Counted from the stretch's first letter, positions 1 through 64,000 are shown. The stretch is 64,000 bases of DNA from Cirrosporium novae-zelandiae (GCA_026023565.1 JAPETS010000016.1:558001-622000), one strand, 5' to 3'. Translations and numbers: made by a program. The notes: a model not told the origin generated them from the sequence alone.

Positions 1-941
1 GGATTCGCATAACCGCTTGGTAGAGCTTGAAGAGATTGAGAAGCTGACCCACGCTGACTTCGCTTACTTGCTGTAGATGTCGCATCCACAAAACTTCCTC
101 GAGTGCTTCTACTCTTGGCTGGTGCTTTGCCTCCCATTTTGGGGGAAATCGGGTCATCAATAGCAGATGTGCCGTCGAATCTGGAGTCTGGGAGAAGCCA
201 ACGAGCGTAATGTCTGGTATATGGACCATCAGCTACGCCTCTTGGAGCTGGTAGTTGTGGTTGATTTCCGGAAGTTTTTGCTACAGAGGGTCCAATACCA
301 GTCATCACATTCACCACGTCATGTGCCGTACCTGTTATCGCTGGGTAAGGAATCTCACGACATCGTCGCAACTGCTCAAGAGCAACCTGACATTTTGCAA
401 TTTCTTGGTCGATTAATCGCAGTTCGTTGTGTTTTTCAAGCATGTCATAATTAATGTGCGATAAAAGGCTATCTTTGATTTCATCTGGATCTCTCTGAGC
501 CAGGGCTTCACGTGCTCGTACAAGGAAATCATTAAACTGCCCGGCTCTACTGTTGTCTAGAGGAGCCATTCTATCTGCGATGTCGCTTTCGTTTGCCGAA
601 GAAGGCGGTCGAGCGCTTTGTTCACGTTTAACGGAGGATGTCTGTTCATCTTCCTGCTGTTTTATTGTCTTGTTGCGTTTCATTTGGGAGGTAGCGGTCG
701 AAATCGAGGGTTGCGACTGACCGGCTTCGGGAATTTGTCGTTTGCTAGGTATGCGCACTTCGAGTGAATCTCCGCCTTCGGTTCTCTTACGTTTTAGCAT
801 AGTTAAGTTCTTTAAAACAGGTATCTCTACTACTGGAGATCTTTGCTGTTTGGCCGCAAATATATTGTCCTCCTCCACCTTATTTCCCCTAAAACTGTGC
901 ATCCAGGATTGCAACATGCCATGCGACTGTGCGAGGCTCAT
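1..941 (-). CDS. AHC1: ADA histone acetyltransferase complex component Ahc1-like protein (5' part; runs off window start)
   Basis: The minus frame from ATG 941 (or 917) runs toward position 1 and is absent from the ORF track because it has no stop in the window. It encodes MLEKHNELRLIDQEIAKCQVALEQLRRCREIPYP, the conserved coiled-coil motif of fungal Ahc1. Confidence 0.75.
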   Translation of the reverse strand, partial: MSLAQSHGMLQSWMHSFRGNKVEEDNIFAAKQQRSPVVEIPVLKNLTMLKRKRTEGGDSLEVRIPSKRQIPEAGQSQPSISTATSQMKRNKTIKQQEDEQTSSVKREQSARPPSSANESDIADRMAPLDNSRAGQFNDFLVRAREALAQRDPDEIKDSLLSHINYDMLEKHNELRLIDQEIAKCQVALEQLRRCREIPYPAITGTAHDVVNVMTGIGPSVAKTSGNQPQLPAPRGVADGPYTRHYARWLLPDSRFDGTSAIDDPISPKMGGKAPAKSRSTRGSFVDATSTASKRSQRGSASQSLQALPSGYAN

Positions 942-1654
942 CTGATATCAACCACATCTATCGTTGCTCGAATTGCGCTACAAGGTTTGTCGCATTAGCC
1001 GTGGCGTGGTTATGAGCTCCCAATACTAGAACAAAGAATTAAAATGGATGTATTGGGACATGTGTCGCCATCAGAGGGTGATTATAATGGCGAAACGGAA
1101 ATCCGAACTCGGTGGTGAATATGGTCGAGGAGAAAGGATTCTTTACAAGAATCAGGAATGCGACGTGGAAGGAATGGGGGGATGCAGAGCCTCGGAGGAT
1201 AGCTCTGCCTAGCGAGGGTGCGGGATGAGCAGATAAGCTCCGATATCGAAGTACAAGGGATGACCGAGGGCATAGAATACCCTACAGACATGTATTTTAG
1301 CCTGAGAGAATTTACAGGTGGTTTGCAGAGGGCGTTGTTGAGGTTGAGGAGGGAGATAGTAGGTAGAGTAATGCAGTATGGAGATAGTCTGACGTTTCGA
1401 GAGGGCCGTTTGACAGCGCGGACCCCCGGACGTAGGAACTGGAATGATGGAACGACAACGACACAGGGAACGAGGCTATGTAGTCTAATGTGAACTAAAA
1501 GGCCGAAGCGAGACCATTTGATACTAGAGAGGTTTTAGGGGCAGCCTTAGCAGATTAAGAGGAATTCTTTCTCTCCTCTCTCGGGAAACGGAAAAGGTGT
1601 CCGACACACTTTTTTCTAAGGCTTGTAGTTGCTACTAAGGACCGTAGTGGGGGC

Positions 1655-1720
1655 TAGGTAAGGTTTGGTAGGCCGGTAGACCTGGTAGACCTAATGAACC
1701 TGGTAAACATAGTAGGCTGG
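1655..1720. repeat. Degenerate ~9-bp tandem repeat (GGTAGRCCN-like)
   Basis: ggtaggcc ggtagacct ggtagaccta atgaacct ggtaaacat agtaggct; units differ mainly by transitions. Confidence 0.5.
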
Positions 1721-3785
1721 GCCAAAGAAGGTCTTTCCAAGACTTTTCCTTATTCGGAGGCACGGGAAGAATTCCAAATTATTAGTTGCCTCAGGCAGGA
1801 AATTCTTAAAAAGGGAAAAGAGTAAAGAGACAGACCATGACTAAATGTACTGTACAAATGTACTTTGTTGGGGGGATGAGTGAAGGGGGGTTATAGGCTT
1901 GCAGATGTGGCTTGGCTCAAACAGGGGGGCGGCAGTATTAGCAATTCGGAGGAGGTACGAGAGGTACTGTACAGTACAATACGAAAGGTGCAAGAGAAAG
2001 AGGAGTAGAAATGAAATCAATGCAACATTAAATGATGACGAATTGACGAATTAAATATCCCAATATAGATAACAAAGACAAACAAGATAAATAATACGAT
2101 TCGAAACAAGAGCATAATTTATGGATACCCTTTGAGGATAATCAGCTGGTATTATTTGCTTGGGGAGGGAAATTAGGAGAAGAGTAATTCATTAAAGATC
2201 ACCATGATGGGCAAGCTAACAGGGGTAAAATCAAGCTTGCAGCGGAGGCGGAATTAGTCGGAATTAGGTGCATCTGTTAATTGGTTCTCTTGTTTCCCCA
2301 TCAAATGTAGATGGCCGATTCCAGATTAGGTATAGTCTGAGTTGCCCTTGGAGCTTCTGGAGAATTCCACTCAATCAATCAATCAATCAACCAATTCATC
2401 ACCCAACAATTCTTTTGATATCTAGAGAGTGAAAAAACCCTTTGCGGGTTTTGTTTTCTAGGATTTATTACTCACAATTCTTAGGAGAACTTCATCCCCC
2501 CATCAACCAACCTAATGTCTCTCTCATGTCTCGCCTTGCTTTTCCTCATTCCAACTCCTCGTACGAGTATGATAGCCACCATTCTCTTCTCACGTGTCCA
2601 TACGGAAAAAGAAAGAAACGAAGGCAGTATCATAAATCAAAGACAACCAAACTGTCACTGTATAAGCTGAGAAGGAATTGTTGGCTTGTTTGTAAATTCG
2701 AAGATGCTCGGTCATTGGTAGAGATGGTCTTGGGTGATGATTTCTTTGGATGCAATACAATAATAAGTAACAAAATGGCCTTCTTGATAATGAATTGAGA
2801 TTCTGAGACTTGTCTCTAAAATTTTCAAGTTCTTGGAGAGAGGTTGTGTGGACATTGAAGTAGTTCCAGGTATTTTACAGAAAATATTTTTTTTCTTGCG
2901 GTGTGGACGTTCTTAGCGTTGTAAGGCCTTCATTTCAAACTCTAGATAGATTTATGGCTCTTTTTACTATGATAATTAATTACATTACACCACTTATATT
3001 TGGCTAGTTTATCTAAGGCTCTATCTTATTCAAGAGTGCCTTTAATGTTGACTAGAAGATATTTATCCATCCTCACTTCAGTACAATAAACATATTGATC
3101 ATTGTAGCGAAATTGATAAATCCCTTATAATGCTTAGGATATAACTAATTTTTTTTTAGTTATATAACTAGGCAAATAGTTTATACGTGAACCACCTAGG
3201 TACTTAGAAATGAAGTGTTTAGCTGGTTTCTTAATATTGTCACGATTTAATCATTGCTGCAACATTGGTTTGGTTGCCGTCTGTAAAGAATAAGGATTAG
3301 ACTCGCGGACCGAGAGATAAGCCGATAGGGAAATGGTCACCCCAATTTCTGTATGAGGCCTCACCAAAAAAATAGAAGTCTTACAAAATTTATATTTAAT
3401 ACACTTTTGAATATATATTTTAATAAAGCTAAAGGATCAATTGTTATATAGTTAAAAAAATTAAAAACAACAGTCTATTTCAAGGTCAACGATTCTATAA
3501 CCTTACAACGACGGCCGCGGATAATAGTATTTCCGTACTGCGCTAAGCGTACCACTCCAGAACTTCTATAACTGCGACCTTTTTACGAAGGACTCTTCAG
3601 TAGCAATCTATTACATATTCTATACCCTATCTTGCAGACCAGTTCTCTTCTCACGCTTAGCCTACAGACCCCCAGGCTGCAGCCGCTGTCTTACAGTTGG
3701 TTGTGGTCCAAACGATTTCGTTTTTCCAACCTTCACTTCTTCTTGTTTCCTTTAAGATTCTTTTTCTTAGTGTAATATTTCCAAG

Positions 3786-6700
3786 ATGAAAATCCAACAT
3801 CTCCGAGAGCAGTGGATGAAATTTTGCAGTGGATGTTTTAGCAATCATGTTGATCAACTAAGCTTTCGAGGCCTTGTTGAGACTATGGACCGCGAATATC
3901 CTCTAAATGAACTCGAAATAGTCAAGATATTTTTACAACCACCTATAATATTTTCTGATATTCCAAACCCATTTATCTCTTACTATGTCGAGGAGCTTGT
4001 CGATACTGGGATTGTTTCCCTACGAACCGTTTTAACTGTTCTATTACAAAATTCTTCAATTTATCATTCCTCCTTGCCAGTCGATCCTAATATTCGAGGT
4101 GCTCCACGAAATTGTATCACGCTTGATGACTTTGTTTTTGATCGCCTTGTTATCGCAACCACCAAAGAAAAGAGGCTTTCTAGCATCGAAGAGGTCCTCG
4201 GCGTGCTTCGTGCCACCGCAAAATGGATGCGAGCAATTGTGAAGTGGGAAGCAACAACTGGAGTTTTACATAACGATGACCAAAGCTCTGAATTATGGGG
4301 CCCCGGTGTAGCCGCCTCACAATTTCTCGAGTCTTTCAACTACTTCCTTTGCGCACTTTCTATAAAGGAGCGGGTTAGTGAGATTATCGCACAGAATTGT
4401 CCTATCGGTTAGTTATTTAGCCCTCAGTCTTGGGTCGGTTTTCTAATCAATTATCCAGTCATAAAGCAAGATCTAGAAAGTGCTTTGTCCGAGTTCATGC
4501 CATTCCTATCAACAATTCCTGTCGCCAATCTTATGACCACTCTTGAGAAACTTGATGTTCTTCAGAAGTCTGTCCTTGGTTCGAAACCCCAATCTCTAGA
4601 GGCCCTTGAAGAAGCAGGAGAGTTGCTTGACGGTGTTGATGCAATGCAATTTGAGAGCGAAGTGGTGGATGTTTCCCCAGAGAATACACGAGCAGGTCTT
4701 TTCGTCTATCTAAATGCTTTGGTAAGGATAACTGTTACCATTGTGAAAATGCAATACGCTGATTGATTAAGCTCGTTGGTGTCCCAATTATTGATGATAA
4801 TCTACTACTTGGATATCTAAATGCCCGTTACCAGGTACATAAGTGTCTCTAGATATTAGTATAATGATGCTAAATTCTATAGGGAAATGTTATGACATTG
4901 GCTACCGATCTCATTACCGCTTCCTTCGATGTTGCTTCCAACGCAATGAGTCTAAATGAATCGAACCAGAAGATGCAACTTCTTCGGTCATACTTGGTTA
5001 ACAAGCTTCCTGTTCTGTTGACTCTAATCAACCAATCCTCGTTTAATACGCTGCCAGCAGAATCGTGTCTTACTCAAGCACTCGGTCGACTCGATCCGAA
5101 TGCCTTTCCTTCGTTCTCGCAGACATTTGGACGCTCGAATAGCAACGACATACTGGCTGATGTTCGACAAGATTTTCTCTTTGCATGTGCTTTGCATGGT
5201 CTTATCCCGGAGCAGAGTATCGAACAGCTTCTTGGGGAGGTTCCAATGTCAACTTTACCTACTGGTGGTCGCTATGTGAAGGAAAACCTTGTACAGCAAT
5301 GTGTTTCTCATTCAGAACATATTGAACGATTGATAACTGAACTGGATCGCATGGAAGGCAATGCCGGCGCCATTGCAAATGCATTAACGGAGGTATGTCC
5401 CTTTCATACACGCATAATTACTACAACTCTGTAACTAATTGCTTACCCGCAAAGCACGCCCCTTTCTCTTCCCCCTTCCCCTTCCCTTCCCTCCCTTTCC
5501 CACCCGCCTCGCAAAAAACCTGCATCCCATACCATCCATACCAACGCATATCCATATCTCCCTCTACGCTTGAAAATAAGAAGCCAACCTAATCTTATTC
5601 AGATAATCCAAAATCTCTGCTCGGATACAAACACAATTGGTCTCAAATCTATCTGCGTTTCCCTCGCCAAACGCCCCCAGTCTCTTGACGTAATATGTCT
5701 CTTCAATCCTCCCATACAAATACTTCAACCAATCACCCATCTCCTCGATCGCTGGAATTTCAACTCAGAAGGCGGTGAATCTCAACCGGTTTATGATGAG
5801 TTTGGAAGTATTCTTCTCTTGGTACTGATGTTTAAACATCGCTACGGTCTTTCTGCCCACGATCTGGGAATCGACTCGGCTGATTCATGGCTGGGCACTT
5901 TTCTTGAAAGGGGTTCGAACTCACAATTCTTGCAGAATTTGACAGAGGAGCAACAGAAGCATATCGGTGGTTGGATATCAGGCCTCTTCATTGCAGAAGG
6001 CATCAACGATGAGCTAATGTCACAATGCAAACCTCATGATTTCTACCTTCTCATCCCTACACTTTTTAGCCAATGTCTGTCTGCATGTGAAGCCGGAAAA
6101 ATCGACATGGAGACCTTGAAAGGCGGGTTCGAATATCTTCTCGAACCATTCTTGCTTCCCTCTCTCATCCCCGCATTGACCTGGTTGTCAACCCATCTGC
6201 GCACCATCAACACGGTGCATGCCCTAGATATATCGATGCAAGCGCTCGCGGCATTGATAGAGCCTCGCTCCATATCGGGGGAAGCACATACCATGCATAC
6301 GTCTATCCTATCAATCACCGCAACCCCGCTGTTCCGATCTCTACACTTCCTGCAGAAGCATCACCCCAGTAGGAGCGATATCCCTCCATTAATCGAGGTG
6401 CTAAAACCGTACTCATCATTTTCAAGGAAGCCAGTAGCTAACATTGGGGATCTCGCAAACTGGTGTCGGAGCACGCAAGGAGGAAATCGCCACGTGGGCC
6501 TGCTCCAATATTTCGAGGCAACGTTAAAAGCTCTTCTCGGATGGTCTACCTCCAACGGTTCTACCAATACACCTCATGGCCCACGCCCACAGCACCACCA
6601 GCAACCTCCGCCTCACTACCCACCAGCTCTACTCAGCATCCTACACATATTTTCCCCCATCTCAGAAATTCTCAACACGATCATAATCTTTCTAATCACC

Positions 6701-7318
6701 TACGCCACAAATGCAAACACCACTCTCCCCCTTGCCATCGACCTCGCCGCGTCCATCATCCTCGCCCCCCAAACACTCCCAAGTTCTCACCCCGCAAACA
6801 TAAACTTAAAAAACCCAGCCACCTCACACTCTCAGACTCTTCTCCCACCAACACCCACCCCCCTCCAGGATGCTCTAACCCTTGAGTACGAATCCACCAC
6901 CTCTAGACCTCCAAAACCATCTTCGACGCTTCCTCCCAATAACACTGCTACCCCAACAGCAACCCCACACTCAGACCAATCGCAATCGCATCATAAAACC
7001 ACAGACTCAATTCCTCGCCTCCTTGCAGAAGCCACAATCCGCCTCCACCGCCGCGTCTCCGCCCTCGCTGCAACGGCATCCCACGTGCGCCACGCCTCCG
7101 CCGCGGATCCAAACGTCATGGATGTCGATCACGCCGCTGCTGCCGCTGCCGCCGACGTCGGGTTAGGAGTCGGAGTTGGATTGGGACCATCGGGCGAAGA
7201 TGATTTGATGCAGGGGATTGAAGGGGTCGGGTTGGGAGATTCCGGATTGGGACTGGGACTTGGAGGGGGTTTAGGGGAGAGTGGGGACGAATTCGGGGGG
7301 TTTGAGGGGTTGTTTTAG
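3786..7318 (+). CDS. MED5: Mediator of RNA polymerase II transcription subunit 5 (Med5/Nut1)
   Basis: Five exons: 3786-4407, 4459-4721, 4772-4834, 4883-5392, 5603-7318, joined by GT-AG introns. Med5-type segments include NTRAGLFVYLNAL, DVRQDFLFACALH, GESQPVYDEFGSILLLVL and LKGGFEYLLEPFLLPSL. Confidence 0.9.
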
Positions 7319-8457
7319 GCCGTGTTCTGCACGGGTCGAATTTTGTCGAAGACAAAATGGCCGAAATTTATTAAAATTTGTTGTATGGCGTTTTGCAGAC
7401 CTATGTTTTAAATTATATTTAAATATATACTTGGGTAGATTTTGGGCCTGTATGACGGTGATAATTTCTTTCATAAAACCAAATCTAAGTCCTCAAATCT
7501 AAATACAATATAGATAAATTACTTTAATTACATACATAGCACGGTACTGTAAATAATTAGAAATTTAACTTTGGTGTACTATGTAATTATTGTGTACTCG
7601 AGTACAGTACCTAGATAAATGGTAATTACTGCAAAGCATTACCCAAGCCCAAGACCAAGCCCCCCAAAGGCGCGAATAGCTCTAGTCTAGCACTTCTGCG
7701 TCACAACCACCACCACCGCTGCCAAGAACCAAAGACCGAGAGAAGGTCAAAACGAAGGAATCCTTAGACGGTCCCATCTATCCATTGGACCCATAACCCC
7801 GCGGGAACCTTAAAATTCCAAAAAAACCCCAGCCAGCGAGCAAAGCTTCCAAAACTTACCTTGACCTCACAAAAAAGAAACAAAAACAACAAACAAAAAC
7901 GAATCGAAAACGAAAAACCCTCTACGGAATAATCTAGCCATCTAATTATACAAAAATCCTTTTGTCCTCTTATCGTCTTCGGAAAGATTTTTCTTTTTCT
8001 CTTGCGCATACGTACGTACAGAGTGCATACGATTGCGTTATTTGACTCTTCTGCATTAGCAGCTTGCGGATTGAGTGGATTGGATTGGGTTGAATTGAAT
8101 TGGATCGAATCGGATCTTCCCTTTCCTTAATTGCCGGGTAGCTAAGTGCAAGTGATCGGAGCGATTGATTGATTGATTCGGGGCTTGTTGTTTATTCTTC
8201 GATCGACATCACCAACGACAACGACCATAACGAACCACCACCACGAACGAACGAACAAGGAACAAACGAACGAATCAACGTAAACCAAGGCAGGACAAGC
8301 GGATTTAAGTGGAATTGGATTCAGAGGCAAAATAAATAAACATCGACGTTGGGATTTATCTAGGCTAGCTGGTTGAAGGAGAGTGAAAACTGCACGCAGG
8401 TGAAACAAGAAAAATAGGAAGAAAACAACTAGATTTAGATACATACATACATCAACC

Positions 8458-8888
8458 ATGTCGACCCAACCGCTCCTCCAAACAACCCAAGGTACGTCCA
8501 TCCCATGCCCATTCCCCCCACTCACGCACTCACCAAAAAAACCCCAGGCAAACGCATCGCCCTCCCCACCCGCGTTGAGCCAAAAGTCTTCTTCGCAAAC
8601 GAGCGCACCTTCCTCTCCTGGCTAAACTTCACCGTCATCCTCGGCGGCCTAGCCGTCGGCCTCCTAAACTTCGGCGACAAGGTCGGCCGCATCAGCGCCA
8701 CCTGCTTCACCATCGTCGCCATGGCCGCCATGATGTATGCGTTGTTTACGTTTCATTGGCGCGCGAGGAGTATTCGGATGAGGGGGCAGGGCGGGTTTGA
8801 TGATCGCTATGGGCCGACTGTTTTGGCGGTTTTGTTGATGGTGGCCGTGGTTGTTAATTTTGTGTTGAGGTTTACGGTGCAGGAGTAG
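8458..8888 (+). CDS. VTC1: Vacuolar transporter chaperone 1 (polyphosphate synthesis VTC complex)
   Basis: Exon 1 8458-8491 ([11 protein letters not shown]), intron 8492-8547, exon 2 [26 protein letters not shown] with three hydrophobic helices. Confidence 0.95.
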
Positions 8889-10000
8889 GTGTGGTAGGTG
8901 GTGGATAGGTGGATGGGATTGTGTGCTTTGTGATTGTGTTGTGTTGCTGGAGTTTGTTGTTATATATATATAAATATTACGCCTTGATTGATTGATTAAT
9001 TGATTGGTTGGTTAGTTGGTTAGTTGGACGGATAGCGAGCGATTGGGCCGCTACATACGTTATGCGTTTTTGGGAAGCTAGATTATTCTTAGGACTATCG
9101 GCTCTTTTTTTTATTGTGAGTACAGCTCTGGGGTATCGTTATATCTATTCTAAGTTTTATTTTTTGCGTCCGTCTCTGTTTGAGGACATTACTACATTAC
9201 TATCCGCATACCTAATGACCGTTGGATGCCCGATACCCCTAACCCTTGTAGTAACGCATCCCTATTATGGACATCCCAGTTCATAGACAGTAGCCACTGC
9301 TTGAGTCCTTCGAAGCATGATCATGGTAGCCGCTACCACCTTATACCTATACCTTTGACCCATACATTGCTATCCATATTCAAGACCAACAAATTCTATT
9401 TTAGCCTGTCTTTAGAAATGAGCAATGACCTATTAATCAGTTTCCTCCGGATATTTGTAGATGTCTTTGTCCTCATGTATGCGACGCTTGAAGATATGGA
9501 AAGCCGCCGGATGAGGATTCAGATAGTGGAATCTGTTGGGACGTGTTCAAAATGACTACTGGGTACTTCATGAGAAGGCAAGCTTTTGGTTGCCATGGTT
9601 TGAGATTTGATTAATATTTCCAGGATGTTTAGATCGTCGTTGGTGATGCCAGCTTTTAAAGGCTGCTTTTGCCAAAGAAATTCCGAATTATTTCTCTTTC
9701 CGATTCTGATTGCTGCCAATATTTCTCTGGAGAGATTTCCTTCACAGATCGGAAAATGTCGTATTTGGTTTCTTTGGACAGGAAAATATCAGGGGTTTGA
9801 TGGAGCCATTTGCACTCTTGGGAAGATGAGATTGATGCACCGTTTTGGCTGGAGGTTTTGGTTCAAATTCGAAATCGGTGATGCAGTGATGAAGAATGCT
9901 TAGGGGATCAGTGGTGGTGATGTCAAGGAATATCTGGCTGCATGGCTGTAGCCCTTTGTAGCTTGATGTGGGAGGATAACGTCCTTTTCGAAGCTGGGTT

Positions 10001-10564
10001 TCATGGAGTGGTCTGCTCGCTGGATGGAAATTAGTAAATAGCACTATGGATATTGTTCAAGGAAATGTCCAAGAAATAAATGGGATCATGACTTGGTCTG
10101 TTTACTTACCCATAAGCATCTTTTAAATCTGCCACAGAGGTTGTTGAAAGGAATATGGTCAAGCATGGCACCGCCCTTAGCTTCGTCTCTCGTAGCCTCT
10201 CAAAGGCAGGCTCATCTTCGTCCTCATTGTTCTTCACATCCCTAGTTTTATCCTTCCCTTTCTTCCCACCTCTCGGCTCAAGTTCCCTCACCTCACTATA
10301 AAGCTTCGTATATTGGTAAATCCTCGCATTCTCCCCTCCATTTTCCTTCAACGTTCTTTTCACTATTTCTACGATTGAAATAAGCTTGTTCGAGGCTGGC
10401 TTGTTGGCTGATAGTATCAATATGCTGGGTTGGTCTGGAGCGTTTAAGAACTTGGTACTTGACGTTACGATGTTGGAGATGCTGGCACCGGTAGCGACCG
10501 TGGAGGCTTTGATGGTATATTGAGAATGAGAGGAGATAAAGGAGGTCAGGTCTGCTGAAGTCAT
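10001..10564 (-). CDS. Alba-like DNA/RNA-binding protein
   Basis: ORF 10564-10110 with ASNKLISIVEIVKR and AVPCLTIFLS. An intron at 10109-10020 (GTAAGT...CTAAT...CAG) joins it to the last exon, GEQTTP*. Confidence 0.75.
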
Positions 10565-11328
10565 GGCTGGAAGATCTATAGATAAGCGATGAATGGGTGA
10601 GACCGTCTTAGATACCGAGTACTGAACAAAATCTAAGCGATATTTCTTAATATGGGTGAGGTTGATGGATACAGTTTAGGTATCTAAAGAGTTAAGCCAC
10701 ATAGGCATTCGGTCAAAGTGACTATTGTGTGATTATATCGGAAGCCTAAGTCAGTTCACTTCTGAGCTCACATCGTCATCTGGGAGAAACAGAGTTCCCG
10801 AGTCATAAATGACAGACTTTAGCAAGTCGGTGAGATAATGTCATCTCGGATAATTTCAGAACCGTAATGGCATGAAGTTTTTTGCACTTTTGAACTGATA
10901 GAAATAAGCTATGCCGATCAGTAAGTTGGACTTTATCACGTGCTTCTATATAACCCTGTTTCCGGGCTTCAATTGGCTAACCGACTCTCAGGTACAATCT
11001 CGTTACACTAGAGTATTATTCCCTGGATGGTTTTAAAATTTAAGCTGATCAAAACATTAATAAGATTGAGAATCGATTTTGTGGATATTAAGTCCTACAG
11101 AGGATTATAACAACTGAAATTGCATCGAAGTCCAAGTTCAATTGCCGCCATGTTGTAAAAGGGCGTCAACAACTTCTAATACCTTGGCTTCCATATCCAA
11201 CATCCGACGGTGATCTATCAACCCTCACCATTTGCATTAATGATGCTTGAGGGCCATTAGATCCCTTATCAATATTTAATTTCCGTGCCTCGTGATATGT
11301 CGTTTATTGTCATTATCGGTATCGAAAT

Positions 11329-12036
11329 CTAATCCTTCATCGACGCAGGAGCCCTAGGCCCTACCATCCAATCTTCCATGGCAAGCCATTCGCTCCAAGC
11401 TGTCTCGGCGGCTTCTATTTCGGCATTCACGGGGCCTTGCAAAGGTCGTAGGAACGGAACAGTCTCTAGAGGAAGCATATCATAGTCTTTCTTCACAGAT
11501 GCCCAACCTCCACTCTTCGCTGCGAAAAGGTAATTGCGTCTCTCCTGTTCGTGTAGAGGTCCTACTCCAGCTCGCCAATCATCGCCAAAGAAACCGTGCA
11601 TGACACCTGGAAAATCGAGTCCAGTCGCAACAAGCCGACGTAGATACGGAATCAAAGATATACTTCGGGCTTGACTAGACTGAAAAGATGATTGTTGCAC
11701 GCTAGGCCCGAAAGGATTTGGGCGTCCCAACGGAGGGGGCTGGGCTCCTGAAGGTGCTGAGTAATTATAAATGGGAAAGGGCTGTCTCTCGAACGGGAGT
11801 TGAATGTTGATGAAAGCAGCGACGGCATGGACTGGTAAGCAATGTTGCGCGTGATCCAAAAAGTATTTTTGACAACTTTGGTATTTGGGATACCACTCGA
11901 AAATATCAAATTGTACGTCATCGGCATTCCTCGAATTGGTAGAATCACCACTACTGCTGCCGCCTAGACCTGCAAAGCCGGCGTGTTGGAATTGTCGTTG
12001 GGAAGCTGCTCCCAAATTGAAGGAAGAGGGATCCAT
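11329..12036 (-). CDS. Conserved Pezizomycotina hypothetical protein
   Basis: 235-aa ORF with well-ordered segments (FDIFEWYP, FLDHAQH, ERRNYLFAAKS, WSEWLAMEDWMVGPRAP). Function not assignable; extra 5' exons are possible. Confidence 0.75.
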   Translation of the reverse strand: MDPSSFNLGAASQRQFQHAGFAGLGGSSSGDSTNSRNADDVQFDIFEWYPKYQSCQKYFLDHAQHCLPVHAVAAFINIQLPFERQPFPIYNYSAPSGAQPPPLGRPNPFGPSVQQSSFQSSQARSISLIPYLRRLVATGLDFPGVMHGFFGDDWRAGVGPLHEQERRNYLFAAKSGGWASVKKDYDMLPLETVPFLRPLQGPVNAEIEAAETAWSEWLAMEDWMVGPRAPASMKD

Positions 12037-13204
12037 GGGGGTCGCAATGGAAGGTGATGGAGGGAAATCTGGCGTTTTTGTTAACGTTTACAAGTCTAGG
12101 TTTCTTTAAAGAAAAATATTTGTTATACCTCAAGTATTGATTCTCCGCCTAATCCGAATATGATGGGCTGTCAAAATAAGGTATGTAGCTTGTACCGTAT
12201 GAACCAAAAGCCTGGGAATTCACGCTCGGTCTCACACATGGGTTTAATGGTAGATTATTTGGGTAAGGAGAAATGTTGTCAATGGATGTCAATGGATGTC
12301 AATGGATGGGCGTATTCAAAGCCTGCATCAGTTAATGAGGGAAAAAGCAAGGAGGAAAAAACCTCTGAAGAAACAATTTGAGCTTGTCCAGTTTTCAGGA
12401 ACAAAGGTGATGTTATCATCAACAACTAGAAAGACCTAGGGAACTTGGCCACTGCCGCGTTCCTTTCCCATCAGAAGCTGAGAGTAGTTCTCCATCTGTA
12501 ATCCACACAACCTGCGATATAAAAGAATTTGAATATCTATCAGCTGAACTTGTGATGCATTAAAAGAAGTTCTTTGTGGCGATCTAGAGTCATCCGAAGT
12601 CAGAATCAACCTCTGCTCTGGAACATTGTTCCTTGATGAACTAAAAGTCGATGTGACGGTTGTGAGCCTTTCTGTTAGACTACTCCGCTGTGTGGCAACC
12701 AATTTGGATGGAACCATTACTCTGATTGGGTACAATTAACAACTTGGAGTGGCTTAAAACCCTTCAGCTTCAACTGCTTTTCCCTTTTTTTCTTTTTTTT
12801 TTCTTTTGACTTGACTTGTTAATTGGTTAATGATAATGGCCGGTTACAAAAAGACGTTCCAGTCCTATCTATAATTAGTCTATGGACCTTCTTTTTTGAG
12901 ATAATTCTAGAATTTTACTAGATATATTTTGCTGTTTTGTTGTTTTGTTATCCCTTGCTGTGGAGAGAGCAGAATCTACTTCTGTCTTAACTCTGGACCG
13001 AAGGGAAATTGACGAGCAAAAGACGGACCAGTTCAACCCGATATCGGTGACATCATATGTTACAAAATTCCGATGGATTGTCTGATTTATCCCACTTTGC
13101 TGTTAGATTTAGTTCTTAAATTCAACTACTTCCTCTGGTATATACTTTCTACCTAAAAAATAATCCAGTATCTTTGATCTACAGTGTGTTAGAAGTCGGT
13201 AAAA

Positions 13205-14289
13205 ATGGCCCAAATAAGTTCACTTGCCACCCGAGTGAAGCTTGGTAGCTTCCCCCATTTGTCAAGGTCTATTCACATATTGTTCATTCAACTAACTTGA
13301 TAAGCCAATGGCATTTCTACGCCCAAAATTCATCTTGGTGTCTATCTCGTATCTGGTCCAGATACGGTTCAAACAGTTCGATGGGCATTGGAAGCTGGAT
13401 ATCGTGGGTATGATATAGTCAGGTAATGAAAAAAAAAACTATACATTTGACTGATTGTTTTAGGTTTGATTCCGCTCAAATGTATGGGAATGAGCAGGAA
13501 GTCGGAAGTGCAATAAACTCGTTTCTCAATAGTAAAGCAAATACGCTTGGATTGAAGCGTGAGGACATTTGGTTCACTTCCAAATTGTCTTCCAATACAA
13601 GCTATGATGCTGCCAGGCGATCCATCAAGACATCCGTCAAGGAATGTGGTTTAGGATATATTGATCTTTTCCTTCTCCATAGTCCATATGGTGGAAAAGC
13701 AAAAAGGCTTGAATGCTGGAAAGCTGTCGAGGATGCAGTGGAAGCTGGGGAGGTCAAGAGTGCTGGCGTTAGCAATTTTGGTGTTAGGCACGTAGGTTTG
13801 ACTAGAATAATTTTTGTGGTTCATACTAAGAAATGTGAAATAGCTTCAAGAATTGATCGACTCCAAACCACGCATGCTACCAGTCGTCAATCAGATTGAA
13901 GTCCATCCATTTAACACCAGAACGAAGATCACTAGTTTCTGTCAACAGAACAACATTGTCGTCGAGGCCTATGCACCATTAGTTCGAGCTTTGCGAATGA
14001 ACCACCCAACGATCGTGTCCCTCTCGAAGAAATATAACACAAATCCAGGAGCACTGCTCGTTCGATGGTCTTTCCAGCATGACTTTGTTCCTCTACCAAA
14101 AAGTGTTCACAAGGAAAGGATCGTTCAGAATGCCAATATTGATGGGTTCGAGATCGACGCTCAAGATATGAAAACTCTAGATGGCCTAGATGAGTATCTA
14201 GTCACAGGTTAGCATTTCACCTCTACACCCTTTATTTTGAAGAGAACTAATGTCGAATGGCAGATTGGGATCCTGTTGATGCTCCTTAA
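13205..14289 (+). CDS. Aldo/keto reductase family oxidoreductase
   Basis: Exons 13205-13244, 13305-13407, 13464-13791, 13844-14207, 14264-14289. Motifs [36 protein letters not shown] and PLPKS. Confidence 0.93.
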
Positions 14290-14497
14290 GTGGTGAGTTG
14301 TCGACTAAAACATGAATCTAAAAAATTTCCATGGGCAGCTAGGCAGTATTATTGATTAAAGAGTAAACCATTTTAAGGATAGTAAATAAATTGAAAGATG
14401 AAAAAATGAGAAAATTTCAAAGTCTCGTGTGACAAGTTTGGATAGCCGGTAAGGCCGATGAGAAAAATAACGCATATGGGCAGTCTGTAGACAGTGG

Positions 14498-15158
14498 TGA
14501 TAATCTGCCCTATTCACTGCTCAACCCCATGAAAATATTTTTCTTACTTTTCTTACCCTGACCACGTAGTTTTTTTTTTTAGTACCCCTGTAAATGAAGA
14601 TGGAGGGGTGGAGTAAGGGGAAGGTCCAGACATCGAACATCAACATGGATGTAAAGGAATAGTGAAGCAGTACCACAGTAGTACAGGTTCTCGGGCATCC
14701 AGGAATCTGGAGGAGTTCAGATGCTAAATCCAAGGTAGAAAAGCTTTTCTGATTAAGAAATACTTACATGTAACTAATGTACATGTTCGATGTGTGGATG
14801 GCCTCTTGGCTTGTGTATTCTCGCGTATCTAGGTTAGTCCTTATCGTAGAAATATCATTGGCTACCCGTCACTTTATGACTGAATTTCCTTTCCCATCAA
14901 TTGGCCTCCTCCTCTCAGAGAAGGGAGAATACACCAACAATGCCTTCTAAATGTCCCCGACGGATCAATGTCACATCAACGACGTCCTATCACTGGATAA
15001 TTGCATTTCTGTATCATTACCAATGGCCCAGCAGTGGCTTTACATCATTCGCTGTGATGGCTCCAATATCCTAGTCGAGGCGTCATATTCAATTGAATGA
15101 TGGCTGCTTGCTTTTCCCAGAATCTGTGAATACGGGAAAGACGAGATGATTATTTAAA
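14498..15158 (+). promoter_or_regulatory. gdhA upstream region with GATA (AreA/Nit2-type) and CCAAT motifs
   Basis: HGATAR sites at 14498, 14841 (reverse) and 14987 (reverse); CCAAT/ATTGG at 14857, 14900 and 15020; TATTTAAA at 15151. These are short motifs, supported mainly by known regulation of fungal NADP-GDH genes. Confidence 0.4.
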
Positions 15159-15333
15159 GTCGATACTTTCTCTTTCAATTTCTCTACATCTTCCTCTCTG
15201 TTCTTCATCTCTTCAGTATTCCTACTTATCACTGATCTTGACGTCTTCTTCCATCTTCATTTGTAATCTTATCACGAGCCTTAATCGATATTAAGCACTA
15301 TAACTTGTATCTCAGATATTCCTATCGGTCACA

Positions 15334-17073
<1,740 letters not shown>

Positions 17074-17799
17074 TTATTTTTCCTATTTCGACAAAGATAC
17101 CATGAGGTTTTACTGTTAGATACTATTGGAAGAGGGGGGGGGGTAGTTATAGCGGTTAGATATTCCCTTTAGTAATTCGGTTCTTTTCTATATTTCACTT
17201 ATAATGTTTGTGAGTATGTTAGCTCATGGATGTAACTCTAGAAAGCCGCTAGCGACCCCGATAAGAATCTCTTAGCACTCAATTTAGCAAGTTTCTTTTG
17301 CAAATTTGGCTTTTTGATACTAGGTGATTAAAAGTAATACTTATTACAACTGTTGAAGACGGCATCACTATACATTCGCTATAATGCATTACGTCATAAT
17401 ATACTACTATCTTATATCTCGTAGATCATGGGTCTGGGTATTTAAACTGCAGGCACAACATCGAGAGAACTCCCTTTCGAGTGAAGATAGCCACCCACAT
17501 GCCACCTAGATAATCGGCTATTAACCAATTTTTGAAGCTTAGAGGCGAGCTCTCTTTATTGCAAACCATGCTACTTGAAAATCGATCGTGTCGTTACTGT
17601 ATATTCACATCTACCTAATTCATCTATACAACGAATTACGCCCGAGGTCAAAGGGTTGGGTTGACACTAGCTTCTTTCTAGTATTCACTTGGCCGAATTG
17701 TGAAGCTGGCGATTCGGGAGGGAGTTCGGTAGTTGTTCTGCTAGATTGGAAATGAGATGGCGAGTCTTGTAGATATAGCTTTACCCTGTATGGTAGAGC

Positions 17800-19500
17800 G
17801 AAATGACTAGGGGTGTATTATACGGACGGGCAGGTGACGGGTAAAGCCGTAATAAAATTCCTTCAGCCGAAACAACCACAGAGCTTAATCTAACCTTCCA
17901 CTTTACTACACAGGAACATCCACAATCATCTTTTTGCCCTGAGCAGACCTACATCTTTGTACATTCTTCGTTATGGGGATCTCTCCCTATGCCAAATGCC
18001 TTTTAATGGTGGAGCCTTGAGAAACGAAATCGATCGCTAAATATTCCTATCGCAAAGTTACCACCTCATTATCATATGTACCAACCAGCCGGAGGAGGAG
18101 AGTCATTTCAATATCAATCGCCGGGGTGCATGCCGTTTTCCATGGGTCTAGAAAAGGTCAATGACAAAGCTTGGCCTTCATATGGCGTCCCCATCGCGAC
18201 GGGCTTGCAGAATGCTGCTGCGGAGTACTCATTGGTGATAGTTGATGGATATGAAGTAGACCAGGGAAGGTTTTGTGATACAGTGGTCCTCGTTGACCTG
18301 TGCTTGATCATCTGGGATTGGACAAATCAGAAACCGCTTGAGTGATCTCATGACATATACAACTGTTAATGGATGTACTCTTGGTAAAAAATCAAAGCCT
18401 AATATAAAAGGCTGCTTACCTTCCTAAATGCACGAGAGCAGGGATTACATAGACCTCCTCCCTCTAATCTATCCCTGCAGCTGCCATGTTGTCCTCTACT
18501 TGAACCTCTCCAGAGTCCTCTTGCATGCATCAGGTCCCTCTATCTCCGACTAGGCACAATGCGTTAAGCTTAGGGTCCTTATGACTTAGTACTTCCTTCA
18601 ATCAAAGAGCGTGGGCGAGGCCAGTAAATCTGCGGTCGGTGATCCCTACATCTTATGTAGGCTTGGAACAATAAAGGATTCTGGTCTCCTCTGGTCCTCG
18701 ATGAATTTGTTGGTCGTAACAAGCTCCTGGCTCTCCGGTTATCAAGAATGAAATAGGAAACTCAGAGAAAAGTACCTGTGAGTTTGGTTAAGACTGTTAA
18801 TCAAGTTGGACTGTCGAGTGTGTTCTTCATGCACTGTCTTATGTCAGCCAGTCCCATAGCTACTCTCCATCCTTGATAGAATTGATACACAGGCTACTCA
18901 CGATTCGCTCTTGAAAATGATTGACTGTGATCGAGGAGTAGGATGATGATGCCGATGGGTTAAGTTGTGTCTTGGGATTAGAGTACGCACCTTGGTATAT
19001 AACTTAGGCTACCTTCGATCTTGAGTAACTCTTGTGGGCGTGTGAGTGTATTGGTTTCGAAGTGCCGGCATTGAAATACGAAGGAATCCAACACCCTCTC
19101 CTTAGTTGAAGGTTCCATCGGCATGCGATGCTTCAATGATCTTGCTCCTCGGATGGAAGCATGATTGCTAAATAGGAGTGGGGTTGTATGATGATGTTGC
19201 TAAAGTGACAAGAATATGGTAGCATGGTCGATGAGGAGGTGTAAATGTTTGAACCACAGTTCATACTGATACTGGGATGAATCTTCTGTGATGTCAAAAG
19301 AGATGCTGCTTCGGCAATAGCCTTCTTAAGGAGTGTCATGGCAGTGAGTATGAATGGCCTCACGACGCGTACTAAGAACGTGGGTGGGTTGGCATCTACT
19401 GTTGACAAGAGATGGTGGGATCTAAACAGTGCACGTGACACGATTGGTCGGCCTGTCATGGAGGGTTGGGGCAACTTTTTCCTAAGTCAATAGACTGTTG
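17800..19500 (-). pseudogene. Degenerate coding-like relic of unknown origin
   Basis: The minus frame from 19460 to about 18990 is interrupted only by TAG (19424), TAA (19328) and TAG (19202). There is a TATA-like element near 19515 and fragmented frames further downstream. No family recognised. Confidence 0.35.
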
Positions 19501-20288
19501 GTCTAGGGTGCCCTTTATATATTAGAATTTGGGGTCTCTTATTCAACAATAGGCGGCCTGGCTCAACGGCACTTTGTTCAGTTATGGCTATAACTGCGAT
19601 CGAAGACCCTTACGTTCAACTCCGACCAACGTCGAAAAAAAGAAACCAAGCGATGGCCACAATAACATAACAAACTTAGGATGAGGCCTAAGTTTGAGAG
19701 GAGGACCAAAACCTGGGTTGGAGGTCGAAGAACCCCCGGGCAGGGGGGTTATCATAGGATGCCATCAGGGGCATCTGAACTTTTTGCTATTTTTACCTTA
19801 TATTTTTTTTAATATATATATATATATATTTCTTTATGTAACAAAGCTTATTCCTCCTCTAATGCAGCAGAATCAATGATATATTAATGTTAGGCCACCT
19901 TAATAATCGACTCACGCTTTACACCTCCTAGATTTAAGAGAGGTCAGACTTTCGTCAGGTTCTCATGGTAATATGATTTGGAAACAAAATTTCAGGGATA
20001 ACATATGCTCACCTCACCTAGCACAGGTTTTATTTATATATAGCAGCTTCGTTTTACTAATCAGATCGGCTAACAAGTATGGTAAGGTGAACGGGCTATA
20101 TCTCAATACAAATTTCAATGTAAATGTCAATCGGTACATGTGTTAGGGCAAAGGCATTAGTACTGTATTCGATTCTAGTTTTTAACTATTTCTATTCTTA
20201 ATTCACACTAACTGCTCCCAATCCTTAACCGTGACATATATAACGCCCCTTTTCCGTTCCTTTTCTATACCAAACTTCAGTCCCCGTA

Positions 20289-21478
20289 TCACTGTTTCCC
20301 TTGACTGCTGCTGCGAAGCTTTTGTTTCAATTTGCGAGTTACTTTCATGCTTTTTTCTAAAACCATAGTGCCCAACTCTCCATGTTCTAATGTCTCTCCT
20401 CCTCGTCTCGCAATCTCCAAATATTTTAATCTTTCAGTATCGTGCTCTCCTAGAGGGACGACGATACCAACATATTTTAAGAGGATTGCGTTCATGATCA
20501 ACCGGCAAGTACGGCCATTACCATCGAGAAAAGGGTGGATATTAACGAAAGCATGGCAGTATTTCGCAGCCAAATTGTACGGGTCTAGCTTTCCGGACCG
20601 CTCGATTTGTACAATATCTTGGTGGTATTCTTTGATTAATTCGTCCATCTTTTGTGGTATATATTTGGGCACCACAAAATTCGACGACCCTGCACCTACC
20701 ACTACGGTGCGGTAATACCCCCCTAAATGGTGCTCGGAGTTCCAGAAACGTGGTCGATTCCTTTTGTAAGGATACGATGGGTCTCTTTGATAAGGTCTTC
20801 TGTCATGAGTTGGTCTTTGATCACTAGTGCATTGGTTATGTATTGTAAGACTCGAGCATGCTGGATGACTTCTCTTCGGGATTGGATAATTAATTCCTTT
20901 GATGGCTTATGGTTCTCCTCCCCCTTTCCTTTTTTCAACTTCGCTATCAGGTATACCAACGCTTTTTCATACTCTTCGGACCCTTCGCTCACTTCGGCAT
21001 CCACAGATTCCCCTTCAAATATTTGTTCACATATTTTTATCGTTTCATCTAGCCCAAGGCCAACTCTCTCTATCTGGTTGCTGCCAAAAATGGCGACGAT
21101 CATATTCTTTGTCATTGCTGTTTCAAAATGAAAGGGATTTTTGAGGTTCGTAATCAGTTCTTGGAGATTGGTGTGATATGTAAGAACCTTATTAAAAAAT
21201 ATTTGAGGGTCGGAGGAGCCTTCGTATTGACGATACTGGTCGGGCATGGAGATGGTGAAGTTTAGAGATTGATAGGAAGATTTTGACAATGACGACGTCT
21301 AGTTTGGCCACCCCTTTTCTCGGAATGAGCCATATAGCCTTTTGAGAAACGGCTGTTTAACGTCCGGAGAAGAAGAAGAAGAAGGAGAATGGGAAGACGA
21401 TGAGATATAAAGACCCTCAGATGCATTTGTCAAACTGAGACGCTTGTGTAGACTTGAGCTTCTGATTTTGCCAGCCAT
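20289..21478 (-). pseudogene. Fic/DOC-domain protein gene, disrupted by a nonsense codon and a frameshift
   Basis: ATG 21478, in-frame TAG at 21301-21299, frame continues to a 1-nt frameshift at ~20724 (ATT TA- GGG GGG TAT TAC). The downstream frame carries the canonical Fic motif HPFLDGNGRTCR. Confidence 0.8.
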
Positions 21479-21804
21479 AGTGAGTATTATTAAATAAAAT
21501 TTTGTGCTGTGGTTTTGATGAAGTATTTAGCTGATTTCCTTGCTTAAGTGGTTTAAATACTTAGGTGGGTTATGTTGGAGCGGGGCGTGACACTGTCTAA
21601 ATAGTGGCTACTGTCTCAACAGATTTCAAACCTGGCTATAAGAAAAAAGCGTTTGGGCGGAGAAGTGAATAGGCTAAGCTTGTCTTAAGGGTCCCTAGCA
21701 CTTTATATCAAAAACCCTATATCAGCAAACAGATTTCTCCCTCGGAACTGTTGTTAAACTCCGGGTCCCCTAAGAACAATTTTTACTACGTTTTTGCTCT
21801 CTGG

Positions 21805-21900
21805 GTCACTTAAGCAGTCACCTTGTCACCGAAGCAGTCACCGAAGCAGTCGCCTAAGGAGCCATCTAAACAGTCACCTAAACAGTCACTTAGTCACTTA
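21805..21900. repeat. Degenerate 12-bp tandem repeat (AARCAGTCACCK)
   Basis: aagcagtcacc / gaagcagtcacc / gaagcagtcgcc / taaacagtcacc / taaacagtcact, followed by a very AT-rich tract. Confidence 0.7.
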
Positions 21901-22131
21901 TATATTGATTGAAATATATAAAATATATTAGAAAATACAAATAATAGTCTACGTAGGTAATTTAATAGTGTAATTTGTAATAACCTTAACAACCTTAATT
22001 TACTCATACTCATACTCGAGTACATAAATAATCTCAATACCACCGACAATCATAATCCATAATCGACAATCTGAATCAACATTTACATTTATAAAGGATC
22101 CACTCACATCCACTCCGAATCCCATCTTCCA

Positions 22132-22163
<32 letters not shown>

Positions 22164-22950
22164 AAAAAAGCAATCCCACATCACACACCACACATTCTCC
22201 AAACCCCCTATTAAAAGCAAAAAAGCAATGTTGAAACGCATGACATATATACATCTTGACATCTTGGACATTTCGGATTAGGATATGCAAATCAAATTAC
22301 CTAATCACCTGTTAAGCATATCTATATTTATAAACTATGGCTGCGGTTGTGATTGTGTGACTGCAATCTACGGGTTGTCACGTTTCTAAGTACCAAATAC
22401 CAAGTACGTCGTGGTGGAAATGGGAATGCGGCATGGTAATGTTGGCTTGGTTACTATTACCCGGGTCCTTATTTTCTTACTGGGTTATCTGGAGGGGGTA
22501 GATATATGTCTAGATAGGTAGGTATAGTTATGGATAGACAGCCCTAAAAGAGCGAGTAGATGTTACTCATGAAGAGGTCCACCCCATGTTGTGAGCAGAT
22601 ACTTGATAATCGATGGTCTCAAGATACTAAAAATATGAAAAAAGGGTAGAAAAAGTATCTCAAAATATTTACTCCTAGGATAACGACAGTGCCAATTGAG
22701 ATATCTAATCTAGCTAACTCGACTTTTCCATCGTCTTGTCTTCGGCCCCTAACGCCGTAAACTCACAATGACAAATTATCAGGCAGACCATTCTCGATGC
22801 CTAATCGAACCACACCAACTCCACCCATGATCTTCAGAGCTGGGTTATCCTCAAATGCAACATGACTGCCGGTTGGAATTAATCTCATCAACGCCACACT
22901 ACCATGCTGTCATTATTCCATCATCGGTCCATCTGCCATTATCTGCAGCC

Positions 22951-25635
22951 TCACGGTCCCATTCGAATACCTGCGTGCATCACCCCGAGACTACCTTGGT
23001 TGGGAGGAGCGTTGTTTCCGCTAGAAAGTATCGCCGCTGCATACGAACGACCCGAAGCTGACCTCGGTGCTTCAGGAAATGGAGAAACCTCAGATGGAGG
23101 GGGCTTTGGTGGAAGATGCGCAGGAGTGCCCCATTTGGCAAGAGAATTTGGGGTTGAGTTCGATGGGTTTTGGTTCTGTCTCTTCAAGTTTTGGATAGCA
23201 TCTTGATGCGATCCTGTCGAATTGTTATCATTCATTTGAGGAATTGGTGGGGACGGCCCATAATTGCCTCCAGGAGGTGGGTGGTTATTTTGCATCGAAC
23301 GAGGCTCAAACCGATTAGGGGGAATAACTCCACCATTCGTGTTAGGATAATTGTTCCCTGGAGGCCGATATGCGGGAGGTAGGCTACTGGGTATAAAAGA
23401 CTTGGTTTGGGGGTTAAACCCACCATTTATGTAATTACCTTGCATCGGGTGCTGGTTGGGAAGCTTTGGTGTCCCTTGATTGAAAGGTGTGTTTGGGAAT
23501 GTGCCATATGGATAATTTGGGCCGTATGACTGATTGTTCGTGCTCGGAACTGGAGGGAAATTTGGCCAATGAACAGGCTGTTGATTCTGTGGGCCACACG
23601 GTTGGTAAGGTCCACCGTAATAGTTTTGGTTCCATTGCTGGTCCATATGTTGTGATGGTGGACACCCAGAATACTGATTATAAGTATTGGGGATTGGAGA
23701 CGGCATCCGTGGAGACTGTTGCACGGGCATTGGATTAGGAAGTTTCGGTGATGAGTAATTATGGGGATAAACTTGTGGATAGGACTGTTCATTGCTCGTC
23801 TGGTTTGAGACGCCGGGCATCATCGGATACGGGACCATATAGTTTGAATTTGGCTGAGGATACTGTTGATAGCTTGGACCTTGCATCTGCTGCATAGGAA
23901 CAAAAGTTGAACGCCCATAACCAGCGTTAAAGTTTGAGTTGTTGGGTACATATTGGTTAGTAAATGCCTGTCCACCCGGCATGGGCCCATAGGAGGGATT
24001 GGAGTAATCCACCGAGGTGTAGACCGCATTATATTGTGATCTTGCTTCAAAGCCATCGTCATTAAAGTTTTTGTGCTTCTTTGATTTCTTCTTTCCACTC
24101 CTAGAGCTCGACCGGGACAGACTATTTCCACTCTCGGGTGTTCCAGCCTCTGCAGGGTCTGATTCCTCGATCCCTTTGAAAATACGTTCCCGTGCCTCTT
24201 TGTATTTAGCTTCTCGTTCTTCACGAGATAGCGTAGCTCTATCTTTCGTCACCGATGAATTGCCCGGTGAAGTAACCCCTTCATTATCACCCCCATTTTC
24301 TGACGATGATTTAGATTGGAGGGAGGAATTTATAGCCGACGGATCTCCGTTCTTGGCCTTTGATTTTGGGTCACCTCTACGCATAATCTTGAAGTTGCTC
24401 GGTGGAGGTGTATGACCGGTTGTTGGGGAATTGGATATCGAGGAGAGAGGTTCCGGTCTGCATGTCATTAGTACAGATAAAATCTCAAATGTTAGAGAAA
24501 CTTACAATCTGCAATAAGGAGTGCGGAATAGACGCACAGAACTGACATTATTATCCACAAAATGTGTCAAATGGTAATAATCTGCAAGTTTATGCGTAAG
24601 AAGTCGACAAAATGAGTTACTTGGAGGTAGGTCTAGAATAGGATCCCTAATCTGTAGTCAGTATCTCTATAATATTTGCTTGGAGGTTGACATACTTTGA
24701 ATCTCGGACAAAAAGAATAACTTTCTGCTCCAGCTGAAGGAGAAATAGCCGATCCTTGGGAGATTCCATTGCCTCCAGTAACTTGTCATCGGGATTCCGA
24801 GGGAGAAACATCAAAGGAGTGTCGTTTGCTGGAAAAGATTCATTTCCCGGAAGAGTGGGTTGAGATAGAGGTACACTGCTTTGGAGGTCAACTGGAGAGG
24901 GGCTTTTCTCTTCTTGAACCCCAGGAATACCAATTTTGGCACCAACGACATGTCTCATGGCCGATGACCCGATTCTTTCATTTATCTCTCGATACTGATC
25001 TCGAAATGGTCGATGGCCACCTTCGGAACCAACTCTAGAATTTGCCGTGCCAGAGGCTCGGCCAGATATTGATTCGTCCTCCTCAATTGCCTGAACACTG
25101 GCGCTATCATCGGGGCGCAACGACTCCTTTTCATCAAAAGGAAACGCGGTTGTAGATGCAGCACTCTTACTATCAAGGCTAGTCGGCTTCGTTGAAGAAT
25201 TCGACAAATGCGTCTCGTCATCGTCAAAGTAAGCGTCATGTTTGGTTCGTTCGAAATGGGCAACCGCATGATCGGTAGAATCTCCTTTGGGGTGTACACT
25301 ACTAATACGAAGAGATCCCATAGCAGCGTTCAAATGATTTTCATGACTATCACCGTGGGTTTCCGCCTGGTGCTCTGGCTTTGCATCCATAATCTGAACA
25401 GTTGGCGCTAATCCATTAACATCTCCGGCAGATTGTTTCTTATCCACATTTTCTGGTTTTGACTGCACTCCATTGATTTTTGGAGTCACATGAGTATTAG
25501 GCTTTATATGAGCCATAGCCGCGACCTAGCAATTCGATAAAGGATCAGTAATTAAGTCGGACAGAGATTAGAGAATGCGCTTACTTTTGCGAAAGAAGGT
25601 TTGTTGTCTCGCTCAACGAGGCCTTGTGTAGCCAT
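22951..25635 (-). CDS. R3H- and SUZ-domain RNA-binding protein (Rbs1/ARPP21-like)
   Basis: Exons 25635-25585 (MATQGLVERDNKPSFAK), 25525-24696, 24646-24506 and 24457-22951. R3H motif NSFCRLLTHKLADYYHLTH; SUZ motif SREEREAKYKEARERIF; P/Q/N/Y-rich tail. Confidence 0.9.
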
Positions 25636-26676
25636 TTGACGTCAAATCTTGAATGAAAGGAAGACGGATAAGGAGCAAATGGCACGATAAATTCGGTCGT
25701 CACGACACTAGATTCAAATGTTTGGGAGGAGCAAAGATATCCAAGGACCCCAAGTTCACACAGCACCATCAGAAAAAGAGACACATAAGCGCATTTGGGT
25801 GATGTTCGCCATGAGTGTTGGAAACAGTCAGTATATGTGGGCGCGGGGCATGAGAGATTTCCAGGAATAATCAATAGGCCATGCAAGAAACTTATGATTA
25901 TAGGATTGAAGGCGAAGTTGGGGGGGTTGAAGTTGACGCCCTTGGCTAGCCAAAGTGGATGGGAGGTCGTTCTGGTGGCAGGATGAAGGCGCGGTAGGAG
26001 ATAGGTAAGTTTGTGAGGTGGTGGAACAGGGAACGAATATTGAAGTTCAAATCAGCGGCTTCCTCACCCAGTCGTGCCAGTGTTCTTTTTTTATTCTAAC
26101 CAAATGTGGGATTAACAGGGATTTACTGAGACTAGCAGGGGGGGAGAATGGATAAACCAAAATTCCAAGGGGGATTACTGCCCTTACTACCCAGACACGC
26201 CAAATTACTTAGTACTTTGGGGGGGAGACACGGGGACACGGGGAGGCAAAGGGCCAAAGTACCTACCTAGAGGTACCTAGAGGTACCCAAAGAGAACGCT
26301 AAAACCAAATACAAGGCTGTGTATTATTCTGAGCTCTCTCTCAGACGAAAAAAAACAAGCCTTGGGCAACATTAGCAATCATAAATCATAAAATCATAAA
26401 TAACTATCTACTTCTTCGCGCGAGAGTGCTTAATATATCAATAATCAGTATCCTTCCTCCTTAGGTTTTGGAGGAACCCCCTTGATTTTAATTCTTACCA
26501 TCTTCTTGTCTCTGTCATTCCCATCCTCTTCTAGCCGGCTTTCTTTTTACTTTCGTAATAGCATAGCTATTTTGATTCTTGAACTGTCGCACAACCATCA
26601 TCTCCTTGACAGACACACAGAACAGCTTATACATCTCTCTACAATACCTTACGCCTTTTCCGGCTGCTAGTAATCT

Positions 26677-27796
26677 ATGCATCGATATCGAGGGGCCTCA
26701 TTTGGTGGCGGTCCTAGCAAAGCCTCTGCTACAACACTCTGCCAGAAATGCTTGAAACGAGATAAGACCTCTTCGATTGTTAGACAGGACTGGAAGCTAA
26801 CATTATCCTTACGGCACTACAGCTATGAATGCAAGGTCACTGCCCAAGAACGACCATATCTCTCTCGACCTTCTCGAACTCAGCAACTCTCAAACCCGTC
26901 GCTAGTCCCTAAATTAACAAGCGATGTGCCAAATGATCTCCTTCGAAAGTACGCGATATTCTCCCCTTGACATTCATAACCACTCACCAGATGTTTTTAG
27001 AAAGGGAATTGCCGACGAGCAACTAGCTAAGCGGGAAAAAGAACGAGCTAGGTCGCGCTCGTCCTCTGTTGTTCGTAGCAGAAGCAGAAGCAGAAGTAGT
27101 GGTAGAAGACGCCGATCTAGACCTAGGTCAATTTCAACGTCGTCATCGGGTTCAGTCTCCACCATCTCGACAAACCTCTCACGGTCAGGCTCGCTCAGGC
27201 GTAGGCAAATGGACGAGGATTCCGAAAATGACCAATTCTATACTTCTCAAAACCCGGTAGGGCTACGAGGGAGCAGCCCTCCATATCGTGAGAGTCGGAA
27301 AAGACGACATTCATCGACATCGTCATCTCTTTCATATATATCCGACTCGTCCACATACAAGCAAAGATCTAAAAACTCTCACGAACCTCCTCGCAATACA
27401 AGACGTCGCAGGTCTTCCAACAGCCCCGGTGAACGTGGTAGGAATTTTGGCAATTCTAGGCGCAGTGGTCGGGGAAGAAGTCGTAGTGGAAGTAGAAACA
27501 AAAGTTTCATTGCACGAAATAGACGATCGATGACCCCTGAGGATAAACAATCAAGAAGCCCAATGGATTTTGGACGAGATGGAAGGAATTCCCGTTACGA
27601 AGAGGAGGATACGTTTGCAAACCATGGTTCTGACTCCATGAGGAATGGATCAATGAGGGATCGGGAAGGCCGAGGCTCGAGAATGGATCATTTCAATGGT
27701 GGAAATCAGAACCGGCAACTTCGAAGAAAGGAGCGCAGTCTGAGTCCGTATGCCAAACGGATAGCTTTAACTCAAGCAATGAACATTGGTAGATAA
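26677..27796 (+). CDS. ZCCHC10-like zinc-knuckle, Ser/Arg-rich protein
   Basis: Exons 26677-26761, 26813-26948 and 27001-27796. Spliced knuckle CQKCLKRGHYSYEC followed by RPYLSRPSRT, an RS-rich body and a RSLSPYAKRIALTQAM C-terminus. Intron 1 is AT-AC. Confidence 0.85.
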
Positions 27797-28299
27797 TCGA
27801 CTTCCGTCTTGTTTGGATTATGGTGTCTTGGTCTTTACTTTGGGGAGAATTCAAGGAACTTTGGCGGCTTTTGGTGCTAGGAATCCCACAAAAAAGGAAG
27901 ACTGGTTATGGAATGGATTGAGTTGTATCGATTCTGGTTCATGGTCAGTGAGAGATTATTCCTTTGGGATTTGGTATTATATTTCTTTTGTAGGAGACCA
28001 CAATTATTCAGAAGCCTATGTGCTTTGCTACTCTTCATGACTAGAGAATTTACAATGTGTATAACTCTCAGTCGTCATCCATACATTCATGCATACATAC
28101 ATGGCCGTGTGCAATACGAAAGTTTACTACAAGAACAATTCTGTGTTTTATATCTAACAATTATAATGTATATAGTTCTACTACTTCAAGTAAGGACTAC
28201 TATTGCTTGCGGGTAATCCATACCGCTACCTTTCTCCACACACATCATCCTAGGATTTTTTTTATTGTTTGTCCGAACCAATCACTACACATCCTTGAA

Positions 28300-28495
28300 A
28301 TAATTCGGTAGTGCATCAAGCAAGCACTTTGATTGTGTCCGTCCCCTTCTTGAGCTGCTGGCCCGCTGTTCTAGATAAAAGGGGCCTTGCTCAACCTTCG
28401 CGCGTCTATGTCATGAAATAAGCACTTCAACCGTGGAGGCCCCCCGAAAAGCATAGACACGCTTGACTGGAACATGGAAGAGATGCCACGAGGGA
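28300..28495 (-). ncRNA. Candidate structured non-coding RNA, class unknown
   Basis: GC-rich island with several stems whose G-U wobbles favour the minus strand: GCGUGUCUAUG/CAUAGACGCGC, and UUGAGC..GGCCC/GGGCC..GCUCAA. Confidence 0.4.
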
Positions 28496-29338
28496 GAAAT
28501 GGGATAACTAAATTGATGATGGTGAGTTAAAATAGATAATTAGGGAAGGGTATAGATACTACTGGTTAGCTAGGTTTGGAGGATTAGATATATGGTTACA
28601 CTTTGATACTTTTAGGAAAAAGAGGATGGGATGGGATGGAGAGGTTATAATGATATTGATTTTTCGGGATGGATATGGTTTGCTATCTTTTTGGGTGTTG
28701 TTATTATTCGATTGAAATCCTATGCTACTTTTCCACGGCTTTTCCTGTTCGTTTGGATATGTAATAGCACTATGGGTTGAGCGCTAGATTCTCATCATCA
28801 TCATCATTACTAGATGCCATAATGTCCACGGCCCCCCTCAGGTATAATTGGTTCTCATGTATCATGGCCAGGATTCCAACCCCCCGACGGTCCTGTGATG
28901 CTCGAAGGGAAGCTTGCACTTCTAGAGTTTTTGCTGGATGTAATATACCAGCAAACGATAGATCGATTGGTAGAAACGATAAGTGACAGTGTCAAATCGC
29001 AAATAAATATCTTAACGTTTGCTCAAAAGGCTTGTTGCTGCCTAGCCAGCCTCCTCCAGTCGTAATGAACATCGGATCCCCCAAGCCTCTCGGAGGACGA
29101 AATGTAGATGATTGTAATTAGATTAGGGTTTTGGTCTAGCTGTTTTTGAAGTCTTGGTAGGTTGCTCTGGACAGCTCAGATAAGGAGGATATAAGACCTC
29201 ACTGAATCCGTACTGGTCATTGGTCGTTGAGCTTTAAGGATATGGTCTGTCGGTCTAATGCGATCTCCATGATGCTCAGAAATGCGTTTGATTTCCTTAT
29301 CCAGAGAGTCACGTCCGTGGATCTGGTTTTGAAAGTTG

Positions 29339-29926
29339 TCATATCATATCATGGTCTCTGATTTCCTCCTGTTCCCTCAGATGTATGCCTTCAACCAAAC
29401 TCACTCCCTCCATAGTCACATCTTCCCCTTCCTTTGTCGACTCATTTCGTCCCTCTTGTGCTTTCTGAGTACCTTCAATCCTTTCTCTTACGAGCCTAGC
29501 AATAGCATTCTGCGTCCTGGGTCTCAAGATCGTCATTTTCTCGTCCAGCCGTCGCTTGAGATCTGCAGTAGGTTTTTTTGGTTGTAATTTGAACAGATCA
29601 ATTGGTTTATCCTCAGCTTCTTCTCGCATAGCTTCTTCCGCCACGGCTTCGCTGATCTCTTTGGCCTGGTCCTCGAGCGTGATCTGTCCGTCTATAGGAG
29701 TATTTTCAAACCCCAGCTTGGGTCCACGAGTCTCAAAATCGTAGTTTCGGCCGGTTAAATGTTTCGATATCGCATCATCTAAGGGTTCATCTTCAAGTAG
29801 GTCATTGCTCCCCTCCCGTGCATCTTCAGCTACCTCGGATTGCTTGCGTTTTAGAGATCGTAGCTTGGCAAGTCTTGCCTTGCGCTCGTTTGCTGCGGCG
29901 TCGAGACTGGTATGATTAGATGACAT
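29339..29926 (-). CDS. cwf18: Pre-mRNA splicing factor Cwf18 (CCDC12)
   Basis: Motifs ERKARLAKLRSLKRK, GRNYD, DLFKLQPKKP-DLKR and RTQNAIARLVRERI. Confidence 0.9.
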   Translation of the reverse strand: MSSNHTSLDAAANERKARLAKLRSLKRKQSEVAEDAREGSNDLLEDEPLDDAISKHLTGRNYDFETRGPKLGFENTPIDGQITLEDQAKEISEAVAEEAMREEAEDKPIDLFKLQPKKPTADLKRRLDEKMTILRPRTQNAIARLVRERIEGTQKAQEGRNESTKEGEDVTMEGVSLVEGIHLREQEEIRDHDMI

Positions 29927-30274
29927 GTTGAGAGAGAGTATATGTTGTCTTCAAAAAACGTAGTATTTTGTACCTGGAAGAACGAGTGTTGTGTATAAGC
30001 AAGTTACTTGGGAAGATAGTCTAGTTGCGGAAAAGAGCTCTCGGTAAGATTCATGGAGCTAGCAAAGTAGACTAAGCCACAGTCATAGCCACCAGCCTCA
30101 ACCTTAAATTTTTGATATCAACTCCAAACTCTGAAAGTTGCAATTATTTCAAAAGTTCGAAACACTATTCAACGACCTTGGCGATACATATTTCTCCCTC
30201 CAAAAAACCCCTGTACACCAGTTCTTCTCGGCTTTGCCATTGATGGTTGTTCACCTCCAAGAAAAGAACGGTTA

Positions 30275-32791
30275 ATGCCAGTCCGTGTACCAGGCCCATC
30301 GCGATGCTCTGCTTTGTCTGAGCTCCCAGTTCTTCCATTTCTCGCCCCCCGATTACTCCGTCCATGGCCATATCCTCGACTAATACAGACTCAAACCCCT
30401 CACATCAAGACTAGCCGGCTCAAATGTCAATGTGATGGACAACGCGGGCTGCAACAGCAGATATCAAGACCCACTTGCTATCAGCGACCGCACCAATTAC
30501 AGAGGTCATTAACCGGACTTGCTTTGGATCAAAAGCAAGAACCCAGGCATCCAGTTACCGAAGACCCAAGCAATAAACGGCCACAAAAATCAGGTTGGGA
30601 AAAAGAATGGAAGAACCTTCTCAATGACGGACATGCAAATAAAGCCGAGATCCTAAAAACGCTAGGAAGGACAGCCGAGGCATTTGGGAATGATGAAGAT
30701 GCATTGGCATGGGCGGAAGAACATATCCAGGACATTTCAACCATTGAAAACATTTCGAAGGAATGGGAGAAGCTCTCATTTAATGAGCGTACGATATTTT
30801 GGCCAACTATAATACTACAATATCTCCAAACGTCTCCACGCAACGCTATACATTTTCTCAAGGCTACTTTTTTACTTGAGCCGGAGCGTTGGGAACCATA
30901 TTCTGGAGATTGTATCAATTACCTCTGCACATTCTACCTTGAAGATGCTAAAGGTAGTGATTTTGAACGCAACTACGACCTATTGAGTGAGCTCCTTGAA
31001 ATACTTGATCACAACTTTAAGCTGCAACATCGATACCAATTCCTCATATTTGTTTTAATTAAGCATGCTACACCCCTACAACTCGTTGACCTTTTCTCAA
31101 AGTATTGCACCGACGAAAGGCGGATTCGAAGTTGGACTCTTCTTCAATTTTCCCGGGCCTTTTGTGATGTTGGTGACACAAATTCAGCACTCAAAGTGCT
31201 GAAGTTACCACAGATAGGCCAAATGGCATATTGTTCTAACCCCTATGTTGTTAAAAGATTTCAAAGCGGGGTTGTCGGTTTGGTTAATGCGGTTAGGTTG
31301 AATGATCCCGATAACCTATTCAACATCTTTGAGGAATTGCTTATCATGTATCCATCATGTTCCAACAGCTATAATGTGGTTATCTTGTGTTGCATTGGCC
31401 AGGGAGATTACAGAGGCGCCTGGGATATATACGAGTCAATGCTACAGCTCGAAATTACACCGAATGAAATGACCTTTTCAACGCTCTTGAAGATGGTCAA
31501 GGAACGGTTGAGCCCAGAAGACCTTCAACGAATAATTAAGGAGGCCACATCTTTCGGCATACTAGATTCAGCTTCCCCACAGTATCAAAGTGAATCACTA
31601 CCATGGGAAATTCGCCAATATTATTCTTTGCTTATCGTGAATTCCCTTCGTGAAGGAGAGATACGCAATGCTATGGATCTATACGAGTTATCTAAGCAGC
31701 AGAATTTCGAACCAACATTTACGATGCTTTGGTTTTTCCTGCAGGATGCTAGTAATCGTCGCGATTTCAATATGGCTCAATGGGTGATAAAGGAGGCTAG
31801 CTCACTGGGCTTGATGCAGACTAACAGAATGTTCGGTTCTAGTGCCATGGTCGCTATTTATCGAATATACAGTGGCAGCAGGCGTACTGGATATGCTGCA
31901 ATGCTATCAGTCTACAGAACCTTTTTTAGTATCAAACCCCTTGTAGACCTCGGCATCGTATCAGGACATACAATGCAGTTGGATGATACTACACCTGAAC
32001 CGTCACTAGCAGTGTTAAAGCCACTTATTATGGCGTTCGTTCGTCAATGTACTAATAAGGAAAAACTATACGATATCTGGCTTCGATATCAGCATCTTGT
32101 CAACACTGGTCACCCAGTCATCTCTCGCTTGGTAGCGGATGACTATATCAATAACGCCTTCATCATTTCATTCGGGGAGCTGAAAGCGACGTTGAAGTTT
32201 TGCACCCGTGTGCTAGAATTTATGCTCCAACCGACGGATGTCAACATTCAGGGAACTTTTGAGCCTGTGACGAAACAGGTGCCAACCATTTACACATGGA
32301 CAGTCGTCCTATACGCCTTTTCCAGACACGGACAACGCAAGGCTGCCGAAAAAGTCCTAACAATGATGAAAAAAAGAGATATCACACCGAACAGCGTTAC
32401 TTTCAATTCCTTACTGTCTAGTCACGCCCGAGCGCACGACATAATGGCCGTGGTGAATGTGCTAGAAAGAATGCAGGACGCCGACCTCGAAATGGATTCT
32501 CATACGTTTACAATCCTTTCAGTTAACGGTATGTCGAGCTTGTTGGAAGAAGCTTTCCGGCAGTCGAGGGAGAACCGAGGACTTGATATTAATTCCAAAC
32601 ATGCGGAAGACGGGCTTGAAGATATAAAAGAAGGCCGTGAGACTCTCTTTGAGGATTTGGGTGGTCAAGGCAATGAGGCAGGGCTTGAGGATCGTAGTAA
32701 CGAAGATATGCACATTGATAATGAGCACGTTGATAACCAGCATGTTGATCTGGCGGTATCCAGCACAATGGACGGTTTATCTGAAAGATAA
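30275..32791 (+). CDS. Pentatricopeptide-repeat protein, probably mitochondrial
   Basis: Single-exon 838-aa ORF with an Arg-rich presequence-like N-terminus (LPFLAPR) and PPR motifs such as PTIYTWTVVLYAFSRHGQ and PNSVTFNSLLSSHARAHD. Confidence 0.85.
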   Translation: MPVRVPGPSRCSALSELPVLPFLAPRLLRPWPYPRLIQTQTPHIKTSRLKCQCDGQRGLQQQISRPTCYQRPHQLQRSLTGLALDQKQEPRHPVTEDPSNKRPQKSGWEKEWKNLLNDGHANKAEILKTLGRTAEAFGNDEDALAWAEEHIQDISTIENISKEWEKLSFNERTIFWPTIILQYLQTSPRNAIHFLKATFLLEPERWEPYSGDCINYLCTFYLEDAKGSDFERNYDLLSELLEILDHNFKLQHRYQFLIFVLIKHATPLQLVDLFSKYCTDERRIRSWTLLQFSRAFCDVGDTNSALKVLKLPQIGQMAYCSNPYVVKRFQSGVVGLVNAVRLNDPDNLFNIFEELLIMYPSCSNSYNVVILCCIGQGDYRGAWDIYESMLQLEITPNEMTFSTLLKMVKERLSPEDLQRIIKEATSFGILDSASPQYQSESLPWEIRQYYSLLIVNSLREGEIRNAMDLYELSKQQNFEPTFTMLWFFLQDASNRRDFNMAQWVIKEASSLGLMQTNRMFGSSAMVAIYRIYSGSRRTGYAAMLSVYRTFFSIKPLVDLGIVSGHTMQLDDTTPEPSLAVLKPLIMAFVRQCTNKEKLYDIWLRYQHLVNTGHPVISRLVADDYINNAFIISFGELKATLKFCTRVLEFMLQPTDVNIQGTFEPVTKQVPTIYTWTVVLYAFSRHGQRKAAEKVLTMMKKRDITPNSVTFNSLLSSHARAHDIMAVVNVLERMQDADLEMDSHTFTILSVNGMSSLLEEAFRQSRENRGLDINSKHAEDGLEDIKEGRETLFEDLGGQGNEAGLEDRSNEDMHIDNEHVDNQHVDLAVSSTMDGLSER

Positions 32792-34355
32792 ATGTGAATA
32801 AATGTATTTGTATAATTGATTATTATGGAATTATGGACAATGTCAAACCAATGATAGCTCATCGTAAAGTAAGTAAGTACTGTACAATTAAGCAGAGGTT
32901 GAAATACCTAGTTATTATAATTCGAGCTAGAGTAGAGAAGTAGGTAGACGACTTTACCACAAGAACAATAGTTTTATTTAGCTTTAAGAATATCCTTCCC
33001 CTCCGGAATTAAAATGGAAGAGATTCAGAGCTAGAGTTTAAACTGGAGTACTATACGACATTCCTGATGACAGTTAAAAGATGTAGAAGACCGCGGAGGA
33101 TATATATCTAGGAATGCCTCTTAATGTTGCTGGTAATACATACTCATACTTCTTAACTTCATAAATCCAGATATATCTACTACTACGGCTGATAGTCCTG
33201 TGGCTCTAGCTTTAGTCGAGGTAGCTTTCAATTGCTTCTACGGTTAGTTCTAGTGAGAACAAGAATAATCTCGACAATAATCACATTTTCTGTCCTATAC
33301 CTATTGGCAAAGGCATAACAGGACGCACTCGTCTGAAGATTGAAGGGGAAGCGAGTAACAAAAATGCAATTGGATAAAGTGTTCATCAGATACCATAACG
33401 CAATCGAAGTCTTCAAAGTCTCCGAAGAGAACTCAGTGCTTGACTCTATAAATTGGTTCATCATCACCTGAACATAGGAATGTAGGATTGGATCCGGCTC
33501 CTTCGACAGAGCTTCCACAAGTTCGCCATCATATCCGTCCGTGAAGAACAGGACCACGAGCTTGATGCTTTGCAATAAGCTACGGATCTTGTAAAAAAAT
33601 GCGTGAACTCCTCGTATCAAGAATAAGCCCCATCGAGTTACTCCAAGGTCACACAGCAAGCTGAGGACAAAAGAGCAATCGCATAACTATCGACTGCGAC
33701 GAAAGAGCCTCTTCGCGCCTGGATCTCATGTTTCAATCTCCGTTCAGAACCAATATGCCTCCTCTCACCCATCCCACAAGTCGAATTGTAGCACCAAGGT
33801 CAAAGGGCGTGGACTCGTATCGTTATCCATGTGATCCCTCAGCTCCGACACCAAATCCAACAAGTGGGACCAAGCGAGAGTCCAAACGGCATATGGGGGG
33901 AGAAATACCAAGAGAGGTAACGAGAGGGTAAGCCGCAATAAAGCTGCTTCTATGGCGGCGCGTTTCCGCATGCCTGGCAACAGAGGCCAGGATGTCCGGG
34001 GACTTTCTCCCAAAGCATTATGATCTCGAAAGAGATCGAAGTATCCATAGGATGCTTCTGTCTGTAGCTTCGAATGCGATTCTTTGAACGAGGAGTTGTA
34101 AGAATAAAGGAAGAATAGAAAATTTTAGAAAATTTCAGAGCTTTTTATGTTGAGAAAAGCTTGTGGTTAGTGTGTGAAACTCTTGGCGTGTTTGCTCTGT
34201 TTTGATGCAAATGCCTGGCGAAGGTCAGAGCTTCTCTACATTTTGTAACTTCAGGCTGAGGTGCCGCATATTCCAATCCATGAATGATTTCTAAGATATA
34301 ACACATCGAATACTCCACATCAACCTTTGACATAAATTACCAAGATCCTCTCACC

Positions 34356-35621
34356 ATGGCGGGCCTCTTTGGCACGACTACGACCTCTTCTTCAACAACC
34401 GCAAGCACGTCCGGCGATATATCAAAAGATGCTCCCATCAGTAATCCACCTGAGGATGGTATCTCCGACCTATCCTTCTCTTCAGCAGCAGACTTCCTTG
34501 CCGTTGCTTCATGGGATAAAAAGACCAGAATTTATGAGATTGATGGTAATGGCCAGAGCCAGGGAAAAGCCATGATTGAACATGAGGGACCTGTACTAAG
34601 CTGTGCGTGGTCGAAGGTAGGGCTTTCTTCCCATGAGATGACTTGCTACCCAAGTTCCTATCTCTATAATGGGCTATAACTAATCTATTTTCGCAGGATG
34701 GCACCAAAATCGCCAGTGCAGGTGCAGATAAAGCAGTGCGCATGCTTGACTTGGCCGCCAACACAGGCAAAGCTCAGCAAGTCGCCGCACACGATGAACC
34801 TATTCGCTCGATTCGTTTTGTGGATGTACAAGGCCAGGCTATGCTTGTCAGTGGTGGCTGGGATAAAAAAGTGAAATACTGGGACTTGCGACAATCTACC
34901 CCAGTAGCCACGCTCGACTGCCAAGAACGGGTCTATACTATGGATAGTAAAGACAACCTATTAGTAATTGGAACAGCGGATCGATATATCAATATTGTGA
35001 ACCTAACACAACCGGGAACCTTTTATAAGACAATGCAGAGTCCATTGAAGTGGCAAACAAGGGTAGTGAGTTGCTTCACAGATGCAACTGGATTTGCTGT
35101 GGGGAGCATCGAGGGAAGATGTGCTATCCAGTATGTGGAGGATAAAGATTCTAGGTTTGTTGGGCTTTTCTCAATCCTTATGCATCCCCCTTTCACCCAT
35201 TCTCCCTTTCATACTTTCTCAATGAACTCGAAACCAACTAACCCCCGGCGGCAAAAGTTCCAACTTCTCTTTCAAATGCCATCGTGAACAAGCCTCGGCT
35301 CCCTCGCGTGACACCCAAGTCTACTCCGTCAACGCCATATCCTTCCACCCCGTTCACGGTACTTTTAGTACTGCCGGTTCCGACGGTACATTCCATTTCT
35401 GGGACAAGGATGCCAAACATCGACTCAAAGGGTATCCGCCTGTCGGAGGCCCCATCTCATGTACCGCATTCAACCGGACAGGCACCATATTTGCCTATGG
35501 CGTTAGCTACGACTGGAGTAAGGGGTATTCGGCGAATAATCCACAAACTCCAAATAAAATCATGTTACATCCCGTGAACCAGGAGGAAATCAAGCCAAGA
35601 CAGGTTGCAAAGAAGAGGTAG
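34356..35621 (+). CDS. GLE2: mRNA export factor / nucleoporin Rae1/Gle2 (SonA), WD40
   Basis: Exons 34356-34616, 34697-35154 and 35258-35621. Motifs SPLKWQTRVVSCF, GSIEGRCAIQY, NFSFKCHR, FWDKDAKHRLK and SYDWSKG. Confidence 0.97.
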
Positions 35622-37399
35622 TTGTGAGTGAGTGGGTAAGATAGAGAACAGAAAAGCGCGAGGTTATTACTTTAGCGTGAGGAATTAACTAAGAGGGCCG
35701 AGCTACATGATATTGGAAAGGAGGATGAACGGGACGGCAGGCTGAAAGAATGAGATTATAACTATTTGGACACACGCACATGAAGGCGACCAACCACACA
35801 CACACGTACTTGATTTATATCGCTGACCGTTACGATGAGATAAGCTATCTACTTATTTCAACAACATCGTCTGTCTCATGGAAGGAATCAAAAGGTTTTA
35901 GAATTGATACAACCGGGATGTCGATGTTGGGATGTTGGGGGGCCGAATGTGTTACACCAACTAACTACAGGGGGAAAGGAAGTGGAAGGGAGGGAAGGGG
36001 AAAGGAGGGGGGGGGGGCTGCGAATAAGGGAAGCATGCGCGAAGGAATCCATGATAGTTTAAGATACCATTAATCAATTAATACAACTTGCGCAGTCAGT
36101 CTGTCAGTCTGTATAAACAACTAGATCGTATATAAAATATGACTGAAGTAAATAAATGTAGCTATAAATATATATATAGATATATATGCTAACCCTCTAC
36201 CTACTAAGGGTGTTGAATTTTTGTAATACGAGGTATCAAACACACATACACATATACACACACAATTCATGATATCTACCTAGGTACCTAGATATCCAGC
36301 ATAGAAGAATCGAATCGAATCGAATCTAGTCTCGAACCCAAAGAACCATGCATTTATGTATGTATAGACCTAGTTGATTAATAAATTAATCCGAAAGCCA
36401 CATATACGAAGTACATATAACCACCACCACAACCATAATCGTAATCCCCACCTCTCTAGCTAGGTAGTAACCCTAGGAAACCCTCCAACCTTCAAACTAC
36501 AGTAACTATACTATAAATATCCGCATTTCGGATCTGGATTCGTTCGGTGAGGTAAAGTGAGGTGAGGTGGTTTTGTTGTGGGAAGGGAAGGTAAAGAAAG
36601 GGAAGGGGAGGGGAGGGAGGGATCTATCGTGTTGTGTTATGTAAGTACTAGGTGTGGGTATGAGTGTATGGATGTAGAGGAGAGAGGGGAGGGGGTTCGT
36701 TTATTGGTTGTTTTGATGGGTTTGGTGGTTGAGGAGGTGTTGGGTGGGTGGGAGACACGTAAGAAGAGATAGATAGATAGATAGAAAAGATGGATGGAAA
36801 TAGTAAGGGGTTAGCATTGGTGGCATTGGTGGCATTGATGGTATTAGTGGAATCGGTTGCTTGCTTGCTTGGGGGTTCGAGGGCTAGCGTCGTTGAGGTT
36901 TTTGGATCTAGTTGTTTGCTGAGGTGAGGTCTATTGGGTTGAGTTTGGTTGGGTCGGGGGAGAGACAGTAATAAATATATAGAGGAGGAATGGTGTCTGC
37001 GGGCCACACTTCCACTCCACTTAGTATTTGGGTGGGTGAGTCTTCTAGTCGATAGTTTGCCTATACTTTTAGGTTGGAGGGCTTAGAGATAAAGTGATGT
37101 CAATCAATCGATTAAGGTACGAATTTTTTTTTTCCAACGGAACTAACTCTAGTACTGAAAGCCCACGGTCAAGGTTATAGGACCGTTGTTTTTATGTCGC
37201 TGCGCTGCTTGCGCTTGAGCATCCTCTCGGCGGCTGTCGTTATAGCATGACAATTGGAACTCCTTCTAGTGTAGACAGCCATTGAAATCCTCGTTCTTGC
37301 ATCCGTGGGCCTCGATAATGAGGTCAAGCAGGTGATGTCAGTGGATCGGGGCTATAGAATCCTTGGAGCACTCTATACTTCATGTAGTGGGAAACTAGT

Positions 37400-37700
37400 G
37401 GCCTCTAGGGTAACTTGATTTGCGCGAAAAATAACGTTCCGAGTTCCTGGCAGATTTTCCGGTTTGTGAAGATCATGCTTTGGATATCATTCACATATTA
37501 TGCTGTCTGTGCAGGCTGAATTTGCAGGGTTTGTCTTGTTGTTGTCGTCGATATCGCCATCATGAGAATTGCACCCATGGTTAGATTGGAAATAGTTCGA
37601 AGTTATGTGTTCGTAGATACTGCTATGCAGTTCGGGTGGAAGGGAAGAGGAAAAGGAATGGAGCTTGCAGAGATATAAATGGAAGGAGTGCTTTTATTGC
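37400..37700 (-). pseudogene. F-box-like gene relic
   Basis: APFLFL/SLPPELHSSIYEHI (frameshifted F-box-like motif), then after a second shift SMIFTNRKICQELGTLFF, resembling the downstream helix of fungal F-box-like proteins. Confidence 0.5.
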
Positions 37701-38050
37701 TGCGAGGGGGGGGGGGTGTTCTGAAGGCGTTTTGGTGCGAATGGTGTGAAGTGAAAATCCTGGCAAGTTGGAGGTGCAGTGTTGGTGTTTTTGATATCTC
37801 ATACCACTCATGTCAAAGCGTCAATGTGTTCTAAATCAAAGAGTGATCCAAATGGACTGGTCGCCGCAAGCGAGTTCAATTATCGCGCAGATCCGTCTAT
37901 TCTCCCTTATTGCATAATTCGTCCGACTTATACTTGTTACCTCAATCCTTGAGGCTTTCTTAGTAGAAATTCTATTATTTTGATGTATAAGACTCTTGCA
38001 GCCTTATCCGGTGAAAGAAGTTTTCTTATTTCCTAAGACAAGATCCGGAA

Positions 38051-39043
38051 TCAATTCCCTATTCCCAATAGAAATTCATGTACCTTCAACTTGAAAGGTT
38101 GCATGCCCTGCTCGTTGGCCTCTATTAAGTTGCGGAGCCTTGTCTTAATGGGAGAAGATTCCGGACATTCAAGAGCTAGGATTGTACATGCTCTTCGTAA
38201 AAAGGACCAGAGATTTGGACTAGACCATTGCAGAGAGTCTGCAAATTCCGCCACTTCCATGATGTGATTGGGTGTAGATTCCAGCTGTAGATCTACAGTT
38301 TCGCAGTTCTCGAACAGAAAGACAAAGAACGACCACCCAGACGCGTCTCGAGGGTTAGCTAAACACCACCTACGAAGAGAATCCATGTCATTAGGAATGT
38401 AAACAGACAATTCACGAGAGAAGATGCCGAATATAGTTCTCAGGTAGTTAAAAGCATAGTAATTATGCTGGTGTTGTTCTGCAGCTCGTAGAACTACTCC
38501 CTTTTCCACTTCCCAACTTCTCGAAGGCTCAATTTGATGTAGGTAAGATTGACGGGAGAAGATCCAGCGACGGTGATCCCACAGAGTTGGAGATTTTGGA
38601 TGTTTGACCAAGTAAGAAGAAGTAAATGATTGTAATAGAGCAAGTTCATTATGGATGGCAGCCATGTAACGGCCTACTTCTTCGGAATCCGTTCCTGGTT
38701 CCCTAAGGGCTTCCTGTTCATAGAACAGAAGACGTCTTTTGCGAAAATTAATAGCCGTGGTATGTTCAGGGGCAAAGAACAGGACCACTAGTGTGGCATC
38801 AAGAGCCGCAGCTACGTTCTTATCTGTCAGCTCATTATAAGAAATCATCTTTGACGCATTGTCGAAAAACAATTGACGCGCCACAGTAAATGCCTGGATA
38901 AGACCATTTTTGGTAATGCCTAAACTTTGACCATCGATGCAGAGAGGAGGTAGATGCCATTTTGGAAGAATCTCGAGTTCAACTATCTTCCCTTGATTCT
39001 GACGAAAAAAGTCACTGATCTCGGTATATAGGTCGAGCTTCAT
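38051..39043 (-). CDS. Protein prenyltransferase alpha-subunit repeat protein (PTAR1/Ecm9-like)
   Basis: Motifs PEHTTAINFRKR, HPKSPTLWDHRRW, HNYYAFNYLR and WCLANPRDASGWSF. Confidence 0.85.
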   Translation of the reverse strand: MKLDLYTEISDFFRQNQGKIVELEILPKWHLPPLCIDGQSLGITKNGLIQAFTVARQLFFDNASKMISYNELTDKNVAAALDATLVVLFFAPEHTTAINFRKRRLLFYEQEALREPGTDSEEVGRYMAAIHNELALLQSFTSSYLVKHPKSPTLWDHRRWIFSRQSYLHQIEPSRSWEVEKGVVLRAAEQHQHNYYAFNYLRTIFGIFSRELSVYIPNDMDSLRRWCLANPRDASGWSFFVFLFENCETVDLQLESTPNHIMEVAEFADSLQWSSPNLWSFLRRACTILALECPESSPIKTRLRNLIEANEQGMQPFKLKVHEFLLGIGN

Positions 39044-39600
39044 TGGACGATGTCGATGGATGATGAATAATCCTGCAAATGTATTAAATCATAAATTATG
39101 GCAACACAATATAATTCCGATTTATTTATGTTGTACAGGGTATGTGATGGTTCGTGCATTGGGATATTTCAGATTAAATCGATTGGCTCTAGATAAGGAC
39201 TTGGCAGTTATAGTGTGCGCTTGTCTACTGAATATATTACATTTCTACCCTACAAGTAAAAAGGCTGAGAGAATAGAGAACAGGCATAAGGCTCATTGAG
39301 CTATCATGAAGCTACCTTATGTGTATGTGTCTCCGCATCACTCCTAATTAATGTCTCATCAAGTTCCACTCCTTTAAGAATCTATCCGCTGTTTTCCATA
39401 AAATCCCTCTGATTTTTCAGTTATTGAAATGAGTAGGTGTGAGAATTGGCCTTCCACTTCGCAGCTGAGTGTGCCACGGTCTACTCTTTTGTAACTGAAG
39501 TTCCCCCCTTAATGACAACTATATATGCATCATCCTCATTAAGACGAAATACACTGTGAACGCAGCTAAAAGTTCAAGTCAACATATCAAAACTTAGCAG

Positions 39601-39879
39601 TCACCAGATCGTATCATACCAGCCTTGATATGCCTCCATGAACTTGGTAAGATCTTTCAGGAAGTCAAGATAACAGAGCTCGAGTAGATCGCGACTTGCC
39701 AAGTGAGACTCGGTGAGTCCATTGTTGGTTATCTCGAGGCCAGGGAGGTTGGTACATTTCCAGCTGGCGTGTATTCTTTTGCTTTCGGGCTCGAAAAGGA
39801 ATAGTCTTCTATCGTCTTTGCTGGGTGGAGGGATAGGAATCATTTCATCGGACTGAGGCATCTTGCTTTCTTTCAACAT
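39601..39879 (-). CDS. Small hypothetical protein (92 aa)
   Basis: ATG-initiated ORF with protein-like composition; no motif recognised. Confidence 0.3.
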   Translation of the reverse strand: MLKESKMPQSDEMIPIPPPSKDDRRLFLFEPESKRIHASWKCTNLPGLEITNNGLTESHLASRDLLELCYLDFLKDLTKFMEAYQGWYDTIW

Positions 39880-39919
39880 ATCGGCGTCATGCTGTTTCGA
39901 AGTGATATTGAAGAAGGAT

Positions 39920-40004
39920 TCAAGTCGAAAGAGAAGGTGTCAAGTTGAAAGAGATTTTAAGTCGAAAGAAGTGTTAAGTCGAAGGGGGCGTTAAGCCAAA
40001 AGAG
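39920..40004. repeat. Five degenerate 17-20 bp units (TYAAGTCGAAAGAG)
   Basis: Units start at 39920, 39940, 39957, 39974 and 39991. Confidence 0.65.
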
Positions 40005-40500
40005 AAGTTGATATATTGAAAGTACCTTCCCTTAAAGTGAATAAGGGTAAAAATATCTAGGAACACAGTCGATAGGCTGCGAGTTGGTCAGATCAGCTAA
40101 CATACATAGGTATTTAATACAACCAACGCAGCCAATACGAATCTCAACTCTGTCACATCACCCCTCACACCCCAAAGTCCCTTGAGGGGGCGAGGGAGGG
40201 AGCGGGATGTGTTGTTTTTCTTGTTGGTGTTGTTATGACGGTGGATGGAAGGAAGGAAAGATGGATACCTAGATATGTTTTTGGCTTTCCTTCTTTCCAC
40301 TGCTCTGTTGGGATGAAATAGGTAGGTAGGTAGGTATGTATGTATGTATTTTCCATTTTCCACTCCAAAACCACCCTCCTCCCCCCCCCCTTTTTAGCCA
40401 CTATCACCCTCCCCAGTTTCACCTTAGGATTCTTTTATTTTTTCTCAAACCGAGGAGGTTATTTGCAGGATTCATAAATAAAATCAACATTAGCGAAGAA

Positions 40501-41421
40501 ATGCTTTCAAAACTATATCTAGAGCCCGGAGCTACGAGAGTCGAGAGGAGGAGTGGTTCTCTTTCTGAGGCTGATAAGAAGAAAAAAGAAGAAGTAGAAT
40601 TGGCATCAAAACTATATCTACATCTCGCAGCTGTGAGTGAGAAGCTGAGAAGGAGTGATGTCACTCAACTCACTCACTTACTTATATATTGTATATAGGC
40701 CGCCAAATCCCTCGAGCATAAAAATGATGGTTCCGACAAGCCCATCTCCACAGTTCCCAAGCTCCTCCTAAAACCTCACCGATCCATGCTCAAGACCGTA
40801 CTTAACACCCTCCCAACAAAATACAAACACTGGGCTTTCGACCTTAAAACTCAGGGGCTGGATATCGATCTCGCTATTATTACTGCGGGTTTGGCGTGTC
40901 ATCGGAGGGATATTGAGATTTTGATTGTTGAAGCGAGGGATATTGAGAGGGGGGGAGAGAAGCCGTTAGACCTTCGGGATAATACTATTAATACTCCTGT
41001 TGGGAGTAGTGATGATTCGGATTCGGATGTGGGTTTGGGGGCGTCGTTGAGGAAGACTAAGGACGATGAGTTGAATCTAGAGGTAGAGGAGATGAAACTG
41101 AGGCTGGAGGATACTTTGCAGTATTCGGCGAAGATATGTGAGGGGATGGATAATCTTAGTGAAGCGCTGCTGCGACGGTTGGGGGAGGGTGGGGTGTGCA
41201 ATTTGAAGAAGCTTCAGGGCAGCACTACCCGGATTATAGAGGAGATGGTGGAACTGTTGAATTCGAGTAACCCACGCGCTTCACTGGGCAGAGAGATGGA
41301 GAGGCTACGGCGGGAGTTGAAGGAGTCGGTGGCTGCGAGTGAAAAGTTGTATTATGGCGATGATGTTGTCGAGAGCACAACGAGGGCCGAGGAGCTATCA
41401 AAGAGTTTAGGAGACCGTTAG
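40501..41421 (+). CDS. Orphan coiled-coil protein
   Basis: Exon 1 40501-40632, intron 40633-40698 (GTGAGT...CTCAC...TAG), exon 2 in frame with ORF 40786-41421. E/L/R/K-rich helical C-terminus. Confidence 0.6.
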
Positions 41422-41859
41422 AATGGCGCATAACGAAAGGGAAACACGACTCCCACGAAACAAAAGAGGTGTGATTGTTGTGAAATTGGAAATTGAACCA
41501 GTACTCGTGTTGTATAAACATGTATTATTTCTTGTACTGTACATTATCTTTTTGCTGTTGTTTCAATTTTTCAAGATTGATTCATGGTCATGGCCTTTAG
41601 GTAGTACATGAAGCAAATACATATGTTTGCAGAGATGGTGGAAAATTCATTACTTCACTTTAGGTAAATTTCACCATGATATTTCCTGTTTTATTGTCAG
41701 TAATTATAGATCTAACATGCCCCTAATAGCGGTTTCGTTATAAATTTACTTGTATTGCTTCACAATTAGACTGCATACGCTGGAAGAACTTCTGATGGCC
41801 ATTCCATGGAGTGTAGTATCTTGTAAGGAATTTAGGGATTTAGAATAACTCCTTTGATA

Positions 41860-41956
41860 TGCAAAGCACAGTACAGTACAATTATGAAAATAAAACAGAT
41901 GACCTGGAATAACCCCTCTAGTATGCAAAGTACAATTATGAAAATAAAACCGATGA
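41860..41956. repeat. Local direct duplication
   Basis: AGTACAATTATGAAAATAAAAC occurs at 41875 and 41929 with matching flanks (TATGCAAAG before, GATGAC after). Confidence 0.7.
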
Positions 41957-43996
41957 CGCCAAAGCATCAAAGGCACAATTCTTGGGGACCGGCCGGCACG
42001 ATCTGGCTGCAGATCCGAAACTACCCTGAACATGTGGCTTGTGGCTGGCACTGTACAGTACAATGCCCTGGTGTAAAGTAATTTTGGGAGACAAAAAGAA
42101 TTGTCAAGAGTGGACTGACAATCAGACGATAATATGATTCAGAATAGTATTCAGGGAGTCAATCTGCCATGCGGACGGGAAAATCAAGATATGCTTAAGG
42201 AGCTTTCCCAAATGTCGTTGAATTTTATTATTGTAGGGAGAGAGCTTAGGCAGCATCGAGTCCTAACGGTACCTGCGTAACCTGCATGACATGCAGATTT
42301 GATAGAATCTTGGACATTAGAACCGACCAAGCGATTTCTGCATTTTTGCTGATAAGATTTCAATAGGTACTTTCAGAAGAGCATATACCTGATGATTGAT
42401 AGTTCAGCCATTAACGGCCGGTACACAATATGATAGCATTTGCTAAAAGGAGGTAATAATGCCGAGGATCAATCGCCATAGCTGAGGGACTTGGATTCTT
42501 CTGAAAGTGAATGGATCATACGGTGAATGGTGCAGAATCATCCTCCCTTGGATAACACGGTAGTTGATCATAGGCAAAAAAAAAGAAGGGCAAATTGGTT
42601 TTTAAGACCCACTGTGATAAAGATTTCAAGCGGAGAATTTTGTTGGATTGTTTACAACTAAAATGTCCAAGGATTTTTAAGCTTGCATATGACCTAGCAA
42701 ATTTATCTGATTTGGTATTGATAGTCAGTCTGAGCATGGTAGAAATGCAGGTGATGAAAAAAAGATCAGCAAGATAAATTGTCTTAGATCGTGGAGAAGG
42801 CACGACATTGTCAATGCGACCATTTCTACCCAAGGAGAGCTTTGGCATGACTTTGCCTACTGTAGGCTGTAGGCTGAAAGAGAGCATTGCTATCGTGGTA
42901 TAAAATCAAGCTAACTTGAGGGAGAGATACTTAAGATGACCACATGAGAATGAGCGGTGCTATCGGGAGACCTGATTTCATCGAGTACCTTAGGTAGCTG
43001 TCATCCAACTCGTCATCAAAGAGAGCCAAAGGAGTCAAAAGAATCAAAAGACAGGGATCTAGGGTCAGATCTAGGGTCTCAGTTAGTTGTTGTAAATGGG
43101 AGAGAAAAAAGGGAATTGAAGATGAAGGAAAAGCTTCATGTGAGAGTTTCTACACAGGAGGTGATTTTGGTGTGGGGGGGAAGATCTTTACCCATTTTAG
43201 GGCATCCCTAGACCCTTGAAAGACCTTTTGGTGGCCCAACTTCCCAAATGAGTTCGAAGCCTCGATACCGTACCATCTTAACTTAGCCATAATCAGAAAG
43301 GCGTTACAATTGTAACAGGAAATGGAAGATCATATCCCAAAGAACTTCAAAAGACCGTTGTGAGAAAAATACATGAATTAACATGTGTGGATCCTAATTA
43401 GTTCACCCCTCCAACCTCGGAGATTCATCAATTGAGGTGCCCAGGGTAGATAGGTCACACCCCCCAAAGGTTTTAATTACCAGAGCTTTGCCAGAGCTTT
43501 GCCAGAGCTTAGCCGTAAAATTGGTTATTACGCATAACAACATAACCCTCAAGGAAACAGACAGTCAGACAGTCAGACAGTACAAAGCATTTGTAAATAA
43601 TTAAGCATTAAACTATTGCATTGTCAAGGTAAAAATTTCATTCAACTTTAACAAAAGTCAGTCAAGTAAAAGATTAATCAGATGTGGGTGGCAGGATGGT
43701 TTTTACAAAGCCAACTTTGTTAACTATCCTTATTGTCGGGTTTCGATCTGCTAAAGTTGTGTCAAAAAAGGATTTCGTGTATTGCCGATGACAGCGAAAA
43801 TCCAGGAACAATCTAATCAGTCCAATCGATCCTTAATATAAATTAATCGGACAACCACGACAACAAGTAATCAAACCCAACGGAGGATTTCTGTGGTTCC
43901 ACGACGGCTTCTAAAGATTTCTAATTTTTGTTTTACACCAAAGAAAAGAGGGGAAAGTCCGTTTTCTTAGTCCAGGGGGTTCTTGTGTACTCGAGT

Positions 43997-44031
43997 ATGT
44001 GTGTGTGTGTATGTGTGTGTGTGTGTGTGTG
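43997..44031. repeat. (TG)n microsatellite
   Basis: Interrupted TG dinucleotide run. Confidence 0.9.
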
Positions 44032-46783
44032 CGAGAATGGCAAGCCACATGGGATTTATTTAATTATTTATTTTTGTACATTAATTAATTGAATCTTTAT
44101 TCCAATATATTTTGTGGTCATGGTTGCCGCGGTAAACATTACCTTGCCACTATAAACATCACTTTGCCACCATCACCACTACCATCATTATCATCATCAT
44201 CATCATCATGTCAGTCAACTTCAACGTTCCCCATGCCGTGATTAATTAGTTCGTTACGTACCTTAGGTAGATAGAGTTTAGTTATTACTCTGAATATGCC
44301 TGATGGAAGCTTATTTACATGGGAATGATTGATGGTAGCTCATTTGGCTAGTGTGCTCTGTACGGTGAGACCAATGCAGTAATCAACTCCTGCTTGATAT
44401 ATCCATTCCTGGTCAAGTCAACAGTAGTAACGTGATGGGAGATACATGTCGTAAGTGATAGGCAGTCAAATATTATAAAATGTTGACGGCGAGGGAATTC
44501 CGTCACTATGGTCTTTGGAGCGGGAAGGGCTTTCAGACTTTAGCAGAAAAGAAACGATTATCCTTGTTGGATCCGTGGATGGATGACCAAAATCTGGCCA
44601 CAGCTCATTATCTTCCTCGATGGTCATCACCTGGATATATCCCTGTCGATCCTTGTAAACTGTATAGGTCCGGCTCCCATACAACGGTAACTTTGCGGAT
44701 AACTGCAAGTGTCTTTTTGGATAGCGATAACTTGATAAGTGATACGGTGGAGATGAGTTTCACCCTACTTGAGTATGTACTCGAGTATACGACTCGAGTA
44801 ATAGATTTTCTGAGGCTTAAAGCCGTCAACCTGTCAAATTTATTGAGTTCAAGTCAATGGAAATTGGATTCACAAGAATACCTAGGTAACTTAAGAGGTT
44901 CAGGCACAAGTCACAGTCACAGTCACAATCACAGTTTGTGTATGAAATCAGAGTTTTTTTTAATCTCAAGGTCAACTTGGTTTGCCCACATCTTCCACCT
45001 TCCACATCTTTGGTCTATTTCCAAGTCTAAAAAGGCTTTGGGCCCTTTGGCCTTTGGGGCGGAACATTATTCAAACTCCCCGACCGGGGGGATACGAGAT
45101 GGATACCTAGGTAACTCACAATCTCTCACAGTAGCTCAAGTAGTTTGCTAATGTGGATCTGCCTCATTTTGAGGTCTTTTTTTCTTTCTTTCCTTTTTCT
45201 TTTTCTTTTTTCTTTTTTATAATTATTATCATTATTATCTTTGAATGGATGTTATCAAGTATTAAATTCCCAATGCTTGTTCACCTTGAAAAGACAGTAA
45301 TTATTAGGTATTCAGGGGTCTCCATGGGTCCTGTGTTCCATGGTCCATGGTCCATGGGTCCCATGGCTGGCGGGGACTAACTCAATTGTGGCAGTTAAGG
45401 CCCTGTTTCCCTAGTTTTCTTTTTAGCCTTCAATAGCCCGTGAAATATGCCAAACACTCCTCCCACCTTTCATCACCTCCCCCATCAAAACCCCCAATCA
45501 CCTAAACTCCCCCCCCCCTCTCCGGTCACGCTGCTAAATAATTGCCAATCCGCGTGGGTACGGTATGCGGTACAATTGGACTAGAGAAGAAAGGTACATG
45601 TACTGTACACCCATAGGGCAAATTTAAGATGTGAAAATCACCTTTTTAGAAGTAGATGCTCCCACTGCATCAGAAAGAAAAAAAAAAGTTAAGTTACCTA
45701 TCGTGTTTCAATATTTCCTTTCCGTCATCCCCAAAGTCTAGAGTACCAAGTCTAGGTACAAGTCCAGGTACAACCTTTGACCCTAAATTTCCCAAAGCTC
45801 TCCTCGACCCAACCTTCGGCCCATAATTTTTTTATTTTTTATTTTATTTTTCTTCCCATCTACAAGGGTCTAGTTGTCCCGTATAGGTCTCACAAGCTGG
45901 CTCGTGCTTTGGGATCAAGGTCGGCCATTTATCGATTTTAAGGGTAGAGGGTTACGAAAGGTATGAATGGTAACTCGAGTAAAAGAGTAGGAAAACAAGG
46001 CATGGTCCTTGCTTCATAGTTACCTTGGAATTACTTACACCTTCACTACCCTCCCTCCCTCCTTCCTCCCAAGAGTCCCTTGTGACTGCACAATTCGTGT
46101 GTGCTCCGAGAAAGCCTCGTCGACCTCAATTGTAATCCTGTCCTTGCTTTGGCATGAACGTTGGAGACCTGAGTTGTATCACCTTCCCGCTGTCCAACCT
46201 CAACGATACCTCCACAGCTCCACCAAACACTACCTCAAGCCCTCCGCAAGCTTCGCTCAAACTCACCCACCAATACCTTCGTTCCCTTCTTCAACTTACG
46301 CTCCTTTGAAACCTCAACTTGACATCCCCCGAAGCTGAAAAGACTAGAGTCGCCTAATTCCACCTCAGCTCTAATCGATCTCTTAACTTCAGACTAATAT
46401 TGTGTCCTGGGGGAATTGTGCTATGCAAAGGAGGACTATGAGCCCGGCCCCGAAAATAGAATCCTGACCAGCATTAATCAGGGAGAGACTCTAAGGAATA
46501 TCTCTTGCAGCTGTCGGAACGCCTATGAGGTAAGTGTGTCTACTGGACGTTGATCACTACATTCCAAGTACCCCTCCTCCATTCTTCGGCTGATCCCTTC
46601 ACAACATCAGTCATATGACTCGTATAACTAACAAACTCTCGTAGATGAATATGGGCTGTGCTGGATCTTATTAGTGGCGAGCAGTCATCAACATTGGCTT
46701 CATCCTCAGTTCAATCTCATCTTGAATTGCGGAGACCTTTGCAACCGTTGTGAATCGTCCCCGAAATAAGATTTAATAGAGAT

Positions 46784-49700
46784 ATGGCGGAAATGGAAGG
46801 CGCGGAACGGTCGAGCATTTATGTTGCTCCCCTCAACATCAAGAAATACAAAGCACAAGGATCACAATCCCTCTCAAGAACCTCATCAGTAGTATCAAGG
46901 CGGAGGAATAAGACTTCGGTTGCCTCACAAACACAGATGACACCTCCCCTCTCACCTCGATCGTCTCAAGAAACCATTGCCAGCGAAGAAGAAGAAGACC
47001 AAATACAACCTGTATTCCATACCTATCTTCGTGCCTTTTATCCTTTTCATCCCCCTATCAGTGTATCTTCAACAACCATAACCGTACCACTTTGCCAGGG
47101 CGACATTGTTCTCGTCCATTCTATTCACACCAATGGATGGGCGGATGGAACGATATTATCGACTGGCGGACGCGGATGGTTGCCGACAAATTATTGTGAA
47201 CCGTTTGATCCAGGAGCGATGACAACTTTATTTCACGCTTTGACGACCTTCTGGGATCAAGTCCGAGACTGGACGGAGAACAATTTAGATAGGATTGGAA
47301 ATCAGGATTATATGCGCGGTATTATAGCGGGAATCCGCGTCTTGCTGGTAAGTAGATCATTTCATTGAAACACGATTTCCACGGACACTAACATGGATGG
47401 CCACCAAGGAACGGACCGGTTGCCTAAATCGAGATTCACCTAATGTTCAAACGCATAATGGGTTGAAGCGAAATCGTAAGGTTTTGCTGTCAGACCTGTC
47501 CGCATTGGTCAGGACCAGCAAATCATTACAGGATGTCATAGCAGGGAAGCAGACCGATCTGCCGGTAGCGGATATCCTAGATGAAATGTTACTGAGGGCT
47601 TTTAAGCTTGTCATGCGCGGTGTTCGATTCCTGGATATTTGGAAGAGTGAATTTAAATCTGGTAATATTGACAATAATAGCACTCAGCTAGAAAGTGGGC
47701 GCGCGGTACCCCCAACGCCGCCAGCTGAGACCGTAGCGGCCGGGTCGACGAGCGCATCAACGGAACCAGGTAACCCTGGCCCGAACCTCAAGTTAGCATC
47801 GCACAAGTTAATAAATGATGCAGATGCCGCGAACGAATCCGGGACGACGCAGCAAACAGAGGTTCCTTCAATTCAGCAGGAGTCCACCTGCGAGGCAGGA
47901 GATGACAATGCCAATCCCATTGAATCCCGGTCAACTCTTTCAGCTCATCGCCCGTCTGAAATCCAAACCAGACGAATCTCGGTAACCCACCGACTCTCAT
48001 ACAACGGCCAAACACTTGGCTCGCGGAATCCTAATCTCGCATCCGAGCGACTTAGCGCTTCTCATGATGCATTTTTAGGATGCCTGGGTTCATTTATTGG
48101 ATTACATTTACAAGCCCGCTCGACGTCCGAACTTCTTGTCATCACTCAACAATCAGTGACTTCATGTCGCAGCCTGCTCAACGTGGTAGAAGCAGTGCTA
48201 GATCATGACGTTAGACGTTCAGAGATCTTGGAGCAAGCACGAGACGCAATGTATAAAAAAATCACCGACCTCGTCCATACCGCCCAGGAGATTTTTCGAC
48301 CAGCTATGGCCACAAATGAAGAGGATGTTCTGCTACCCGATGAAGGAAAGGAATTGGTTGCTGCCGCCACCGGCTGCGTTCGAACGGCTGGAGAGTGCGT
48401 CGCAAAGACGAGATATGTCCTGGAGAGGATTGGAGATTTTGAGTTTGAGTCTCTAGGCTTGGGCATTTTCGACGTTGATAATCTGGAAAGCGGAAACCCA
48501 GCACAAGAACCCGCCGAGAATCCAGCTACTAGCCAGGAGATAGACGAAAAGCCGTTACCACCACCTCCTCAATCCCCAACCTCCCCGATAGTGACGGAGA
48601 ACACCTCGGATCCTTCTGAACCAAAAGGTCGCTCTTCTTCGGTTGAATCGTTTCTCCCTCCATTGCCTCAATTTGGCATGTCACCCTTGATGCAAGGGGA
48701 AGCTTCAGACTCAAGTCCAGAAACATCTACTCCTTCGATCTCCATTGGTATTCGCAAGTCTGAGAGTGGAGTTGCTAGTACCATCAGCAACAGCACTTAT
48801 ATTGGAAGTATTCGCGACTCCGAGACCAGTGCCCTTTCTCGTGCTTCTACTCGTGCAGCATCTCCCGACAATTCTCCACCAAAAGCCAGTGAATGCGAGC
48901 GCTTCTCTAGTACTCCAAGTACATTGGCGGAGGAATGTGAGGACGCTGAAGCCAAGGTATTGGAGAAGACTTACGCTCATGAATTGGTTTACAACAAGGA
49001 TGGCCAAATTACTGGAGGATCTCTGCCTGCTTTGATAGAGAAGTTGACTACGCATGACAGCACGCCCGACGCCTTGTTTGTCTCGACATTCTATTTGACT
49101 TTTCGCTTGTTCGCCACCCCGATGGGATTCGCCGAAGCCTTGGTGGATAGATTTGACTACGTGGGTGATTCGGAAAACATTGCCATGCCGGTTCGACTTC
49201 GCGTGTATAATGTTTTCAAAGGCTGGTTGGAAACACATTGGCGACATGATTGCGATAGTGTCGCTCTCGACTTTATTATGGAATTTGCCAAGCAGAAGCT
49301 AAATCCCGTCCTTCCTGGAGCTGGTGTTCGGCTCCGAGAATTGGGGGGAAAGGTTGCTGTCGCTACTAGTCCAGTGGTTCCAAGATTGGTCTCCTCAATT
49401 GGGAAGACCAACACATCTGTCGCAACATATATTTCCCCAGAGACACCACTTCCACCCCCGATGATATCCAAGGGTCAACTCAATGCTCTACGCAGCTGGA
49501 AGAATGGTGGTGCTCCTATCGGCATTTTGGATTTTGATCCCCTAGAATTGGCTCGTCAATTTACTCTCAAAGAGTCACGCATATTTTGCTCCATTCTACC
49601 GGAGGAACTTCTGGCAACGGAATGGATGAAGAAGTCTGGCTCGTTGGCTGTCAATGTTCGAGCCATGTCTACCCTCTCAACTGACCTAGCGAATCTCGTC

Positions 49701-50420
49701 GCAGATTCCATCTTGATGCTAGAAGATGTCAAGAAGCGAGCAAGAATTATCAAGCAATGGGTGAAGATCGCCGCCAGATGCCTTGAGCTCAATAACTATG
49801 ATTCTCTCATGGCCATTGTGTGCTCGCTCAACTCATCGACAATTATTCGTATGAAGTTGACCTGGGAAATTGTTTCGCAAAAAACCAAAGCAACCTGGGA
49901 TCTATTGAAGAGCATCGTAGATGTCTCCCGCAATTATGCTGTACTCCGCCAGCGACTCCACAATTCAGTTCCACCATGCATTCCATTCGTCGGAACCTAT
50001 CTCACTGACTTGACCTTCGTGGAAGAAGGAAACCAGACCACCCGACAGCTTTACTCTCAAGGGTCAGAACAAAGTATTGCTGTTATCAATTTTGACAAGC
50101 ATGTTCGAACAGCCAAGATCATCTCGGAGCTTCAACGATTTCAAATTCCATATCGTATTGCTGAAGTTCCTGAGCTTCAAACTTGGATCCAAGATCAACT
50201 TGTCAGAGTACGATCCTCTGATCCCAAAGACGTACAACATTATTATCGCCGGTCACTGCTACTGGAACCTCGGGAACAAATCACTGCAAGATTGTCACCC
50301 TTGGAACCGCAACAACAACACTCTGCCTTTGGCATTTCACGTGAAAACGTGAGGGAGAAGTTCGATTTTCTGAATTGGAGCCACCTCTCCCGAGAGAAAT
50401 CTCTCTCTACATCGTCCTAA
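46784..50420 (+). CDS. SH3-domain Ras guanine-nucleotide exchange factor (Cdc25/Bud5 family)
   Basis: Exon 1 46784-47347 with an SH3 domain (NGWADG, RGWLPTNY), intron 47348-47408, exon 2 with REM (GSLPALIEKLT, FYLTFRLF) and CDC25 domain (NNYDSLMAI, PPCIPFVGTYLTDLTF, INFDK). Confidence 0.93.
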
Positions 50421-52406
50421 AATACTACCAACAGAACGACACCTTTTGGTTCTTCAGCTTCTCTCAGGTACTCGTTTATTATATGTGCTTTTAATTGTTT
50501 GTCTTGCGTTCGAGCGTACTGGCGTCTTGGAAAAAACTAGCTACGGACGGACGGACAAGGCTTTATGTTTATGGGGTTTCCAGGATGGAATATTCGGAGG
50601 GTATGCTTGCTATTATGATCTGAATAGTGGTGTGTACTTTTGCATAACGAAGACACAGCACCTATTTGGATTTTTTTTCTTTTTTCTTTTTTCTTTTTAC
50701 GGTTTTGAATTATACCCAGGCCTGGCTCGCCATGTATCTCTCTTTGTTTATCTGTGGCCGACCCAATGACATACAATAAGAACTCGGAAAGGGAAGGGGA
50801 ACGGGGGAAAGGAGGTTTCGGGATATGATGATGGGGTTTTCTTTTCGTATTTCACTGGATGGAAAGGGGTTACTATTGTATACTGATACCTGAGGTGGTC
50901 CTAACTCCTAGTGTTTATTGGTTTCTATGGAAGGAGATTACGGCAAGATATGCGGAAGTTCAACAGTGGCTTTTTTGTCTGGAAGACTTTTACACTGATG
51001 ATTGTGGATGGATTGATGAAAATCAATACGGCTACTAACTGACTGACCTAGGTTATGGGGTCTTAGATAAGAAAATGCAATGATGAAAGTTTCCAATCAA
51101 TAATAATCATGAATGATCTGACTCGGATGTGTTTGTTGAAAAGTACCTAGGTAATTAGATGCTGAATGACGTGCCCAGTTGGCAGGGGAGGAAAGGCAAT
51201 AATTAGTGCGATGCACAGCAGATCAGCCAAGACCTCTAAGCATTTCTAATTTCTATCTTCTGTCTTTCTTCCTTTGCATCTACCAAGTAGAGACCTTGAA
51301 ACCAACTTTACCTTTCAGCCCAGTCATATTTCATCTTCTCTCGTCTATCTCTCTAGCTAACACGGGCTGACCTAGCATCTTGCTTGATAAATTCAGTTTT
51401 CAGGTACGAAAGTATAATGAATGCATCGCCTAACTTTTCGATAGAGTGCCTCAAGATGTACCAAGATGTACCAACAGAATAGAAAAGGAAATGAAATCCA
51501 GCCTTCCAGAACAGATAGCCTCATCTTCAAAGTCAGCCACAACCGTCGATAGCCAAGTGGATCGATTGGAAAATCTAGAGTCGGATTTTCTTGACCCCCC
51601 TTTTTCTTATTTGTTTTCTAAATACCTAAACGCCTCCATGCCTATCTTCTTTCTGATCTACTAACTAAAATATACACTTCGTCTACGCGCATCTATTCGA
51701 TCTTCTTCTTTGCCAAGATGCTTTTTTTTCTTTGATCATCAAGCCTCTATCTACTCTTTTCTCTTTCCGGTTATTTTTCTTTTTTCCGCGTTGATTTTAT
51801 TTTTCACCCGTTATTGCCAAGCCTTCCTCTTCCACTTCCAGACTCAAGAAAATGACCTCCCCCCACCCAACAAAGAGATTATCAATATAAAAGCACAGGA
51901 AGAGATGTAAGCTTCATATATTTACCATCTATTTAGCTCTTAATAAGTCACTCTTAATTTATTTAATTTATCCAAATCCTCATTTCCAGATTTTTTTTTC
52001 TTTTACCCCTCCCTCCCTATATTAATTACCAAAAACCCCATATATGTATATGTATGTACATGTACATGTACGTATAACGATGTATCCGATTGAAACTTGC
52101 TTTGCATACTGCACATCACGCTGCACGTTGTATATTTTCATGTTACATACGTTACATACGTTACATACGTCCTCCACCAGTTCGTTCGCTCACTCGCTCG
52201 CTTTATCATTCTACCCCTCTTTCACCTACCCGATCTTTCACTCACCACTCACCCGAATCCCAAGACCTGCGCACATGTAACATTTACACAACATACAAAA
52301 CCCCAATAAATCCCAATCCCTCTCGATCAAGATCTTGTGTAACACAGCACAACAGAAAGTAGGCAATAGCCGACAGGCAGCAACAGAAAAGAAGACTGAT
52401 ACATAC

Positions 52407-52523
52407 CAGTGTGACTCGATCACTACTAGTAGCGCTCTTGGGAATCGAACCCAAACCTGGTATTTATGGGCATCCGACACACAGGATTGAGGGCGTGTGA
52501 CGTGTTGGTTACACGGCGTCATA
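52407..52523 (-). other. Structured exon-like island with a tRNA T-arm / B-box
   Basis: TTGGG-TTCGATT-CCCAA at 52454-52438, bounded by a TTTAG acceptor (52524) and a GTATGT donor (52406). No complete cloverleaf. Confidence 0.35.
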
Positions 52524-52953
52524 CTAAAGGATATGCGAGTATGACTGGTGAGTAGGGTGGGGTGGGATGGGTTAGGCGGCTGGGAATAGGAATTGCGATA
52601 GCGATATGGTGAGTGGATGGGTGGGTAAGTGAATAAGTGAGTAAGTAAATAAATAAATAGTGTGGCGTGTGGTTATTATTATTGTTATTATCGTTATTGT
52701 CTAAAACGGAGGGTGGGTTACTATAGCTGATCTGGTTTTGGGGAATATCTAAATTAATAAATAATCTAGAGGGTCCAGTGGGTATGCAAGACATACATCT
52801 ATTTTAGGAGGAGAGAGAAGGTTATTGTTGTTGTATACCGTATAACGGATATATCACATATATGTCACATCATATCATATGGCAGTGTTGAATGGATAGG
52901 TTGGATGCGTAGTGTTAGATGGATAGATGGATAGATGGATAAATAGGTCAGGT

Positions 52954-53059
52954 ATAAACATAAATATAAATACAAACATAAATATAAACATAAACATAAA
53001 TATAAACATAAACATAAATATAAACATAAACATATTCATAATTAGTTAGTTACGCATAA

Positions 53060-53094
<35 letters not shown>
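52954..53094. repeat. (TAAAYA)n hexamer array and (CA)n microsatellite
   Basis: Tandem TAAACA/TAAATA units at about 52954-53033 and a CA run at about 53063-53094. Confidence 0.9.
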
Positions 53095-53098
<4 letters not shown>

Positions 53099-53857
53099 AC
53101 AAATCATTTCATTTAATCATTTAACCCTTCCCCCTCCACTTCCTCGTCCTTCCTCTGCCTTCTTCTTCTCTCATCCCATACCTTTACTCTCACCTCTCTC
53201 ACCCCCCACCCCTCATTAAAAACCTCACCTTTTGAATTCCTATCTTTCCAAAAATCCCACCCAGTAATTTTCATTCGTTCCTTCCTTCATTTGCGAGCAA
53301 ATAACTAATTACAGTAAGTATATGCTTGGTTGGTTATCTGATAGCGTTTTATCGTTTCACGTTTCAGATTTCGTATTCGTATTCGTGGGTTGTCTGACAT
53401 TTCAATTACATGGTTCGTAATTACGTGTTACGTGTTTACGTCACATGGTAATTAGATAATTATGGCTTAGTCTAATGATTAATCGATTTTCTGTCTTTCT
53501 GGGGGATCGATTCATGGATTGTTTTTCGTATTCGTACTGAGTACACTTATAGATACTTGTACTTGTACGCTCACTAGAGATCTAATCTGATGGGTTTGGT
53601 TATCTTGATAAATGGTTTTTTGGTTTGGGGGTGGTTGGGTGTTGGAAGTTTCTTTCTTATGTGTATGTGAGATGGAGATGGGTCGTTTGTTGATAGATGG
53701 TTGATTGATTTTGGTTGTATAAGATGGTATGGTATGGGTTTTTTATTTATCAAGAATTGAATGTGATCCTATCTATCTACCTACTATATAATTTATCATT
53801 ATAATATCCAATGTGTGATACCGGGTATTGGAAAAAGACCATGGACGCAAAAAATAC

Positions 53858-64000: not shown

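What the first reader, a model, noticed from the sequence alone, without database searches (positions are those of the whole stretch)
26762..26812. Non-canonical AT-AC intron with a U2-type branch point splits the zinc knuckle of an SR-like protein
Seen: the ORF reads CQKCLKR-D(16 further aa)-RHYSYEC. Removing exactly 26762-26812 (ATAAGA...GCTAAC-ATTATCCTT-AC, 51 nt) gives CQKCLKRGHYSYEC and restores both the Gly and the C-x2-C-x3-GH-x4-C spacing. There is no GT donor at that position. A GCTAAC branch site lies at 26796, 11 nt before the AC end, with no AG in between. Established: ZCCHC10-type knuckles have this spacing, the U12 donor is RTATCCTT, and filamentous ascomycetes lack the minor spliceosome. 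Inference: this is a major-spliceosome AT-AC intron. It is 3n long and stop-free, so retention would escape NMD and give a full-length protein with a broken knuckle. That could act as a splicing-fidelity sensor or autoregulatory switch in a probable RNA-processing factor lying next to cwf18. Gene predictors would miss it.
Basis: partly seen in the sequence, partly recalled or inferred. Interest (0 to 1): 0.85.

Follow-up and report, generated by a model that had tools for sequence, protein, structure and literature searches.

The report
Conserved AT-AC intron in fungal zinc-knuckle gene
A 51-base stretch that splits the zinc knuckle of a fungal ZCCHC10-like gene is almost certainly a rare intron with AT-AC ends, removed by the ordinary spliceosome, shared by many filamentous ascomycetes and wrongly annotated in most of their genomes.

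Summary
Window 26762-26812 is 51 nt, starts ATAAGA, has GCTAAC with its branch A 12 nt from the end, and ends TTAC. It sits in phase 1 inside the Gly codon of a CX2CX3GHX4C knuckle (PF13917). The deposited 355-aa model reads through it.

- **Orthologue DNA:** of 80 metagenome loci, 40 carry an AT..AC intron at this codon, 2 AT..AA, 3 GT..AG and 33 none; 2 could not be read. No AT..AG or GT..AC was seen.
- **Splice signals:** the donors are the ordinary consensus with A at +1, and none is U12-like. A CTRAC branch lies 10-12 nt from the end.
- **Not coding:** 14 of 28 distinct AT-type introns hold in-frame stops.
- **Unbiased protein sample:** 54 of 150 have the intact knuckle and 95 show mis-modelling at this site.
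- **Splicing in relatives:** in Podospora anserina and the Aspergillus fumigatus group, open reading frames from short contigs, probably transcripts, lack exactly this segment.

The best reading is a U2-type AT-AC intron conserved across leotiomyceta. No RNA data were available for this organism. It is a new member of a known kind, of moderate interest.

The parts
26677..26761 (+). Exon 1 of the ZCCHC10-like gene. It runs from the ATG to the first base of the split Gly codon and encodes MHRYRG...CQKCLKR plus G.
   Evidence: The N-terminus aligns with orthologues.
26762..26812 (+). Phase-1 AT-AC intron, 51 nt, U2-type signals.
   Evidence: Searches show that it splits PF13917. The same AT..AC intron at the same codon is in 40 of 80 orthologue loci. 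Spliced-form ORFs occur in relatives.
26762..26767 (+). 5' splice site ATAAGA, preceded by exonic AG. It is the ordinary donor consensus with A instead of G at +1, and it has A at +6 where 27 of 28 distinct orthologues have T.
   Evidence: Donor hexamers of orthologues. Base -2 is A in 45 of 46 intron-bearing sequences.
26796..26801 (+). Branch site GCTAAC. The predicted branch A is at 26800, 12 nt before the last intron base, with no AG downstream.
   Evidence: A CTRAC motif with 10-12 nt from the branch A to the end is found in 26 of 28 distinct AT-type orthologous introns.
26811..26812 (+). 3' terminal dinucleotide AC.
26813..26948 (+). Exon 2. It holds the last two bases of the Gly codon and HYSYECK...RPSRTQQL...DLLR, and ends inside a Lys codon.
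26949..27000 (+). Intron 2, an ordinary GT-AG intron (GTACGC...TTTAG), 52 nt.
   Evidence: The same position carries GT-AG introns (one GC-AG) of 50-141 nt in orthologue loci.
27001..27796 (+). Exon 3. It encodes KGIADEQLAKRE..., an Arg/Ser-rich region and the conserved C-terminal ...RSLSPYAKRIALTQAMNIGR. The stop codon is at 27794-27796.
   Evidence: The deposited 355-aa protein equals 26677-26948 plus 27001-27793 (length arithmetic; 100% identity over the first 90 aa).

Best explanation
Window 26762-26812 is a genuine spliceosomal intron with AT-AC ends, of the U2-dependent ('type II') kind.

**How it most likely works (inferred)**

- U1 and U6 recognise a donor that matches the ordinary consensus everywhere except +1 (AG|AUAAGA).
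- U2 pairs with the GCUAAC branch site 12 nt upstream of the 3' end.
- The second step is made possible by the A(+1)-C(-1) pairing of the first and last intron bases, which replaces the usual G-G pairing.
- Splicing joins G|GG. This restores the Gly of the CX2CX3GHX4C zinc knuckle and gives a 338-aa ZCCHC10-like protein (length arithmetic), not the deposited 355-aa one.

**Evolution**

- The intron is old. The same AT-AC intron at the same codon occurs across leotiomyceta.
- It has been lost precisely in some lineages and is GT-AG in a few.
- Its persistence needs no special function. Going back to GT-AG takes two changes, and each single intermediate (AT-AG or GT-AC) is expected to splice poorly.

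**Shown and inferred**

- Shown: the anatomy, the conservation and covariation of the ends, the non-coding nature of the segment, and its precise absence from ORFs on short contigs of relatives.
- Inferred: excision in this organism, and dependence on the major spliceosome.
For: **1. Anatomy**
- The segment is 51 nt, beside a 52-nt GT-AG intron in the same gene.
- It has a CTAAC branch and no AG after the branch.
- Its removal restores the invariant Gly.
- The Pfam profile is split by the insert.

**2. Orthologue DNA**
- Of 80 loci, 40 have AT..AC, 2 AT..AA, 3 GT..AG and 33 no intron (GGN). Two could not be read.
- AT..AG and GT..AC were seen in none, so the first and last bases covary perfectly.

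**3. Donors of the 28 distinct AT-type introns**
- ATATGT 11, ATAAGT 9, ATACGT 3, ATGAGT 2, ATAGGT 2, ATAAGA 1.
- +5 is G in 28 of 28 and +6 is T in 27 of 28.
- Intron 2 of the same loci has +5 G in 29 of 33 and +6 T in 21 of 33.
- Base -2 is A in 45 of 46 intron-bearing sequences (45 loci plus the window) but in 19 of 33 intronless loci.

**4. Not coding**
- 14 of 28 distinct AT-type introns have in-frame stops.
- The inside is not conserved.
- L013, L019 and L046 lack this intron but keep intron 2, with an intact GGY codon.

**5. Unbiased sample of 150 cluster representatives, ranked on exon 2 only**
- 54 have the intact knuckle.
- 88 have R (85) or S (3) directly before HYSYEC, as expected from a last intron base C or A followed by GN.
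- 7 are forced or otherwise aberrant models, and 1 is uninformative.

**6. Same-species pairs**
- Podospora anserina: the genome model P0045 reads through a 60-nt segment. The Logan ORF P0259, open from the 5' leader, lacks exactly that segment and is 300/300 identical elsewhere.
- Aspergillus fumigatus group: P0280, from contigs up to 19 kb, reads through. P0281 and P0269, the former on contigs of at most 2 kb and the latter on 692 contigs, lack the segment and are 73/73 identical over the flanks.
- Botrytis cinerea: the B05.10 model and the Logan ORFs P0293 and P0294 have the intact knuckle, while other B. cinerea models are aberrant.

**7. Literature**
- No minor splicing in Ascomycota: passages of PMC2846911 and PMC10639083.
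- Rescue of a G-to-A change at the first intron base by G-to-C at the last base in yeast and human: passage of PMC1557818.
Against: - There is no RNA evidence for this organism. No RNA run was obtainable, and its genome is not held, so neither splicing here nor the absence of minor snRNAs here was tested.
- The short-contig ORFs of relatives are taken to be transcripts from their shape (short contigs, ORF open from the leader, both introns absent). I could not check that those runs are RNA.
- The window's donor is the weakest of the set, ATAAGA with A at +6.
- The segment here is 3n and stop-free, so a read-through protein cannot be excluded from sequence alone.
- The 80 loci are the best 80 of 391 confirmed matches, ranked in a way that favours in-frame inserts of about 51 nt. 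Their proportions are therefore not population estimates.
Confidence: 0.9

Rival explanations
1. The 51 nt are coding. The protein really carries a 17-residue loop inside the knuckle, as in the deposited 355-aa model.
For: The segment is 3n and stop-free in this window. The public model of this gene, and 28 of 150 unbiased cluster representatives, are annotated that way.
Against: - 14 of 28 distinct AT-type orthologous segments carry in-frame stops.
- At least 22 models show a frame shift across the segment.
- The inside is not conserved, while the ends and a CTRAC box are.
- 54 of 150 representatives, and the short-contig ORFs of the same species, have the intact knuckle.
- The insert replaces the invariant Gly and splits PF13917.
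Confidence: 0.04
2. It is an intron, and in addition its inefficient AT-AC splicing is used as a switch. Retention gives a full-length protein with a broken knuckle, serving as a sensor of splicing fidelity or as autoregulation.
For: - In this window, retention would keep the frame.
- AT-AC pairs are reported to be spliced less efficiently by the major spliceosome (passage of PMC1557818).
- The protein has an Arg/Ser-rich tail, and a cwf18 gene is nearby.
- P0277 (JGI, 322 aa) has intron 1 read through and intron 2 removed. It could be a retention transcript, or simply a gene model.
Against: - An in-frame, stop-free intron is not conserved. 14 of 28 distinct orthologous introns have stops.
- Only 28 of 88 intron-bearing models in the unbiased sample read through in frame, and 19 are '+2' and 3 are '+1' frame-shifted. 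In most species retention would therefore truncate the protein.
- Persistence of AT-AC is explained without function by the two-mutation barrier.
- No expression data exist here.
Confidence: 0.1
3. It is a U12-type (minor-spliceosome) AT-AC intron, spliced by a so far unnoticed minor spliceosome.
For: It has AT-AC ends, and the branch site lies 10-12 nt from the 3' end, a spacing also typical of U12-type introns (the spacing rule is recalled).
Against: - None of the 28 distinct donors has the U12-type box ATATCC (box recalled from memory). All fit the ordinary consensus apart from +1.
- The branch is the ordinary fungal CTRAC.
- Surveys report no minor introns or snRNAs in Ascomycota (passages of PMC2846911 and PMC10639083).
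Confidence: 0.02
4. Assembly or sequencing error: the true ends are GT and AG.
For: The window comes from a metagenome-assembled genome, as named by a source.
Against: The same AT..AC ends are present in 40 of 80 independently assembled loci, falling into 26 distinct AT-AC sequences. Dozens of named species show the codon signature D...R.
Confidence: 0.01

Closest known systems
U2-dependent ('type II') AT-AC introns. Examples are human SCN4A and SCN5A, and TAF2 of human and Drosophila. PMC1557818 notes that xylanase genes of filamentous fungi were hypothesised to have them (passages seen).
   Same: - AT-AC ends.
- A donor that matches the ordinary U2-type consensus except at +1.
- An ordinary branch site.
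- Conservation of the ends in orthologues.
   Different: - This one is in a fungal ZCCHC10-like gene.
- It is very short (45-63 nt across species).
- It lies in a lineage reported to lack the minor spliceosome.
- It is conserved across at least seven classes of Pezizomycotina.
- Dependence on U2 was not shown experimentally here.
U12-type AT-AC introns of the minor spliceosome
   Same: Terminal dinucleotides, and a short distance from branch to 3' end.
   Different: - There is no ATATCC-type donor box in any of the 28 distinct sequences (the box is recalled).
- The branch is CTRAC.
- The host lineage is reported to lack minor splicing.
Yeast and human mutant introns in which G-to-A at the first base is rescued by G-to-C at the last base (cited in PMC1557818, passage)
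   Same: The same A(+1)/C(-1) combination. The natural data show the same covariation: AT-AC 40, GT-AG 3, and mixed AT-AG or GT-AC 0, among 80 loci.
   Different: Those are laboratory mutants. This is a natural intron kept over long evolutionary time. Two loci and three protein clusters suggest a natural AT-AA variant.
ZCCHC10 / Pfam PF13917 (zf-CCHC_3) zinc-knuckle proteins
   Same: The host protein matches PF13917 at 56.9 bits against a cut-off of 27. Sources name some Aspergillus orthologues 'zinc finger CCHC-type containing 10'.
   Different: The fungal proteins have an Arg/Ser-rich tail and a conserved C-terminal ...RSLSPFSKRLALTQAMN motif. Their function is untested.

Membership tests
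U2-type (type II) AT-AC intron | Intron begins AT and ends AC | tested here: met
   Window 26762-26763 is AT and 26811-26812 is AC. The same holds in 40 of 80 orthologue loci.
U2-type (type II) AT-AC intron | Donor fits the ordinary U2-type consensus except for +1 | tested here: met
   The window has AG|ATAAGA. The 28 distinct donors are ATATGT 11, ATAAGT 9, ATACGT 3, ATGAGT 2, ATAGGT 2 and ATAAGA 1. Base -2 is A in 45 of 46.
U2-type (type II) AT-AC intron | Ordinary branch site near the 3' end, with no AG between branch and acceptor | tested here: met
   GCTAAC is at 26796-26801 and there is no AG after it. CTRAC with 10-12 nt to the end is found in 26 of 28 distinct AT-type introns.
U2-type (type II) AT-AC intron | Precise excision from RNA at these junctions | tested here: inconclusive
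   No RNA run could be obtained for this organism. Relatives give indirect support: ORFs on short contigs lack exactly the segment (P. anserina 300/300 identical elsewhere; A. fumigatus group 73/73). That these contigs derive from RNA was not verified.
U2-type (type II) AT-AC intron | Splicing depends on U1/U2/U4/U6 and not on U11/U12/U4atac/U6atac | not testable with these tools
   The genome is not held. The dependence is inferred from the reported absence of minor splicing in Ascomycota (passages).
U12-type AT-AC intron | Donor box ATATCC(TT) directly at the 5' end (box recalled from memory) | tested here: not met
   0 of 28 distinct AT-type donors. The window has ATAAGA.
U12-type AT-AC intron | Minor snRNA genes present in the genome | not testable with these tools
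   No whole genome is held for this window.
Pfam PF13917 zf-CCHC_3 (ZCCHC10-like zinc knuckle) | Score above the curated cut-off, and CX2CX3GHX4C spacing | tested here: met
   56.9 bits against 27, in two stretches around the insert. The spacing is restored only if 26762-26812 is removed. 54 of 150 unbiased relatives show the intact spacing.
Regulated frame-preserving intron retention | Length a multiple of three and no in-frame stop, conserved among orthologues | tested here: not met
   14 of 28 distinct AT-type introns have stops. In the unbiased sample, 28 models read through in frame against at least 22 that are frame-shifted and 38 of unknown frame.

The most novel reading that the evidence does not exclude
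The AT-AC ends are kept by selection rather than merely frozen. On this reading, an intron fixed in the common ancestor of leotiomyceta is spliced slowly at the second step by the major spliceosome. It thereby throttles or senses spliceosome performance for a knuckle and Arg/Ser-rich protein that itself acts in RNA processing.

A second bold reading is also not excluded. The intron could be the in-place fossil of an ancestral U12-type AT-AC intron that was handed over to the major spliceosome when Dikarya lost minor splicing.
Probability: 0.12. Interest if true: 0.8.

Novelty: new member of a known kind. Interest (0 to 1): 0.55.

Why it matters
- **Annotation.** One conserved gene is wrong in most public Pezizomycotina annotations. 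In an unbiased sample, 95 of 150 cluster representatives are mis-modelled. The errors include the model of this window's gene, RefSeq-type entries with a forced GT-AG junction (...CLKRDNYEC...), and truncated models in well-known species such as Pyricularia oryzae 70-15 and Histoplasma. The codon signature 'D...R inside a conserved motif' is a cheap way to find more such introns.
- **Mechanism.** This is a natural, long-lived example of the first-base/last-base rule of the major spliceosome, in organisms that are easy to manipulate. It comes with natural GT-AG and apparent AT-AA variants at the same site.
- **Evolution.** It offers a test of whether AT-AC introns in Dikarya are leftovers of minor introns.

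Tried and rejected
- **RNA runs.** So read laying could not be used.
- **Own genome.** It is not held, so there was no search for minor snRNAs or for other AT-AC introns.
- **Earlier notes of this scan.** Nothing by place or by words.
That table may or may not include the orthologue.
- **Idea that the intron is always 3n.** All 30 distinct introns of the 80 loci are 48, 51, 54 or 57 nt. I rejected this as a ranking artefact of tblastn with a query that carries the insert. The sample ranked on exon 2 alone shows frame-shifted models, 19 '+2' and 3 '+1'.
- **cDNA/genomic pairs among the 80 metagenome loci.** None were found; the best pair was 79% identical.
- **Taxon of the GT-AG loci (L041, L068, L069).**
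  - Their exon 2 is only 70-77% identical to any protein in hand.
  - A protein search with L068 exon 2 gave no close named relative.
  - One protein named by its source as Quercus suber, with closest relatives named Elasticomyces, reads G...G across an insert at this site, as a GT-AG intron would.
  - The direction of the AT-AC/GT-AG change stays open.
- **Literature.** Seven full-text searches found no paper describing this intron. PMC3091305 matched only through 'KS-AT-ACP'.

Full report
**The observation.** The plus-strand gene starts at ATG 26677. Its first open frame reads MHRYRG...CQKCLKR-D-KTSSIVRQDWKLTLSL-R-HYSYECK... The stretch 26762-26812 is 51 nt, begins ATAAGA and ends TTAC. Exon 1 ends ...CGA G and the sequence after 26812 is GG CAC TAC, so removal rebuilds a Gly codon and the CX2CX3GHX4C spacing. 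The base next to each proposed junction differs between exon and intron, so the junction cannot be slid. GCTAAC lies at 26796-26801, with the branch A 12 nt from the end and no AG after it. Pfam PF13917 (zf-CCHC_3) matches with 56.9 bits (cut-off 27), but in two stretches separated by the insert. The next intron of the same gene is an ordinary GT-AG intron of 52 nt (26949-27000), so 51 nt is the local intron size. A cwf18 gene lies at 29339-29947 on the other strand.

**The public model.** A protein search found the window's own product, which its source names as a hypothetical protein of a metagenome-assembled genome of Cirrosporium novae-zelandiae. That species belongs to Xylobotryomycetes, leotiomyceta, Pezizomycotina. 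The protein is 355 aa and 100% identical to the read-through translation. That length equals 26677-26948 plus 27001-27793, so the annotators kept the 51 nt as coding and spliced only intron 2.

**Orthologue proteins, first look.** There were 121 proteins in hand: the window's own translation and 120 hits. Of these, 73 have the intact knuckle. The other 48 have an insert that always starts with D and ends with R, with an unconserved inside. D is what G|AT gives, and R is what C|GN gives.

**Orthologue DNA.** A scan of metagenome contigs returned 80 loci, the best 80 of 391 confirmed. Between the codons for CQKCLK[RK] and HYSYEC the loci fall as follows:
- 40 have an intron with AT..AC ends, in phase 1 of the Gly codon.
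- 2 have AT..AA (L004 and L005, nearly the same sequence).
- 3 have GT..AG (L041; L068 and L069).
- 33 have just GGN.
- 2 could not be read.
- No locus has AT..AG or GT..AC.

**Signals in the distinct introns.** There are 30 distinct intron-bearing sequences, window included.
- The 28 AT-type donors are ATATGT 11, ATAAGT 9, ATACGT 3, ATGAGT 2, ATAGGT 2 and ATAAGA 1. This is the ordinary donor with A at +1.
- +5 is G in 28 of 28 and +6 is T in 27 of 28. For intron 2 of the same loci the figures are 29 of 33 and 21 of 33.
- A CTRAC branch with 10-12 nt to the end is present in 26 of the 28.
- The exon base at -2 is A in 45 of 46 intron-bearing sequences (45 loci plus the window), against 19 of 33 intronless loci. 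This fits selection on the exonic part of the donor.
- 14 of the 28 carry in-frame stops, so the segment cannot be coding in those organisms.
- L013, L019 and L046 lack this intron but keep intron 2, which indicates precise loss.

**A bias that I corrected.** All 30 distinct introns are 48-57 nt and 3n. The ranking of the loci favoured in-frame inserts like the query's. I therefore ran an exhaustive profile-free search with the 44 residues of exon 2 alone and classified its best 150 cluster representatives by what precedes HYSYEC:
- 54 have the intact knuckle.
- 28 read through in frame (45-60 nt).
- 60 have R (57) or S (3) before H, with exon 1 out of frame or missing. Of these, 19 show the +2 frame of exon 1, 3 show the +1 frame, and 38 are unknown.
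- 7 are forced or otherwise aberrant models (for example ...CLKRDIYEC...).
- 1 is uninformative.

So 3n is not conserved, and 95 of 150 representatives are mis-modelled at this site.

**Evidence for actual splicing, in relatives only.** Cluster look-ups gave several models per species.
- **Podospora anserina.** The genome model P0045 reads through 60 nt. A Logan ORF (P0259) that is open from the leader lacks exactly that part and is 300/300 identical elsewhere.
- **Aspergillus fumigatus group.** An ORF from contigs up to 19 kb (P0280) reads through and ends at intron 2. A 305-aa form lacks both introns and is 73/73 identical over the flanks. It is P0281 on contigs of at most 2 kb, and P0269 on 692 contigs.
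- **Botrytis cinerea.** The B05.10 model and two Logan ORFs have the intact knuckle, while other models of the species are frame-shifted or truncated.
- **Limit.** I take the short-contig ORFs to be transcripts but could not verify it. For the window's own organism no RNA run could be obtained.

**Which spliceosome.** The donors are not of the U12 type (0 of 28; the box is recalled from memory), and the branch is the ordinary fungal one. Passages of PMC2846911 and PMC10639083 state that minor splicing is missing from Ascomycota. A passage of PMC1557818 states three things. U2-dependent AT-AC introns exist (SCN4A, SCN5A, TAF2). They were hypothesised for xylanase genes of filamentous fungi. And G-to-A at the first base is rescued by G-to-C at the last base, though less efficiently. 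The natural covariation seen here is what that rule predicts. Dependence on the major spliceosome is therefore inferred, not shown.

**The retention idea.** In this window retention would keep the frame. In about half of the distinct orthologous introns it would hit a stop, and in many species it would shift the frame. A conserved dual-protein switch is thus not supported. A species-specific effect, or regulation through inefficient splicing as such, is not excluded. P0277 (322 aa, intron 1 kept and intron 2 removed) may be a retention transcript or just a gene model.

**Spread and evolution.** The D...R or R-before-H signature occurs in proteins that sources name from these groups (class assignments other than the window's are recalled):
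- Eurotiomycetes: Penicillium, Aspergillus, Talaromyces, Emergomyces, Histoplasma, Cladophialophora.
- Sordariomycetes: Colletotrichum, Podospora, Trichoderma, Claviceps, Beauveria, Cordyceps, Fusarium, Pyricularia, Daldinia.
- Dothideomycetes: Lasiodiplodia, Phyllosticta, Lojkania, Venturia, Lepidopterella.
- Leotiomycetes: Tricladium, Cudoniella, Lachnellula.
- Lecanoromycetes: Loxospora.
- Geoglossomycetes: Glutinoglossum.
- The window's Xylobotryomycetes.

The intron is thus probably as old as leotiomyceta. The GT-AG loci are the most divergent in hand and their taxon is unresolved. The simplest account of persistence is a two-mutation barrier between AT-AC and GT-AG, with precise intron loss as the other way out.

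**Novelty.** Seven full-text searches found no description of this intron. General surveys note that AT-AC is rare in fungal annotations (PMC7072748, passages). One AT-AC case is reported among 28 Fusarium graminearum genes (PMC3577648, passage; its table could not be opened). The kind is known. This member, its depth of conservation and the scale of its mis-annotation appear to be new.

Noticed in passing
L004 and L005 (intron between the CQKCLKR and HYSYEC codons); proteins P0134, P0146, P0227: An apparent AT..AA variant of the same intron (...CTAACTACCCTTTAA|GC). Three protein clusters have S instead of R before HYSYEC, as A|GY would give. Whether AT-AA is spliced is unknown.
   Followed up: partly
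L041, L068, L069; protein P0337: GT..AG introns at exactly the same phase-1 position, in divergent relatives. One protein that its source names as Quercus suber is probably a fungal contaminant. It reads G...G across an insert there, and its nearest named relatives are Elasticomyces.
   Followed up: partly
Proteins P0272, P0274, P0275 (Aspergillus section Fumigati) and P0260, P0261 (Penicillium salamii): Public models with ...CLKRDNYEC... or ...CLKRDIYEC.... They look like a forced GT-AG junction that uses the GT at +5/+6 of the real donor and an AG inside the HYS codons. This deletes G-H-Y-S of the knuckle.
   Followed up: partly
Protein P0277 (JGI, 322 aa, contig 6925 nt): It reads through intron 1 while intron 2 is absent. 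It comes from the same organism as P0270 (fully spliced form) and P0278 (genomic exon-3 ORF). It could be a natural intron-1 retention transcript or a gene model.
   Followed up: no
It did not appear as a shared feature in the orthologous introns printed, so it is probably coincidence.
   Followed up: partly
window 20289-20903 (-), 22951-24498 (-), 30116-32788 (+): Neighbouring open frames with a Fic/DOC domain (PF02661), a SUZ domain (PF12752) and PPR repeats (PF13041 and others). These are ordinary fungal genes.
   Followed up: no
L001-L080, intron 2 position: Intron 2 (after ...LLRK) is GT-AG in 32 of 33 distinct sequences and GC-AG in one (L079). Its length is 50-141 nt in all three phases, in contrast to the narrow 45-63 nt range of the AT-AC intron.
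   Followed up: partly
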